DNA of 64,000 nt, taken from contig CAVTHO010000005.1 of NCBI GenBank assembly GCA_963734545.1, positions 448,001-512,000 of the forward strand. The letters are read 5' to 3'. Made by a program: the position numbers and the translations under genes. The notes under the pieces were generated by a model. It made no database searches. It was given only the letters and a program-made list of their open reading frames with translations, and was not told where the DNA came from. Source of the DNA: an uncultured Spirochaetota bacterium (GTDB lineage Bacteria; Spirochaetota; Spirochaetia; SZUA-6; Fen-1364). Below are positions 1 to 64,000 of the stretch, one piece after another (within the stretch, counting starts at the first letter, position 1; each line of letters begins with the position of its first letter).

Positions 1-585
1 ACGCACGTGAACAACTCCTTCGTGCTCCTGAGCGGGTTCGCCTCCATGGTGGCCTCCGCCCTTTCCATGGGAAGCGGCGCCTACCTGGCCGTGAAGTCGG
101 AAAAGGAAGTCCACGAGGCGGAGCTCTCCCGTGAGCGCCACGAGATAAAGGAGAATCCCGACGAAGAGCGGGAGGAGCTTTCCCTCTTCTACCAGCTCAA
201 GGGCTTCTCGGAAGAGGAAGCCAATGCCATGGCGGCGCGCATGGCGGAGAACCCCGAGGAGATGCTGAAGACACTGGCGCACGAGGAGCTGGGTCTTTCC
301 GAGCAGGCGTTTCAGAACCCGTGGCGATCTGCCGCCAGCGCCACTGTGGCGACGGCCGTCGGGGCCGCGGTCCCCGTGCTCCCCTACCTTTTCTTCGGCG
401 GCATGGCCGCGCTGGTCACCTCGTTCGTCATCAGCACCCTCGCCCACTTCGCCGTGGGCGCGGCCAAGGTCGTGGTCACGGGGCGCTCCTGGTGGAAGAG
501 CGGCATGGAGATGATGGTGATCGGCCTGGGCGAGGCGGCCATCACCTACGGAATCGGGCTTCTCGTCGCACCCCTGCTCGGTTGA
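1..585 (+). CDS. VIT1/CCC1 family iron/manganese transporter, 5'-truncated by the window edge
   Basis: SMGSGAYLAVKSE, EEREELSLFYQLKG, EELG and GAAVPVLPY motifs typical of VIT1; hydrophobic C-terminus. Confidence 0.85.
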   Translation, partial: THVNNSFVLLSGFASMVASALSMGSGAYLAVKSEKEVHEAELSRERHEIKENPDEEREELSLFYQLKGFSEEEANAMAARMAENPEEMLKTLAHEELGLSEQAFQNPWRSAASATVATAVGAAVPVLPYLFFGGMAALVTSFVISTLAHFAVGAAKVVVTGRSWWKSGMEMMVIGLGEAAITYGIGLLVAPLLG

Positions 586-642
586 ACGCGCGAATCCTTG
601 ATATTCGCACCGTTCTGTGCGACACCGTGCAGGAGGTGAGCC

Positions 643-1215
643 ATGGCTGACAGGAATCCCCTTGGTGAGAAGGTGCGCACGATCCGCGAATCCCGGAGCA
701 TGAGCGTGGAGCAGCTCGCGGAACGGGCGGACCTGGCCCCGGAGCTGGTGGCGCAGATCGAGTCGGGCGCGCTCGTGCCTTCGCTGAGCCCCCTGATCCG
801 GATCGCCCGATCACTGGGCGTGCGGCTGGGTACGTTCCTTGACGAGCAGGCGCACGTGGGCCCCGTTATTTCGCGCGTGGGCGAGCATGAGACGGTCGTG
901 CGCTTTTCCGGCAGGGAGAGCCCCGCGCGCAGCGACCTGGATTTCTTCTCCCTCGCCGCGAACAAGGCCGGACGCCACATGGAACCGTTCCTCATCGACA
1001 TCCATCCGGGCTCCGCGCAGGGTGTCCGGCCTTCCACGCACGAGGGGGAGGAATTCCTCTACGTGCTTTCGGGCGAGGTGGAGGTCGTGTACGGCAAAGA
1101 CATGTACCGGCTGAAGGCAGGGGACTGCATGTACTACGACAGCATCGTGCCGCATCACGTGCACAGCGCCGCGGGCTCCGAGGCGCGTGTCGTGGCGGTG
1201 GTCTACGCGCCGTAG
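643..1215 (+). CDS. XRE-family HTH plus cupin transcriptional regulator
   Basis: N-terminal HTH (LGEKVRTIRE...PSLSPLIRIARSLGV), cupin motifs HEGEEFLYVLSG and YYDSIVPH; GGAGG RBS. Confidence 0.9.
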   Translation: MADRNPLGEKVRTIRESRSMSVEQLAERADLAPELVAQIESGALVPSLSPLIRIARSLGVRLGTFLDEQAHVGPVISRVGEHETVVRFSGRESPARSDLDFFSLAANKAGRHMEPFLIDIHPGSAQGVRPSTHEGEEFLYVLSGEVEVVYGKDMYRLKAGDCMYYDSIVPHHVHSAAGSEARVVAVVYAP

Positions 1216-1384
1216 ACAAGGATGTCGAGGGCGAGCGAGTCCAGGGATGGACGAGAGCGAGCCCGTAGACCTTCCGCGGTACTCCGCGGAGTTGGATGCG
1301 TAGCACGCCAAGGGCGTGCGGAGGGCGTCAGGTGTCCGCGAAGCGGACACCGAGAGCCGAGAGGGCGGCCGACCCTAGAACTTG
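1215..1384. repeat. Composite palindromic (REP/BIME-like) element between convergent genes
   Basis: Stack of hairpins (GACA-AGGA-TGTC, GTCCA-GGGA-TGGAC, CCGCGG-TACT-CCGCGG, GCACGCC-AAG-GGCGTGC, GGTGTCCGC-GAA-GCGGACACC); 1270-1298 and 1367-1384 recur at 11828-11856 and 11864-11881. Confidence 0.8.
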
Positions 1385-3279
1385 AATACCTCCAGCAGGG
1401 CGGTGGTCATCCATGGCACGTAGGTGATGACCAGGACAGCGGCGAGCATGACGAGCTGGAAGGGGATCACGTCCCGGTAGATCTGGATCACCGGTTTCTC
1501 GAACCTGTAGGAGGCGAGGAACAGGTTGAGGCCCAGAGGCGGGGTCACATACCCCAGCTCGAGATTGGCCAGGAAGATGATCCCCAGGTGCACGGGGTTG
1601 ATTCCGTACGCCACGGCCAGCGGGGTGATGAGCGGCACCACGATGGTGATGGCGGAAAAGATGTCGATGAAGAATCCCTTGATCAGGAGAACCAGGTTCA
1701 ACAGTATGAGGAACACGTAGGGCGAGTGCACGTAGGCGCGCAGCCATTGCGTGAGCTCCTGGGGGATCTGGGCATCCACGATGTAGTAGGACAGCCCGCT
1801 TGCGCACGCGAGGATGATGAGGATCCCCCCGAGGATGACCACGCTCTTCAGGAACACGGCCGGAAGCTGACGGATCTTCAGGTCCCGGTGGATCACGACC
1901 TCCAGGAACAGGGCGTAGATCACCGCCACCGCGCCCGTCTCCACGAGAGTCGTGACGCCGCGCAGGAACAGCACAAGGATGAGGAAGGGCAGGATGATCT
2001 CTCCGAGGGATTTCCAGAGCGCCTCGAGGGCCTGCCGGAGATCAAGGGCAGTGCGCGCCACCTTGTCCCTGCGCGCCCTCCAGATGCCCATGGCGGCAAG
2101 GCTGAGCACGAGGAAGGTCGCCCGGGAGGATGCCTCCGACGAACATCTGCTTGATGTTCGTGAGCGATACCACCCCGTAGAGGATCACGGGCAGGCTCGG
2201 CGGAAAGAGCAGGCCGATGCTTCCGGATGCAGTCAGCAGGCCTCGTCCGAACCGCTCGTTGTATCCGCCGCCTTTGAGGATGAACAGCAGCAGGCGTCCC
2301 GACCGCGATGATCGTGACCCCTGAAGCTCCCGTGAACGTGGTGAGGAATGCACAGATGAGGATGCTCATGAGGGCGAGGCCCCCGGGCAGCCAGCCGAAG
2401 AGCGTGCGGAAGAGCCTCACCAGCCGTTCACCGGATTTGCTCTCCGAGATGATATAGCCGGCCAGGGTGAACAGGGGGATCGAGGGAATGACGTCCCCCG
2501 TGATCATCGTGAAGGCCTGGTTGGCCGCGGTTTCCAGGGCGCCGTCCGCGTGGAAGAAGAACAGCAGCGCCAGGCCGCCGACCAGGACAAAGATGGGTCC
2601 GCCCAGGAAGACGCTCACGATCAGCACGATGATGAGGGGCAGGTACAGGGCGGAGAGGACCGGGCCGACCGCGGCCGCGAATGCCGGTCCGGCCGTGGAA
2701 AGCCATTCCGCGGCAGGCGACGCGCCGGGCAGAAGCGCCTGTACGGCATTCACCAGGGGTGTCCACCCGATGACCAGGCCGACAGGCACGCCCAGCAGGG
2801 CAATCCACCTTCGGCCGCTTCCCCGGGCAGGTGTCAGCACGAACCTGAGCGTCATGAAGCCGAAGCCGATGGGCATGATGAGCGCCGCGATCCGGATGGG
2901 GATGAATCCGACGCTCTGCGACGGGTCGAAAGCCGGACAGCACGAAGGAGAGGGCGGAGCCGGCCTGCACCGTGCAGATGGCCGTCGACACGAACGAGGT
3001 GCCGGTCGTCACCCACAGGCGCGCTTTCTCCGGTATTCTGTCGATCCCGATGCTCAATGAAAGGTGACTTTTCTCGCGCGTGGTGATCATGGCGCCGGCG
3101 AATGAGATCCACAGGACAAGGTAGCGGATGTAGTCGTTCGAGGCGCGCAGCGTCGGAAACCCGAGCACGCGCGCGACGATCGTGATCGCGAGAATCAGCG
3201 TGATGAGGATGAGCAGGGCCGGCGTGAAGGCGTTTTCCGCCGCGTGGACGGCCCTGCGCAAAGACACTTTCCGCATCAT
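1375..3279 (-). CDS. dctQM: Fused TRAP transporter small+large permease (DctQ-DctM), split by about 3 frameshifts
   Basis: DctQ-like N-part (YLVLWISFAGAMITTREKSHLS); DctM motifs IPLFTLAG, TGASGVT, SGSIGLLFPPSLP, GINPVHLGIIF, ELGYVTPPLGLNLF spread over ORFs 2428-3456, 1920-2876, 2042-2353 and 1375-2109. Confidence 0.85.
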
Positions 3280-3308
3280 CGTGAAGGTACCCGCGGATGC
3301 GGGGAACT

Positions 3309-3992
3309 TCAAGACGGCAGCACCCTGAGCCGGTAGCCGACGCCCGGTTCGGTGATGATCAGCTCGGGCATCTGCGGGTTGGATTCGATCTTCTTCCTGA
3401 GGCCCGTGATGTACACACGCAGGTAATTGGTTTCTTCGTCCATGTTCGGGCCCCACACCTCCCTGAGGAGCTGCCGGTGGGTGAGGATCCGGCCCGCGTG
3501 CTGCACGAACAGGCGCAGGAGCCCGTACTCCGTCGGAGTCAGCTTCACGGGGTCCCCTGCCACCTTCACCTGCCTGTCCAGCAGGTCCACGGAGAGTCGG
3601 CCGGTGGCGAAGACCTCCTGCGCTTCCTGGGGTGCGCGGTGGCGGATCGCCACCTTCATGCGGGCAATCAGCTCGCCGGTGTTGAACGGTTTGATGACGT
3701 AGTCATCCGCTCCGGCGTCCAGGAGATGCACGATGTCCTCCTCCGCGTTCCTCACCGAGAGGATGATCACGGGGACCGTTGACCATGACCGGAGCTCCGC
3801 CAGGATCGCGGCTCCGTCCCTGTCAGGAAGCCCCAGGTCCAGCAGCACGAGGTCGGGCTTCTTGCCCAGCACCATCTGCAGACCGTCCCCGCCGGTGGCC
3901 GCCTCATGCACCGCGTATCCCAGCTTTTCCAGCGTGACGCGCAGGAGTCTGCGGATCTGCACCTCGTCGTCGATCACCAGGACGCTGGTCAC
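3309..3992 (-). CDS. kdpE: KdpE response regulator (OmpR family)
   Basis: DLVLLDLGLPDRDG, GADDYVIKPF, LTHRQLLREVWG, YLRVYI, TEPGVGYRL; overlaps the kdpD stop. Confidence 0.95.
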   Translation of the reverse strand: MTSVLVIDDEVQIRRLLRVTLEKLGYAVHEAATGGDGLQMVLGKKPDLVLLDLGLPDRDGAAILAELRSWSTVPVIILSVRNAEEDIVHLLDAGADDYVIKPFNTGELIARMKVAIRHRAPQEAQEVFATGRLSVDLLDRQVKVAGDPVKLTPTEYGLLRLFVQHAGRILTHRQLLREVWGPNMDEETNYLRVYITGLRKKIESNPQMPELIITEPGVGYRLRVLPS

Positions 3993-6676
3993 GTTGACTC
4001 CGGTCGCGCCGGATCGGCAACCGTGACGATGCTGTCCGGCAGGATGATGCTGATCGAAAGACCGCCCTTGCGGTTGACGTAGGCGGTGATGCGTCCCCCA
4101 TGGGCCTCGACGATGCCCTTGCAGATCGAAAGTCCGAGCCCGACCCCCCCTGTTGCCGCCCTTTTGCCCCGGAAAAAAGTGTCGAAAAGATGCGGCAATT
4201 CCTCGGGAGCCACCCCGGGCCCCTCGTCCGCCACCGTGATCCCGATACCGTTTTCGATTCTTTCGACGCCGAGCTGGATCGGCGTGCCGGCCGGCGTGTG
4301 CTTCGCCGAGTTGGTGAGGATGTTGGTGAGCACCTGCACCATGAGGATGAAATCCATCGATACGGCGGGAACCGATTCGTCGATGCTGATCGACAACGGG
4401 TGATCTTTCGACTGCCGGCGCAGGGCGTCGGCCACCACGGACACAAGGTCGAAAATATCGGTTTCCGACCTCTTGAGCTTGAGCATTCCCGATTCGAGCC
4501 GGCTCATGCTGAGCAGGTTCTCCACGATCGCGTTCAGCCTGTCTGTCGCGGTGAGCGTTTCCGCCAGGAGCAGGTCCCTGGTCTCGGGGTCTTCAGCCGT
4601 GGAGGCGTCCATCAGCGCCGTGATCGAACCCTTGATCGCGGTGAGCGGTGTACGCAGCTCATGGGAAACGGTGTTGAGGAGGACCCGGCCCAGGCGCTCG
4701 GATTCGCGCGCCATGAGGTTCCTGCGGTTCTCCTCAGACAGGAGCTCTCTCTCTATGGAGACGGCCAGGGACCTGCCGAGCATCTGGAGGGAATCCTCGT
4801 GGTCCTGCAACCAGCTCTTGCCCTCCGCCAGGCTGATGCCCAGAACCCCGACCGCAGAGTCGGGGGTCAGCAGGGGAATATAATGGAACCGCGCCATGTG
4901 CAGGGTGTCCGTGTACCTGCCGCAGGGGGTGCGGCTGTCGAAGCACCAGCGCGCCACGCCGAACTCCTTCTCGTCGATTTCGGCCGTCTTCAGTGCGCGC
5001 GCGTTTCTCTCCAGCCCCCCCGTGTCGTCCCTGAGGAACACGATCATGTCCGCTTCGATGTACCGGGAGATGTATTCCAGTCCTGTGAGCACGATGTCAG
5101 ACAGCGTGCGGGGGAGGGAGAGCGCCTGGGAAAAGTCCAGGAGCAGAGACAATCGTCGTGCACGCACCGAAAGCATGACCTGGTTGGTCCGGATGCGAGA
5201 CATGAGGAAGGCCAGGGCAGCGGCGGTCACGAAGAAAAGGAAGAACATCAGAATATCTTCGAGCTTGCTGATCGAGAACGTGAAGCGCGGGGGGATGAAG
5301 AAGTAGTCCCACAACAGGGCGCTCAGGCCCGCGGAAATGAGCACCGAAACTCTATTGGCGAAAAAAGCAACTCCGATCACGGCGAGGAGATAGAGGATCG
5401 AGACGGAACGGTAGCCGACCACGGGAAGCGCAGCGAGGCTGATGACCGTCACAACGGCGATGGCGAGGAGCATCTTGGCGATCGAGGCCCGCTCGGGCCG
5501 CAGGTAGGAGGAAAGCGGCACCCGGGGCCGAGAGAGGGCGGTGCCCGTCTCCTGGACCACTGCAATGTCGATGTCACCGCTCATACGCAGGAGATTCTCC
5601 GCGATGCTCCGCCCGCGGAAAGGCCGGACCCGGCCGACCAGGCCGGATTTGCCCACTACTATTTCGGTGATGGCGTTGGCCCGTGCGAAGCGAATGACGG
5701 CAAGGGGCACATTATCCGAAGGGATGGTCACCACCGCGGCTCCGAGCGAGCGCGCGAGATTCATGTTTTTCCTCAGCGTCTCCTGAGCCGCCTCACCGAG
5801 CGGCGTCCCGATCTCGACGTAGAGGACGGTCCATTCCGCTTTCAGGTTGAATGCCCTTTGCCGGGTCCAGCGGATGAGGTGAGCAGAGTTCGGGCTCGCG
5901 CTGATGGCCACCAGGAGGCGTTCACCCGACAATGCCGAGGTTGGCTGACTTTGTTCCTGGGCGTAGTCTGCGAGCTGGTGTGTGACGAGGAGTGCCGTGT
6001 GGCGCAGCGCCATCTCGCGCAGGGCGGTCAGCGTGCTTTTCTTGAAGAAGTTGTCCGCTGCCGCCTGCGCTCTTTCCCCGAGGTAGACCTTTCCTTCTGC
6101 AAGGCGCTTCAGGAGTTCTTCAGGGGAAATATCGATCAAGACCACCTGGTCCGCCGTGTCGAACACCGAATCCGGTATCCGCTCCATGATCGTGATGCCG
6201 GTGATCTCTTCCACCGTGTCGGCGAACCCTTCCAGGTGCTGCACATTGACCGTAGTGAATACGTCGATGCCGCGATCGATGAGCTCCAGGACATCCTGGT
6301 ATCTCTTCCTGTTGCGTGCGCCGGGGGCATTGGTATGCGCCAGCTCGTCCACGAGCACCAGGCCGGGTCTCCGGGCAAGAACCGCGTCGAGGTCCATCTC
6401 CTGAAGCGTCTTCCCCCGATACTCCAGGCTCATCCGGGGAACGAGCTCGATTCCGGCGGCAAGCTCATCCGTTTCTTTTCTCTGATGGCTTTCCAGGTAG
6501 CCGATGACCACATCGACGCCTTCTTCCTTCTTCTGTATTCCCTCCTTGAGCATGGAGAAAGTCTTGCCCACACCTGCGGCCATGCCGAAGAATACCTTGA
6601 GCTTCCCTTTTCCGCTCTGCTCCCTTTCTGCGATACGGAGAAGAGCATCAGGATCCGGTCGTCCTTCGTCACTCAC
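3989..6676 (-). CDS. kdpD: KdpD sensor histidine kinase (probable GTG start 6676)
   Basis: RPDPDALL, GKLKVFFGMAAGVGKT, LVDELAHTN, NVQHLE, USP domain, 4 TM helices, GAF, SHELRTPL H-box, HATPase. Confidence 0.95.
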   Translation of the reverse strand: MSDEGRPDPDALLRIAEREQSGKGKLKVFFGMAAGVGKTFSMLKEGIQKKEEGVDVVIGYLESHQRKETDELAAGIELVPRMSLEYRGKTLQEMDLDAVLARRPGLVLVDELAHTNAPGARNRKRYQDVLELIDRGIDVFTTVNVQHLEGFADTVEEITGITIMERIPDSVFDTADQVVLIDISPEELLKRLAEGKVYLGERAQAAADNFFKKSTLTALREMALRHTALLVTHQLADYAQEQSQPTSALSGERLLVAISASPNSAHLIRWTRQRAFNLKAEWTVLYVEIGTPLGEAAQETLRKNMNLARSLGAAVVTIPSDNVPLAVIRFARANAITEIVVGKSGLVGRVRPFRGRSIAENLLRMSGDIDIAVVQETGTALSRPRVPLSSYLRPERASIAKMLLAIAVVTVISLAALPVVGYRSVSILYLLAVIGVAFFANRVSVLISAGLSALLWDYFFIPPRFTFSISKLEDILMFFLFFVTAAALAFLMSRIRTNQVMLSVRARRLSLLLDFSQALSLPRTLSDIVLTGLEYISRYIEADMIVFLRDDTGGLERNARALKTAEIDEKEFGVARWCFDSRTPCGRYTDTLHMARFHYIPLLTPDSAVGVLGISLAEGKSWLQDHEDSLQMLGRSLAVSIERELLSEENRRNLMARESERLGRVLLNTVSHELRTPLTAIKGSITALMDASTAEDPETRDLLLAETLTATDRLNAIVENLLSMSRLESGMLKLKRSETDIFDLVSVVADALRRQSKDHPLSISIDESVPAVSMDFILMVQVLTNILTNSAKHTPAGTPIQLGVERIENGIGITVADEGPGVAPEELPHLFDTFFRGKRAATGGVGLGLSICKGIVEAHGGRITAYVNRKGGLSISIILPDSIVTVADPARPEST

Positions 6677-6737
6677 AGAGGCTCGTCCTTTTGCCGTGAA
6701 GGGTACAGCGGCCCGGGCTTCTAGAAAAGGCCCGTGT

Positions 6738-7385
6738 TCAACGGGACGCGCGCTGCAGGGCAAGATACGCGGCAGAGCCATTCACGTTTTCATTGCCGGC
6801 AGCCAGATCGAGCGCAGTTTTCCCCCCGCGGTTCTTCAGCTCCGTTGCGGCACCCGCATCGAGCAGACGGCCGAGCACGAGGGGGTTCACATTGAACTCC
6901 GCGGCGAACATGAGGGGCGTCATGCCCGACTCATCGCTGGCGTTCATCTCCGCCCCAGCCGCCAGAAGGGCGCCGAGCACTTTCTCGTTTGGATTGTATC
7001 GTGCGGCCAGCATCAGGGCGGTAGACCCGAAGAAATCCCTGTCCTGGACCCGGGCGCCTGCGTCGAGGAGCGCCTGCAGGGTTCTTGTGCTCTTGTTGGA
7101 GCGTGCCGCGTACATGAGCGGGGTATCGTCCAAGGAGTCTTTCTCCCAGACGTGCGCGCCGGCGGCAAGAAGCATGGACACCACGTCGGGATCCTGATTG
7201 CTGCCTGCCGCTGCCATAAGCGGCGTGACCCCGAGCCTGTCACTTTGTCCTGCGCTCGCACCCTCCATGATCGCTGCGAGCACCTGCTTCGACGTCCCAA
7301 AGGCGGCGATGTCGTAAAAGCTCGTCTGTGCGCCCGCCAAAGAACCGAGCAGCAGCAGCACCGCGCACGCCGTGGTTCTTTTCAT
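6738..7385 (-). CDS. Secreted ankyrin-repeat protein
   Basis: Signal peptide MKRTTACAVLLLLGSLAGA; about 5 ankyrin repeats (GVTPLMAAA, DTPLMYAA, GSTALMLAA, GMTPLMFAA, GKTALDLA); ATG overlaps the kdpC stop. Confidence 0.85.
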   Translation of the reverse strand: MKRTTACAVLLLLGSLAGAQTSFYDIAAFGTSKQVLAAIMEGASAGQSDRLGVTPLMAAAGSNQDPDVVSMLLAAGAHVWEKDSLDDTPLMYAARSNKSTRTLQALLDAGARVQDRDFFGSTALMLAARYNPNEKVLGALLAAGAEMNASDESGMTPLMFAAEFNVNPLVLGRLLDAGAATELKNRGGKTALDLAAGNENVNGSAAYLALQRASR

Positions 7386-7957
7386 TTCTGCGCGGGGAAC
7401 GCCGCATCGAGGGCGAGATTCAGCAGGAGGACGTTGACGCGCCGCTCGCCAAGGAATCCGAGCTGAGGGCCCTCCTCGGAGCGCTTCACCAGCGCGAGAA
7501 GCCCTGCCGCAGAGTCCGAGGACAGGTGGCGCGCAGCCGCTACCCGCGGCACCTGGAGCTCCGCTGCCCCGGGGCTGATGTGCGGGTCCAGGCCGCTGCC
7601 GGAAGCGAAGAGCATGTCCATGGGCGGCTCCCCGGCTCCATAGGATTTCTGCCAATCCGCCTTGTTCTGCGTGTATGCCTTTTTCAAGTCCGCGCTCGTC
7701 CACCCCTTGTTGCTCGCACCTGAAGAGGACGGGTCGTAGCCGATAACCGAGGGCCGGGAATGAAAGTACGTGTCGTTGGAGAAGTCCTGTCCGATCAACG
7801 TCGAACCGACCACCTTCCCATTCTTCTCGACGAGGCTGCCCTGCGCCTGCCCGGGGAAGAATACGATGCCGACCCCATACATGAGCAGCGGGTACATGCC
7901 GCCCACGACGATTGTCCAGAAGATCGTGACGATAATTGCCGTTCGTACTGGTTTCAT
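7382..7957 (-). CDS. kdpC: K+-transporting ATPase subunit C
   Basis: GSTLIGQDF, YFHSRPS, SGASN, ASGSGLDPHIS, VNVLLLNLALD. Confidence 0.96.
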   Translation of the reverse strand: MKPVRTAIIVTIFWTIVVGGMYPLLMYGVGIVFFPGQAQGSLVEKNGKVVGSTLIGQDFSNDTYFHSRPSVIGYDPSSSGASNKGWTSADLKKAYTQNKADWQKSYGAGEPPMDMLFASGSGLDPHISPGAAELQVPRVAAARHLSSDSAAGLLALVKRSEEGPQLGFLGERRVNVLLLNLALDAAFPAQK

Positions 7958-7970
7958 ACGATTTCTCCTC

Positions 7971-10046
7971 TCACGCCAGGCCGATCACGTGGACCAGAAG
8001 GTCGATCGCCTTGATGCCGATGAAGGGAGCGATGATCCCTCCCACGCCGTAGATAAGCAGATTTCTTCTCAGGATCCGGATGGACCCGACGGCGCGGTAG
8101 CGCACCCCCCGGAGCGCCAACGGGATCAGGGCTACGATGATGAGCGCGTTGAAAATGACCGCCGAAAGCACCGCGCTCTGCGGTGAGGCCAACTGCATTA
8201 CATTCAACGCCCCAAGCGGCCCCACGCCCCCTGCTGCAGCGTATAGTCCGAGGAACATGGCGGGCAGGATCGCGAAGAACTTGGCCACGTCGTTTGCAAT
8301 GCTGAACGTGGTGAGCGCCCCGCGCGTCATGAGCTGCTCTTTGCCCACTTCGACAATGTCAATCAGCTTGGTGGGATTCGAATCCAGGTCCACCATGTTT
8401 CCCGCTTCGCGCGCCACCTGGGTGCCCGAGCTCATCGCTACTCCCACGTCGGCCTGTGCCAGGGCCGGCGCGTCGTTCGTGCCGTCCCCAATCATCGCCA
8501 CCAGATGGCCGCTCTTCTGCTCGGCGCGGATGCGCTCGAGCTTTGCCTGCGGTGTGGCCTCCGCGATGTAGTCGTCGACTCCTGCCTCTGCGGCAATCGT
8601 TGCGGCCGTGAGGGGATTGTCGCCCGTGATCATGATCGAGCGAATTCCCATCTTGCGGAGGTGGAAAAGGCGATCCTTGATGCCTCCCTTTACGACATCT
8701 TTCAGGTACACGACACCGAGAACCTCTTTGTTGCGTGCCACTGCCAGAGGTGTCCCGCCTTCGGCAGAGATCTGGCTGACCCGGCCGCTCACTTCTGCCG
8801 GGAAGGTCCCGCCCGCGGACACGACCCATTCCTTGACCGCTTCCGCGGCGCCTTTCCTGATGCTCTTCCGCGAATCCGTGAAATCCACGCCGCTCATGCG
8901 TGTCTTGGCGGAGAAGGGCACGAACTTGCCCCCGATCTCAATCATGCTCCCGGCCTTGACTGGATAGTTCCTCCGGGCAAAGTTGACGATCGATCTGCCT
9001 TCGGGGGTCTCATCCGCAAGGGAGGCGAGCAGAGCCGCCTCTGCAAGGCTGTTCTCCTGCACCCCCATTGCAGGGTAGAAGGCCGATGCCATCCTGTTGC
9101 CCATTGTGACGGTGCCCGTCTTGTCCAACAGCATCACGTCGATGTCCCCGGCAGCATCCACTGCGCGGCCGCTGAGTGCGAGCACGTTTTTTTTAATAAG
9201 CCTGCTCACGCTGCTGATCCCGATGGCCGAAAGAAGTCCTCCGATCGTCGTCGGGATAAGGCAGACGAGCAGGGCGAAAAGGACCGCCGTTGTGACGAAG
9301 GCGCTCGTTCCGGACTGCTTGACGCTGTAGTCGGAGAAGAACCACAGCGTGCCCACTGCCGCGAGGAAGATGATGGAGAAGGCGGAGAGGAGTATGAGAA
9401 GGGCGATTTCACCCGGGGTCTTCTGCCGGGTGGCATTCTCCACCAGGGCTATCAGTCGGTCTACGAAGGTTTTTCCCTGCTCCGCGGTGATACGGACGAT
9501 GATTCTGTCGCTGATGACCTTGGTTCCGCCCGTCACTGCGCTCCTGTCGCCCCCGGACTCGCGGATCACGGGAGCAGATTCCCCGGTAATTGCGGACTCG
9601 TCAACGCTCGCGATCCCTTCGATGACTTCGCCGTCTCCCGGGATTACGTCTCCGGCTTCGCAGACGACCCGATCACCTACCCGCAGCTCTGCTGAGGCGA
9701 CCCTCTCTTCTCTTCCATTTTGAGAGGCGAGCCGGCGAGCGACAGTCTTTGTGCGCATCGCGCGCAGGGCATCAGCCCTGGCTTTGCCCTGGATCTCGGC
9801 CATGGACTCGGAGAAGTTGGCAAAGAGGACCGTGAACCATAGCCAGATTGCGATCTGCAGGTTGAATCCGTCGAAGACCCCGCGCACCAGTCCGGCGATG
9901 AACACCACCGAGATGAACACGGAGCCGACCCAGACCATGAACATGACCGGATTCCTGATCTCTTTCCGCGGATCGAGCTTGAGAAAGGCCATTCCCACCG
10001 CGCGGCTCAGGATGGGGAAGCTCCACAATTGTATTTCTTTGCGCAT
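7971..10046 (-). CDS. kdpB: K+-transporting P-type ATPase subunit B
   Basis: [26 protein letters not shown] phosphorylation motif, [20 protein letters not shown]. Confidence 0.97.
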
Positions 10047-10074
10047 CCATGTCTCCTTTCAAGACAGCAACACC

Positions 10075-11787
10075 CTAGAACACCATGCCCTTGAGCATCA
10101 GGAAATGCTCCAGGATCGGACCCAGGGTCAGGGCGGGAAAGAAGTTCAGCCCCGCCAGGATGATGATCGTGATGATGAGCAGGACGACGAACGTCGTGTT
10201 GTTCGTGGCAAACGTTCCCACGCTTGGCGGGATGGGCGTCTTGGCGCCCAGGCTCCCTGCGATGGCCAGCACCGGCACGATAACGACGAATCGGCCCACG
10301 AGCATCGCGAACGCGAGAGTGACATTGTAGAAGACGTTGTTTGCACCAAGACCCGCGAAGGCGCTCCCGTTGTTGCCGACACCCGACGAGTACGCGTAGA
10401 GGATCTCCGAAAGCCCGTGAGGCCCTGCATTATTGAGAGTCGCGAGTCCTACCTTCGTGACAACCGCCGCGGCGGCGAGGAAAAGGATCGTCACCGTCTG
10501 GCCAATGATGGCGAGAACGGAGAGCTGCACTTCCCGTGATTCGATTTTCTTGCCGATGTACTCGGGTGTCCGTCCCACCATCAATCCCGCGAAGAACACG
10601 GTGATGAAGACGAAGACGAGCATGCCGTACATCCCGGCACCCACGCCGCCGTAGATGATCTCGCCGAGCATGATGTTGATCAGAGGTACCATGCCTCCGA
10701 GCGGGGAGAAGCTGTCGTGCATCGCATTGACTGAGCCGTTGGACACCACCGTGGTGGCCTCCGCCCACATCGCGCTTGCAGGGATGCCGAGGCGAACCTC
10801 CTTCCCCTCCATGGTACCGTGGCCGCCCGTCATGGAATTGAATCCGAGCTCGGCGACCAGGACCACAACCATTCCTATTGCGAAGACCGCCGTCTTGGCG
10901 GCAAAAAGGGCGCGTCCTTGGCTCTTGTCCTTGACCATGCGCCCAAACACGAACGGTATGGCAACGGGGATGAGGAGGATCGCAATCAATTCAAGCATGT
11001 TGCTGAAAGGCGTGGGATTCTCGAAAGGATGAGCGGAGTTCACGCCGAAGAATCCTCCGCCGTTGCTCCCCAGCTCCTTGATGGCGATCTGGGAGGCGGC
11101 GGGACCCATCGGCAGGATCTGATCTTTTCCTTCAAGAGTGACCCCGTGCACGTACGCCGAGAAGTTCTGTACCACCCCCTGCGACATGAGGAGGACCGTG
11201 AGGATCAAGGACAGGGGAATGAGCACGAAAAGCGTGGTGCGGGTCAGATCCACCCAGAAGTTGCCGAGGTGTGCGGGAGCCCTGCCGATGTTCTGGGCGG
11301 AAGGCCTGTTCCTGATCCCCCGAATGAGCGCCAGCGCCGCGGCCATGCCCGTTGCAGCGCTCAGGAAGTTGTGCACCGCGAGGCCTGCCATCTGGGAAAG
11401 GTAGCTCGCGCTCACCTCTCCGTTGTACGACTGCCAGTTCGTGTTGGTCATGAAACTGACGGCCGTGTTCAGAGCGAGATGCCACGACATGTTGGGAACG
11501 TGGGCGGGATTCAGCGGCAGCCACTGCTGAGTCATGAGCAGCGCCATGAGGCTGAGGAATCCGAACGCGTTGAAGATGAGGAGCGCGGCGAGGTACTGCT
11601 TCCAGTCCATCTCGCGCTCAGTGTGGATGCCGCTGATGCGATAGATCCCGCGCTCAACAGAACCAAGGAAGGAGAGCATGTGCCGCTCACCTTCGAAGAC
11701 CCGCGTCATGAACTTCGCAAGGAACGGGGCGAGCGCAAAGACGACGCCCAGGGACACGACGAGTTGCACCCAGTTTGCTGTGGTCAT
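10075..11787 (-). CDS. kdpA: K+-transporting ATPase subunit A
   Basis: SFMTNTNWQSY, IKELGSNGGG, SNGSVNAMHDS, GRTPEYIGKKIE, NNGSAFAG; GGAGG RBS before ATG 11787. Confidence 0.97.
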   Translation of the reverse strand: MTTANWVQLVVSLGVVFALAPFLAKFMTRVFEGERHMLSFLGSVERGIYRISGIHTEREMDWKQYLAALLIFNAFGFLSLMALLMTQQWLPLNPAHVPNMSWHLALNTAVSFMTNTNWQSYNGEVSASYLSQMAGLAVHNFLSAATGMAAALALIRGIRNRPSAQNIGRAPAHLGNFWVDLTRTTLFVLIPLSLILTVLLMSQGVVQNFSAYVHGVTLEGKDQILPMGPAASQIAIKELGSNGGGFFGVNSAHPFENPTPFSNMLELIAILLIPVAIPFVFGRMVKDKSQGRALFAAKTAVFAIGMVVVLVAELGFNSMTGGHGTMEGKEVRLGIPASAMWAEATTVVSNGSVNAMHDSFSPLGGMVPLINIMLGEIIYGGVGAGMYGMLVFVFITVFFAGLMVGRTPEYIGKKIESREVQLSVLAIIGQTVTILFLAAAAVVTKVGLATLNNAGPHGLSEILYAYSSGVGNNGSAFAGLGANNVFYNVTLAFAMLVGRFVVIVPVLAIAGSLGAKTPIPPSVGTFATNNTTFVVLLIITIIILAGLNFFPALTLGPILEHFLMLKGMVF

Positions 11788-11804
11788 GAATGCCTCCGTA
11801 GTCA

Positions 11805-11881
11805 TGGATGACGAGGTCGGCCGAGGCCCTTCCGCGGTACCCCGCGGAGTTGGATGGCCGAAAGGCCGACCCTAGAACTTG
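11805..11881. repeat. Short copy of the palindromic element, in the kdpF-kdpA spacer
   Basis: CCTTCCGCGGTACCCCGCGGAGTTGGATG matches 1270-1298 at 28/29; GGCCGACCCTAGAACTTG is identical to 1367-1384. Confidence 0.8.
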
Positions 11882-11962
11882 TCCGGTCGGACGATGGAGT
11901 ACACCAGGTAGAAAAGGAGGAAAACTCCAAGGATGCCCGCGATAAGTCAATTCGATACTCAT
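11872..11962 (-). CDS. kdpF: KdpF small subunit with one extra base after codon 5; absent from the ORF track
   Basis: MSIEL/LIAGILGVFLLFYLVYSIVRPDKF* has the KdpF YLxYxxxxP(E/D)KF end; lies directly upstream of kdpA; span is 91 nt (3n+1). Confidence 0.85.
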
Positions 11963-12126
11963 GCGTAGAATCATAGGGAGGCTGTAACGCGCAGGGAATT
12001 TCGAGCGCGCTAAGGTTTGGCGAGACCTCATTAAGAATGCGCTAAATATTGCGGCGCAGGGTGGGTATCGGACCGCCCCATTGGTTCAATTGAAATCCAT
12101 GCCCGTAAACGTGTATACATAGCGTC

Positions 12127-12793
12127 ATGCCAACCGCCATCCGCGCGGTCATTTTCGATTTCGGAGGCGTGCTGGGCCTGCCGCAGGACCCTGCGCGGGT
12201 CGCGACCATGGCCTCGCTCTGCGCGCTTTCCATTGACAAGTTCAAATCCGTCTATGGCCGCGACAGGCGCGAGCTGGACAGGGGCACGCTGTCCGCTGAA
12301 GAGTACTGGAGCCGGATCCTGGACTCCGCGGGAATCGCGGCACATCCGGACCTGATTGCGCGCATCGAGCGCGAGGACTCCCTGGGCTGGACAGGGATCA
12401 ACCAGGCTGTGGTCCGACTGGGCCGCCGAGCTGCGCGCGGCGGGATATCAGACCGCAATTCTTTCGAACATGCCTGCCGCGAAGCTCTCCTTCATGCGCG
12501 CCAGCAGCTCTTTCGACTGGATCAACGACTTCCAGCCCGCCCTCTTTTCCTGCGAATACCGGTTGGTGAAGCCCGAGCCTGCGATCTACCGGCTGTGCCT
12601 GGAGAAGCTGGCCGTTGGTCCCGAGAGCTGCATGTTCCTGGACGACGTGCTGCTGAATGTAGAGGCTGCCCGAACCCTGGGCATCCACGCGCTTCACTTT
12701 CGCTCCGCAGCAGCGGAAGCAGCCGAGCTGGAGCTTCGATGGGGACTGCCCGTGAGCAGCCTCAGGAACGGTTCTCGAGGGGGACGCGGATGA
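12127..12793 (+). CDS. HAD-family phosphatase, frameshift near 12415
   Basis: VIFDFGGVL, ILSN, KPEPAIY, FLDD...NVEAARTLG across ORFs 12127 and 12356. Confidence 0.85.
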
Positions 12794-14593
12794 GTGAGGG
12801 CGCCAGTCGGAATGGGAAGCCGCGGCTGAGCTTCGGCCTGCGTGTGAAGATCACTCTCACCTTTCTGATCGTCGGCGCTCTGGTGAGCGGGGTCCTGGCC
12901 GTGGCGATGTTCCGGATACTCAACACGGGGCTGCTGAACCAGGTCCAGACACGGGTCCTTGACCTGGCCGAGCTGGGCAGCCGGCTCGTCGATACGGATG
13001 CGCTTGCACGGCTGGTGGGCAAAATGGGTCCTGACCTCTCTCCCGAGCAGGTGGACACGGTGGAAGGCTCGGCGGATTTCCGCGTCATCTCAGACGAGCT
13101 GAACGGGGTGCGCGGCATAGAGCGCGGGCTCGTGCACTACATCTATCTCTTCGTCCCGACAGCGGACCCCCACACCGCGCTCTACGTCGTCGACGGCGAC
13201 GTCCTTCCCGACAGGGAGAGCCGGAAAGAGGGCACGCCTGCAGCAGAGGACATTTCCCACTTCAGCTCCCCCTTCGATCTCAGTACCTTCCCCGTGCCTC
13301 GTCGCGTCTTCGCGGAAAAGCGTTCCCTCGTGGAAGAGCAGTGGTCGTATGATCCGGAGTTCAAAGTGAACTCGATCTCCGGATACGCCCCGATTTTCGG
13401 CCGTCACGGCGAGATGCTTGCCGCGCTGGGCATTGATATGGTCGACAGAGACGTCCGTCTCATCCTCTCCAACGCGACCAGGGTTGCGCTGTACGTCATC
13501 ATCGGCGCCCTCGTCCTGACGATCGCGAGCTCGATCATCCTGGGAACCCTTTTCACGCGCGGAATCATCTCCCTGGACCTGGTCATGCGGAGATTCGACG
13601 GAAAGAACCTCGACATGAGCGCGCCGACGTGCGTTCCCGCGACGAGGTCGGGAGGCTGGGAGTCAGCTTCAATGCGATGGCGGACACCATCCAGCAGTAC
13701 AGCGTGCGCATGCAGAATCTCCTGGGTGCGTACGGCCGGTTCGTGCCCCACGAGCTCCTGCGCCTGATCGGCAAGGGCAGCATCCTCGACGTGAAGCTGG
13801 GAGACCAGAGCCAGAAGACACATGACTGTCCTGTTCTCCGACATAGTCGGCTTCACCAGCCTTTCCGAGACCATGTCGCCGCTTGAAAACTTCAACTTCC
13901 TCAATTCCTACCTCGGCAGGATGGGCCCTGAAATCCGCGCCCACCGGGGCTTCATTGACAAGTACATAGGGGACGCGATCATGGCGCTGTTCCCCGAGAC
14001 CCCGGACGACGCCCTGGCGGCCGCCGTCAGCATGCACGCGAGGCTGCGGGAGTACAACGTGCATCGGCACAAGAGCGGATACCAGGCCCATCGAGGTCGG
14101 CGTCGGTGTGCATGCAGGAAACCTGATGTTCGGCACCCTCGGGGAACAGGAGCGCATGGACGGATCGGTCATTTCGGACACGGTCAACCTCTGTTCCCGG
14201 CTGCAGGGCCTTACCCGGGTCTACAAGTCCGCAGTCCTGACGACCGGCAGGACGTTGAAGATCATGCAGGACCCCACGCGCTTTCGCTGCCGCTTCATCG
14301 ACAGGGTGAGAGTCCGGGGACGGAAAACGCCGATCCTGCTCTTCGAGGTCCTGGACGCCGAGCCGCAGCAGCAGCGGGAGCGGAAGCTGTCCTACATGTC
14401 CGATCTCGCACGGGCGCTCCGGCTCTACTATGGGAAGGATTTCACGGCAGCATTCGACATCATTCGCGAGCTTTTTGAACGCAACCCTGAAGACGAGGTC
14501 CTTCGAATCTATCGAAAGCGCTGCGAGCTCCTTGTGAATCTCGGGGTGCCTGATGACTGGCAGGGCGTGCAGGAAGTCGACGCGCACAACTAA
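12790..14593 (+). CDS. Membrane class III adenylate cyclase (TM-extracytoplasmic sensor-TM-HAMP-cyclase), about 3 frameshifts
   Basis: RDEVGRLGVSFNAM (HAMP), FVPHELL, VLFSDIVGFT, IDKYIGDAIM, MDGSVISDTVNLCSRLQ; K and D specificity residues point to ATP. Confidence 0.85.
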
Positions 14594-14675
14594 GCTCTGA
14601 TCTATATTGTTTCTGAATATATAAATAGCAGCATGGCCGAATCGTGATGGGCACGTGCGTTTTTCTCAACTTATA

Positions 14676-14681
14676 TTGACA
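14676..14681 (+). promoter_or_regulatory. Sigma70 -35 element of the hydrogenase operon promoter
   Basis: TTGACA in an AT-rich region upstream of hydC; -10 element not clear. Confidence 0.45.
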
Positions 14682-14706
14682 TTTTCATCACGAAATGGTA
14701 TTGGTT

Positions 14707-14730
14707 ATATTGTGAATTAGTTCACAATAT
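14707..14730. promoter_or_regulatory. Rex operator (ROP)
   Basis: ATA-TTGTGAA-TTAG-TTCACAA-TAT, a perfect match to the Rex consensus TTGTGAA-N4-TTCACAA, about 50 nt upstream of hydC. Confidence 0.85.
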
Positions 14731-14779
14731 CAACAAGACTTCATACATGATTTCAAGGGATTCTTTTCAGGGGGAATCT

Positions 14780-15265
14780 ATGGAAATGACACAGAGCGCG
14801 AGACCCATCGAAGAGGTAGTCGCCAAGTATCCCAGGGGCAGGGAGCATCTCATCTCCATTCTGCAAGAGGTCCAGGCAGAGTACGGATACCTGTCGAAGG
14901 AGAGCATCAACAGAATCTCGGACTACCTGGGTCTGCCTTCTTCGAAGATCTTCGGCGTGGCAACCTTCTACAACCAGTTCAGGCTCAGCGCGCCCGGGAG
15001 GATCCAGGTGGCAATCTGCCGTGGAACGGCGTGCCACGTGAAAGGCTCCCTCAACCTTCTGGACAACTGCCGCCAGCTCCTCGGAATCGAGGTGGGCCAG
15101 ACATCGAAGGACGGGCTCTTCTCCCTGGAGACCGTGGCCTGTCTCGGGTGCTGCTCGATCGCCCCCGCCATCATGGTCAACGGCAGGTTCTTCGGCCGCC
15201 TGGACAAGAAGACGCTGGAGGAGCTGATCGAGAAGTGGCGCGCCGCGGGGAGGGTCGAGGAATGA
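14780..15265 (+). CDS. hydC: Bifurcating [FeFe]-hydrogenase gamma subunit (NuoE-like, 2Fe-2S)
   Basis: GVATFYNQF, CRGTACHVKG, ACLGCCSIAP. Confidence 0.92.
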   Translation: MEMTQSARPIEEVVAKYPRGREHLISILQEVQAEYGYLSKESINRISDYLGLPSSKIFGVATFYNQFRLSAPGRIQVAICRGTACHVKGSLNLLDNCRQLLGIEVGQTSKDGLFSLETVACLGCCSIAPAIMVNGRFFGRLDKKTLEELIEKWRAAGRVEE

Positions 15266-17086
15266 GCAAGGTATTCATCGGCATGGGGACCTGCGGCCTG
15301 GCGACGGGCGCGGGACAGGTGAAAACCGCGGTGGAAAAGTGGGCTGCGGCCCGCGCGGTCAACGTGGAGATAACCGCCACGGGGTGCATCGGGTACTGCA
15401 AGGCGGAGCCCATCATGGACGTGGTCACGGATTCCGGGCACCGGGTGTCCTACAGCAATGTCACCCCCGAAGTCGCAGGTTTCATCCTTGACGAGGTCCT
15501 TGTCAGAAAAAACTACAGTCTGGACGGGCTCCTGGGGCAGTTCCGCAATGGCAAGTCTCCGCTCCCCGGCATCCCCCTGCTCGACGAGCACCCCTATTTC
15601 AGGAAGCAGGTGAAGTACGTGCTGCGCAACTGCGGGGTGATCGACCCGGAGTCCATCGGGGATTATCGCGCGCACGGCGGCTTTCAGGGTTTCGACAAGG
15701 CACTCGGCATGACCCGGGAGCAGGTGATCCAGGAGATCACCCGGTCAGGGCTTCGCGGCCGCGGGGGAAGCGGGTTCCTGGCGGGCAAGAAGTGGGAGCT
15801 CGCCCTGGTCTCCAAGAACGAAAAAAAGTACGTGATCTGCAATGCCGACGAAGGGGACCCCGGCGCATTCATGGACCGCTCGATCCTGGAAGGGGACACC
15901 TACGCGGTGCTCGAAGGCATGATGATTGCCGGCTACGCCATCGGCGCCGACGAGGGCATCATCTACTGCCGTGCCGAGTACCCGCTCGCGATCGGACGGA
16001 TCAGGAAGGCCATCGAAGTCCTGAAGGCGGAAGGGCTGCTGGAAAAGCCGGTCGGCGCCATCCGGTTTCCAGTTCAAGCTCCGCATCAAGATGGGCGCCG
16101 GCGCATTCGTCTGCGGCGAGGAGACGGCGCTCATGGCATCCGTCGAAGGAAGGCGCGGCATGCCGCGGCCGCGGCCGCCGTTTCCCTCGGTGGAAGGTCT
16201 TTTCCAGAAGCCCACGATCGTGAACAACGTGGAGACCATGGCCAATGTCTCCCACATCATGCGGGAAGGCGCCGAGAGCTTCTCCTGCATGGGCACGCAG
16301 AACTCCAAGGGCACAAAGGTGTTCGCCCTCACGGGAAAAATCGTAAACGCGGGGCTCGTCGAAGTCCCCATGGGCATCACCCTGCGCGAGATCGTCTTCG
16401 ACATCGGCGGCGGCATCCCCGGGGGCAAGGCCTTCAAGGCGGTGCAGATCGGCGGACCCTCGGGCGGGTGCATCCCGGCCGAGCACCTGGACATCCAGAT
16501 CGACTACGAGTCACTCAAGTCGCTGGGCACGATCATGGGCTCGGGCGGACTGGTCGTGATGGACGAGGACACCTGCATGGTGGACATGGCGCGCTACTTC
16601 CTCTCGTTCATCACCTCCGAGTCGTGCGGGAAATGCATCCCCTGCCGCGAAGGCACGCAGAGGCTGTTCGAGATTCTCGATTCCATCGTGTCCCCCTATT
16701 CAAGCATGAAGAATGAAACGGAGAACCTTCTGCGGTTCAACCGTGTCCTCAACATGGAAGGCCTGGCCCAGGTGATCAGGGACACGTCCCTCTGCGGTCT
16801 GGGCCAGAGCGCGCCCAACCCGGTGCTCTCGACGCTGCGCTTCTTCCGCAAGGAATACGAGGCGCACATTTACGATCGAAAATGCCCCGCGCACCAGTGC
16901 AAGGGCCTCCTGACGTATTCGATCGACACCAACGCCTGCACGGGCTGCACCCTGTGCGCGAAGAAGTGTCCGACCGCCTCCATCGTGGGAGAGAGGAAGA
17001 AGGCCCACTACATCGTGGACGAGAAATGCATCCGCTGCGGGACCTGTCTTGATGTCTGCCGCTTCAGCGCGGTGACGGTGAACTGA
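15262..17086 (+). CDS. hydB: Bifurcating [FeFe]-hydrogenase beta subunit (NuoF-like, FMN/NADH), frameshift near 16050
   Basis: [63 protein letters not shown], two C-terminal 4Fe-4S motifs. Confidence 0.92.
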
Positions 17087-17102
17087 GAGAAGGAAGGAAC
17101 GA

Positions 17103-18827
17103 ATGGTCAATCTCACGATCAACAACAGGAAGCTGCAGTCCAGGCCCGGCACCACGATCCTCGAGGCCGCTCAGCACGCCGGGGAGAAGATCCCCACGCT
17201 CTGCCATATCAAGGGCCTGTTCCCCAGCGGCGCCTGCAGGATGTGCGTCGTGGAGGTCAAGGGCAAGCCCAATCTCACGCCCTCGTGCGCGTTTCCCGTG
17301 GAAGAGGGCATGGAAATCCAGACACGGAGCCCCCGGGTCATCAACGCGCGCCGGACCATCATCCAGCTCCTCCTGGCCAGCCATCCGTTCGACTGCCTCA
17401 CCTGTCCGAAGAACGGCTATTGCGAGCTTCAGTCACTGGCCTCGGAATACGGCATCGACAGGGTGCCCTTTCAGGGAAAGACGCGGCATCACTATACCGA
17501 CTTCTCCTCCCCCTCGATCATCAGGGAACCGGACAAGTGCATACTCTGCGGCCGCTGCGTCAGGATCTGCGAAGAGATACAGGGCGTTGCCGCCATCGAC
17601 TTCACGCGCCGGGGCTTCGACACGATGGTTCTTCCTCCGTTCGAGATGGACCTGAGCGAGACTACGTGCGTGAACTGCGGCCAGTGCACGCTTGCCTGCC
17701 CGACGGGCGCGCTGCACGAGGTGCGTGCCCTGGAGAAGGTCATGCAGACCCTGCAGGAAGGAAAGAAGTACCTGGTGGTGCAGGCGGCGCCCGCCATTCG
17801 CGTCTCTCTCGGCGACTTCTTCGGGCTCCCGCCGGGTGCGAACGTCACGGGCAAGGTGGCGGCCGCGCTGCGGAGAATCGGCTTCCGCCAGGTGTTCGAC
17901 ACCGATTTTGCCGCCGACCTTACCATCATGGAGGAAGGGACCGAGCTCGTGGAGAGGATCACGAAGGGGGAGAATCTGCCCCTCTTCACGTCCTGCTGTC
18001 CGGCGTGGATCAAATACGCGGAAATCTACTATCCCGAGCTCCTGAAAAACATCTCCACGTGCAAGTCCCCGCAGGAGATGATGGGCGCCACCATCAAGAG
18101 CTACCTGGCGAAGAAGCAGAACATCGACCCCAAGGATATCTTCGTGGTCTCGGTCATGCCCTGCACCGCCAAGAAGTTCGAGGCGCTGCGGCCCGAGCTC
18201 TCCTCCGAAACGGGCGTTGCGGACGTCGACGCGGTGATCACGACGCGGCAGCTCAACAGGATGATGCAGATTTTCGGCATCGACTTCGCCAGCCTCCCCG
18301 AGGAGGAGTTCGACAGGCCGTTCGGCGCGCCTACGGGATCCGGGGACATCTTTGCCGCCTCGGGCGGAGTCATGGAGTCGGCCCTGCGCACCGCCTATCA
18401 CCTTCTCACGGGAAAGGATCTGGCAAAAGTCGAGTTCGAGGACGTACGCGGCATGAGCGGCGTGAAGGAAGCCCGGCTCACGATCGGGGAGCGGACGCTC
18501 AAGATCGCGGTGGCCAACCGTCTCTCCAATGCCCGCCAGATAGCGGAGAGGGTAAAGGCGGGCGACTCGCCCTGGGACTTCATCGAGATCATGGCCTGCC
18601 CCGGGGGCTGCGCGGGGGGCGGCGGGCAGTTGTTCGGCTACGACCCCGAGAGGGTTGAACAGCGCATCAGGTCAATCTACGCTCTGGACAGGAGCCGGAC
18701 GGTCCGCATGTCCTACAAGAACCCTGCCATCATGGCCGTCTACAAGGAGTTTTTCGAGGGTCCGGGATCGCACAAAGCACACGAGTTGCTGCACACCGAA
18801 TATGCGCCACGGGTGGCGCATCGGTAG
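17103..18827 (+). CDS. hydA: [FeFe]-hydrogenase catalytic subunit (group A3 by its hydBC context)
   Basis: H-cluster motifs TSCCPAW, MPCTAKKFE, EIMACPGGCAGGGGQ; N-terminal 2Fe-2S, His-ligated and two 4Fe-4S clusters; C-terminal HELLHT. Confidence 0.96.
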   Translation: MVNLTINNRKLQSRPGTTILEAAQHAGEKIPTLCHIKGLFPSGACRMCVVEVKGKPNLTPSCAFPVEEGMEIQTRSPRVINARRTIIQLLLASHPFDCLTCPKNGYCELQSLASEYGIDRVPFQGKTRHHYTDFSSPSIIREPDKCILCGRCVRICEEIQGVAAIDFTRRGFDTMVLPPFEMDLSETTCVNCGQCTLACPTGALHEVRALEKVMQTLQEGKKYLVVQAAPAIRVSLGDFFGLPPGANVTGKVAAALRRIGFRQVFDTDFAADLTIMEEGTELVERITKGENLPLFTSCCPAWIKYAEIYYPELLKNISTCKSPQEMMGATIKSYLAKKQNIDPKDIFVVSVMPCTAKKFEALRPELSSETGVADVDAVITTRQLNRMMQIFGIDFASLPEEEFDRPFGAPTGSGDIFAASGGVMESALRTAYHLLTGKDLAKVEFEDVRGMSGVKEARLTIGERTLKIAVANRLSNARQIAERVKAGDSPWDFIEIMACPGGCAGGGGQLFGYDPERVEQRIRSIYALDRSRTVRMSYKNPAIMAVYKEFFEGPGSHKAHELLHTEYAPRVAHR

Positions 18828-18856
18828 CGCGCAGGAGAGTGCCCGAGGTCGCGGTA

Positions 18857-20884
18857 ATGGTATCCGTCTACACGGTCGGAGAGATCTGCAAGAAGTGCTA
18901 CTCCTGCGTGCGGTCCTGCCCGACCAAGGCCCTGCTCGTGCGCGGCGGGCAGGCCGACATCATCGAGGACTTCTGCATCTCCTGCGGCTATTGCGTCAAC
19001 GTCTGCTCGCAGGGCGCGAAGCGCGTCGTCTCCTCGCTTCCCGCCGTGCGGGAGATCCTGGCGGGGCCGGGAGCCAAGTACGCGCTCCTGGCGCCCTCGT
19101 TTCCCGCGGCCTTCCTCGACCTTCCCCCGGAGAGGCTCGTCGGCGCCCTGCAGGCGGCGGGCTTCGACGGCGTGTACGAGGTGGCCTTCGGCGCCGACCT
19201 CGTGGCGCAGGAGTACGCCCGTCGTTTTCACGAGCTTCAGGAGCGCAGCTCGGAGGATTTCCTGATCTCCACGCCGTGCCCCGCCGTGGTGCAGTACGTG
19301 GAAAAGGTGCTGCCGGAGCTTGCGCCGCACCTCGCCGGCATCGTCTCGCCCATGGAAGCCACGGCGCGGGTCGTGCGGCAGAAGCTGTGCGGGCGGGGGG
19401 AATCGCGGGAGGCCCGGCTGGTGTTCATAGGCCCGTGCGTGGCGAAGAAGGTCGAGGCCTGGCGTTCAGGTGAAGTGGATGCCGTCCTCACGTTTTCCGA
19501 GCTCGCGGAGCTCTTCGCAGATGCCGGCATCGATCCCCCGTCGGCGCGTCCCGCGGATTTCCGCCCTCCCCACGCCAACCTCGGCCGGATCTACCCGGTG
19601 ACCGGCGGGCTCCTGAAGGCAGCGGCCATCGACGCGGACATCCTGGAAAGCCCCGTCTACGTCGTGGAGGGAGCCGAGCGGGTCATGGAGATCCTTCAGG
19701 TCCTCTCCCAGAGGGTCAGGACCGGGCAGCGGGTGAACTACCGCCTGTTCGATCTCCTGTTCTGCGAAGGGTGCATCGGCGGCCCCGTGATGGTGAACGA
19801 TCTCACATTCTTCGAGCGCAAGAAGTACGTGGTGCGCTACATGGAAGACCGCCCGATCGTGCGGGACGTGGAGGAATGGGCGGAGCAGACATCGCGACTA
19901 CCTCGCGGTGGACCTCTCCGACGGCATTCCACCCGGTGATCCGCGAGGAGGTGGCCGCGCCCGAGGAGGAAATCCGCAGGATCCTCGCCCTGACGGGCAA
20001 GAACTCCCCTTCGGATGAGCTGAACTGCGGCGCCTGCGGATACGCCTCCTGTCGGGACAAGGCCCTGGCGGTTTTCCGCGGAAAGGCCGAGGTGGAGATG
20101 TGCCTTCCCTACCTGATCGCGCGGGTGGAGAAGGCGATGAATGACCTCACGGACAACCAGGCGCGGCTGATCCAGGCGGAGAAGCTCGCCTCCATGGGTC
20201 AGATGGCGGCGGGTATCGCCCACGAGATCAACAATCCGCTGGGCGTCGTGCTCATGTACTCCCACCTGCTGAAGGACGAGCTGGCGGATGCCTCCCGGCC
20301 GCAGGAGGACGTGGAGCGGATCATCGCGGAGGCGGAGCGCACGCGCGGCATCGTGCGCGGCATCCTGAACTTCGCCCGTGAGGAGAAGGTGGACCGCGCG
20401 CCCACCGACATCAACGCGCTGTTGAGGAACTCGGCGGAAGGGATCGTGGCAACTTCACCAGAGGGGAAATTCCGTGTAGAGTTCCCTCTTGACGCCTCCC
20501 TTGGCCCCCAGCATGGTGGACGGCGGCCAGCTCCGCCAGGTCTTCGACAATCTGCTGAAGAACGCGGTGGAGGCCATGCCGGACGGCGGGGCGATCCGCG
20601 TGGCCACGGAGGACGGGGAGGGAGAGTTCACCGTGACGGTTTCCGACACGGGCGCCGGGATCCCCGAGGAGAACCTGCCGAAGATGTTCACGCCCTTTTT
20701 CACGACGAAGAAGGTCGGCAAGGGGACGGGGCTCGGGCTCTCGGTCTGCTACGGCATCGTGAAAATGCACGGGGGAACCATCCAGGCGGCGAACGTGCCG
20801 GGCGGTGGTGCATGCTTCACCGTGCGCATCACGGCACTCGCATCCGCTGCCGCGCCGCTGTCGGGTCAGCGTCGGCAGGTCTAA
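18857..20884 (+). CDS. Sensory-type (group C-like) [FeFe]-hydrogenase fused to an FeS domain and histidine kinase; frameshifts near 19890 and 20500
   Basis: Two 4Fe-4S motifs ([23 protein letters not shown]), variant H-cluster motifs [28 protein letters not shown]; [11 protein letters not shown]...EMCLPY; AHEINNPL H-box; NLLKNA, DTGAGI, GTGLGL. Confidence 0.85.
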
Positions 20885-20895
20885 GGAGGAAGGCT

Positions 20896-21303
20896 TTGGC
20901 TCGCATACTTATCGTTGACGACGACACGGATCTCCTCGAGGGACAGAGGCTGTTCCTGGAGAAGAACGGATACACGATCGAGACCGCGCTCACCATCGAA
21001 GAGGGCCTGGAAAAGGCGCAGGAGGCCGCCGCCCGACATGATCATTGCCGACCTCATGATGGAGCATTACGATTCGGGGTTCGTGTTCTGCAAGAAGGTG
21101 CGGGAGCTGCCCGGGCTGCAGAAGGTGCCCATCATCATGCAGACCGCAGCGCCCCGCAAGGTCGGGCTTCACCTTCGAGACCGGCGCCGCCCCCGGGCGG
21201 GAATGGATGAAGGTGGACGAGGTCCTCACCAAGCCGGTGCCGCTGGAGCACCTCCTGGGCAAGATCGAGCAGTACCTGTCCGGCAAGGCGCGCGCATGCC
21301 TGA
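20896..21303 (+). CDS. Single-domain response regulator (REC), TTG start, frameshifted; 3' end approximate
   Basis: AAGGAGG RBS; ARILIVDDDTDLL, DMIIADLMM, PIIMQT, LTKPV in successive frames. Confidence 0.75.
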
Positions 21304-22811
21304 CCGGGAGCCCGCTGCCCCGCGCCGCCCCGCAGGCGCTCCGATCCCGGCGCCCGGCAGGCGGGGATCGCGAAGCCGATCCGCGTGATCGTCATCGACG
21401 ACGAGGAAGGCATGCGGGAAGGGATGCGGCGGGTGCTCGAGCGGCGGGGCTTTCTCGTGCGGACGGCGCAGGGACGGGGAGACCGCCCTGCGGCTGCTGG
21501 AGGAGGCCCCTCCGACGTCGCCCTGGTGGACCTGAAGATGCCCGGCATCGACGGCTTCAAGGTCACCGAGCACATCACGCGCCGCTTCGCGCGGGCGCAC
21601 CGTGGTGGTGATCGTCTCCGCCCTGGCCACCGTGGAGGCGGCCGTGGAGGTGACGCAGCACGGCGCGTTCGATTTCCTGGTCAAGCCGTTCACCCCCGAG
21701 GACCTCCTGCAGGTGGTCAACCGGGCCGTGCAGCAGTCGCGTCTTCTGCGGGAGCGCGAGAGGTACCTCTCCGAGCTGGCCGGCGAGCGCAACCTCTCCC
21801 ACCAGATGATCTCCTCGATGCACGAGGGGGTGGTCGTGCTCAACATCCGCCGCGAGCCGGTGCTGATGAACCCCCGCGCGGAGCACTTCCTGGGCAAACG
21901 CTTCCGGGACGGCATGACGCTGCCCGAGCTGTTTCCCGACCTCGATGCGGCCGCGGCCATCGAGGCAGTCATCGACTCGGCGCCCGCCCGGCCCGAGTGC
22001 AGGGTGGTGCAGCTCGCCACCGGGGACGGCAGGCTGCAGGTGAGCATCTCGCCGCTCCTGCGCGACGCGGAGGCCGGCGGCGCCATCGTCATCCTGTCCG
22101 ACATCACCGAGAGCTGGAAGGCGGAGCAGGACAAGAACCGCTTCGTCTCCATGGTGGCCCACGAGCTGAAGAGCCCCCTGTCCGCCATCATCAACTACAT
22201 CAACGTCATCCTCACCGGAATGTTCGACGACAACGCGCCGAAGGTCCACGAGATGCTGGAGCGCTGCAAGGTACGGGGGGAGGCCCTGCTGGACCTCGTG
22301 CGGGACCTGCTGTACATCAACAGCCGCGAGGTGGGCAAGGTGGAGCGCTCCCTGGAGAGCCTCGACCTGAAGGCGGTCATTGCCGCGCAGCTGGAGTTCT
22401 TCCACGTGCAGGCGGACAAGCGCAGGATCAGTCACGGCGTTCGAAGCGCCGCTGGCCGCGTACCCGGTCAAGGCGGACCGCGGTGACCTGGACAGGATCT
22501 TCATGAATCTCATCTCCAACGCGATCAAGTACAACCGGGACAAGGGACGCCTCACCGTCTGCATCAAGGACGCCGGCGCCGCGTGGGAGGTCGCTGTCAC
22601 CGACACGGGCATCGGGATGAGCGACGCGGAGAAAGCAAGTCTCTTCCAGGAGTTCTACCGGGTGAAAAGCCACAAGACATCTGGTATCGCGGGAACCGGT
22701 CTGGGCCTGGCCACGGTAAAGCGGGTCCTGGGCGAATACAATGGAAAAGTCCTCGTCCAGACAAAGCCGGACGCGGGTTCCACTTTCACCGTCGTCTTTC
22801 CCAAGGAGTGA
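21296..22811 (+). CDS. Hybrid REC-PAS-histidine kinase, several frameshifts
   Basis: VIVIDDEEGMR, LVDLKMPGIDG, FDFLVKPF, PAS-like SMHEGVVVLN, AHELKSPL, NLISNAIKYN, DTGIG, GTGLGL. Confidence 0.8.
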
Positions 22812-22813
22812 AG

Positions 22814-24063
22814 GTGGCTGACAAAACGCCGCCCGATACGGCTGCACCGGGCAGTCCGGGGCAGGGACCTCCGGCATCGCGGCTGTCTCCCTCATCGGGT
22901 TTCTGGGCATCTTCTCCACCACGATGTCGAAGAACCCCGTGCTGCCCCTGTTCGTAAAATCCCTGTCAGGGAACGACACAGTCATCGGCCTCATTGCGGC
23001 CATCTCGCCGCTGGCGGGCATCCTGTTCAGCTTTCCCGTCGGCATGCTCGCCGACCGTTGGGGAAAGAAGCGGCTGCTGCTGACAGCGGCATTCGTGTTC
23101 CTGCTTGCGCCGCTCCTGTACCTGCTCGTCTCGAATCCCTACTGGCTCATCCCTATCCGATTTTTTCACGGGATTGCCACGGCGATTCTCGGTCCCGTTG
23201 CCTCAGCCTTCATCGTGGGCGCGTACCCCGAGAGCAAAGGCGAAAAGCTGGGACTCTACTCCTCCGCCACGCTCATCGGCCGTACCCTCGCCCCGCTGCT
23301 CGGCGGCGCCATCATCAGCGCCTTCCTGTTCCTGGGCGGCAACCTGAGTTATCGCGCGGTCTACGCGGCGGCGTTCCTTCTCGGCATCCCGGTGCTCGTG
23401 CTCACCCTCACGCTGAAAGGCAGCGAACGCGAGGCGGTGAAGCAGCGACGTGAAAAGGCCGACGCTCGCCGATTTCGGGAGGAGCCTTGCCGATTTTGCG
23501 AGAAACAGACGGCTGTTCAGCACCTCGCTCGTGGAGATGGCAACCTACTTTGCATTCGGCTGTCTGGAGACCTATCTTCCCGTCCTCCTGTCCAGCCGGG
23601 GCGTGCCTGCCTACCAGATCGGACTGATCTTCTCCCTGCAGATTCTCGCCATCGCGCTGACAAAGCCCCTGTTCGGAAGGCTCGCGGACACGGTGGACCG
23701 AAGGATCCAGATCCTGTTCGGCATTGTCTTCCTGGCCGCTGTTCATCGCCGCCGCTCCCGCTCTTCAGGGGGACAATCGAGATCGCGGTCATCGGCGTCC
23801 TCTTCGGACTCGCCATGTCGGTGAGCACGGTCGCGACCAGCACCTACGTGGCCGACGTGGCGAAGCAGGAGAATCTCGGCGCCTCGCTCGGCGCGCTCAG
23901 CTCCATCATGGACATCGGCCATTCTTCCGGGCCGTTCGTTGCGGGTGTGGTCATCACGGCCACGACCATGGCGGGCGGCTTTCTCACCGCAGGGGTCGTC
24001 TGCGTCATTTCCGCCATACTGTTCGCCGCCTTCGCGCTCGGACGACAGGGGCAGCGCCCCTAA
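22814..24063 (+). CDS. MFS transporter, frameshifted
   Basis: GMLADRWGKKR and GRLADTVDRR loop motifs; about 12 TM helices when frames are joined. Confidence 0.85.
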
Positions 24064-24125
24064 GTTGGCACGCGCCCGCTCGAAGTGATAATATCCCTCC
24101 CCTTGTAGAGTCAGGGAGGTTCGTC

Positions 24126-24884
24126 GTGGCCGAGGAGCTGAGGAAGTTCACCGCTGAGCAGCTGAAGGAGTTCAACGGTGAGAACGGGAAGCCGATCTAC
24201 ATCGCCTACAGAGAGCGGGTGATCGACGTGACGGGAAGCAAGATGTGGCGCGGCGGCTCGCACATGAAGAGGCACACCGCCGGCGCCGACCTGACCGCGG
24301 AAATCGCGCAGGCGCCGCACGGCATCGATGTGCTGGATCGATATCCCCAGGTGGGGATACTCATGCGCGACGTGCAGGAGCAGGCGAAGACGGAAATGGT
24401 GCCGGGCGCCCTGCCGCCCGCGCTGGAGAGGTTTCTCGCGCGCCATCCGTTCTTTCAGCGCCATCCCCATCCGATGACGGTCCATTTTCCGATAGTCTTC
24501 ATGATGTTCGCGCCGCTCTTCACGCTCCTGTACTTCGTGACCGGTCTGCAGGGGTTCGAGTTCACCGCGGTGACCTGCCTGGCAGGGGGTCTTCTCTTCT
24601 GCCTCGTGGTGATTCCGACGGGCTTCTTCACCTGGTGGGTCAATTACATGGCGCGTCCCCTCCGGCCCGTCACGGTCAAGATCGTTGTGTCTCTCGCGAT
24701 GTTCCTGGATGGGCTGGGGGCGCTGATCTGGCGCCTCCTCGACTCGACCGTGGTGACCCATGTCACCGGCCTGAATCTTCTCTACGTGATCATGATTCTC
24801 CTCCTCCTGCCCATGATAGTGGTCGTCGCTTCCTATGGCGCGATCCTGACATTTCCGCTGCACAAGGGCGAAAAGAGTCAGTAG
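24126..24884 (+). CDS. Cytochrome b5-like heme/steroid-binding domain fused to a DUF2231-like membrane domain
   Basis: FTAEQLKEFNG, IDVTGSKMWRGGSH...HTAGADLT...APHG; HPMTVHFPI followed by 4 TM helices; GGGAGG RBS before GTG. Confidence 0.8.
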   Translation: MAEELRKFTAEQLKEFNGENGKPIYIAYRERVIDVTGSKMWRGGSHMKRHTAGADLTAEIAQAPHGIDVLDRYPQVGILMRDVQEQAKTEMVPGALPPALERFLARHPFFQRHPHPMTVHFPIVFMMFAPLFTLLYFVTGLQGFEFTAVTCLAGGLLFCLVVIPTGFFTWWVNYMARPLRPVTVKIVVSLAMFLDGLGALIWRLLDSTVVTHVTGLNLLYVIMILLLLPMIVVVASYGAILTFPLHKGEKSQ

Positions 24885-24903
24885 ATTGGTGACGGGATAC
24901 TCC

Positions 24904-26277
24904 ATGGGTGCTTTTCCCGAAACGGTGCTTCTCTCCCGGCTGCAATTCGGCATGACGACTCTCTACCACATGATCTGGCCCACTCTCTCCGTCGGCCTGA
25001 GCCTGGTGCTCGTCATCCTGGAGGTCGCGTGGCTCCGCACAAAAGACGTCGCGTACTATCGGCATCTTCGGTTCTGGAGCAGGCTTTTTCTTCTCAATTT
25101 CGCCATTGGAGTAGCGACAGGGCTCGTCATGGAGTTCCAGTTCGGGACGAACTGGGAGCGCTTCAGCGCGGCCACCGGAGGCTTCTTCGGCAACATCCTG
25201 GGACTCGAGGGGACCCTCGCTTTCATGCTCGAGGCGGGTTTCCTGGGAATCATGATGTTCGGCTGGGAAAAAGTGCCTCGCGGGCTGCACCTGCTCTCCA
25301 CGATCCTGGTGGCCTTCGGCGCTTCCCTGTCCGCTTTCTGGATCCTGGTGGCCAACTCGTGGATGCAGACGCCCGCGGGGGGCCACTTCGAGAATGGGCG
25401 CTTCGTGGTGGACGATTTTGCCGGCGCCCTCTTCAACTCAGACATGGTGAGCTCCACCATGCACATGTGGGCGGCATGTATCGAGACCACCGCATTCGTC
25501 GTGGGCGGGATCAGCGCCGCGTACATCCTGAGAAAAAGGGAAGCTGAGTTCTTCATCAAGACGCTCAAGCTCGCCGTTGTGATGGCGATTGTGGTGACGC
25601 CGTTGCAGATCTTTCTCGGCGATGCGCAGGGCATACACATCGGCCGCACGCAGCCGGAGAAGCTCGCCGCGGTGGAGTCCCATTGGGAGACGAATCCGCC
25701 GGGAGTTTCGGCCTCGTTCAACATCCTGGCCTGGCCGGACAGGAGCGGGGAGCGCAACCTCGTGGAGATAAAGGTCCCGTATCTTCTCAGCCTGCTGGAG
25801 ACACGGTCCCTCACGGGCCAGGTGAGAGGCTTGAGAGAGTTCCCCCCGGAGAATCGCCCGCCCATCGTGGTCCCGTTCTATTCATTTCGAATCATGGTGC
25901 TGATCGGGTTCATCCTTTTCGCCGTGATGATCTGGACAGTCGTGGTCTGGCTGCGGGGAGGGCTCGCGGCCGGGAACGTCCGATCGCATCCCTGGCTCCT
26001 GAGGGCCTGGACGTGGTCACTGCCGCTGGGCTACGTCGCGGTGGAAACGGGGTGGCTCACCCGGGAGATCGGAAGGCAGCCCTGGATCATCTATCACGTG
26101 CTGCGCACCGAGGACGCCGCGAGCAGCCTCCCCTCCTGGGCGGTGATCGTTTCCTTTTTCGGACTGCTTGCCGTATACGCGCTGCTGAGCGTTTTCTTCC
26201 TCATCTACGTGAGGCGGCTGCTCCGAAAGGGGCCTGACCTTTCCCTCCTGCCTTCCTCCTTCCCGAAGGGCGCGTGA
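24904..26277 (+). CDS. cydA: Cytochrome bd ubiquinol oxidase subunit I
   Basis: RLQF...H, GVATGLVMEFQFGTNW, ANSWMQTP, QPEKLAAVE, GWLTREIGRQPW. Confidence 0.96.
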   Translation: MGAFPETVLLSRLQFGMTTLYHMIWPTLSVGLSLVLVILEVAWLRTKDVAYYRHLRFWSRLFLLNFAIGVATGLVMEFQFGTNWERFSAATGGFFGNILGLEGTLAFMLEAGFLGIMMFGWEKVPRGLHLLSTILVAFGASLSAFWILVANSWMQTPAGGHFENGRFVVDDFAGALFNSDMVSSTMHMWAACIETTAFVVGGISAAYILRKREAEFFIKTLKLAVVMAIVVTPLQIFLGDAQGIHIGRTQPEKLAAVESHWETNPPGVSASFNILAWPDRSGERNLVEIKVPYLLSLLETRSLTGQVRGLREFPPENRPPIVVPFYSFRIMVLIGFILFAVMIWTVVVWLRGGLAAGNVRSHPWLLRAWTWSLPLGYVAVETGWLTREIGRQPWIIYHVLRTEDAASSLPSWAVIVSFFGLLAVYALLSVFFLIYVRRLLRKGPDLSLLPSSFPKGA

Positions 26278-26278
26278 A

Positions 26279-27286
26279 ATGGAGCAGGCGTATCTTCCGG
26301 CAATCTGGTTCGCGATCCTCGGATTCATCCTCGTGCTGTACACGATGCTGGACGGCTTCGATCTTGGTGTCGGCATCATCTCGATCTTCATGAGGGACGA
26401 GCACAGCCGCGGCATTCTCATGGGCAGTCTCGGCAGCATCTGGGACGCCAACGAGACATGGCTCGTTCTTTTCGGCGGGATCATATTCGGCGCGTTTCCC
26501 ACGGTCTACGGCATGGTCATGTCGGCGCTCTACCTGCCGCTCGTCCTCATGCTCCTGGGGCTGATATTCCGTGCGGTTTCATTCGAGTTCCGCGCACACG
26601 CCACACGCAAGAGGCCGTGGAGCCTCGCGTTCGGCTGGGGGAGCCTTGCCGCGGCTGCAAGCCAGGGCCTCGCCTTCGGCGGCCTGCTCTGGGGCATCGA
26701 GATCACGGACGGCAGATATCTCGGCGGGGTGATGGACTGGCTGTCGCCTTTCTCCTGTCTCACGGCGATAGCGGTGCTGGGGGGCTACGTCATGTTCGGC
26801 TCCACCTTCCTCATCATGAAGACCAGCGGCGCCATTGCCGCATTTGCCCGGCGCAGCGCGATTGCGGGCGCGGCGGTTGCCGCCGCGTGCGCCATTGCCG
26901 ACACGCTGCTCGCCGTGTCGAAATACCCGTCGCTCAGGGACAAGTGGCTCGTATTCCCGGGATTTCTCCTGACCGTTGTGCCGTTCGCCCTCGGAGTGGC
27001 CGCATTCCTTGCCATGCTCCGTGCAATAGCGACCAGGCGCGAGCGGCTTCCCTTTTTCTGCGCGCTTGCATTCGCTTTTTTCGGCTATGTCGCTCTTTCG
27101 GTGAACTATTTCCCGATCATCGTGCCGCCGTCTGTCACCGTGTACGAAGCTGCGGCGCAGCCCCTGACGCTGCGTGCCATGCTTGTTGCCGTGGGCATCG
27201 CGCTGCCCATCCTGCTTGCCTACAATTTCTTCCAGTACTGGGTGTTCCGGGGCAAGACCACGAAGAGCGGATACGAGGAAGAATAG
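26279..27286 (+). CDS. cydB: Cytochrome bd ubiquinol oxidase subunit II
   Basis: LDGFDLGVG, WDANETWLV, RAVSFEFR, YWVFRGK. Confidence 0.95.
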   Translation: MEQAYLPAIWFAILGFILVLYTMLDGFDLGVGIISIFMRDEHSRGILMGSLGSIWDANETWLVLFGGIIFGAFPTVYGMVMSALYLPLVLMLLGLIFRAVSFEFRAHATRKRPWSLAFGWGSLAAAASQGLAFGGLLWGIEITDGRYLGGVMDWLSPFSCLTAIAVLGGYVMFGSTFLIMKTSGAIAAFARRSAIAGAAVAAACAIADTLLAVSKYPSLRDKWLVFPGFLLTVVPFALGVAAFLAMLRAIATRRERLPFFCALAFAFFGYVALSVNYFPIIVPPSVTVYEAAAQPLTLRAMLVAVGIALPILLAYNFFQYWVFRGKTTKSGYEEE

Positions 27287-27322
27287 AATACTGCGCGCGC
27301 TGCCGCGTAGGAACGGTACAGG

Positions 27323-28249
27323 CTACCGGGCAAGGACCAGCCGCAGGATCGGGAACAAGTCGCTCCACTGCGCGCCCCCTTCCAGGGCAATCCGCGCGGC
27401 TTGCGGAGCAGCGGCAAGCGCCACCAGGGCCGCGATCTCCGCAATTTCTATTGACGCGCCCAGGACATCCCCCGTGCATCCCCCGATCCTGTTCCACGAA
27501 ATCCTCCAGAAGACAGCCAGCACGAGAAACGCGGCCAGGATGGGAATGGGAAGCAGAATTGCCGAGGCCGCAGCCACGCACACGGCAAGCCCGATCAGTC
27601 CGGGCGACAGCGACGGACGCGCGGGAAGGATGCCCGTCCCGGTTCTGACATAAGGGAGCATTCTCATCGCAAGGACTGCCGCCGTGCGGGAGAACATGGA
27701 AATCACGGGGAGCCCGGCAAGGATGAAGAGACCAGGAAGCGAGCTCAGGGCCGCATAGCGGGCCAGGAGAGAGAGGCCGATGGCTGCCCCACCCATGGTG
27801 CCGATCCGCGGGTCCTTAAGTATGCGCAGGGTCACTGTCCGGGATCTCTTCCCGTAGAAGGCGTCGGCGCAGTCTGCCAGCCCGTCCAGGTGGAGTGCTC
27901 CGGTGAGGAGCAAAGAGGCAGCGATCAGGACCACGGCCGACAGGGAAGCGGAAAAGATCAGCGCCGCCGCGAGGTAGGTGAATGAGAGAAGCGCCCCGAT
28001 CAGGAGACCCGCGGCGGGGTATGCGGCGAACATCCCGCCTTCCCGCCTGCTCTGCAGCGATTCCGGTATGGGGATGATGGTGAGAAATGCGAGCGCTGAA
28101 AAAAGGCGGGGCAGAATCCGCCGTGTATGTCGGCGCAGAATCCGTCGGGTACGGCGTACTCGCCGAACGGGTACGGCCTTCGGGCCGAGCGGGTACTCCC
28201 GCACTCCCGTACGGCGGGGCAGAATCCGTCGTGTGCGTCGGCGCATCAT
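27323..28249 (-). CDS. cobS: Adenosylcobinamide-GDP ribazoletransferase (cobalamin synthase) with a repeat-derived N-terminal extension
   Basis: [42 protein letters not shown]. Confidence 0.93.
28153..28212. repeat. Two nested 30-nt two-hairpin elements inside the cobS 5' region
   Basis: GGCGTACTCGCCGAACGGGTAC[GGCCTTCGGGCCGAGCGGGTACTCCCGCAC]TCCCGTAC; homologous to 58988-59017. Confidence 0.85.
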
Positions 28250-29300
28250 CCTGCGCTCACGCCCGCCTCAGCGAACGTGGCCATCTCCCTGATCACCTTC
28301 GCGCCCGCCTCGATGATGGGCATTGCCAGAGCGCACCCCGTCCCTTCTCCCAGGCGCATGCCGAGGTCGAGGATCGGGTCGAGACCCATGCGGGCGAGCA
28401 TGGCGGCCTGTGCCTGCTCCACCGACCGGTGAGCCGCGAAGATGTATCCCGTGAGCCTCGGTTCGATCAGCCAGGCGATCATGGCGCCTGCCGCGGAGAT
28501 TACCCCGTCGATGACGACGGGAATTCGACTTTCGGCAGCGCCCAGCACGAGGCCCGCGATCCCGCCTATCTCGAAACCGCCGACCTTGGAGAGGATGTCA
28601 ACCGGATCATTCGGATCAGGATGGTTCGTTGCGATGCTCTCCACGATGACCTGGATCTTGTGCGCGAGTCCGGCGTCGTCGATTCCGGTTCCTCGCCCCG
28701 TGAGCGCGGCCACGGGAAGACCTGTGGCCAGCGCGGCGATTGCGGTGGAGGGAGTGGTGTTGCCTATGCCCATGTCGCCGGTGCCCAGCATGCGGACGCC
28801 CTCCGCCGCAAGGCTGCGCGCGATGCCTGCTCCGCGTGCGATGCACTGCAGCGCCTGCTCCCTGGTCATTGCAGGCCCCGGCGCATGTTGGCCGTCCCCG
28901 GCGCGAGCTTTGCGTCGATCAGCGCGCCTGCGGCGACGAGGTCGGAAAGATCGGCGCGGCAGCCCATGTCGACGATCCGCACTTCGATGCCCGCATGCCG
29001 ACCCAGCACGTTGATGCCGGCTATACCGGCAGCGAAGCCGCGCACCATCTGGCCCGTGACCTCGGAAGGGTAGGCGCTCACTCCCTCCGCGGTGACTCCG
29101 TGATCTCCCGCCATGACGACAATCATCTTCCGCCCGAGATCCATGGAATCAAAACCAGTGATCCCCGCGACCTTTTCACCCAGCGTCAGGAGCCCACCGA
29201 GAGCGCGCCGGGGCATCAGGAGGTTGTCGGCGCGCGCCGCCGCTCTCGCCCTGCTCTCCGCGTCGATGTCCGCGATCCGGACGTCTGCAGTCTCACCCAT
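28246..29300 (-). CDS. cobT: Nicotinate-nucleotide-DMB phosphoribosyltransferase, frameshift in a G-run near 28876
   Basis: [52 protein letters not shown]. Confidence 0.93.
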
Positions 29301-29855
29301 TCATGCCCGTCCTTCCTGCGGCTTTATGCGGATCGGTATGCCCGCGACCATGGAATAGACCTCGTCGGCCTCGCGCGCAATCACCTGGTTGGCCCTTCCG
29401 GCACAGTCGCGGAACCGACGCGAGAGAGCGTTGTCCGGCACGATGCCGGAGCCCACCTCATTTGTCACCACGATAACCGCGCCGTTGGCGCCGCCTGCGG
29501 ATTCAGCGGCGCGCACCCCGGAGACCAGCACGCCGGCATGGACGGCGGCCGATCCCTCGTCGAAGCTGTCGTCCCCCAGGAGCATGTTGGCCATCCAGAC
29601 CGTTACGCAGTCCACGATGACCGTGCGCGCGCTCCGCAGCGCGTCGGCCAGCGCGTCCGGCACGTGAATGGGCTCTTCCCGCAATTCCCACCCCGCCGGC
29701 CGGTCCCGCTGGTGCGCGGCGATGCGCCGCGCCATCTCGTCGTCCAACGGCTGCGCGGTTGCCAGGAAGATCCGCGGCCCTTCGAATCGCCGTGCCAGCT
29801 CCAGGGCGAATCCCGACTTGCCGCTCCTGCTCCCCCCTGTGACAAGAATCAGCAC
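29301..29855 (-). CDS. cobU: Bifunctional adenosylcobinamide kinase/guanylyltransferase
   Basis: LVTGGSRSGKS, ATAQPLDDEM..RIAAH, DCVTVW, VTNEVGSGIVP, FRD..GRANQ. Confidence 0.94.
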   Translation of the reverse strand: MLILVTGGSRSGKSGFALELARRFEGPRIFLATAQPLDDEMARRIAAHQRDRPAGWELREEPIHVPDALADALRSARTVIVDCVTVWMANMLLGDDSFDEGSAAVHAGVLVSGVRAAESAGGANGAVIVVTNEVGSGIVPDNALSRRFRDCAGRANQVIAREADEVYSMVAGIPIRIKPQEGRA

Positions 29856-29877
29856 TTCGGATTCCTTTCGACGCCGC

Positions 29878-30823
29878 TCAGGGAAAAAGCTCCGGATACG
29901 CCTTCTGCGCCAGCCATTCGACTGCCGAGGCAACGTACTGCGACGTGGTGCTCTTGAGCTTTTCAGGCATCATGAATACCCTGCCGTTCCTCACAGCAGC
30001 GAGACCGCGAAACGCCGGATCCCGGGTGAGCTGGGAAAGGAACGCGGACGCCCCGTCGGGATCTCCGTACACCCAGCCGGGAAGAACGAGGATGTCGGGG
30101 TCGATCTGGAGGATCTTCTCTTTCGAAAGGGGGACCTGTCCCCATTGGTCCGGCGCGAGCCCCGCCACGGCGTTCACGAGTCCCGCGCGCCTGATGATCT
30201 CGTCCCACGAGCTGCCCCCGCCCTGCGCGGAACCCCACGTGGCGTAGTCCATCACCCGTGCGCGTCTTTCCGGTGGCGAGCCGGGACACCCTCTCTGACA
30301 CGACCCGAAGCTGCTCCTCCATCCGCGCAATGATCCGCCGCCCCTTCTCCTGCGCACCCGTCATCATCGCCAGTTTCTCGATCTTCTCTTCGATGGAAGA
30401 AACCGAGACCCCGCTGGCCATCAGGTAGACCGCCACGCCGGCGTCCCTCATCTGTCTCACGGGGGCCGGGTCGCTCCAGTTGGCCACAAGGACGAGGTCG
30501 GGCCTGAGCGAAATGATGGTCTCCACGTTCTGGGTGAGCCTGTGGGGGATGTCGGCCGCCAGGTCTGCCACGTTCGAGATCTGGCTGTCCGCGGCGAACG
30601 TGGTGACGGCGATGAGGCGCGACGTGTCCACGAGGGAGAGCAGGATTTCGTCGGTTGCCAGTGTCTGGGAAACGATCCGGACCGGCGGCGCGGCGAGGAC
30701 AACGGTGTTTCCCGCGTCGTCGACGACCGTGAGCGGATAGCGCGTTTGTTGAAGCGGCGCGGCAGGGAGCACCGCGATGACGAGGATGCCGAGGGCGATG
30801 GGATAGATCAGGCGGGCTCTCAT
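29878..30823 (-). CDS. btuF: ABC substrate-binding protein, BtuF-like (cobalamin), frameshift near 30275
   Basis: Signal peptide; YPLTVVDDAG, PVRIVS, ETIISLRPDLV, EKILQIDPD, AVRNGRV; heads the cobUTS operon. Confidence 0.75.
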
Positions 30824-30849
30824 TGCGGCGATCTCTGGGCGTTCACAGG

Positions 30850-30913
30850 GGTATATCGGATTTTTGCCGGCGGGTCAATTCATCTTGACCCCCGGGCCGC
30901 CGGGACGTACTTT
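30850..30913. promoter_or_regulatory. Back-to-back sigma70 promoters for btuF-cobUTS and metE
   Basis: Plus strand TTGACC(30885)-17-TACTTT(30908); minus strand TTGACC(30878)-17-TATACC(30855); the -35 boxes form the inverted repeat GGGTCAA-N6-TTGACCC. Confidence 0.6.
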
Positions 30914-30927
30914 CAAGGCACCACACT

Positions 30928-33213
30928 ATGGTACGCACATCGATCCTGGGCTATCCGCGCATGGGGCCGGCCCGAGAACTCAAAAAGGCCCTCGAGAAGT
31001 ACTGGTCGTCACAGAGCGACGAGCGCGCGCTTTTGAACGAAGCGGCGCGCGTCCGCGGGCTGCACTGGAAAGCGCAGGCGGCCGCCGGCATCGACTTCAT
31101 CCCATCGGGAGATTTCTCCCTCTACGACCACGTGCTGGATACCGCCGCCATGCTCGGCGCGTTTCCCGAGCGGTACGGTTCATCGGGCGAGGCGGTGTCG
31201 CTCTCCTCATATTTCGCCATGGCCCGGGGGAGCCAGGCGGCAGGCCGGGATCTTCCGGCACTGGAAATGACCAAGTGGTTCGACACCAACTATCATTACA
31301 TAGTTCCCGAGATCGACGCCCGGCAGCGCTTCCGTCTGTCTTTCACCCAGACGATCGACCATTTCGAGGAAGCCCGGGCAATGGGCGTGCGCACCCGGCC
31401 CGTCCTTCTGGGCCCTGTCACCTTCCTGTCGCTCGCCAAGCCGGCAGACGGAAAGACAGACCCCCTTTCGCTTCTGGAGGGAGTGCTTCCGGTCTACGAG
31501 CAGGCGCTTGCGCGCCTGGCCGGTCTGGGCGCCGGCTGGGTGCAGATGGATGAGCCGATCCTTGTGACCGATCTGGGTGAGCCGGCCCGCCAGGCGTTTC
31601 AGCGCGCGTACGCACGCCTCGGGAATATCGCCGGGCTTTCGATCATGCTCGCCACCTACTTCGGTGATCTGCGTGAGAACCTCGACCTGGTGCTGGGATC
31701 GCCCCTTGCAGGCCTGCACGTCGATCTCGTGAGGGGGCCGAAGCAGGGCGAGGAGATACTGTCCAGGAAGCCGAAAGAGCTCGTGCTCTCGCTCGGCCTC
31801 GTGGACGGCCGCAATATCTGGAAAGCGGATCTCGAGCAGGCAATCCGCAGCGCCGAGCGCTTTGTGAGCGCATTCGGCGCCGAGCGGGTGATCGTGGCGC
31901 CTTCCTGCTCTCTCCTTCACTGCCCGGAAGACCTGTCCCTGGAGACGGAGCTCGACCCAGAGCTTCTGAGCTGGATGGCATTCGCCCGGCAGAAGGCAAC
32001 GGAACTGACCGTGATTGCACGGGCCTTGAACAACGGGCGGCAGAGCGTCAGCGCCGAGCTGGAGGAGAGCCGCCGCGCGCAGCAGACTCGTCACGGCTCG
32101 CCGCGCACGACGAACAGAAAAGTGCGTGAGCGGCTCGCCGGGTTGACCCCTGCAATGGCACGCAGAAAGAGCCCCTACGCCGAGCGCCGCAAGACCCAGG
32201 CAGCGGCTCTGCGCATCCCCCTGTATCCGACGACCACCATCGGGTCGTTCCCGCAGACGCAGAAGGTGCGCGCCGCGCGCGCCGAGTTCCGCAAGGGGGC
32301 GCTCACGACGGCGCAGTACGAGCAGTTCCTCAAGGAAGAGATGGAGAGGACCATCAGGCTGCAGGAAGAGCTGGGCCTCGACGTGCTGGTCCACGGCGAG
32401 TTCGAGCGGAACGACATGGTCGAGTATTTCGGCGAGATGCTCTCAGGCTTCGCATTCACCCGGAACGGCTGGGTGCAGAGCTACGGATCCCGCTGCGTGA
32501 AGCCTCCCCTCATTTACGGGGACGTGGAGCGCCCGAACCCGATGACCGTCCGCTGGTCATCCCTTGCCCAGTCGCTCACCAAGCGGCTGATGAAAGGCAT
32601 GCTCACCGGGCCGGTGACTATTCTCCAGTGGTCATTCGTGCGTGACGATCAGCCCCGGGAGGTCACCTGCCGGCAGATCGCCCTTGCCATCCGCGACGAG
32701 GTGTGCGATCTCGAAGCCTCCGGCATCAAGCTCGTCCAGATCGACGAGCCGGCACTCCGCGAGGGACTGCCCCTGCGCCGATCCGACTGGAACGGGTACC
32801 TGTCCTGGGCGGTCGAGGCGTTCCGTCTCGCCTCGAGCGGGGTGAAGGACGCAACGCAGATTCACACCCATATGTGCTACTCGGAGTTCAATGACATCGT
32901 GCCTTCCATCGGGGCCATGGATGCGGACGTGATCTCGGTCGAATCCGCGCGGTCCCGCATGGAGCTGCTGGGCGCGTTCCATGACTACCGCTACCCCAAT
33001 GAAATCGGCCCCGGCGTGTATGACATCCATTCACCGCGCGTGCCCTCCGCGGATGAGATCACGGCGCTGCTGGAGAAGGCGCGGGAAGTGCTGAAACCGG
33101 AGCAGCTCTGGGTCAACCCGGACTGCGGCCTGAAGACCCGGCAATGGAACGAGGTGAAGCCGGCTCTGACCGCGATGGTCGAGGCGGCGCGGCGGCTTCG
33201 ACAGAAGAAGTAA
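30928..33213 (+). CDS. metE: B12-independent methionine synthase
   Basis: GYPRMG, KWFDTNYHY, TTTIGSFPQT, HGEFERNDMVEYF, HTHMCYS, WVNPDCGLKTR. Confidence 0.97.
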   Translation: MVRTSILGYPRMGPARELKKALEKYWSSQSDERALLNEAARVRGLHWKAQAAAGIDFIPSGDFSLYDHVLDTAAMLGAFPERYGSSGEAVSLSSYFAMARGSQAAGRDLPALEMTKWFDTNYHYIVPEIDARQRFRLSFTQTIDHFEEARAMGVRTRPVLLGPVTFLSLAKPADGKTDPLSLLEGVLPVYEQALARLAGLGAGWVQMDEPILVTDLGEPARQAFQRAYARLGNIAGLSIMLATYFGDLRENLDLVLGSPLAGLHVDLVRGPKQGEEILSRKPKELVLSLGLVDGRNIWKADLEQAIRSAERFVSAFGAERVIVAPSCSLLHCPEDLSLETELDPELLSWMAFARQKATELTVIARALNNGRQSVSAELEESRRAQQTRHGSPRTTNRKVRERLAGLTPAMARRKSPYAERRKTQAAALRIPLYPTTTIGSFPQTQKVRAARAEFRKGALTTAQYEQFLKEEMERTIRLQEELGLDVLVHGEFERNDMVEYFGEMLSGFAFTRNGWVQSYGSRCVKPPLIYGDVERPNPMTVRWSSLAQSLTKRLMKGMLTGPVTILQWSFVRDDQPREVTCRQIALAIRDEVCDLEASGIKLVQIDEPALREGLPLRRSDWNGYLSWAVEAFRLASSGVKDATQIHTHMCYSEFNDIVPSIGAMDADVISVESARSRMELLGAFHDYRYPNEIGPGVYDIHSPRVPSADEITALLEKAREVLKPEQLWVNPDCGLKTRQWNEVKPALTAMVEAARRLRQKK

Positions 33214-33217
33214 GGCT

Positions 33218-35062
33218 ACGAGACCAGATTTCCGTTCGAAACTTGAGCAGAAGACTCCGATTCTCTTCGACGGGGCAATGGGAACCATGCTCTACGAGCG
33301 GGGCGTGTTCCTCAATCGCTCCTTCGAGGAAGTGTGCCTCTCGGACCCGCAGCTTCTTCTCACGATCCATCGGGAGTACCTGGACGCGGGCGCCGATGTC
33401 CTGACAACGAACAGCTGGGGCGCCGGGCTCCCCAAGCTCCGCAGCGCGGGTCTCGCGGACAAATTCGAGAGCATCAACCGCGGAGCGGTCTCCCTTGCCC
33501 GCAGGGCCATCGAGGAAGCAGGACTCGCCGACTCCGTTTACGTGGCCGGATCGATCGGCCCTCTCGGCGTCAAGATCGAGCCGCTGGGCGCCATGAGCGC
33601 CGCGGAGGCGGAGGGGCTCTTCACGCGTCACGCCTCGATCCTGGCGGACGCCGGAGCCGACCTCATCATCCTCGAGACCTTCGTCGACGTGCGGGAGCTC
33701 GCTGCCGCGGTCCGCGGGGTGAGGAAGGGATGCGGGCTTCCGCTGATCGCCTCCCTCACGATCAACAGCGAGGGGACGTCCCTGTACGGGACCGAGCCCG
33801 AAATCTTCGCGACGGAGATCGACGCGCTCGCGCCGGATGTCATCGGGGTGAACTGTTCCGAGGGACCGAAGATCATGCTCGACACGGCGGAGAGGATGGT
33901 CAAAGTGGCGCAGCGGCCCCTCTGTATCCAGCCCAACGCGGGGATGCCCGCCAACGTCGACGGCCGCAACATCTACCAGACCACGCCGAAATACATGGCC
34001 AAGTACGCGAAACGCATGATCCAGTCCGGCGTGCTCATCGTCGGCGGCTGCTGCGGGACAACACCGGCCCACATCAGGGAGATCCGCCAGGAGATAAGGG
34101 CCCTTGCGCCGAGCATCCCGCGCGAGCGGATCCGTCTCGTGGTTCCGGAGCTGGGCCTCACGCCCGTCGCGCTGGAGAAAAAGAGCCGCTGGGCATCCAA
34201 GCTGGCGCACGGCGAGTGGGTCACCTGCGTCGAGCTGGTTCCGCCCAAGGGAATCGACGTCGAGAGGATTCTGGAGAACGCGCGCATCCTGAAAGAAAAG
34301 GGGATTGACGCGGTGAACGTACCGGACAGCCCTCGCGCGCAGGTCAAGATGGGCGCGGTCTCGGCATCGATCCTCCTGCAGCAGGGCACCGGCATCGAGG
34401 CAATCCCCCACTACACCTGCAAGGACAAGAACCTCCTGGCCCTCCAGGCGGATCTCCTGGGGGCACACGCGCTGGGCATCCGCAATATTCTCCTTGTCAC
34501 GGGTGACCCGCCCAACATGGGCACGTATCCCGACGCCACGGCGGTTTTCAATGTCGACTCCATCGGGCTGTGCAATCTGGCGAACATGCTCAACCACGGC
34601 TACGATCTGGGACACAATCCGGTCGGACGGCCGACCGAGTACTGCTTCGGCGTGGCCCTGAATCCCAGCGCGGTGAACCCCGACCGGGAGCTGGAGAGGT
34701 TCCGTTGGAAGCTCGAGGCGGGAGCGGAGTTCGCTATCACGCAGCCGGTGTTCGATGCCCAACCCCTCCTGCGCTTCGTCGACCGCCTGCGCGGAGCGCC
34801 CGGCATACCTATCATTGCGGGGATCTGGCCCCTCGTCAGCCTGCGCAACGCCGAGTTCATGAAGAACGAGGTGCCCGGAGTATTTGTTCCCGACTCCGTT
34901 ATAGCGCGCATGGCCCGGTGTGACACGAAGGAAGCAGCGCTGGAGGAAGGGACCGCGATTGCGCGGGAGCTTCTCGAAGTGTTGAGGGGAGTCATCGCGG
35001 GGGTGCAGCTTTCGGCACCTCTGGGCAAGGTCCAGAACGCCTTGAATGTCCTCGGACTCTGA
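33218..35062 (+). CDS. Bifunctional homocysteine S-methyltransferase/methylenetetrahydrofolate reductase (YitJ-like); homology starts upstream of ATG 33278
   Basis: ILFDGAMGTML, GVNCSEGP, PNAGMP, GGCCGTTP, then MTHFR domain (VELVPPKG, VTGDPP, KLEAGAEFAITQPVFD). Confidence 0.9.
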   Translation, partial: TRPDFRSKLEQKTPILFDGAMGTMLYERGVFLNRSFEEVCLSDPQLLLTIHREYLDAGADVLTTNSWGAGLPKLRSAGLADKFESINRGAVSLARRAIEEAGLADSVYVAGSIGPLGVKIEPLGAMSAAEAEGLFTRHASILADAGADLIILETFVDVRELAAAVRGVRKGCGLPLIASLTINSEGTSLYGTEPEIFATEIDALAPDVIGVNCSEGPKIMLDTAERMVKVAQRPLCIQPNAGMPANVDGRNIYQTTPKYMAKYAKRMIQSGVLIVGGCCGTTPAHIREIRQEIRALAPSIPRERIRLVVPELGLTPVALEKKSRWASKLAHGEWVTCVELVPPKGIDVERILENARILKEKGIDAVNVPDSPRAQVKMGAVSASILLQQGTGIEAIPHYTCKDKNLLALQADLLGAHALGIRNILLVTGDPPNMGTYPDATAVFNVDSIGLCNLANMLNHGYDLGHNPVGRPTEYCFGVALNPSAVNPDRELERFRWKLEAGAEFAITQPVFDAQPLLRFVDRLRGAPGIPIIAGIWPLVSLRNAEFMKNEVPGVFVPDSVIARMARCDTKEAALEEGTAIARELLEVLRGVIAGVQLSAPLGKVQNALNVLGL

Positions 35063-35212
35063 GCGCGCTGCAACTCACTCGTGGCTTGCAGCCTACCCCC
35101 GTTTTCTATACTTTGAGCTGGTAGTGCCACCAACCGCGCCAGGAGCGCGAGGGAGTGGCCGCCGGAATGCCGCCAACTGCGCCTGGAGCGCAAGGGAGCG
35201 GCCGCAGGTGCC

Positions 35213-35674
35213 ATGGGATACCTCTGGAGACTGTTCGCGTGGATGGGGCTTTTCCTCAGCGTCGCCCTCGCCGCGTTCGTGGCGACATTCCTTTTCATGC
35301 GCCGGCGCATCCTGCGCCGCGTGGAGGAGGAGCTGGGAAAGGACGCCCTCCTCATGGCTGCCGGCGCGCGCGTCGGGGAAAGCGGCAATGGAGAGAACGG
35401 CGGGTCATCATTGTCCAGCGGCATTCTCATGCTCCTCTCCAGCGGGTTGTACTTCCACGCATGGCTCGGCAGCCGCGAGGTTTTCGTGCCGGGACCTTCC
35501 ATATCGTGGATCGGTGTATCGGAGACGCGTGACGCACTGCGAGGGGAGCGCCACCGTATCGTCGTTCGCTTTCTGAACGCAGCGGGCAAGGAGGACGGCA
35601 TTGCGATCCGTCTCCTGTATCCCGCGCAGTGGGTGGCGGCAATCAAGACCCACCTGATCACGCGGGCAGGCTGA
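35213..35674 (+). CDS. Hypothetical protein with an N-terminal membrane anchor
   Basis: Hydrophobic N-terminus; fills the gap before aroC with matching codon style. Confidence 0.6.
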   Translation: MGYLWRLFAWMGLFLSVALAAFVATFLFMRRRILRRVEEELGKDALLMAAGARVGESGNGENGGSSLSSGILMLLSSGLYFHAWLGSREVFVPGPSISWIGVSETRDALRGERHRIVVRFLNAAGKEDGIAIRLLYPAQWVAAIKTHLITRAG

Positions 35675-35688
35675 GCAAAGGGGGACAC

Positions 35689-36759
35689 GTGCCGGGCAGC
35701 TCATTCGGACGCATCCTGGGCATCACCACATTCGGGGAGAGCCACGGCCCGGGCATCGGGGTGGTCGTGGACGGCTGCCCTCCGGGGGTGATCATCACCA
35801 CCGAGGACATCCAGAAAGAGCTGAACAGGCGAAAGCCCGGCCAGAGCGCCATCACGACCCCCCGTGCCGAAAAGGACAGGGTCGAGGTGCTCTCCGGAGT
35901 TTTCGACGGTCTCACGACCGGCACGCCCATCGCCCTGCTGATCAGGAACGAGGACAAGAAGAGCGAAGACTATGAGCCGTTGAAGCGGCTCATACGCCCC
36001 GGGCACGCTGACTGGACCTACGGCGCCAAATATGGCGTGCGGGACTGGCGCGGAAGCGGCCGCGCCTCGGGCCGGGAGACCGCCGCGCGCGTTGCCGCGG
36101 GTGCCATCGCGAAGAAGATCCTCGCCGCCCGCGGCGTTTCCCTCCTGGGGTACAGCCTGGAGATCGGCGGGGTGCGTGCCCGGCGCGTCGATCCGTCCGA
36201 AATAGAGAAGAACATGGTCCGCTCTCCGGATGCCGAGGCAGCGCCGCTCATGATCGCCCGTATCGAGGAGGCGCGCGCGGCCGGCGATTCCGTGGGCGGC
36301 ATTGTGGAAGTCGTGGCTTCGGGCTGCCCGGCGGGTCTCGGGGATCCGGTGTTCGACAAGCTGGAAGCCCTGCTCGCGCACGCGCTGATGTCAGTGGGCG
36401 CTGTACGGGGCGTGGAGGTCGGCGCGGGCTTCGAGGCGGCCCGCATGCGGGGCTCGGCCTACAATGACGAACCATACAGCGAGTCGGGACGGATGCGGAC
36501 GCGGACGAACAATGCCGGGGGGATCGCGGGCGGAATCTCCAACGGGATGGACATCGTCGTGCGCGCCGCGCTTCGCCCGCCGGCTTCGATCTCACGTCCG
36601 CAGAAGACCGTCGACGACGCGGGCGCCCCTGTCACCGTGGAAATCGGGGGCAGGCACGACCCGTGCATTGTGCCGCGCGCCGTGCCCGTGCTGGAGGCCA
36701 TGACCGCGCTCGTCCTGGCGGACTGCCTGCTGATCCAGGACGCCTACCGTTCCCGTTGA
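35689..36759 (+). CDS. aroC: Chorismate synthase
   Basis: TFGESHG, RPGHADWTY, GRASGRETAARVAAGA, GGISNG, GRHDPC. Confidence 0.96.
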   Translation: MPGSSFGRILGITTFGESHGPGIGVVVDGCPPGVIITTEDIQKELNRRKPGQSAITTPRAEKDRVEVLSGVFDGLTTGTPIALLIRNEDKKSEDYEPLKRLIRPGHADWTYGAKYGVRDWRGSGRASGRETAARVAAGAIAKKILAARGVSLLGYSLEIGGVRARRVDPSEIEKNMVRSPDAEAAPLMIARIEEARAAGDSVGGIVEVVASGCPAGLGDPVFDKLEALLAHALMSVGAVRGVEVGAGFEAARMRGSAYNDEPYSESGRMRTRTNNAGGIAGGISNGMDIVVRAALRPPASISRPQKTVDDAGAPVTVEIGGRHDPCIVPRAVPVLEAMTALVLADCLLIQDAYRSR

Positions 36760-36809
36760 CATCGGCAGGTGAGGCGGTATTAACTTGACTGGCGTACGCG
36801 TACCGATGA

Positions 36810-37277
36810 ATGTCGATGAAACTCATCCAATACATACGTCCTGAGTGCTTTCTCGTCGAGCTCCCCGAACAAACCCGGGAGGACGCGCTGCGGAGGATCG
36901 TGCACGCGGTTGCGGAGAAAGGCTACATCAAGGACGAGAAGGCCGTTTTTGCCAAGCTCATGGAGCGTGAGAATATCCAGAGCACCGCGGTGGGAAACGG
37001 CATCGCCATCCCGCACTGTTTCACCGACGAGGTCCCCGACCTGATCATCACGCTTGCACGATCGCGCGCGGGGCTCGAATTCGATTCTTTCGACGGGAAG
37101 CCCACGCAGGTCGTGTTCCTTCTCATGGGAAACCGCAAGGAGCACGGCCTGCACCTGAAGGCCCTTGCCCGGATCGCCCGGCTCATCAAGAGCACCTCCT
37201 TCATCGAGAGGATCGTCGCATCCTCCACCGTGGAGGACATGGTCAGGGCGTTCGAGCAGGAGGAGGGGAAGATCTGA
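36810..37277 (+). CDS. PTS IIA domain protein (fructose/Ntr-type)
   Basis: ERE..STAVGNGIAIPH, FDSFDGKP, HLKALARIAR. Confidence 0.9.
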   Translation: MSMKLIQYIRPECFLVELPEQTREDALRRIVHAVAEKGYIKDEKAVFAKLMERENIQSTAVGNGIAIPHCFTDEVPDLIITLARSRAGLEFDSFDGKPTQVVFLLMGNRKEHGLHLKALARIARLIKSTSFIERIVASSTVEDMVRAFEQEEGKI

Positions 37278-37609
37278 TGAAGCTCCTGTTCATCGTTCTG
37301 AACTCGACGGACAAGCTCGAGGAGGTCCTCGAGGGGCTGCTGGAAGTCGGTGTGACGGGCGCGACGGTCGTGGACTCCGTCGGCATGGGGCATATCATCG
37401 AGGATGTGCCCTTGTTCGCCGGCATGCGCAATGTTTTCCGCTCCTCCAAGCCCCACAACAACATGATTTTTTCCGTGATCAGCGACAACCAGGCCGCGGA
37501 GGCAATGGAAGTCCTCGACAAGATCCTGGGCTGCTCCCAGGACAAGGGCAGGGGCATTGCCTTCACGCTGCCCATCGATTCGGCCATCGGTGTCTGCAAG
37601 GACACCTGA
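37277..37609 (+). CDS. PII-like (GlnB superfamily) protein
   Basis: MKLLFIVLN, GVTGATVVDSVGMG, GRGIAFTLPID...G. Confidence 0.75.
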   Translation: MKLLFIVLNSTDKLEEVLEGLLEVGVTGATVVDSVGMGHIIEDVPLFAGMRNVFRSSKPHNNMIFSVISDNQAAEAMEVLDKILGCSQDKGRGIAFTLPIDSAIGVCKDT

Positions 37610-37616
37610 GCGGGCC

Positions 37617-39068
37617 GTGTACGACGTTGCGATCATAGGCGCCGGCGTGTCGGGAGCGGCAATCGCGCGTCGTCTTTCCTCCTATCGCATCAGCGTGGCG
37701 CTCATCGAACGCTGCGTGGACGCCTCTTTCGGCGTCTCAAAAGCCAATTCCGGCATCATCCATGCAGGCTTTCATCATGCGCCCTCCTCCCTCAAGGCGC
37801 GTCTCGAGGTGGCCGGCAACCGCGCTTTCGACGCTCTGCAGGCGGAGCTTGGTTTCCCTTTCCGCCGCAACGGCATTATCGTCGCCGCGTTCTCATGGGA
37901 AGAGATGAAGGTCGTGGATGGGCTGTACGCGCAGGGACTGGCCAACGGCGCCCGCGGCATCGAAATCGTCGGTCGTGACAGGATCCTCGCCCTGGAGCCG
38001 GCGCTGAGCAGTGACGTGGCCGGCGGTCTCTTCGCGCCGGAGGGCGGCATCATCGAGCCCTATCGATTCGTTTTCGCGCTGGTGGAATCTGCCGTTGCCA
38101 ACGGTGTGCGCTTTCTCACCGGCTGGGAGGTCAGCAAGGCACAGCGGGCCGGAGACGCGTGGCACATCACCTCCGCCGAAGGGGACGCCCTCGAAGCAAA
38201 GTGGGTGGTGAATGCCGCGGGCCTCCATGCCGACACCGTCTCGGCGATCTTCGGCGCGGAGCATTTCTCCATCATCCCCCGCAAAGGGGAGGAGTTCATA
38301 CTGGAAAAGGGATCTGCCGGACCCCCGAGCAGGGTCATCTTTCCGGTGCCGGCGCGTTCTTCCAAGGGCGTGCTGGTCATCCCCACGGTCGAGGGGACCG
38401 TGATGCTGGGCCCCACCGCGGAGGAGGGTGAGGACAAGGAGGACACCTCCACGACTCCGGAGAACCTGGATCGGGTCTTTGACCTCGCCACCCGCATGGT
38501 GCCCCGGATTTCCAAGCGGGACATCATCACGGCGTTCTCCGGGCTGCGCCCCACGCTTCCGGGCGACGATTTCTACATCGACCTCTCGCGCGAGGCGCCG
38601 GCGTTTGTGCAGGTGGCCGGCATACAATCGCCGGGCCTCACCGCGTCACCCGCGATCGCCGAGCGTGTCCGTGACCTCCTGAGTGAAGCGGGGCTGGCGC
38701 TCCCGGGGAAGCAGGACTGGCGTCCGGGGATCGCGCACATGGAGCGCACCCGGGACCGGGCCATCTCCGATCTGGATCGGCTGGTGGCAAAGGACCCTGC
38801 CTACGCGCACATCGTCTGCCGCTGCGAGGCTGTTTCAGAAGCAGAGGTCGTGGAAGCGATCCGCAAGGGACACACGACCCTGGACGGCATCAAGTACTAC
38901 ACGCGGGCCGGCATGGGCAGGTGCCAGGGGGGCTTCTGCACCTATCGGATCATGCGGCTCATTTCACGGGAGACGGGGCTGCCGCTGGAGCAGATCTCCA
39001 AGCACGGCCCGGGCAGCGAGCTCGTGGTAGACCGCATCGGCGCGGCCGAGCGCGGGGCCGGGTCGTGA
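37617..39068 (+). CDS. FAD-dependent oxidoreductase with a C-terminal BFD-like 2Fe-2S domain (glycerol-3-phosphate dehydrogenase-like)
   Basis: IIGAGVSG, SKANSGIIHAG, GIQSPGLTASPAIA, VCRCE...RAGMGRCQGGFC. Confidence 0.88.
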   Translation: MYDVAIIGAGVSGAAIARRLSSYRISVALIERCVDASFGVSKANSGIIHAGFHHAPSSLKARLEVAGNRAFDALQAELGFPFRRNGIIVAAFSWEEMKVVDGLYAQGLANGARGIEIVGRDRILALEPALSSDVAGGLFAPEGGIIEPYRFVFALVESAVANGVRFLTGWEVSKAQRAGDAWHITSAEGDALEAKWVVNAAGLHADTVSAIFGAEHFSIIPRKGEEFILEKGSAGPPSRVIFPVPARSSKGVLVIPTVEGTVMLGPTAEEGEDKEDTSTTPENLDRVFDLATRMVPRISKRDIITAFSGLRPTLPGDDFYIDLSREAPAFVQVAGIQSPGLTASPAIAERVRDLLSEAGLALPGKQDWRPGIAHMERTRDRAISDLDRLVAKDPAYAHIVCRCEAVSEAEVVEAIRKGHTTLDGIKYYTRAGMGRCQGGFCTYRIMRLISRETGLPLEQISKHGPGSELVVDRIGAAERGAGS

Positions 39069-40310
39069 TCAACCGCAGCGTCGACGCGGTCGTGGTGGGA
39101 GGCGGAAGCGCCGGCATGGCAGCCGCGCTCGCCATGCGTCAGGCGGGGCTGGCGGTGGCAATCGTCGAGCGTGATCCGTTCCTGGGCGGCATTCTGCTGC
39201 AGTGCATCCACAGCGGGTTCGGCCTGCACGAGTTCGGCCAGGACCTCACAGGCCCGGAGTACGCGGAGCGATTCATCGGTCCCGTGCTCGCGGCGGGGAT
39301 CGACATCCTGCTGGATGCCACGGTCATGGAGATAGGGGAGGAAGCGCCGCGCGGGAAAGGTGCTGACCGCATTCTCCCGGAGGCTCGGCATCGTCCGTTT
39401 TTCCTCGCGGGCCATTGTTCTTGCAATGGGCTGCCGGGAGCGCAACCGGGGAAACGTCGCCATTGCGGGCACGCGCCCATCCGGTGTCTTCACGGCGGGG
39501 CTGGCCCAGCGCCTCGTGAATGTCGAGGGGTGCATTCCCGGGCAGGCGCGCGGTGATCATCGGCTCCGGTGATATCGGGCTCATCATGGCGCGTCGTCTC
39601 ACCCTGATCGGCTGCAAGGTGCTTGCGGTGGTGGAGATCCAGCCGTATCCCTCCGGGAGCGTGCGCAACATCGTGCAATGCCTCAACGACTTTTCCATTC
39701 CGCTGTACCTGGGACACGTGGTGGTGAGAATAGAAGGCAGAAACAGGGTTGAAGAGGTGGAAGTGGCGCCCCTCGATGACGGGCATCCCGTCTCTGCAAA
39801 GAGCTTCCGCATTGCCTGTGACACGGTTCTTCTTTCCGTGGGCCTGATCCCCGAGAACGAGCTTGTCCCGTACCGCCGGTGTCTCCATCGAGGCAGGCAC
39901 GGGAGGTCCCTGGGTGGATGCCGACCTGATGACCCGCGTCGAAGGCATATTCGCCTGCGGAAATGTGCTGCACGTGCACGACCTGGTGGATTTCGTCACC
40001 GAAGAGGCGCGGCGGTGCGGGGAACGTGTCGTCGCATACCTCGGAGGAGAGCGGAGACAGGGCATGCTCACGGTCGCCTCGGGAGCGAACGTGCGATACG
40101 TGGTGCCCAATACGTTCGTGCCGGGCCGACAGAACGTGCTGTTTCTCAGGCCCCTCGTTGTGAAAAACGACGCGCGGCTGGAGGTGCGCGTAGGCGGGCA
40201 GGAGATCAAGACCCGCCGCCTGGCCCATGTACAGCCATCCGAGATGATCAGGCTCAGCCTGGAGAAGGACGCGGTTCCCGCCGGGGACGCGAGTCGCCGG
40301 CGGCGTGATG
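39065..40310 (+). CDS. NAD(P)/FAD-dependent oxidoreductase, several frameshifts; 3' end approximate
   Basis: [63 protein letters not shown]. Confidence 0.85.
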
Positions 40311-40324
40311 GAGGTGTCGATCCG

Positions 40325-40723
40325 GTGAGCGAACTGGCCTTCCACGCGGGACGCGTGGAGCTCGTGTGCATCGCGTGTCCCATCGGGTGCAGGTTGACCG
40401 TGACCTCGCGAACCGCCGAGGATGTGGAGGTCTCCGGTAATCGATGCCCGCGAGGGGATACATACGGCAGGGAAGAAATCCTAGCCCCCAGACGGATCGT
40501 CACGGCCACCGTGCCGACGGGATCCGCCTCGTTCCCCTGCGCTCCGGTCAGAACGGACAAGCCCCTTGCGCGCGAATTGATCCCGCAGCTTTTGCAGACC
40601 TTGTACGCGCAAACCGCGAACCTTCCCATTCGACAGGGAGATGTTCTGATGGACGATTTTCACGGGGTACGGGTTCTTTTTACCCGCACCCTACCACCTG
40701 ATGAGATTCCCCCCGTACGTTAG
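40325..40723 (+). CDS. DUF1667 family CxxC protein (third gene of the G3PDH-like cluster)
   Basis: CIACPIGC, GNRCPRG, PRRIVTATV, PVRTDKP. Confidence 0.8.
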   Translation: MSELAFHAGRVELVCIACPIGCRLTVTSRTAEDVEVSGNRCPRGDTYGREEILAPRRIVTATVPTGSASFPCAPVRTDKPLARELIPQLLQTLYAQTANLPIRQGDVLMDDFHGVRVLFTRTLPPDEIPPVR

Positions 40724-41677
40724 TCCGGCCCCGAACCCGAAGGTGAGGAGGAGGTCACCTTTTTTCAACATGTTCTTTGAGCACATTTCAGACAGGGCGA
40801 TGGGGATGGACGCGGCAGAGGTGTTCGCATACTCCTCGATATTCATGAAGAATTTTTCCATGGGAATCTTTGAACGTTTCGCCGCTGCTTCAATAATTCT
40901 CACGTTTGCCTGATGGGGCACGATCCACGCGATGTCTTTGGCGCAGATATGGTTGCTCTCCATCATTTCCACGATGCCTTCGGAAACCACTTTGACGGCG
41001 AAGTTGTACACCTTTCTGCCGTCCATCTGAAGGAAGTTGTTCAGGTGATCGGTCTTGCCTTCACCGTAGGGAGTACGGGTGCCGCCTATGGGATGCGTGA
41101 GCAGCGCTGAACCCGACCCATCGGCCCGCAGCACTGACCGGATGATTCCACGCTCCCCCGGTGATGCATCAGCCGTGACCAGCGCCGCGCCTGCCCCATC
41201 GCCGAACAGAACACAGGTATTCCTGTCCTGCCAGTTGACGATCCTGCTGAGGACGTCTGCGCCCGCGACCAGAACCTTTTTCGCGCCGCCCGAGACCACG
41301 AAACCACGGGCTGTCTCCAGCGCATAGATGAAGCCGGTGCAGCCTGCGACGAGGTCCATTGCACCCGCATTTTTCGCTCCGAGCCTGTCTTGCACAATGC
41401 AGGAAACTGACGGAAACCCTATGAAATCCGGCGTTGCCGTTGCCACGAGGACGAGATCTATGTCCTCGGCTGCCGTGGCCGTTTTCTCCAAAACCTTACG
41501 GCAGGCTTCATACGCAAGGTCGGAGGAGGCAACCGAGGGGTCCGCGATGTGCCGGTAGCCGATTCCCGTGTGTGAACGGATCCACTCGTCGGAGGTATCC
41601 AGGGAGGCCGGGAACTCGTCGTTGCCCATTCTCTTGCCCGGTACCGAGAAATCAACCGCATCGATCACTGCTCGCAT
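40691..41677 (-). CDS. fabH: Beta-ketoacyl-ACP synthase III
   Basis: DTSDEWIRSHTGI, AGCTGF, LFGDGAGA, PHQANVRII, NTSAASIP, GFGAGLT. Confidence 0.95.
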   Translation of the reverse strand: MRAVIDAVDFSVPGKRMGNDEFPASLDTSDEWIRSHTGIGYRHIADPSVASSDLAYEACRKVLEKTATAAEDIDLVLVATATPDFIGFPSVSCIVQDRLGAKNAGAMDLVAGCTGFIYALETARGFVVSGGAKKVLVAGADVLSRIVNWQDRNTCVLFGDGAGAALVTADASPGERGIIRSVLRADGSGSALLTHPIGGTRTPYGEGKTDHLNNFLQMDGRKVYNFAVKVVSEGIVEMMESNHICAKDIAWIVPHQANVRIIEAAAKRSKIPMEKFFMNIEEYANTSAASIPIALSEMCSKNMLKKGDLLLTFGFGAGLTYGGNLIRW

Positions 41678-41840
41678 GGCAAGCATACTAATGCGATCAA
41701 AATGGATGGTCAACAGGCCTCGCGGGAGGGTGGAATACGAATATTTTAGTCATGTTTTCAGATATCTAATCAATATATACAATTATAACAAACCGTCCGC
41801 CCTTGACCACGATTTGCTGCCCGTGGTATTTTGGGCCAAC

Positions 41841-42782
41841 ATGAAAACCTGCTTTCTTTTCCCCGGACAGGGCGCCCAATATCCCGGCATGGCGAAAGAT
41901 CTCTGGGAGGAAAGTCATAAAGTCAAGGAACTGTTCAAGAAGGCCACGCAAGCATCTGGAATGGACGCAGAAAAGCTCCTTTTCGAGTCCTCCGAGGACG
42001 AGTTGAAAGCTACCGACAAAACGCAGATAGCTATTACCCTCGCCAGCCTATGCTCGAGTGCTTTCCTCAAAGAGAAAGGAATACTTCCGCTGGGATGCGC
42101 GGGTTTCAGCCTTGGCGAGTACGCGGCCCTGTGCGAGGCGGGTGTCATTCGGCTGGAGGATGTATTTCCAGTCGTGAAAATCCGAGGCGCCCTGATGGAA
42201 AAGGCAGCGCGATCCCTCGATTCCCAGACAGGCGAGCCGGGAATGGCGGCGGTTCTGGGCATCTCCGCCGAGAAAGTGGCGGCCACCGTGGAAGGTCTTG
42301 CCGGTTTGTCAGTCTACCTCTCCAACCATAACAGTCCGACCCAGGTGGTCGTGTCGGGGACCGCGGCAGGCCTGGAGAAGGCGGAAGAGGCTTTACGGGC
42401 CGCGGGCGCGAGGCGTTTTGTCCGGCTGCCTGTTTCTGGCCCTTTTCACTCGCCGCTCATGTCCGACGCGCGCAGGGAGTTCGATGAAGCTCTCGCTGCA
42501 TTCGCGTTTTCCGATCCCTCGATACCCGTCTATTCGAACGTGACAGGCAAGGCGATTCGCGCGGGATCGGAGGCGAAGGAACTCTGCGGCGCTCAGCTCG
42601 TCTCCACGGTGCGCTGGGTGGCGGTGGAGGAAGCCTTGTTCGCCGATGGCTTCGACCGGTTCCTGGAGGCCGGGCCCGGCACCGTGCTGACGGGCCTGAT
42701 GCGCGCCCTGCGTGCCGATGCACGCTGTGAGCAGGCGGGAACGCTTGTGAGCATCTCGAAAGCGGCGGAGACCACGAAGTGA
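41841..42782 (+). CDS. fabD: Malonyl-CoA:ACP transacylase
   Basis: FPGQGAQ, AGFSLGEY, LPVSGPFHS, VRW, EAGPG. Confidence 0.95.
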   Translation: MKTCFLFPGQGAQYPGMAKDLWEESHKVKELFKKATQASGMDAEKLLFESSEDELKATDKTQIAITLASLCSSAFLKEKGILPLGCAGFSLGEYAALCEAGVIRLEDVFPVVKIRGALMEKAARSLDSQTGEPGMAAVLGISAEKVAATVEGLAGLSVYLSNHNSPTQVVVSGTAAGLEKAEEALRAAGARRFVRLPVSGPFHSPLMSDARREFDEALAAFAFSDPSIPVYSNVTGKAIRAGSEAKELCGAQLVSTVRWVAVEEALFADGFDRFLEAGPGTVLTGLMRALRADARCEQAGTLVSISKAAETTK

Positions 42783-42970
42783 CACTGATTGAAACAGATA
42801 TGACGAAAGCACTCGCGGAAAAGGGGCGTGACGCGCTTCTTTCGCAGATTCCCCTCGGACGCACGGGAACAGCCGCGGACGTGGCCGCCCTTGCCGTCTT
42901 CCTCGCCTCGGATGCGTCGGCCTCCATCACAGGCCAGGTCATCCAGGCCGATGCCGGGCTTTCGATGTGA
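42779..42970 (+). pseudogene. fabG: 3' remnant of 3-oxoacyl-ACP reductase
   Basis: IETDMT...IPLGR.G...VAALAVFLAS...ITGQVIQADAGLSM is the last ~60 aa of FabG; the Rossmann and YxxxK regions are absent. Confidence 0.8.
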
Positions 42971-42984
42971 TGCAAGGAGATTAC

Positions 42985-44226
42985 ATGGCGCGAAGAGTCG
43001 TTGTGACAGGCATGGGGACCGTGAACCCGCTCGGCAACAATGTGAAGGACTCCTGGAAGGCGATCAAAGCCGGGGAAAATGGTATCGGCATGATCGATCG
43101 TTTTGACATGAAGATGTTCGACTCGAAGATCGGCGGTCAGGTGAAGAACTTCGTCCCGGAGAACATCCTCGAGACCAAGGAAGCCCGGCGCATGGACAGG
43201 TTCACGCAGTTCGCAATGGTGTCCGCGCTCGAGGCCATGGCGCAGGCGGGACTCAAACCGGGAGACGCAGACCCTGAGCGATTCGGCGTCATCCTGGGCA
43301 ACGGGATCGGGGGAATCGAAACCCTCGAGGCAGCTTTCGGCAAGATTGCCCAGAAGGGGCCGCAGGGACTCCATCCCCTTACTATTCCCATGATGATCGC
43401 GAACGAGGCGCCCGCCAACATTGCCATCAAGCTGCAGGCGTACGGCCCGTGTTTCTGCGTGGTGACCGCCTGCGCCTCCTCCAACGACGCCATAGGCGAC
43501 GCCTGGCGCTTCATCCGTGACGGCACCGCCGACGTGATGATTGCGGGAGGCACGGAAGCGCCCCTCACGCCCCTCGGGTTGGCGGGATTCATCAAGCTGC
43601 AGGCGGCGAGCACGAGAAACGACGACCCGGCGCACGCGAGCAGGCCTTTTGACAAGGACAGGGACGGATTCGTCATGGCGGAGGGCGCGGGCCTGCTCCT
43701 GCTGGAGGAGCTCGAGCACGCCAGGAAGAGGGGCGCTCACATCATCGCCGAGATGGCCGGCTACTCGGCCACCTGCGACGCGAACCACCTCACGGCGCCC
43801 CACCCCCAGGGACGGGGAGCCATCAAGGCTATCTGCCAGGCAATCGCTTCGGCCGGGCTTGCGCCGAGCGACATCGATTATGTCAATGCGCACGGGACAT
43901 CCACCCCGATAAACGACCCGATCGAGACAAAGGCCATCAAGGCGGTGTTCGGCGAGCATGCAAAGAAGCTGAAGGTCTCCTCTTCCAAGTCCATGACAGG
44001 GCACCTGCTCGGCGCGGCAGGCGGCATAGAGGCAATCGTCTCGATCATGGCAATCACGGACCAGTTCTTCCCGCCCACGCGGAACCTCGACACGCCCGAC
44101 CCGGAGTGCGACCTGGACTATGTGCCGCACAAGGGCTATTCAGGCAGGATCCGGGCGGCAATCTCCAATGCGCTGGGCTTTGGCGGGCACAACTCGATCG
44201 TGGTGTTCAAGGAGTTCACGACATAG
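42985..44226 (+). CDS. fabF: Beta-ketoacyl-ACP synthase II
   Basis: RRVVVTGMG, TACASS, SRPFDKDRDGFV, NAHGTST, KSMTGHLLGAAG, GFGGHN. Confidence 0.96.
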   Translation: MARRVVVTGMGTVNPLGNNVKDSWKAIKAGENGIGMIDRFDMKMFDSKIGGQVKNFVPENILETKEARRMDRFTQFAMVSALEAMAQAGLKPGDADPERFGVILGNGIGGIETLEAAFGKIAQKGPQGLHPLTIPMMIANEAPANIAIKLQAYGPCFCVVTACASSNDAIGDAWRFIRDGTADVMIAGGTEAPLTPLGLAGFIKLQAASTRNDDPAHASRPFDKDRDGFVMAEGAGLLLLEELEHARKRGAHIIAEMAGYSATCDANHLTAPHPQGRGAIKAICQAIASAGLAPSDIDYVNAHGTSTPINDPIETKAIKAVFGEHAKKLKVSSSKSMTGHLLGAAGGIEAIVSIMAITDQFFPPTRNLDTPDPECDLDYVPHKGYSGRIRAAISNALGFGGHNSIVVFKEFTT

Positions 44227-44230
44227 CGCG

Positions 44231-44307
44231 GTCACCGTACCCGTGACATTTATCGCGCCACCGCCCGTGGATTATCGCGCCACGGTACCCCGTGGATTAT
44301 CGCGCCA
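44231..44307. repeat. Three copies of TTATCGCGCCA interleaved with TAC-loop hairpins
   Basis: Copies at 44250, 44272 and 44297 (the last includes the ptb stop); hairpins CCACGG-TACC-CCGTGG and GTCAC-CGTACCC-GTGAC. Confidence 0.8.
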
Positions 44308-45191
44308 GCGCTCCGAGCGCGAGCGAGTACAGTTTGTTGCGCACAGAGTCGCTGCGGGACGCCAGCACGATGGGCACCCGCGCGCCCATGACGATGCCCG
44401 CCTCTTCCGCCTTGGCGAAAAAAATGAGGGCCTTATAGAGGATGTTGGCTGCCTCGATGTTCGGGGCGACCAGGATGTCCGCCCTGCCCGCCAGCTCGCT
44501 CGTAATGCCCTTGTGACGGGCCGCCTCCACGCTCACCGCGTTGTCCAGGGCAAGAGGGCCTTCCACGCGCGCGCCCTTGATCGCTCCCCTCTCCGCCATT
44601 TTTGCCACGCATGCCGCATCCACAGTGGCCGGCATGTCCGGGTTCACTGTCTCGATTGCGCAGAGGATCGCCACGACGGGCTGCGGAAGACCGAGCTTGT
44701 GGGCGAGGTCCACCGCGTTCTGCACGATGTCGAGCTTCTGCTGGTAGTCAGGGGCGATCGTGAGGGCGGCGTCGGTGACGAAGTAGAAGCGCTCCGACTT
44801 CCTCGAACTTGAACACACCGACGTGCGACAGCGTGCGCCCCATGGTGAGGCCGTTTGCCTTGGAGAGCACGGCGCGCAGAAGATCGGCGCTCGGCAGCAG
44901 CCCCTTTACCAGGATGTCTCCCTTGCCATCGGCCACGACTTTGACCGCGACGGTTGCAGCCTCTCCATTTGTGCCCGCGTCGATGAGCTCGCAGCCCTGC
45001 AGGGAAAGGGACCTCTCACGCGCGGACCGCTCGATCTCCGCTTGCGGACCCACGAGAACGGGCCGGGCGAACCCGGCATCTCGCGCTCCCGTCAATGCCT
45101 CCAGGATGGTCGAATCCGCCGCCTGGGCGACGACGAATCGGGCTGGTCCCGCGGCGCGCGCCGCTTCGATGATCTGCGCAAAGGTGTTCAT
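44297..45191 (-). CDS. ptb: Phosphate butyryl/acetyltransferase, frameshift near 44800
   Basis: LVKGL, LSHV, TDAAL.IAP, EGPLALDNA, AGRADILVAPNIEAANILYK, PIVLASRSD. Confidence 0.88.
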
Positions 45192-45497
45192 GACGACCCC
45201 CCGGTGCAAGTATATCACGGAGGAAAGACGTAGCGCCTCACGACACGGCACGTCTCGGGAAATGCGCGCGCGTGATCAATGTGCGCTACCGTACAGAATG
45301 ACATCGGCTTTTCTGTTTTCATATTCTTCAGAGGGCGCATGAGTGACACGAAAGGACCGCAGGGAGCGCCATTCGGCCGGCACGCGGCTGCGCCCGTTGT
45401 CGGTTCTTTCTCATGATTTCCAAGGGGCTGAACGGAGGCAATCCCGAGACAGGAAAAAGGTTGTATCGCATGACATGGGCGAGGAGAAGATGTGGGA

Positions 45498-45710
45498 ATG
45501 AAAAGAGTGTGTGCGTGGTGCCAGAGGCCGCTGAATAACGAACCTGACAGGGGCACTCCGGTGAGTCATGGAATTTGCGATCCCTGCTTCGAGAATGTTG
45601 TGCTGAAAATAACAGTGCTCAGCAGTCTGCGCAGCGCCATTCAATCTCCGGTCGAGGCGGACGGGAAGGGCAATTTCGGCAGGCAGCCCCGCAGTCCCCG
45701 CTTTCAGTAG
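45498..45710 (+). CDS. Small Cys/His-motif hypothetical protein
   Basis: MKRVCAWC...SHGICDPC, a probable Zn-binding motif; purine-rich upstream region. Confidence 0.55.
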   Translation: MKRVCAWCQRPLNNEPDRGTPVSHGICDPCFENVVLKITVLSSLRSAIQSPVEADGKGNFGRQPRSPRFQ

Positions 45711-45766
45711 AAGGGCATTGGAACGCGGTATACGGCTCCGCTCGACATCAGCCCTATTGTCAGCTT

Positions 45767-46528
45767 TCAACGCTTGGGACGGATGTGGGGGTCGAATGGC
45801 TCACCCCGCCCCGCGTCGGGGAGCAGGCGTCGGAACTCCTGTCTGACGACTTCATAGCATTCACACACCCGCTTCTCCAGGCCCGGTCTATCCAGGACCG
45901 TGATCCGGCCACGGCTGTAGTGAATCAATCCATCATTTTGCAGTTTGCCTGCTGCCTCGGTCACGCCCTCCCGCCGCACCCCCAGCATGTTGGCGATCAG
46001 CTCCTGGGTCATGCTCAATTCATTGGCCGGCAGGCGGTCCAGACTGAGCAGCAGCCAGCGGCAAAGCTGCTTGTCCACTGAGTGGTGCCGATTGCAGACA
46101 GCTGTCTGCGCCATCTGGGTCAGCATGGCAAGCGTGTAGCGAAGCAGCAGATGCTGCAGCGCTCCGGCGCGGTTGAATTCCTCCTTGAGCAGCTGTCCCC
46201 TCAACCGATAGGCATTGCCCGCACTCTGCACCACGGCTCGATTCGGCATCGTATCGCCACCCATGAACAGCGCAATGCCGACAATGCCTTCGTAGCCAAC
46301 CACGGCAATTTCTGCGGAGGAGCCGTTTTCAAGCTCGTACAGCAGGGACACGATGGCGGTAGTGGGGAAATAGACGTGATTCAAGGTGTCCCCCGACTCG
46401 TAAAGCGCTTCACCGAGCGGCAGGGGAACCAGCTCAAGATGGGGAAACAAACGCTCGGATTCCGTTTTCGGAAGAGCGGCCAGCAGATGGTTGTGCTGCG
46501 GCTTCGGGGGGCTGGGCACAGCAGACAT
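45767..46528 (-). CDS. Crp/Fnr-family transcriptional regulator
   Basis: NHLLAALP, VYFPTTAIVS, EGIVG, QTAVCNRHH, LCRWLL, TQELIANMLGVRREGVT HTH, CECY. Confidence 0.92.
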   Translation of the reverse strand: MSAVPSPPKPQHNHLLAALPKTESERLFPHLELVPLPLGEALYESGDTLNHVYFPTTAIVSLLYELENGSSAEIAVVGYEGIVGIALFMGGDTMPNRAVVQSAGNAYRLRGQLLKEEFNRAGALQHLLLRYTLAMLTQMAQTAVCNRHHSVDKQLCRWLLLSLDRLPANELSMTQELIANMLGVRREGVTEAAGKLQNDGLIHYSRGRITVLDRPGLEKRVCECYEVVRQEFRRLLPDAGRGEPFDPHIRPKR

Positions 46529-46898
46529 GATCAGCCTCCAGTATTTTTTATACGATTGAATTAACAGAAATTTATTGCCATCAATAATAACCTGTCAAGG
46601 CATCCATTTGCCCTGCGAATCTAGACTCGACTCAGCTCGAATGGGAATTCCCGCGGAAACCACCGGTACGTGCGCTACCGCACGGAAATGTGCCGGATTC
46701 CATGCCAACTTACTGTCGGTAAGGATTCAAGAGTACAGTACCCAAGTAGGAATGCGGGTGACGGCGATGAGCGATAGTCCCTCCCTCAGCGCCCAACCCG
46801 CACCATTGGCTGACGAAAGAGCGGAATGCGGTCATCCCTCAAAAGCAATCCTGAAGCCTCCCGCCGAACCACACGTGGACAGGTCGGGGAGTCGCAGG

Positions 46899-48311
46899 TT
46901 ACCGCCGGAGCACCGAGCTCTCCCGTTCCATCGTGCCGTGTGCAATGATCTCCCGGATCTTGTAGGTCCCGTACTTGCGTGCCTTGAGAAACCCGTCCCA
47001 CGCGGCGTCCGCCAGACGCCCGCCTTCCAGGAGATGGAACAGCCACTGGTCCGTGTAGTGGGGATCCCCCTGGGGATAGCCTGCCTGGATTTCCACGAGC
47101 CAGTTCTGGTTGAAGAGCTCCTGGCTGCCAATGGGCGGTGCCATGATGATGGGGATGCCGAGGCCGCAATAGAAGGAGAGCTCACTGGGCTTGGTCCAGA
47201 GTACGTCCGTTGTCCGCATGCAAGTGGCGAATGAATGGAAGTATTCCTCCAGGCCGACCCCGAAGACGACGCCAATCTGGGGCAAGGCGAGCTCCTTCTT
47301 CAGCTGGTCGACGAACCGCGCCACCTCGGGCCTGATCCCTGCCAGGATCGTCAGCTGCACCTCGCCTTTCACGATCCGTTGCCGCAGGCTGTGCGCCATT
47401 GCATGGGCAATGTCCGTCTGCGCGCCGGCGCCGCCGATGGCAAAGGTGATGTGGAGGGCCTTGTCACGGGGCGGCCGGCAATTGGCGGCGCCCAGGTAGT
47501 GCTCGGCCTCGTGCCGATGCAGGGGCCAGAATCGTTTGCCCAGGTCCAGGCGGTGCAGGCGCTGTCCCATGTCGTGCCTGAGGACGGAGAGCGTATGATC
47601 GCCGAGGGCCTCGATCGGCAGGGGAAAGCCGGTTACCCAGATGCGTTCGTCCGGCACCCCGTACTGTTTCAGCCGGCCCACCGTCCGTCCCGAGGGCACG
47701 AAGTAGACGATGCGGCTCTTTTTAGGGTTTTCCGCAACCCACGCACGGTTGACCTCCACGTCGCAGATGACACAGTAGATCCGTGAATATCCCGCCATGT
47801 CCGCGGCGATTGCCGGCGCGTAGAATGACGTCACCAGCGGCAGGGGCGCGGCGCCGATTGCCTCGAGCATCCCGCGGCACATGCCCTTGGCGATCAGGCC
47901 CTTCAGCCATGCCACCTGGAAGGAGGGACTGGACATGTCCCGTATCGGGTAGAAAGCGGGAATGTACTGCAGCCGATCCAGCAGCCCGAAGATCGTGTTG
48001 CCGATGATCGGCCAGCTCTTGGTGCGCGAGAGGAACTCGTAGCTCCTGCGCAGCCGCTGCCACTGCTTGTGCTCGGCAGGGTCCGTGTTGGACTCCCGGC
48101 CGAGAGTCATGATTCCGCCTTCCGCCATGTCCCGAAGGGGCCACGCGGCGCGCTGGTGACCGAGACCCATGTCGGCGGTCACCACCCATGCCCGCGGGAG
48201 ACCTCTTTTCGGGCGGCGTACCGCGCGCTTCTCGGGCTTCGATTTTCGACCACCGGCGCTTTTGTAGGGTGACGTTCTCATCGCCTTCCTTGTCATTTTC
48301 GGATCAGCCAC
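46899..48311 (-). CDS. Uncharacterised GT-B-fold glycosyltransferase-like protein (start uncertain)
   Basis: ADMGLGHQRAA, VTGFP, IGGAG and WTKPSELSFY...PIGSQE resemble GT28/MGDG-synthase-type motifs. Confidence 0.6.
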   Translation of the reverse strand: MADPKMTRKAMRTSPYKSAGGRKSKPEKRAVRRPKRGLPRAWVVTADMGLGHQRAAWPLRDMAEGGIMTLGRESNTDPAEHKQWQRLRRSYEFLSRTKSWPIIGNTIFGLLDRLQYIPAFYPIRDMSSPSFQVAWLKGLIAKGMCRGMLEAIGAAPLPLVTSFYAPAIAADMAGYSRIYCVICDVEVNRAWVAENPKKSRIVYFVPSGRTVGRLKQYGVPDERIWVTGFPLPIEALGDHTLSVLRHDMGQRLHRLDLGKRFWPLHRHEAEHYLGAANCRPPRDKALHITFAIGGAGAQTDIAHAMAHSLRQRIVKGEVQLTILAGIRPEVARFVDQLKKELALPQIGVVFGVGLEEYFHSFATCMRTTDVLWTKPSELSFYCGLGIPIIMAPPIGSQELFNQNWLVEIQAGYPQGDPHYTDQWLFHLLEGGRLADAAWDGFLKARKYGTYKIREIIAHGTMERESSVLRR

Positions 48312-48349
48312 ATGATCGCCGCCAGCCGTGAAATGAACTCCGTCCACTT

Positions 48350-48434
48350 TGCCGGCGGTCGGACTTGAACCGACACGGGCGTTGCCACCCACCAGATTTT
48401 GAGTCTGGCATGTCTGCCATTTCATCACGCCGGC
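48350..48434 (-). tRNA. tRNA-Leu(CAA)
   Basis: GCCGGCG acceptor stem, CCAGA-CTCAAAA-TCTGG anticodon arm, long variable arm, GGTTCAAGTCC T-arm; CCA not encoded. Confidence 0.95.
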
Positions 48435-48443
48435 GTTGCCGCG

Positions 48444-48473
48444 AGCATAACCATCGGGCCCTCATGCTGTCAA
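48444..48473 (-). promoter_or_regulatory. Sigma70 promoter of tRNA-Leu
   Basis: TTGACA-18-TATGCT. Confidence 0.6.
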
Positions 48474-48485
48474 CGAAGAACCCGC

Positions 48486-48598
48486 TCCGCCAACTCCGCC
48501 CAGTCCGCCAACTCCGCCCACTCCGCCAGGAGCGGAAGGGAGCGGAAGGGAGGAAGCGAGCACAAGGGAGCGGAAGGGCGCACAAGAGAGCGGAGCAG
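48486..48598. repeat. Degenerate 9-nt (TCCGCCMAS-like, x5) and 10-nt (AGCGGAAGGG-like) tandem repeats
   Basis: Read directly in the spacer between the divergent tRNA promoters. Confidence 0.7.
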
Positions 48599-48619
48599 AG
48601 TTGAGGAAAGCGACCGCGC

Positions 48620-48647
48620 TTGACATCGCGCTGTATTTCGGTACGGT
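48620..48647 (+). promoter_or_regulatory. Sigma70 promoter of tRNA(CAT)
   Basis: TTGACA-16-TACGGT ending 8 nt before the tRNA. Confidence 0.5.
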
Positions 48648-48655
48648 AGGGTCCG

Positions 48656-48729
48656 GGGCCCATAGCTCAGTTGGTTAGAGCGACGGACTCATAATCCGTT
48701 GGTCCAAGGTTCAAGTCCTTGTGGGCCCA
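48656..48729 (+). tRNA. tRNA with CAT anticodon, probably tRNA-Ile2 (lysidine); elongator Met not excluded
   Basis: GGGCCCA/TGGGCCC acceptor stem, TAGCTCAGTTGGTTAGAGC D-arm, ACGGA-CTCATAA-TCCGT, GGTTCAAGTCC; lacks initiator features. Confidence 0.92.
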
Positions 48730-48767
48730 GGTCGGGCCGCGTTCTTCGGCAGAGGTCTGAATATCCC

Positions 48768-49469
48768 CTACCATCGCATCGGCGAACCGGTGTGGTCCAC
48801 GAACACCGGTCCGTCCATGCGCCATTCCCTTACGGCGAGCGCGAGTATGGCGCGCGCGGACTCCTGCGTGTCGTACTTCGCATCCTCTCCGCCCATGCGG
48901 GTGCGCATCCAGCCCGGATGGACCGCAAGGACCTTGATTCCCTTATCTCGCAGGTAGTTCTGGAGGATCACGGATGCCATGTTGAGGGCCGCCTTGGACA
49001 TGCAGTACGCGTACCAGGCGTCACGCTGACAGTCGGCGATGCTTGCTGCCTCGGATGAGAGATTCACCACCATCGCGCGTTGTCCGGCAGGGAGCAGGGG
49101 AAGGAAATGCTTCAATACCCGCAGCGGTCCCAGGGCGTTCACGTCGAGCGTTTCCGCCGCGGCTTCGATGTCAATGCGCTCTATGGGATTGACGGCACTT
49201 TCCCGGTACAGGAGAGCGGCATTGTTGATGAGCAGATCGAGGCGATCGACCTGCCTGCTCACCGCTTCCGCCGCGGCCCTGACCGATTCTTCGCTGGAAA
49301 CGTCGATGACCGTCACATGCAGGGCGCCGTGGTGCTGCTCCTCGAGCAGCGCGAGCGGCTCTGAGGGGGAGCGCGTTCCGGCAAAAACGCGGTCACCTGC
49401 GTCGAGGCAGACCCTCACGAGGGAGAGGCCGAGGCCCCTGTTTGCTCCTGAGATGAAAATGCTTCTCAC
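48768..49469 (-). CDS. Short-chain dehydrogenase/reductase (CsgA-like)
   Basis: SGANRGLG, LINNAA, YAYCMSKAALN, HPGWMRT. Confidence 0.9.
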   Translation of the reverse strand: MRSIFISGANRGLGLSLVRVCLDAGDRVFAGTRSPSEPLALLEEQHHGALHVTVIDVSSEESVRAAAEAVSRQVDRLDLLINNAALLYRESAVNPIERIDIEAAAETLDVNALGPLRVLKHFLPLLPAGQRAMVVNLSSEAASIADCQRDAWYAYCMSKAALNMASVILQNYLRDKGIKVLAVHPGWMRTRMGGEDAKYDTQESARAILALAVREWRMDGPVFVDHTGSPMRW

Positions 49470-49530
49470 AATCTCCGCCTTCCCGCCTCCAGGAGGCTCG
49501 AGCCAGCAGTACGGTCCAGTTTCTGAAGAT

Positions 49531-49631
49531 CGTGTACGTTACCAGTCCTTTGCTCCATAAAGCGACGAAAGCACCCTGTATTTCGGCTTGACAAAGGGCA
49601 TTGCCAATTATAGCATTCGTGTACGTAAACG
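49531..49631 (+). promoter_or_regulatory. ara operon promoter with two AraR-like operators
   Basis: TTGACA(49588)-17-TAGCAT(49611); CGTGTACGTAAACG at 49618 and CGTGTACGTTACCA at 49531 resemble the TGTACGTACA core of the Bacillus AraR site. Confidence 0.6.
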
Positions 49632-49647
49632 GACAAGGGGGCACCAT

Positions 49648-51048
49648 ATGCTGGATTCGAAGCGGAAGCCGAAAATCGGGATTCTTGGAATCATGCACGG
49701 CCTCTATGACGAGAAGCAGCCGCAGATCACGACGCAGCAGGAGGCGTTTGCCCGGCAGGTCGCCGCGCGGCTCGCCGATGTCGCCGATGTCGGGTTCTCC
49801 CACGCGGCAAAGAGCCGTCAGCAGATAGAGCAGGTGGTGCGCGATTTCAATACGCAGGGCTACGACGGGATAATGATCATCATGCTGCTGTACAGCCCGG
49901 GCTTCCGGCTCATCGGAGCGCTGCGGGACAACCGTCTGCCGGTCATGCTTGCCAACATCCAGCCGATTGCGAGCGTCACTGCTGATTGGGACTGGGCCCG
50001 GCTGACGACCAACCAGGGGATCCACGGCGCGCAGGACACCGGCAATATGCTCTTTCATGCCGGCGTGCGGCCTGCCGTGGTCACCGAGGACTGGCAGAGT
50101 GAAGAGTTCAAATCATTTGTCGGAGACTGGGCGCGTGCTGCCAAGACGGCCGGGGAGCTCCGGCGCATGCGCATCGCCTCTTTCGGCCGTATGAAGGGCA
50201 TGGGCGACATCGTCGGCAACGACGAGGTCATGCTGAGGGTCCTCGGCCCGGAGGTGAACTTCGAAGGCATCGGAGATGTCCGCAAGCGCATGGATCGCGT
50301 CACGGAGAAGGAGATCGACGCACAGGTGGCGGAGGATTCCCGCAACTTCACCGTCGATCCTCGATTGCCCCGTGAAAATCACCGCTACGCCGCGCGGCTT
50401 CAGCTCGGAATAGAGCAGTTTCTGAAGGAGTTCGCCTACGACGGCTACAGCGCGAACTTCGGCGTGTTCGAGGAGGATGGACGGTTCACCCAGATTCCGA
50501 TGCTCGCGGCGTCCAACCTCATGGCAAAGGGATACGCGTACTCCAATGAGGGCGATGTGCACACTGCTGCCATGGTGGGGGCCGGGCACGTCCTGGCGGG
50601 CGACGGCCACTTTACCGAGATGTACTCCCTGGACTTTGAAAAGGACTCCGCGCTCATGAGTCACATGGGGGAGGGAAACTGGAAGATCGCGCGGAAGGAC
50701 CGGCCTGTCCGCCTCATCGACCGGGAGCTGGAGATCGGCGGTCTCTCCAATCCGCCGACGGTCGTCTTCAGCGCGCAGCCCGGGCCGGCCACGCTCGTTT
50801 CCCTCGCGCCCCTCGAGGGGGTCGTGTACCGACTGGTGGTCTGCGAGGGGGAGATCCTCGATACGCCCGAGTACAAGGCCGTCCCGATGCCGTATTTCCA
50901 CTTCAAGCCGGACACCGGCATACGGCGGTCCATGGATAGCTGGATTCTGGCCGGCGGCACCCACCACCAGGCGCTCGTGCGGGGACGCCACCTGCGCCGC
51001 TGGAAAATGCTCTGCGAGATTCTGAAAGTCGACTGCGTCACGGTGTAG
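49648..51048 (+). CDS. araA: L-arabinose isomerase-like (L-fucose/L-arabinose isomerase family)
   Basis: NQGIHG, EGD, FTE, SHMGE, GGTHH metal/catalytic motifs; GH51 gene in the same operon. Confidence 0.8.
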   Translation: MLDSKRKPKIGILGIMHGLYDEKQPQITTQQEAFARQVAARLADVADVGFSHAAKSRQQIEQVVRDFNTQGYDGIMIIMLLYSPGFRLIGALRDNRLPVMLANIQPIASVTADWDWARLTTNQGIHGAQDTGNMLFHAGVRPAVVTEDWQSEEFKSFVGDWARAAKTAGELRRMRIASFGRMKGMGDIVGNDEVMLRVLGPEVNFEGIGDVRKRMDRVTEKEIDAQVAEDSRNFTVDPRLPRENHRYAARLQLGIEQFLKEFAYDGYSANFGVFEEDGRFTQIPMLAASNLMAKGYAYSNEGDVHTAAMVGAGHVLAGDGHFTEMYSLDFEKDSALMSHMGEGNWKIARKDRPVRLIDRELEIGGLSNPPTVVFSAQPGPATLVSLAPLEGVVYRLVVCEGEILDTPEYKAVPMPYFHFKPDTGIRRSMDSWILAGGTHHQALVRGRHLRRWKMLCEILKVDCVTV

Positions 51049-51091
51049 CAGCGGCCCCGTTCAGAGGCAGGATGGCGGGAGGGCGGAAGCG

Positions 51092-52603
51092 GTGGAAAAG
51101 CGATATGTCATGGCGATCGACCAGGGGACCACCGGCACCCGCGTGATCCTGTTCGACCACGAGGGAGAGGTGCATTCCAGCTCCTATCGGGAAATCCGCC
51201 AATACTATCCGAAGCCCGGATGGGTGGAGCACGACCCGCGGGAGCACTGGGACACCGTGATGGTCTGCACGAGGGAGGCCCTGGCGGAGGGCCGCGCCCG
51301 GCCCGAGGAGATCGCCGCCATTGGCATCACCTGCCAGAGGGAAACGACGATCCTGTGGGACCGAAGGACAGGGGCGCCGCTGTACAACGCCATTGTCTGG
51401 CAGTGCCGCAGGACCTCGGAGATGTGCGATGCGCTGAAGGCGGCCGGCCACGAGGCTCTCGTCCGCGAGCGAACGGGACTGTTCATCGACGCATACTTCT
51501 CGGGCACAAAGATCAAGTGGATCATCGAAAACGTGCCGGGCGTGAAGGAGAAAGTGAAGGACGGCGACGTGTGCATGGGTACCGTCGATTCGTGGATCAT
51601 CTGGAACCTTACGGCAGGGAGCTCCCACGTCACCGACTACAGCAATGCGGCGCGCACGATGCTGCTGAACACGCACACCCTGCAGTGGGACGATGAGCTG
51701 CTCGCCGCGTTCGGCGTTCCCCGATCGATCCTGCCCGAGCCCCGGCCTTCCAGCGGCATTCTTGCCGAAACCGCCCCCGGCGTTTTTCTCGGGGCGCGGG
51801 TGCCGATTGCCGGCGTGGCGGGAGACCAGAGCGCCGCCACCTTCGGACAGACCTGCTTCCGGCCGGGCATGGCCAAGAACTCGTACGGCACCGCCCTCGC
51901 GCTGATGATGAACCTCGGCGAGACAAGCGTGCTGTCCACCAACGGTCTTACCACTGATCTCCTGTGGCACGTCCACGGAAGAACGAGCTACGCCCTGGAA
52001 GGGGTCGTGTTCATCGGCGGCGCCGTTGTCCAATGGCTGCGCGACGGTCTGAAGATCATCTCCCGGGCAGAGGAGTGCAGCACGCTTGCCGCGACAGTGC
52101 CGGATACAGGCGGGGTGTACATGGTGCCCGCCTTCACCGGGCTGTGCGCTCCCTACTGGGACCAGTACGCGCGCGGGATGATCATCGGCCTCACACGGGG
52201 CAGCAGCCGGGAGCAGATCTGCCGCAGCGCGCTCGAGTCCATTGCCTATCAGGCGCGCGACTGCCTGGTGGCCATGGAAAAAGACTCCCGGCTGAAGCCC
52301 ACATCGCTGCGGGTCGACGGCGGGGCCACGAAGAGCGATTTCCTCATGCAGTTCCAGGCGGATATCCTGGGCATCCCCGTTGAACGACCCCGGGTCCAGG
52401 AGATGGCGTCCCGCGGAGCCGCCTACCTCGCCGGCCTGGGGACCGGATTCTGGCGCGACGAGGAGGAGCTTTCACGGCAATGGAAGCTCGAACGGACATT
52501 CGAGCCCGCGATCAGCGAAGATAGGCGGGAGGGTCTGTACGCGGGATGGCAGGAGGCGGTGAAACGCGCGCTGCGGTGGGAACGCCCGAAGGCCGGCGCA
52601 TAA
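51092..52603 (+). CDS. FGGY kinase, glycerol kinase-like; substrate uncertain
   Basis: IDQGTTG, QRETT, WQCRRT, YFSGTK, GDQ, LESIAYQ, RVDGG. Confidence 0.85.
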   Translation: MEKRYVMAIDQGTTGTRVILFDHEGEVHSSSYREIRQYYPKPGWVEHDPREHWDTVMVCTREALAEGRARPEEIAAIGITCQRETTILWDRRTGAPLYNAIVWQCRRTSEMCDALKAAGHEALVRERTGLFIDAYFSGTKIKWIIENVPGVKEKVKDGDVCMGTVDSWIIWNLTAGSSHVTDYSNAARTMLLNTHTLQWDDELLAAFGVPRSILPEPRPSSGILAETAPGVFLGARVPIAGVAGDQSAATFGQTCFRPGMAKNSYGTALALMMNLGETSVLSTNGLTTDLLWHVHGRTSYALEGVVFIGGAVVQWLRDGLKIISRAEECSTLAATVPDTGGVYMVPAFTGLCAPYWDQYARGMIIGLTRGSSREQICRSALESIAYQARDCLVAMEKDSRLKPTSLRVDGGATKSDFLMQFQADILGIPVERPRVQEMASRGAAYLAGLGTGFWRDEEELSRQWKLERTFEPAISEDRREGLYAGWQEAVKRALRWERPKAGA

Positions 52604-52620
52604 GACACGCGGAGGTTTCA

Positions 52621-54126
52621 ATGAAGGCGAAGGTCACGGTCCATGAGCAATTCCGCAGGGGAAAGGTCGACGACAGGTTCTTCGGTTCGTTCGTCGAGTA
52701 CCTCGGGCGGTCGATCTACGGCGGCATATACGACCCCGGCCATCCCACGGCGAACGCGGAGGGCTTCCGACGCGACGTGATGGATATCACCAGAGAGCTT
52801 CGCATCCCGATCATCCGTTACCCGGGGGGCAATTTCGTTTCGACCTACAATTGGGAGGATGGCATCGGCCCCGTGGAGGACAGACCGGCCCGGCTGGACC
52901 TCGCGTGGAAGGCGGTGGAGACCAACAGGGTGGGGCTCCACGAGTTTGCCCGGTGGGCGGAGGAGGTTTCCGCCGAGATCCTGATGACCGTGAACCTCGG
53001 GACCAGGGGTGTTCGGGAGGCTCTCAATCTCCTCGAGTACTGCAACCATCCACGCGGTTCGTACTGGAGCGACCTGAGGCGGAAAAACGGAAGAGAGGAG
53101 CCGTTCAATGTCAGGCACTGGTGCCTGAGCAACGAGCTCGACGGCGTCTGGCAGGTGGGTCAGAAGACCGCGGCGGAATACGGCCGGCTCGCCAACGAGA
53201 CGGCGAAAGCGATGAAGCTCCTCGACGGTTCGATCAAGGTATGCGCGTGCGGGAGCTCCTTCCGCCGGATGCCGACATTCCTGGAATGGGACCAGACAGT
53301 GCTCGACCTCTGCTACGACACGATCGACTTCCTTTCGCTGCATTCCTACCTCCGCAATGCGGAAAAGGACCCCGATACCTATCTGGCGGAATCCATGGAA
53401 ATGGATGAGATGATCGACCTGGCAGTCAAGATGTGCGACTGCGTCAAGGGCAGGAAAAAGAGCGCCCGCACCATCGACATCTCGTTCGACGAATGGAATG
53501 TGTGGCCCCGGGCCAGGGAAGACGACCGGTTCATCGACCCCTGGAGGATCGCCCCGCCGCTTCTCGAGGAGACCTATACCATGGAGGATGCGGCTGCCTT
53601 TGGCTGCATGCTCAATGTGCTCTTCCGGCATGCCGACCGGGTGAAGATTGCCTGCCTGTCGATGCTCGTGAATGTCTTCGGACCCCTCATGACCGAAAAT
53701 GGAGGGGCCCTCTGGAAGCAGACCATTTTCTACCCGTTCAGCTACGCGTCGCGCTATGGCCGGGGGGATTCGCTCGAGGTGCGTCTCGACAGCCCGAGCT
53801 ATGCGAATAGAGTTTACGGTCACGTTCCGTTTGTCGACGTGAGCGCGGTGTACAGCGAAGAGCGGGGAGAGGTCGCGCTTTTCGTGGTGAACCGCAGCCG
53901 CGGGGAGAGCGTCGAGTTGGAGACCACCCTGGCCGGATTCCAGAAGGCGAACATGGTCGAACAGGTCGTGCTGGACAGCAAAGAGCCGGGGGCGTGCAAC
54001 ACGAAGAGCTCCCCCGATGCGGTGGTGCCGCGCACGGTGAAGGGCGTCCGCATGGAAAAGGAAACCGCCCGTGTCCAGCTTCCGCCGTTGTCCTGGAACA
54101 TGCTGAGATTCACGGTCTCAAGCTGA
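52621..54126 (+). CDS. abfA: Alpha-L-arabinofuranosidase (GH51)
   Basis: RYPGGNFVS.YNWEDGIGP, WCLSNELDG, SFDEWNVW, ADRVKIAC. Confidence 0.92.
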   Translation: MKAKVTVHEQFRRGKVDDRFFGSFVEYLGRSIYGGIYDPGHPTANAEGFRRDVMDITRELRIPIIRYPGGNFVSTYNWEDGIGPVEDRPARLDLAWKAVETNRVGLHEFARWAEEVSAEILMTVNLGTRGVREALNLLEYCNHPRGSYWSDLRRKNGREEPFNVRHWCLSNELDGVWQVGQKTAAEYGRLANETAKAMKLLDGSIKVCACGSSFRRMPTFLEWDQTVLDLCYDTIDFLSLHSYLRNAEKDPDTYLAESMEMDEMIDLAVKMCDCVKGRKKSARTIDISFDEWNVWPRAREDDRFIDPWRIAPPLLEETYTMEDAAAFGCMLNVLFRHADRVKIACLSMLVNVFGPLMTENGGALWKQTIFYPFSYASRYGRGDSLEVRLDSPSYANRVYGHVPFVDVSAVYSEERGEVALFVVNRSRGESVELETTLAGFQKANMVEQVVLDSKEPGACNTKSSPDAVVPRTVKGVRMEKETARVQLPPLSWNMLRFTVSS

Positions 54127-54175
54127 CTTCCGCCCGTGTGTCGGCGAGGTCCGCCGTGCTGCCCCTGCGCGCGGG

Positions 54176-55725
54176 TCACCGGACCAGCCGGGACAGCAGA
54201 ACCGCGGCAAGAGTCACCGCCGCGCAGCTGGCGAAGTTCACCACATCGTTATTCACGAATGCCAGGCCGCGGGCCAGACGGTTGGGCACGCCCTCATCGG
54301 TGAAGGCGCGCTCCGTCACGAGGAGCGCGGGCCGCGCGGGGTTCGCGCTGCCTGCCGTGGACACGTACTGCGCCTGAAGAGTCCCCCCCAGCAGGCTGTC
54401 GAGCAGCGAGCCGAGAAAGCCGCCGGCCGCCACGAATGCCGCGACCCGGAAGAATCCTCCCGAAAGAAGGCCGAGTGAAAGGTTCTCCGCGGCAAAGATC
54501 AGCGCGATGAAAATGGCGCCGGCGAGAGACGCACCGAATCCGGCCGCGCTCACCCCTCCCGAGATCCCGCGCGGCACGGGACGCAGGCGGGGAAGAGAGA
54601 CCGGGTCCTTGCGCGACAGCACGCCCAGCTCGCTCGCCCACGTGTCCGCGTTCGACGAGGCGAATGACACGGCAAGCCCGGCCGCCCACGCGGGATCACG
54701 GGTGAGGCCGAAGAGAATGGCCATGAGCGCTCCCATTCCCCCATTGGCAAGGACCTGAAACAGGTCCCGCCTGTCGCCTTTCTGATGCATGCTTTTCAGC
54801 GCCTCTTTCTCCACGGAGCGCACCCAGCCGAGCGCCGTGGAGGAGACGAAAAACGCCATGAGAATGAGCCAGAAGAAAGGGCTCCCCACCGCGAAGATAA
54901 TGGTCCCGAGAATGGTGCCGACAACCGCTCCTCCGGGGTCCACCGAGCCGCGCCAGAGTGCCAGCACTGAAGCAGCCGCGTTGAGGGCGAGCCCGATCGC
55001 CAGCAGAATGACCAGGCTCACGTAAAGAGCCCCGCGTAGAAAAAAGCGGTGGCGAGGGGAACGGTGATATTGTCTATTCCCAGCGGCGTCACCGCCTCCA
55101 CGACCGTGGCGGCGAATGCCGTGAGGGCAGAGACGCCGAGGGCGGCAGCCGACGCGCCGAAACGCGGGCTGAAGACCAGCGTAAAGCCCAGGGTGACTGC
55201 GAACGAGGCGATGAACATGGCTACGGTCCCGGCGACGGTCTTTCTGCCGTGCCGCCAGAGGCGGATTTCGCCCCGGATGCGCGGGCCTTCGCCGCCGCTG
55301 CGGTCCCCGAAGATGGCGGCCAACCCGTCGCCCCATCCCAGCACGAGGACCGCGAGCCCGCCGACCCACACAGGTATGACAGCTCTCCAGCAGAGGTTGA
55401 CGAGAATCAGGAGGGATATGGGAAAGTAGACGGTTCCCCAGTTGCGGGCGTCCGCCCCCTCGTCCATGGCGGGCAGAAGATGCAGCCTGATTGCCAGCGC
55501 ATTGATGACGATGAAGCTCGCGGGGCCGACAGAGGCCACCCACGGATCGTCCATCAATGCCATGGCGATGAGCCACCAGTGAGCGACCCCGATGTGGATC
55601 ACCTTGCGCGTGATGACCGGCGCGAGAATCCCGCGGCGCATGAGAATCGTCGCGATGCCGATAAAGCCGAACACGAACGCGTATGAGACGACGATTCCCA
55701 GGACGTCACGAAGTGCGGCTGACAT
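54176..55725 (-). CDS. Phytol/polyprenol kinase-like domain fused to DUF92 (TMEM19), frameshift near 55035
   Basis: RKVIHIG, GWGDGLAAIFG, KTVAG, GIDNITVP; then GDRRD..QVLANGG, ADTWASELG, GISGGVS, DSLLGGTLQ, NNDVVN. Confidence 0.8.
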
Positions 55726-55851
55726 GGTGGTGAGTATACAGATTTGGCGGCAGGGGAGGCTATGGACCGCATGCACGACAGGCGTCCCGCGCTTGACAGC
55801 GGGCTTCCCGTTGCGTCACTCTCTCCGAGTTACCGCGGAAGGGGGCAGGGA

Positions 55852-56460
55852 ATGCAAAAGTGGCTGCGGCTGATCGTCGGCATAGGGCTCGCGGCGTGCG
55901 CGATAACGGGATGCACCACCTATCCCGCGCAGGTGACGCTCGATCCGGCCCGGTTCGAAAACAAGACCCTCCGCGTCGAATGGGCCATCGGCTCCAACTT
56001 CTTCAGGCTGAAGATCTCGAATCTGACAGATGCCTCTTTCGACCTCGATCTCGCCAACTCGGCGGTCGTTTCCGTGGACGGGGAGGCCCGTTACCTGCTG
56101 GCAGCCGGCAGGAAGGAAGTCGTCGTCATCCCGCCCCGCGCGTACATCATTGTCGCCTCTGAGCAGGGCGCCGTATTCGGAACGGACATATTCGGCCGGT
56201 TCAATGCAGAAAGCGAGGAAAAATATCCATTGCCGGGCGGCGGCATTCGCGCGGAGGACAGGACGTTCCTGAAGAGCCATGCCGGGGAGACTCTCCGGCT
56301 CTATCTTCTGGCGGAAGTGGAAGGGAAGAAGGCGGTCTTCGATATTCCCTTCAAGATCACCGGCGCATCGCGCGTGCTGCAGGGCGCGTCAGAAGACAGG
56401 AACGCGGCGGTTCCCGCCCCGCCGCCGGTGGTGAGCCCGCCTCCCCCCGCAAAGAAGTAG
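55852..56460 (+). CDS. Putative lipoprotein
   Basis: MQKWLRLIVGIGLAACAITG-C lipobox-like signal; Pro-rich tail. Confidence 0.65.
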   Translation: MQKWLRLIVGIGLAACAITGCTTYPAQVTLDPARFENKTLRVEWAIGSNFFRLKISNLTDASFDLDLANSAVVSVDGEARYLLAAGRKEVVVIPPRAYIIVASEQGAVFGTDIFGRFNAESEEKYPLPGGGIRAEDRTFLKSHAGETLRLYLLAEVEGKKAVFDIPFKITGASRVLQGASEDRNAAVPAPPPVVSPPPPAKK

Positions 56461-56529
56461 GCATCGCCTCCGCGGAAGCGCGCGTTCCCGCCTCCCGCGG
56501 GAATGTGCTATACTTCCCCCCCAAAACCC

Positions 56530-57696
56530 ATGGCAGAAATGCGCGAGCCTCTCCTCCATGCACGCCGCATCGTCATCAAGGTGGGCACTCGCGTGGCCAC
56601 AGAGGGAGACAATGCGTTCTCCGCCGAAGTGATCGGCACCCTCGTGAGGCAGATCGCCGCCTTGAGAGCCGTTTCGGGGGGGACCGAGGGGGCTCACGCG
56701 CGCTCCTTCATCATCGTGAGCTCGGGCGCCATTGCCCTGGGGCTCAACCGCATGAAGCTTTCCGCCCGTCCCAAGGAGATCAACCTCCTCCAGGCCGCGG
56801 CAGCGATGGGCCAGAGCAGGCTCATGCACGCGTACGAGCAGGAGTTCGAGGCGGTGCACACGGAAACCGCCCAGATCCTTCTCACCTACGAGGATATCAG
56901 GAGCAGGACGCGATATCTCAACATCAGGAACACGATCTTCACTCTCTGGTCATTCGGAGTGGTGCCGATCGTCAATGAGAATGACACGGTGTCATTCGCC
57001 GAGATACTGCGCTTCGGGGACAACGACATCATCTCCGCGCACCTGGCGAACATGCTCGACGCGGATCTGCTCGTCATTCTCACAGACACGGACGGCGTCT
57101 ACGACAAGGACCCCAAGGTATACGGGGATGCGCGGGTGCTGCGCACCGTCGCAAAGGTGACTGACAGCGTGCTGGCCGGCGCGGAGGGCAAGGGCTCCGC
57201 CTTCTCCACGGGCGGCATGGAATCGAAGATCAGGGCCGCGGACCTTGCGACACGGAGCGGGGTCGGAGTGGTCATTGCGCGCGGGGACGGCTGTGACCTT
57301 CCCGGCATCCTTGCCGGCAGGGAGATCGGGACCTGGTTCGTGCCCGTGCTGCGGAGAATGAAAGGCCGCAAGAAGTGGATGGCGTTCAACCCCCAGACCG
57401 AAGGCTCGATAGTCGTGGACCGGGGCGCCGAGAAGGCGATCCTGGAGCAGGGACGCTCGCTTCTTCCCGCGGGGGTGAGGGGCGTCAAGGGCGCTTTCGC
57501 CATGGGCAGCGTGATCTCCATCCTGGACGAGGAGGGCCGCGAGGTGGCCCGGGGTTTGAGCAACTTCTCCAGCGTCGAGCTGGAAAAGATCCGCGGCATG
57601 AACACGAACAGGATCCACGAGGTGCTGGGGGCGGAGGAGCACTTCGACGAGGTGGTCCACAGGGACAACCTGGTCGTGGTGGCAAAAGGAGACTGA
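56530..57696 (+). CDS. proB: Glutamate 5-kinase with PUA domain
   Basis: IVIKVGT, VSSGAI, AAMGQ, PIVNENDTV, FGDND, TGGMESK, SLLPAGV, VVHRDN. Confidence 0.96.
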   Translation: MAEMREPLLHARRIVIKVGTRVATEGDNAFSAEVIGTLVRQIAALRAVSGGTEGAHARSFIIVSSGAIALGLNRMKLSARPKEINLLQAAAAMGQSRLMHAYEQEFEAVHTETAQILLTYEDIRSRTRYLNIRNTIFTLWSFGVVPIVNENDTVSFAEILRFGDNDIISAHLANMLDADLLVILTDTDGVYDKDPKVYGDARVLRTVAKVTDSVLAGAEGKGSAFSTGGMESKIRAADLATRSGVGVVIARGDGCDLPGILAGREIGTWFVPVLRRMKGRKKWMAFNPQTEGSIVVDRGAEKAILEQGRSLLPAGVRGVKGAFAMGSVISILDEEGREVARGLSNFSSVELEKIRGMNTNRIHEVLGAEEHFDEVVHRDNLVVVAKGD

Positions 57697-57697
57697 A

Positions 57698-58948
57698 ATG
57701 GCCGACGTGCAGCATTACGTAGAGACACTGGCCGCGGCGGCGAAGAAGGCGTCCGTCGGGCTTCGGACCCTCACCGCATCCACGAAGAATGCCGCCCTCA
57801 TGGCAATGGCGCAATCCCTGGACACCCGCCGGGAGCCGCTGCGTGCCGCGAACGCGCGCGACCTGGAGCGCGGAAGGAACGCCGGCCTGTCCCGTGCCAT
57901 GCTCGACAGGCTCACCATCAGCGACGCGCGCATCGACGACATGATCGTTTCTCTGAAGGAAATTGCCGCCTTCGAGGACCCGGTCGGCGAAGTCATCGGA
58001 GTGCGCAGGCCCGCAGGCTTCACCCTGGAGAAGGTGCGCACCCCCATCGGAGTCGTTGCGATCATCTACGAGTCCCGGCCGAATGTCACGCTGGATGCGG
58101 CCGCGCTGTGCCTGAAATCGGGCAACGCGTCCATCCTGCGCGGAGGAAGCGAAGCCCTCGAAACGAGCAAGGCGCTGGTGGAGTGCATCCGCCTCGGTCT
58201 CGCTTCGGCCGGGGTGGACGGGGATGCCGTGCAATACGTGGAGCGGACCGAGTACGAGGCTATCGACCTGCTGGTGACGCAGGCGGGCACGGTGGACCTG
58301 GTGATCCCGCGCGGCGGAGAAGCGCTCATCCACAGGGTGGTGGAAAAGGCCACGGTACCGGTGATCAAGCACTACAAGGGAGTCTGCCATATCTATGTCG
58401 ACGAAAGCGCGGACCTGGCAATGGCCGCGGAAATCGTGACGAACTCCAAGGTGCAGCGGCCCGGCACCTGCAATGCCCTGGAGAAGGTTCTCGTGCACGA
58501 GGCTGTCGCCCCGCGGTTTCTGCCCATGATGCGGGAGAAGATGATGAACGTGGAGCTGCGCGGTGACGAGCGCACGCGCGCCATTCTGCCGGGCACAAAG
58601 AGCGCGACGGAAGACGACTGGTACGCGGAATACCTCGACCTGGTGCTCGCCGTGAAGGTGGTGAGCGGGCTTGAAGAGGCAGTGGCCCACATCGAGACCT
58701 ACGGCTCGCGCCATACGGACGGTATCGTGTCCCGCGACGCGCAGAATATCGAGCGCTTTCTCGGCATGGTGGACTCCTCGGTGCTCACCGTCAATGCGTC
58801 CACCCGGCTGAACGATGGGGGCATTTTCGGTCTCGGCGCAGAGATCGGTATCAGCACGGACAAGCTGCACGCCCGCGGGCCCATGGGGCTGAAGGAGCTC
58901 ACCACCTACAAGTGGGTACTGCGCGGAAACGGCGATCTGCGAAAATAG
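57698..58948 (+). CDS. proA: Gamma-glutamyl phosphate reductase
   Basis: IYESRPNVT, LRGGSEA, IPRGG, CNALE, NASTR, GAEIGIST.KLHARGPMG. Confidence 0.96.
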   Translation: MADVQHYVETLAAAAKKASVGLRTLTASTKNAALMAMAQSLDTRREPLRAANARDLERGRNAGLSRAMLDRLTISDARIDDMIVSLKEIAAFEDPVGEVIGVRRPAGFTLEKVRTPIGVVAIIYESRPNVTLDAAALCLKSGNASILRGGSEALETSKALVECIRLGLASAGVDGDAVQYVERTEYEAIDLLVTQAGTVDLVIPRGGEALIHRVVEKATVPVIKHYKGVCHIYVDESADLAMAAEIVTNSKVQRPGTCNALEKVLVHEAVAPRFLPMMREKMMNVELRGDERTRAILPGTKSATEDDWYAEYLDLVLAVKVVSGLEEAVAHIETYGSRHTDGIVSRDAQNIERFLGMVDSSVLTVNASTRLNDGGIFGLGAEIGISTDKLHARGPMGLKELTTYKWVLRGNGDLRK

Positions 58949-58949
58949 G

Positions 58950-59026
58950 GCGCCGCGGTACTCCGAGGATTCTTAGCGCCGCGGTACGGGGTACTCCCCG
59001 AACGGGTACTCCCGTACTCCGCGGAT
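58950..59026. repeat. Tandem CCGCGG-TACT hairpins, the second carrying a 30-nt insert (58988-59017)
   Basis: GCGCCGCGGTACTCCGAGGAT then GCGCCGCGGTAC[GGGGTACTCCCCGAACGGGTACTCCCGTAC]TCCGCGGAT. Confidence 0.85.
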
Positions 59027-59126
59027 CTACTTCGCCATTGTGCGGCTCGTTGTCCCCCGCACCGTTTGACGCTATTTTTGTTCCATGGGCACCGCAAAGC
59101 CGCACAAGGAAAGTATCTCAACCAGA

Positions 59127-59909
59127 ATGGGCAGGTCTTCCGCGCCGCAGGGGCCGCGGGGCGCCGCTTCCCGCCGCGCACTCCGCAGAACAGCGCTCCT
59201 GGCAACGGCGGCCGTGGTGGCCGTCGGAATTGCCGCGGGGATCATCGTCACCCTCCGCCCGGGCGGGAGCGGCGCCCCTGCATCGGCCGGCCCCCCCGCG
59301 GACAGGCTGAAGGAGACAGACCCGAGCCTTTCCGAGCTCGCCAGGGCCGCGGATGCGGTCGGCTTCCAACAGACCACCGGTCCCAGCGTCGGGGTGGTCG
59401 AAAACCTGCCCGTTGACACAACGCTCCTGCCGGGAAGCCCGAGCCTGCTTTCGGTCGGGGCGCTGGCGCCCGATTTCTCCCTCCAGACGCCTGCAGGCCA
59501 GCGCGTGCGGCTTTCCGACTTCAGGGGGCGGACCGTTCTCCTGGAGTTCTTCGCCACCTGGTGTCCTCATTGTCAGGCGGAGGTGCCTCACCTCATGAAG
59601 CTCCACTCCGCGCTACCGCAGGACCGCTTTGCCTTCGTGTCCGTGAACGCGGACAGCGAGGATGCGGCAAGCGTCTACGCGTTCCACCGCTGGTTCGGCA
59701 TCCCCTGGCAGACGCTCCTGGATCCCGGTACGCGCGCGGGCAATTTCTCGAAGGCCGGCAGCGCCGGACCGGTGACGGAGGCGTTCGGGGTGGCCCTCTA
59801 TCCTACTTTTTACATCATCGATGCGAAGGGGCGCATCGCGTGGCGGGGTGATCGGGAAAAGCCCGACGCTCTTCTCCTCAGAGAATTGATGCATGCCTCG
59901 GGAACATAG
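59127..59909 (+). CDS. Membrane-anchored TlpA/ResA-like thiol-disulfide oxidoreductase (start uncertain, 59085 possible)
   Basis: TM helix, APDFSL, LSDFRG, FFATWCPHC, YPTFYIID. Confidence 0.85.
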   Translation: MGRSSAPQGPRGAASRRALRRTALLATAAVVAVGIAAGIIVTLRPGGSGAPASAGPPADRLKETDPSLSELARAADAVGFQQTTGPSVGVVENLPVDTTLLPGSPSLLSVGALAPDFSLQTPAGQRVRLSDFRGRTVLLEFFATWCPHCQAEVPHLMKLHSALPQDRFAFVSVNADSEDAASVYAFHRWFGIPWQTLLDPGTRAGNFSKAGSAGPVTEAFGVALYPTFYIIDAKGRIAWRGDREKPDALLLRELMHASGT

Positions 59910-60396
59910 CGCGCTCCCCCTGCTGGGACTGGCAATCCGGATTGCCGCCGCAGCCGTATGGATTGGTGCGGGAGTTGCCAAGATCCCACAGATCGAAAGC
60001 TTTCGCGAGCTGGTAGGTCGTTACGGTATTCTGCCTCCCGCATTGGCAGCACCGTTCGCATATGTGCTGCCCTTTTTCGAGATCGGGCTTGGTCTTTACC
60101 TTGCCGCGGGACTTTTTGTCCGCGGCAGCGCGCTCGTAGGATCACTTCTCTTGGTGGTCTTCCTGGCCGCGCAGGCGCAGGCGTGGGCGCGTGGCATCAC
60201 GCTGGACTGCGGATGTTTTGGCACCGCTGTCCAGACGACAGTCGGCCCTTTGACATTACTGAGAGACGTGGGGCTCGGGATACCTACCTTCCTGATGCTG
60301 GCGCTCCCCGCACGCCGCCTTTCGCTCGACCGACGACTGTTCGGCGCCGAGGATCGGTTCGGCGGTGAAATGAATCCGCCTCCGGCGGCGCAATGA
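59893..60396 (+). CDS. MauE/DoxX-family membrane protein
   Basis: R...AGVAK, LPFFEIGLG, RGITLDCGCFG, LLRD. Confidence 0.85.
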   Translation: MPREHSALPLLGLAIRIAAAAVWIGAGVAKIPQIESFRELVGRYGILPPALAAPFAYVLPFFEIGLGLYLAAGLFVRGSALVGSLLLVVFLAAQAQAWARGITLDCGCFGTAVQTTVGPLTLLRDVGLGIPTFLMLALPARRLSLDRRLFGAEDRFGGEMNPPPAAQ

Positions 60397-60438
60397 AATC
60401 CGCCTCCGGCGGCGCAATGAAATCCGCCTCTGGCGGCA
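60373..60438. repeat. 24-nt tandem repeat, about 2.7 copies (AATCCGCCTCCGGCGGCGCAATGA)
   Basis: Copies at 60373, 60397 and 60421; each holds the hairpin CCGCC-TCC/TCT-GGCGG; the first supplies the DoxX stop codon. Confidence 0.85.
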
Positions 60439-60550
60439 CGGCTGCACATTAAGATTTCTTAATTTCCGCCTTAAACCTGACCAAATAAGTAGCCAATTCC
60501 AAAAGCGATTCATTAATTTCATTCAAGGATTTTTTTGAAAGGAGAGATGA

Positions 60551-61312
60551 ATGAGAAGAGCTGCCTTGAGACTTCTTTTTTCGATGCTCATTCTCGGCGT
60601 CACAACCGGGATTATCTGGGCGCAGTCTGCGAATACCATTCAGGTGAAGACCACTCCGGATGGGGTCAACTATCTGACTGACGCCGACGGCATGACCCTG
60701 TACTACTACACCCTGGACACCAACGGCCAGAGTGCGTGCTACGGAGGGTGTGCAAAGGCCTGGCCCATCTTCTACACGGAGACGATCTCCGTTCCCGATT
60801 CCCTGAATGCTTCGGATTTCGGCACCGTCACGCGCACGGACGGCACAAAGGAAACGACATACATGGGCTGGCCGCTGTACTACTGGGTGCAGGACAAGAA
60901 GCCCGGTGACATGTCCGGCGAGGGCGTCCACGACGTGTGGTACATCCTGAAGGTGCCGGCATACACGGTCATGATCGGCACGAACAAGGCGGTCGGCAAC
61001 TACCTCGTGGACGGCAATGGCGCCTCCCTGTACTACTTCACCAAGGACTCGGTGGGACAGAGCGCCTGCAGCGGAGACTGCATCAAGGCCTGGCCCGCTT
61101 TCACGGCGTCATCCATCGTGGTGCCTTCCGTGCTGAAGGCGGCAGATTTTTCCACGATCAAGCGGGCCGACGGGAGCATGCAGGTGGCCTACAAGGGCTG
61201 GCCGCTTTACTACTGGGTCAAGGACAAGCAGCGCGGGGACGTGACGGGCCAGAACGTCGGCAAGGTATGGTACGTCATCGATCCCGCGAAATTTCCCCCG
61301 AACAAAATGTAA
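60551..61312 (+). CDS. Secreted protein with four Lipoprotein_15 (PF03640)-type repeats
   Basis: Signal peptide; two copies of GxTLYY..D....SAC.G.C.KAWP and Y.GWPLYYWV.D...GD..G. Confidence 0.85.
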   Translation: MRRAALRLLFSMLILGVTTGIIWAQSANTIQVKTTPDGVNYLTDADGMTLYYYTLDTNGQSACYGGCAKAWPIFYTETISVPDSLNASDFGTVTRTDGTKETTYMGWPLYYWVQDKKPGDMSGEGVHDVWYILKVPAYTVMIGTNKAVGNYLVDGNGASLYYFTKDSVGQSACSGDCIKAWPAFTASSIVVPSVLKAADFSTIKRADGSMQVAYKGWPLYYWVKDKQRGDVTGQNVGKVWYVIDPAKFPPNKM

Positions 61313-61345
61313 CAAGGGTTTCTACCGCATCCTCATTTTCCAAAC

Positions 61346-61379
61346 AGGGCGCCCTTCAGTCCGGGCGCCCTCCTTTTTT
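61346..61379 (+). terminator. Rho-independent terminator
   Basis: AGGGCGCCC-TTCAGTCC-GGGCGCCCT followed by CCTTTTTT, 34 nt after the stop. Confidence 0.75.
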
Positions 61380-61619
61380 CCTTATACAAGCCGGGAAAAG
61401 CGGTGTGCTGAAAACTTGCAGCCTGTTCCCAGTGTTCCAGTCAGCGTTCCAGCCGTGTTCCGACTTTGGAACAGTACGAAACGCTTCCCGGGCCAATCCT
61501 GAGGGGTTTGCGCTGCTTTTGCAGTAAATAGCGGGTATTCGCGAATCGTAAGCTCTTGGCACATCAATTGCATGAATGGAATGGGAAGAACTGCGGCTCA
61601 ATCCAGGAAGGATGTGCAG

Positions 61620-63776
61620 ATGCAAAATCTCAAGCTGGCGGAGAAAATCGGCTTGGGTTTCGGGCTCGTGATTGCGATCGTGATCGCATTGGGGGCTGTC
61701 GCGATCCTCAACATGGTCGGCGTGCTCGGTGACGCGAAACGTATTGCCAACGAGACGGTTCCCCAGGTCGCGACATCGAACAACATCGAGCGCGACGCCC
61801 TGCTGACCATGTACAATATCCGCGGCTATACGCTCTCTCTCCAGCCGAAATATCTCGACCTTGCGAACATCTATCTGAAAAACGCCCGGCAGGACCTCGA
61901 GGATGCGACCGCTCTGGCAGCCCGGTATCCCCGCCTGGTCGTGCTGCGCAAGAACGTAAGCGAGGCCAAGGGAAAGCTGGAAGAGTACAGCAATCTGGCC
62001 GACCAGACGACCGCCGCCAATGCGGCACTGATCGATGCCCGGAAGGCTCACGAAGCGGCAGCCACGGCCTTCAACAATGCGTGCGCCGACTTCCTTCAGC
62101 TCGAGAACGAGGGTCTGGCGGCAGATGCGCAGAGACGGGCCGGCGGCGCCGCAATCGTCCAGAAAGCAGCTCGAATCAACGCGGTCCATGACGTTGTCGC
62201 CATGGGGAAGGACCTGCGGGCCGCAAGGTTCAGGTCCCAGGCGGAAAACAGCGCCGCAGTGATGCGGGACGGAATACAGATCTTCCAGCTCTATGACGTG
62301 AAGCTGAAAAGCATCGAAGAAACCGCGATGCAGACCGTGGAGAAGGAAAAGCTGCAGGCAGTACGGAAGGCCGCGACGGACTTCCTGGATTCCAGCAACG
62401 TCCTGCTCACCGGCACCTCCGCGCTGGAGGAGCTGAACAACAACCGGAACGATACCTCACAGGCCGTTCTGGAGACCGCGAAACAGTCATCGCAGGAAGG
62501 ACTGAAGGATGCAGCAGCCATCACCGCGGTCACCGTATCCCGCCTGGTCACCGCCGCGCTCATGCTCGTGATCGGCGTCGGAGCGGCGCTCCTCATCGGC
62601 ATTGCCGTGGCAATCGCAATTACCCGCGCAATCACCCGTCCCCTGTCAAAGGGTGTCGCATTCGCCCAGGTCGTGGCAGGGGGGGACCTCACGCAGCAGC
62701 TCGAGATCCGGCAGCATGACGAAGTGGGCGCTCTTGTGGAGTCCCTGAATATCATGGCGCAGAAGCTCAAGGCCATGCTGGGCTCCGTACAGGAGAGCGC
62801 CGCGCTGGTGGCGTCCTCCAGCGAGCAGATATCCACCAGCGCCCAGAAGCTGTCGGAAGGCGCGCAGAATCAGGCCTCGACTCTCGAAGAGACCAGTGCG
62901 TCCGTGGAAGAGCTGACATCCTCCATCGACCAGGTGAGCGCCCATGCGCAGTCGCAGTCCACGGCGGCAGAGGAGGGGGCGCGTTCGATGTCGGAAGTCA
63001 GGCAGTCCATCGAGGCGGTGTCCGCCAATCTCAGCGAGATCTCCGGGCTCGCGCGGACCTCCGTGGACAACGCCGTGGACGGGGCGAAGGCCGTCGACTC
63101 AGTCGTGCAGGGCATCAACATGATTGCCGAGAGCTCGGAGAAGATCAGCGGGATCGTGAATGTGATCTCCGACATCGCCGACCAGACCAACCTCCTGGCC
63201 CTCAACGCGGCCATCGAGGCGGCCCGGGCGGGCGAGCACGGCAGAGGCTTCGCGGTGGTGGCGGATGAGGTGAGCAAGCTCGCCGAGAGGAGCGCCTCCT
63301 CCACCAAGGAGATCGAGGGCCTCATCAAGGAGAGCGTGAAAAACGTGCAGGAAGGCGTGAAGACAGCCATGGGCTCGCAGCTTGCGATGGAGCAGATCCG
63401 CGCGGCTTCTCAGCGGGTGAATGAGATGATTTCCGGTGTTGCAGAGTCGATGGCCCAGCAGGTAGCGGCGATCCTTGCGCTTTCCCGGTCCCTGACCAGC
63501 GTCAGGGAAATGAGCATGAGCATTACCGCGGCCACGGAGGAGCAGTCGACGAACTCCCGGCAGGTTTCCAAGGCAGTTGAAAACGTGAACGAAATCACGC
63601 AGGCGGCGGCCAGTGCGTCCGAGGAAATGACAGCCTCCACCGTGCAGCTTTCCCTCATGGCACAGGAGCTGCAGAAGCTCGTCGGACAATTCAAGATAGC
63701 GCGGGAAGACGAAGAAAAGGGAGAACCGCTGGTTGGGGATTCATCGCCCGTTCTCGCCCTTGCCGCGGATGATTGA
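61620..63776 (+). CDS. Methyl-accepting chemotaxis protein
   Basis: Two TM helices around a large helical periplasmic domain, HAMP (GDLT...DEVG), [33 protein letters not shown]. Confidence 0.95.
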
Positions 63777-64000
63777 GAATGCCGACGCGCACGTGACGTG
63801 AAGCCGACAGCATCCTGCAGGGCCCGGTGACGACGGCGTGTCCTCTTCCGGGTGCGCTCTCCCTCCTGCTCAGCTCGCGAGCTGCCGTTGCTCCTGTGTG
63901 CAGCGGCACTCGGAGCAGCGCTCTACCATGTTCCTGGAAGCGTTCTTCCTCTGCTCCGGCAGTTCCCTCACACGTATCTGACGCCATGCCTTTGCCCTCA

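Follow-up and report, generated by a model that had tools for sequence, protein, structure and literature searches.

The window, that is, the whole 64,000-nt stretch of DNA analysed from the genome of an uncultured Spirochaetota bacterium (source genome, G000; the genomes compared with it are likewise given as G numbers), carries short hairpin-forming repeats at two sites, the cobT/cobS junction and the region downstream of proA. The features of these two sites are as follows.

27323..28249, minus strand: cobS open reading frame, with the Pfam CobS domain from residue 52
28112..28152, minus strand: REP-like repeats of the form GCGCC..stem..GTAC..stem..GGATTCTG, comprising one degenerate copy and the GGATT-bearing half of an interrupted copy
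28153..28174, plus strand: 5' part of the outer 30-nt unit (hairpin 1 GGCG-TACT-CGCC, GA linker, hairpin-2 5' arm ACGGG and loop TAC), from sequence and fold
28175..28204, plus strand: inner 30-nt unit of the subtype GGCC-TTCG-GGCC / GCGGG-TACT-CCCGC, at GGGTAC^T of outer hairpin 2
28205..28212, plus strand: 3' part of the outer 30-nt unit (loop T, 3' arm CCCGT and terminal AC)
28213..28245, minus strand: second half of the interrupted REP-like copy and one further REP-like copy, adjoining the ATG at 28247-28249
58950..58973, plus strand: uninterrupted REP-like copy, GCGCCGCGGTACTCCGAGGATTCT, immediately following the stop codon of proA
58976..58987, plus strand: 5' half of an interrupted REP-like copy, GCGCCGCGGTAC, downstream of proA
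58988..59017, plus strand: solo 30-nt unit GGGG-TACT-CCCC / ACGGG-TACT-CCCGT-AC, in a REP-like loop downstream of proA
59018..59027, plus strand: 3' half of the interrupted REP-like copy, TCCGCGGATC, downstream of proA

All three 30-nt units described in the initial annotation are present at these positions, and their strings match exactly in layout, in coordinates and in the nesting of one unit at the TAC^T position of another. Every stem difference among the three is compensatory, as had been claimed, and covariation is also seen in the wider alignment described below. GTAC directly precedes each of the three units, and the loop GTAC that received the outer unit lies at 28149-28152. When the inner unit is taken out, the outer halves join as a perfect 30-nt unit with 0 mismatches. 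The minimum free energy fold of the inner unit consists of the two hairpins (z -4.2), and in the fold of the solo unit the REP stem closes around both hairpins. The two ends of a unit are different hairpins and not inverted copies of one another; throughout G000, units begin with GG(C/G)G or CGCG and finish with G(T/C)A(C/T), and GTAG does not occur.

At the cobT/cobS junction, where the cobS ATG overlaps the cobT stop codon, the first 51 residues of cobS are encoded by the REP array and the 60-nt composite of outer and inner units, and the 24-nt REP copies and the composite keep the frame open from the ATG into CobS. Judged from the sequence, the repeats would have replaced the ancestral cobS start codon, and they probably add about 50 arginine-rich residues to CobS, a membrane enzyme. 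In the neighbouring cobT, at least one indel error or frameshift is probable. The proposed preservation of reading frames by the 30-nt length probably matters at cobS but is not a general feature, because 31 of 51 loci are outside predicted genes (versus 1333 of 5000 random sites in G000, with rough gene calls based on a GC3 heuristic). Mycobacterial MIRU copies bridge stop and start codons in operons, and the repeats between cobT and cobS are alike in this respect, with unrelated sequences. According to the available part of PMC3733652, Rickettsia RPE copies are inserted in frame, which resembles the predicted in-frame repeats at cobS, again with unrelated sequences; REP copies inside genes are reported in the same source.

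As the covariance-model search called for in the initial annotation shows, the three units are members of a genuine repeat family. The model detected 62 copies in G000, 83 in G014 and 75 in G002, with copy numbers of 0-83 across congeners; G001, G005, G011 and G019 have none. Matches were found in 19 of the 92 genomes of the order; apart from G000, these were 18 of the 24 others in its bacterial family, and the seven sister families gave none (0/67). The genomes other than G000, most of which are incomplete MAGs, were examined through searches only. The unit family is thus restricted to one bacterial family and mostly to one genus. The 30-nt unit is short, G+C-rich, high-copy, mostly extragenic and hairpin-folding, which is how a REP-type repeat is defined. 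A search of Rfam with both strands of 27800-28600 yielded no match at E-values up to 1, and in the literature searched (supplements excluded), neither the 30-nt repeat nor REP-like repeats in Spirochaetota were described. Three units occur in a row at G020:C131. The open reading frames between close unit pairs are, judged by eye, ordinary housekeeping-type genes. Unit orientation relative to local GC skew was 15/13 versus 12/11 in G000; since the skew is within +/-0.04 over most of this genome, which is in 10 contigs, replichores cannot be defined, and these counts are uninformative on the replication strand.

The 30-nt unit pattern is far above chance expectation. The most enriched tetraloop in perfect hairpins throughout G000 is TACT, with stems of at least 4 bp flanking 153 of 6424 TACT and 113 of 6345 AGTA. 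A degenerate 30-nt pattern allowing up to 2 mismatches gave 35 matches in G000 versus 0 for the reversed control, and with all stem positions set to N, 68 matches versus 2 reversed-control matches were obtained in the 21 genus genomes. Covariation tests were designed so that the sites were not selected for pairing. At 41 sites anchored on hairpin 2 alone, the hairpin-1 positions were paired in 95.1% of cases, compared with 29-54% for a slid partner, and five distinct, perfectly paired versions of the hairpin-1 stem occurred among these sites. Furthermore, 98.3% of cells pair among 20 distinct units (shuffles, 82.9 +/- 1.7; 0 of 500 reached the observed value), with changes on both sides in 5 of the 9 stem pairs.

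The REP-like copies that units interrupt at both sites of the window belong to a second, larger family in G000 with at least 260 copies (control, 1). The host repeat is a G+C-rich palindrome of 24-27 nt with a GTAC loop, mostly extragenic and often arrayed head-to-tail with a period of 24-27 nt. About one-quarter of its copies read ..G(C/A)GTCGCGG.. on the 5' side, which resembles the CGTC tag. No orientation preference of the host REP relative to genes was found for tandem gene pairs in G000 (44 sense and 36 antisense to the flanking genes; rough gene calls, GC3 heuristic). The initial annotation named GTAC and the unit's own GTACT loops as targets but missed this family, which is the main target. 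Once the 12 inner units of G000 were removed, the host sites of the remaining units (n = 50) were REP loops in sense (13) or antisense (8) orientation, other hairpin loops (11) and other sequences (18); most units sit at the tip of a pre-existing hairpin. With the insert in place, the stem of the host is still able to close, so that perfectly nested structures result. The loops of REP-like copies with perfect 6-nt arms measure 4 nt in 132 cases, 4 + 30 nt in 8 and 4 + 60 nt in one. All of the listed 34- and 64-nt loops contain whole units, in either orientation, and the inspected REP loops of other lengths contain the next REP of the array or unrelated sequence; no sub-fragment of a unit was present among the REP loops inspected.

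The left flank of the 50 uninterrupted units in G000 is GTAC in 34 and GGAC in 8. Copies thus do not always follow GTAC, and 16 are preceded by another tetranucleotide. None of the 16 non-GTAC flanks is repeated at the end of the unit, and 17 of the 34 GTAC-flanked units end in GTAC; 25 of all 50 do not. The pair formed by positions 15 and 28 is A-T in 39 units and G-C in 11, with no mismatches. This compensatory pair holds the T/C of the terminal G(T/C)AC, which shows that the terminus belongs to the unit itself and did not arise by duplication of the target. A 4-nt target duplication is ruled out by this paired, intrinsic end and by the uncopied non-GTAC flanks; a 2-nt duplication of AC may occur at the insertion site. 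Overall, insertion involves the entire unit, takes place at a precise position 3' of G(T/G)AC and leaves no 4-nt duplication.

Empty orthologous sites, for which the cobS and proA loci had been singled out in advance, were found at both and at two further loci. Downstream of proA, 4 REP copies in G014 and 2 in G002 are present without a unit, and 16 other species have no REP there. At the cobT/cobS junction, G014 has four intact 24-nt REP copies and no 30-nt unit, and at C8:513269 it has 3 REP-like copies and no unit. At C9:78676, successive stages can be seen: a REP is lacking in G020 and G012, two REPs are present but empty in G002, one REP holds a solo unit in G014, and in G000 that unit holds an inner unit as well. 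The depth of nesting at this locus thus reaches three tiers, namely, REP, unit and inner unit.

All 12 inner-type units of G000 are nested identically in an outer unit, and none is solo. The inner subtype occurs only in G000, G014 and G002, the three closest genomes; 19 of its 21 copies are in hairpin-2 loops with three different types of host stem, one is directly in a REP loop and one is elsewhere. The composites carry at least five outer variants that mirror solo variants. As a possible but doubtful alternative to repeated nesting, the 60-nt composite could be a longer, three-hairpin variant that arose once and spreads as one, so that its nesting is inherited. The invariant position of the 12 inner-type units in G000 is what would be expected of such a variant, as are the high depth of the 60-mer in metagenomes, with borders that coincide with the ends of the outer unit, and the absence of both layers at cobS in the nearest relative, for which a single 60-nt insertion suffices. 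This account is difficult to reconcile, however, with C9:78676, where the same REP loop holds a solo outer unit in G014 and an outer plus inner unit in G000, with the three stem types of hairpin 2 that host inner units, with the copy placed straight in a REP loop of G002, and with the outer variants, at least five of which match solo variants. From these sequences, the inner subtype appears to move independently, and it is young; spread of the composite as one piece and insertion of inner units may both be at work. The proposed self-insertion into the GTACT loop is real and, judged from the solo unit of G014 and the filled one of G000, looks like a separate event, but it is confined to hairpin 2 and to one subtype. 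For hairpin 1 as a self-target, 4 regex matches were obtained; in all of them, a normal unit simply comes after an adjacent REP or another unit, and no split hairpin 1 was found. Hairpin 1 also has GTACT, yet it is never a target; thus, GTAC in a loop is not sufficient.

These elements are probably lineage-restricted, 30-nt, two-hairpin, non-coding and non-autonomous mobile repeats that are moved by a trans-acting, structure-specific enzyme acting on single-stranded DNA. The earlier description of the unit as a structure-defined, non-coding and non-autonomous repeat that is inserted as a discrete piece is in line with the data above. Recognition would be of a folded single strand, for which single-stranded DNA exposed at the replication fork is the most likely source. 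In the proposed mechanism, a trans-acting, structure-specific nuclease or strand-transferase may cut the unit behind its terminal AC. The same enzyme could also cut after the AC in the target loop and join both ends, following by analogy the logic of IS200/IS605 'peel and paste'.

It is unlikely, though conceivable, that no dedicated enzyme takes part. In that case, stalling of the replicative or repair polymerase within a hairpin loop would be followed by a template switch to another copy through GTAC microhomology, synthesis as far as the next GTAC and a return to the original template. The targets are indeed hairpin loops, the head-to-tail arrays of REP (24-27 nt) and units can be read as GTAC-to-GTAC segments, and co-occurrence with the repeat is seen for none of the four enzyme families tested. 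Yet, although both loops of the unit contain GTAC, the 34- and 64-nt REP loops hold whole 30- and 60-nt units only, and no GTAC-bounded sub-segment of 7, 8, 15, 22 or 23 nt was present among the loops inspected. In addition, 16 of the 50 units follow a non-GTAC tetranucleotide and 25 do not end in GTAC, and the flanking stems vary so widely among the filled sites that the available homology is at most 2-5 nt.

The initial annotation suggested an HUH/RAYT-type nuclease or a reverse transcriptase encoded elsewhere as the mover. That the unit is a miniature derivative which depends for its movement on a Y1 HUH transposase of the IS200/IS605 or RAYT type, or on a reverse transcriptase, is considered improbable here. 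The architecture fits the logic of Y1 enzymes (end hairpins, insertion 3' of a tetranucleotide, no duplication), one Y1 gene is present in G000, and a divergent HUH protein could escape PF01797 or be missing from incomplete MAGs. On the other hand, the distributions of PF01797, RVT_1, TnpB and Y2/IS91 among the 21 genus genomes do not follow copy number. PF01797 (Y1/RAYT/IS200) has no match in 5 of the 9 genomes with at least 20 copies, namely, G002, G006, G012, G020 and G003, the completeness of which is 96, 97, 97, 78 and 77%, respectively; G017 has 5 Y1 genes and 1 weak repeat match, G009 has 5 Y1 genes and 2 copies of the repeat, and G015 has 2 Y1 genes and 10 copies. The single Y1 gene of G000 is of an ordinary IS200-like kind; the stretch around it is visibly richer in A+T, and the hairpins on its two sides, CCACCGCC/GGCGGTGG, are unrelated to the 30-nt unit. 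Y1 was rejected on these grounds. RVT_1 is absent from G000, G002, G012, G020, G013, G006 and G003, TnpB from all 21 genus genomes, and Y2/IS91 from G000, G002, G012, G020, G013 and G003. G002, with 75 copies and 96% completeness, has none of Y1, RVT_1, TnpB and Y2; G012, G020 and G003 likewise lack all four, and G006 lacks Y1, RVT_1 and TnpB and has 2 weak Y2 matches. Reverse transcriptase, TnpB and IS91-type Y2 were likewise rejected as movers on co-occurrence, and the enzyme probably belongs to none of the four tested families.

No gene linked to the repeat in the manner of a repeat-flanked RAYT, IS200/IS605 TnpA or reverse transcriptase, as the initial annotation had envisaged, was found in G000. 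In this genome, hairpin 1 and hairpin 2 nowhere enclose a cargo as the ends of a longer element, which means that it has no autonomous master copy. Besides rRNA and repeated surface-protein genes, self-BLAST of G000 returned two multi-copy IS-like elements with ORFs of 424 and 347 aa, and none of these is linked to the 30-nt unit. By eye, the 424-aa and 347-aa ORFs resemble the DDE/IS30 type. One gene, encoding a 473-aa protein with no Pfam match (G000:C7:111238-112749), lies between inverted REP copies, an arrangement expected about 2-3 times by chance on a rough estimate. A classical MITE was also rejected, since the hairpins at the two ends differ instead of forming terminal inverted repeats, and the target is not duplicated.

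It is very improbable that the hairpins are kept as RNA or DNA signals (mRNA stabilizer, terminator or protein-binding site) and were spread by selection rather than mobility. UUCG is a very stable RNA tetraloop. A signal function would agree with the frequent TTCG loops, the covarying stems and the intergenic position of most copies, but units occur in both orientations in REP loops (13 sense, 8 antisense), the host REPs have no orientation preference (44 sense, 36 antisense), presence or absence differs among close relatives at the same locus, and there is no Rfam match; a function may have been acquired after insertion.

The same 60-nt composite is present in contigs of 4 independent metagenome runs with many different flanks, and a 142-nt metagenome record bridges the cobS coding sequence to 28190 with 0 differences; each run covers at most 0.27 of the sampled words of the 701-nt stretch, and these are contigs only, none of which spans the whole stretch. 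Despite the probable indel error or frameshift in nearby cobT, the chance that nesting was created by faulty assembly or consensus calling in a long-read MAG rich in repeats is negligible, because independent metagenome contigs carry the composite and, in 4 other runs, span the outer/inner junction, and because 12 composites occur in G000 and the composite is also present in G014 and G002.

A more far-reaching suggestion, offered tentatively, is that the unit is among the smallest discrete mobile elements with defined ends and that an unrecognised, structure-specific single-strand nuclease/ligase, or a hijacked replication or repair enzyme, reads nothing but the G(T/G)AC hairpin tip. If this is true, a unit that itself carries such a tip could grow fractally, from REP to unit and then to a further unit, and the head-to-tail REP arrays might be products of this machinery too, which would indicate how RAYT-less REP families spread. 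For the spread of very short hairpin repeats without a RAYT, this family provides an unusually clean test case with a discrete 30-nt unit, a base-defined cut and a simple G(T/G)AC target at a hairpin tip. The range of 0-83 copies among species of one genus is a contrast suited to phyletic profiling for the responsible gene, and both substrates can be synthesised as oligonucleotides for biochemical assay. Furthermore, cobS illustrates how such elements remodel genes.

Members of the IS200/IS605 family such as IS608 and ISDra2 possess end hairpins and insert 3' of a tetra- or pentanucleotide without duplication. The 30-nt unit shares with them the end hairpins, the duplication-free insertion 3' of a short target and the intrinsic end. 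Work on this family includes PMC6006769 as well as Barabas 2008 and Ton-Hoang 2010, both cited in PMC3116915. In contrast to IS608, the unit is only 30 nt long and its cleavage sites abut or lie within the stems, so that the geometry differs. Neither a cognate TnpA nor a full-length element with the end hairpins of the unit is found in G000, unlike the situation for IS200/IS605.

To our knowledge, no transposase is known for the cyanobacterial SDR elements. A 2008 study in Genome Res 18:1484 reportedly described 20-30-nt hairpin repeats in cyanobacteria, with mobility deduced from filled and empty sites and with repeats also nested in each other. Compared by description only, the SDR elements and the present units show a likeness of kind in their short hairpins, filled and empty sites, nesting and lack of a transposase. 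However, SDR elements belong to another phylum and have unrelated sequences, and the 30-nt unit has two hairpins and targets G(T/G)AC at the apex of a hairpin repeat. SDR5 inserts into the short palindromic site HIP1, according to the available part of PMC5861425. REP palindromes are also favoured landing sites of IS1397, ISPpu9 and others (PMC1525189, PMC12288879 and Clement 1999, as far as the available text of these sources goes), but those are kilobase-sized, protein-coding elements of the IS3 and IS110 families, whereas the insert described here is 30 nt long and non-coding.

As set out in the available parts of PMC3116915, PMC2817692 and PMC3333891, the REP/BIME/REPIN-RAYT systems share with the host repeat a G+C-rich palindrome, copy number, extragenic location and arrays, and with the 30-nt unit a short hairpin with compensatory stem variation. 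Compared with REP and REPIN-RAYT as portrayed there, the present repeats have no 5' GTAG tag, their arrays run head-to-tail instead of forming alternating or inverted doublets, no repeat-flanked RAYT is found, and the unit lies inside the REP loop rather than beside a REP. The CGTC REP superfamily is stated in the available part of PMC3733652 to 'apparently lack a dedicated transposase'. Nested hairpin repeats and transposase-less REP families have thus already been described; the initial annotation did not recognise the unit as a described REP class, and there is no Rfam match, but comparable nested hairpin repeats have been published. In particular, REP dimers or units inside other palindromes are documented for Anabaena variabilis, Thermomicrobium roseum and Halothiobacillus neapolitanus (Di Nocera et al. 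2013, PMC3733652, available part). In those cases, as presented in that part, one repeat lies in an unrelated palindrome, whereas here the unit occupies both the REP loop and the loop of its own family, in three tiers and at a defined cut position.

The three 30-nt strings of the initial annotation and their positions were recovered exactly on re-reading of the sequence, which confirms the observation. Each unit comprises hairpin 1, a GA linker, hairpin 2, and a terminal AC.

28153-28174: 5' part of the outer unit, GGCG-TACT-CGCC-GA-ACGGG-TAC
28175-28204: inner unit, GGCC-TTCG-GGCC-GA-GCGGG-TACT-CCCGC-AC
28205-28212: 3' part of the outer unit, T-CCCGT-AC
58988-59017: solo unit, GGGG-TACT-CCCC-GA-ACGGG-TACT-CCCGT-AC

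GTAC lies directly 5' of all three units. Folded as single strands, the units form the proposed hairpins on either strand, and the host stems close around the inserted units with z-scores of -2.8 to -4.3.

The window corresponds to C5:448001-512000 of the assembly under study (G000; 5.14 Mb, 10 contigs, 62-63% G+C), in which TACT ranks first of all 256 tetraloops by the share of occurrences with a perfect flanking stem. A fuzzy pattern identified 42 units, a recursive parse gave 60 matches (3 three-mismatch matches were dropped as spurious), and a covariance model derived from 20 distinct units gave 62. A degenerate pattern matched 35 times in G000 versus 0 in the reversed-sequence control, and a pattern that left every stem position open matched 68 times in 21 genomes versus 2 in the same type of control; the units are a repeat family, not a coincidence. 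Of the order's 92 genomes, 19 had covariance-model matches, including 16 of the 20 congeners and a single genome from each of two sister genera within the family; the 67 genomes from seven other families of the order had none. Further copy numbers by this model were 83 (G014), 75 (G002), 36 (G006), 31 (G020), 29 (G012), 25 (G013), 22 (G008), 20 (G003), 10 (G015), 7 (G018), 4 (G007), 2 each (G004, G009, and G016), 1 each (G010 and G017), and 0 (G001, G005, G011, and G019). The closest named ProA relatives are uncultured Spirochaetota MAGs (62-63% identity), which may serve as a weak pointer to the phylum Spirochaetota.

The structure of the units is kept by compensation. At 41 sites found via hairpin 2 alone, hairpin-1 positions were 95.1% paired, and pairing fell to 29-54% at the same sites with the partner slid. 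Sites anchored on hairpin 2 carried the hairpin-1 stems GGCG/CGCC, GGGG/CCCC, GGCC/GGCC, CGCG/CGCG, and GACG/CGTC, and those anchored on hairpin 1 carried the hairpin-2 stems ACGGG/CCCGT, GCGCG/CGCGC, GCGGG/CCCGC, ACGCG/CGCGT, AAGGG/CCCTT, and ACGAG/CTCGT. In a 20-sequence alignment, 98.3% of cells were paired versus 82.9 +/- 1.7 in shuffles (0 of 500 as high), with both-side changes in five of nine pairs. Kinship among sequences alone can beat such shuffles without structure; this concern is answered by slid controls that were 27-61% paired and by the many independent stem versions in other genomes. The dominant unit of G013, found on many contigs, combines hairpin 1 of the "inner" type (GGCC-TTCG-GGCC) with hairpin 2 of the "outer" type, and the opposite hybrid occurs in G000:C10 (G000:C10:216835), G020, and G015. 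The hairpin modules thus reassort, and the occurrence of all four combinations of hairpins 1 and 2 suggests recombination between units.

A second and larger palindrome family, which was not in the initial annotation, is REP-like (consensus GCGCCGCGGTACTCCGCGGATTyk), with at least 260 copies versus 1 in the control, often arranged head to tail in arrays that repeat every 24-27 nt. For a census of host sites in G000, 12 inner-type units were removed computationally, leaving 50 units: 13 in sense and 8 in antisense orientation in REP loops, 11 in other hairpin loops (five or more of the six pairs formed across the junction), and 18 in remaining contexts. Approximately nine of these 18 were preceded by GGAC, and those inspected were part of a third hairpin repeat in 83-nt tandem units.

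G000:C9:252300-252520 and G000:C7:285650-285800: arrays of the third hairpin repeat

In these arrays, 30-nt units alternate with copies of the third repeat, which is about 53 nt long and ends in ..CATGGAC or ..CAGGGAC. REP copies with perfect 6-nt arms had loops of 4 nt (132 copies), 4+30 nt (8), or 4+60 nt (1), and all 34- and 64-nt loops held whole units, in both orientations; other loop lengths, among those inspected, reflected either unrelated sequence or the REP that follows in an array. The left flank of the 50 uninterrupted units was GTAC in 34, GGAC in 8, and other tetranucleotides in 8, and their 3' end was GTAC (25), GTAT (13), GCAC (11), or TTAC (1). The flank recurred at the unit end in 17 of the 34 GTAC cases and in 0 of the 16 others, and position 28 (T or C of the terminal G-T/C-A-C) was always paired with position 15 (A-T 39, G-C 11). 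The mismatch between flank and end, together with this pairing, indicates that the terminal tetranucleotide is intrinsic to the element. Units therefore insert 3' of G(T/G)AC and leave no 4-nt duplication, although one of 2 nt (AC) is possible. Two or three identical units lie head to tail at G020:C131:11262-11351 and G003:C14:141413-141472, and insertion 3' of a resident unit's terminal GTAC would yield such arrays.

Empty orthologous sites, which had been proposed as a check at cobS and proA, are present at both and at two further loci. Downstream of proA, one REP and then a REP carrying the unit are found in G000, four intact REP copies in G014, two in G002, and no REP in sixteen further species. 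The cobT/cobS junction lacks the unit in G014, where four 24-nt REP copies are present, and holds one or two REP copies in G002; in 15 other species, the conserved CobS N-terminus lies close behind the cobT stop. The G000:C8:513269 locus has three REP-like copies and no unit in G014. At C9:78676, the repeat is absent in G020 and G012, two REP copies are empty in G002, a REP has a solo unit in its loop in G014, and the same unit (5' part decayed) carries an inner unit in its hairpin-2 loop in G000; this stage order agrees with flanking-DNA identity, which is closest for G014 and next for G002. The C9:234739 locus is filled in both G000 and G014.

All 12 inner-type units of G000 lie at GTAC^T of another unit's hairpin 2, and a search of this genome gave no convincing hairpin-1 insertions. 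Genus-wide, the exact inner subtype is limited to G000, G014, and G002; among the 21 copies listed, 19 are in hairpin-2 loops (host stems CCCGT, CGCGT, and CCCGC), one is directly in a REP loop, and one is in another context. At least five outer variants occur in composites, and these are also seen as solo units. These varied outer variants and hosts, together with the C9:78676 stages, favor recurrent insertion by a subtype that moves independently and strongly prefers hairpin-2 loops. The 60-mer probably also travels as one block; as a rival explanation of the nesting, such block transfer is considered less likely.

The unit resembles IS200/IS605 elements in its hairpin at each end and its insertion 3' of a tetranucleotide with no duplication. 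Judging from this anatomy, the preferred explanation is that a trans-acting, structure-specific single-strand cut-and-join activity moves the units. The main non-enzymatic rival, polymerase template switching at GTAC, predicts GTAC-bounded sub-fragments, but no sub-fragments of the unit were found among the REP loops inspected. As sources of the cut-and-join activity, Y1, RVT_1, TnpB, and IS91-type Y2 proteins were rejected because none fits in co-occurrence with the repeat. PF01797 (Y1) had no match in G002, G006, G012, G020, and G003 (20-75 copies; 77-97% complete) and matched five times each in G017 and G009, with only 1 and 2 unit copies. No match was found to RVT_1 in G000 and six other genomes of at least 20 copies, to TnpB in any of 21 genomes, or to IS91-type Y2 in G000, G002, G012, G020, G013, and G003; no longer element bounded by both hairpins was found in G000. 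The initial reading is supported in part: it holds for a mobile, structure-defined, self-nesting element, and its HUH/RAYT or RT mover is not supported. Genes and elements noted in G000 are as follows.

G000:C4:159630-159989: its only Y1 gene (locus L001), IS200-like, in sequence visibly richer in A+T
G000:C6:7032-8429 and four other places; G000:C6:19222-20341 and 28366-29568: IS-like elements
G000:C7:111238-112749: locus L175, the sole gene found between inverted REP-like copies on both sides

The Y1 gene has end hairpins CCACCGCC..GGCGGTGG unrelated to the unit, adjoins a methyltransferase-like ORF, and looks recently acquired. The two multi-copy IS-like elements, with transposase-like ORFs of 424 aa and 347 aa, both cluster at the start of contig C6. 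The L175 product (473 aa) matches no Pfam family and, by eye, contains an H..HD-like motif; its REP-like flanking is probably due to chance.

27323-28249: cobS open frame, whose ATG overlaps the cobT stop and which crosses the REP copies and the 60-mer
28866-28880, minus strand: cobT break, adjoining a C/G run

In the G000 frame, the Pfam CobS domain starts at residue 52. The start-codon position of other species reads CTG in both G000 and G014 and TTG in G002, and no in-frame ATG, GTG, or TTG was seen by eye in G000 from the repeats up to the conserved FLTIIPIP segment. At 28100-28249 (with loci L013 and L014), the only in-frame ATG is that overlapping the cobT stop. Because no alternative in-frame start is available, the REP array and the 60-mer are probably translated as an arginine-rich CobS N-terminal extension; the 24-nt REP array of G014 encodes repeated RRTRRILH. 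By eye, the REP consensus and the unit are free of stop codons in all six frames, so that the open frame alone is little proof of translation, and most unit copies genome-wide are intergenic. In G000, cobT consists of two overlapping frames (144 aa at 28869-29300 and 207 aa at 28246-28869), and it is one 351-aa gene in G014 and G002; the break represents a genuine frameshift or an indel error of long-read sequencing. An assembly artifact at the composite is rejected, as the composite is present in contigs of four other metagenome runs (contigs rather than reads, each covering only part of the stretch) and a 142-nt record without differences extends from the cobS sequence to 28190, spanning the outer/inner junction. 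Summed metagenome-contig depth is far higher over the repeat than over its flanks, and unmatched contig ends cluster at the unit borders (28148-28153 and 28209-28212).

If translated as predicted, the cobT/cobS repeats would bridge stop and start codons as MIRU elements do. SDR elements are reportedly nested in one another. REP loops are also described in the literature as targets of IS elements. Sections of Di Nocera et al. 2013 (PMC3733652) describe REP copies inside other palindromes and within genes, and a REP superfamily apparently lacking a transposase of its own, and a passage of PMC5861425 cites Elhai et al. 2008 for HIP1 as the insertion site of the small dispersed repeat SDR5. Given these REP and SDR precedents, tiny nested hairpin repeats for which no mover is known belong to an already described kind. 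No earlier description of this repeat family was found in the literature searched. New in this case are the lineage, a 30-nt unit built of two hairpins, the explicit exclusion of all four enzyme families that were tested, the base-precise hairpin-tip target, and the three-tier self-similar nesting.
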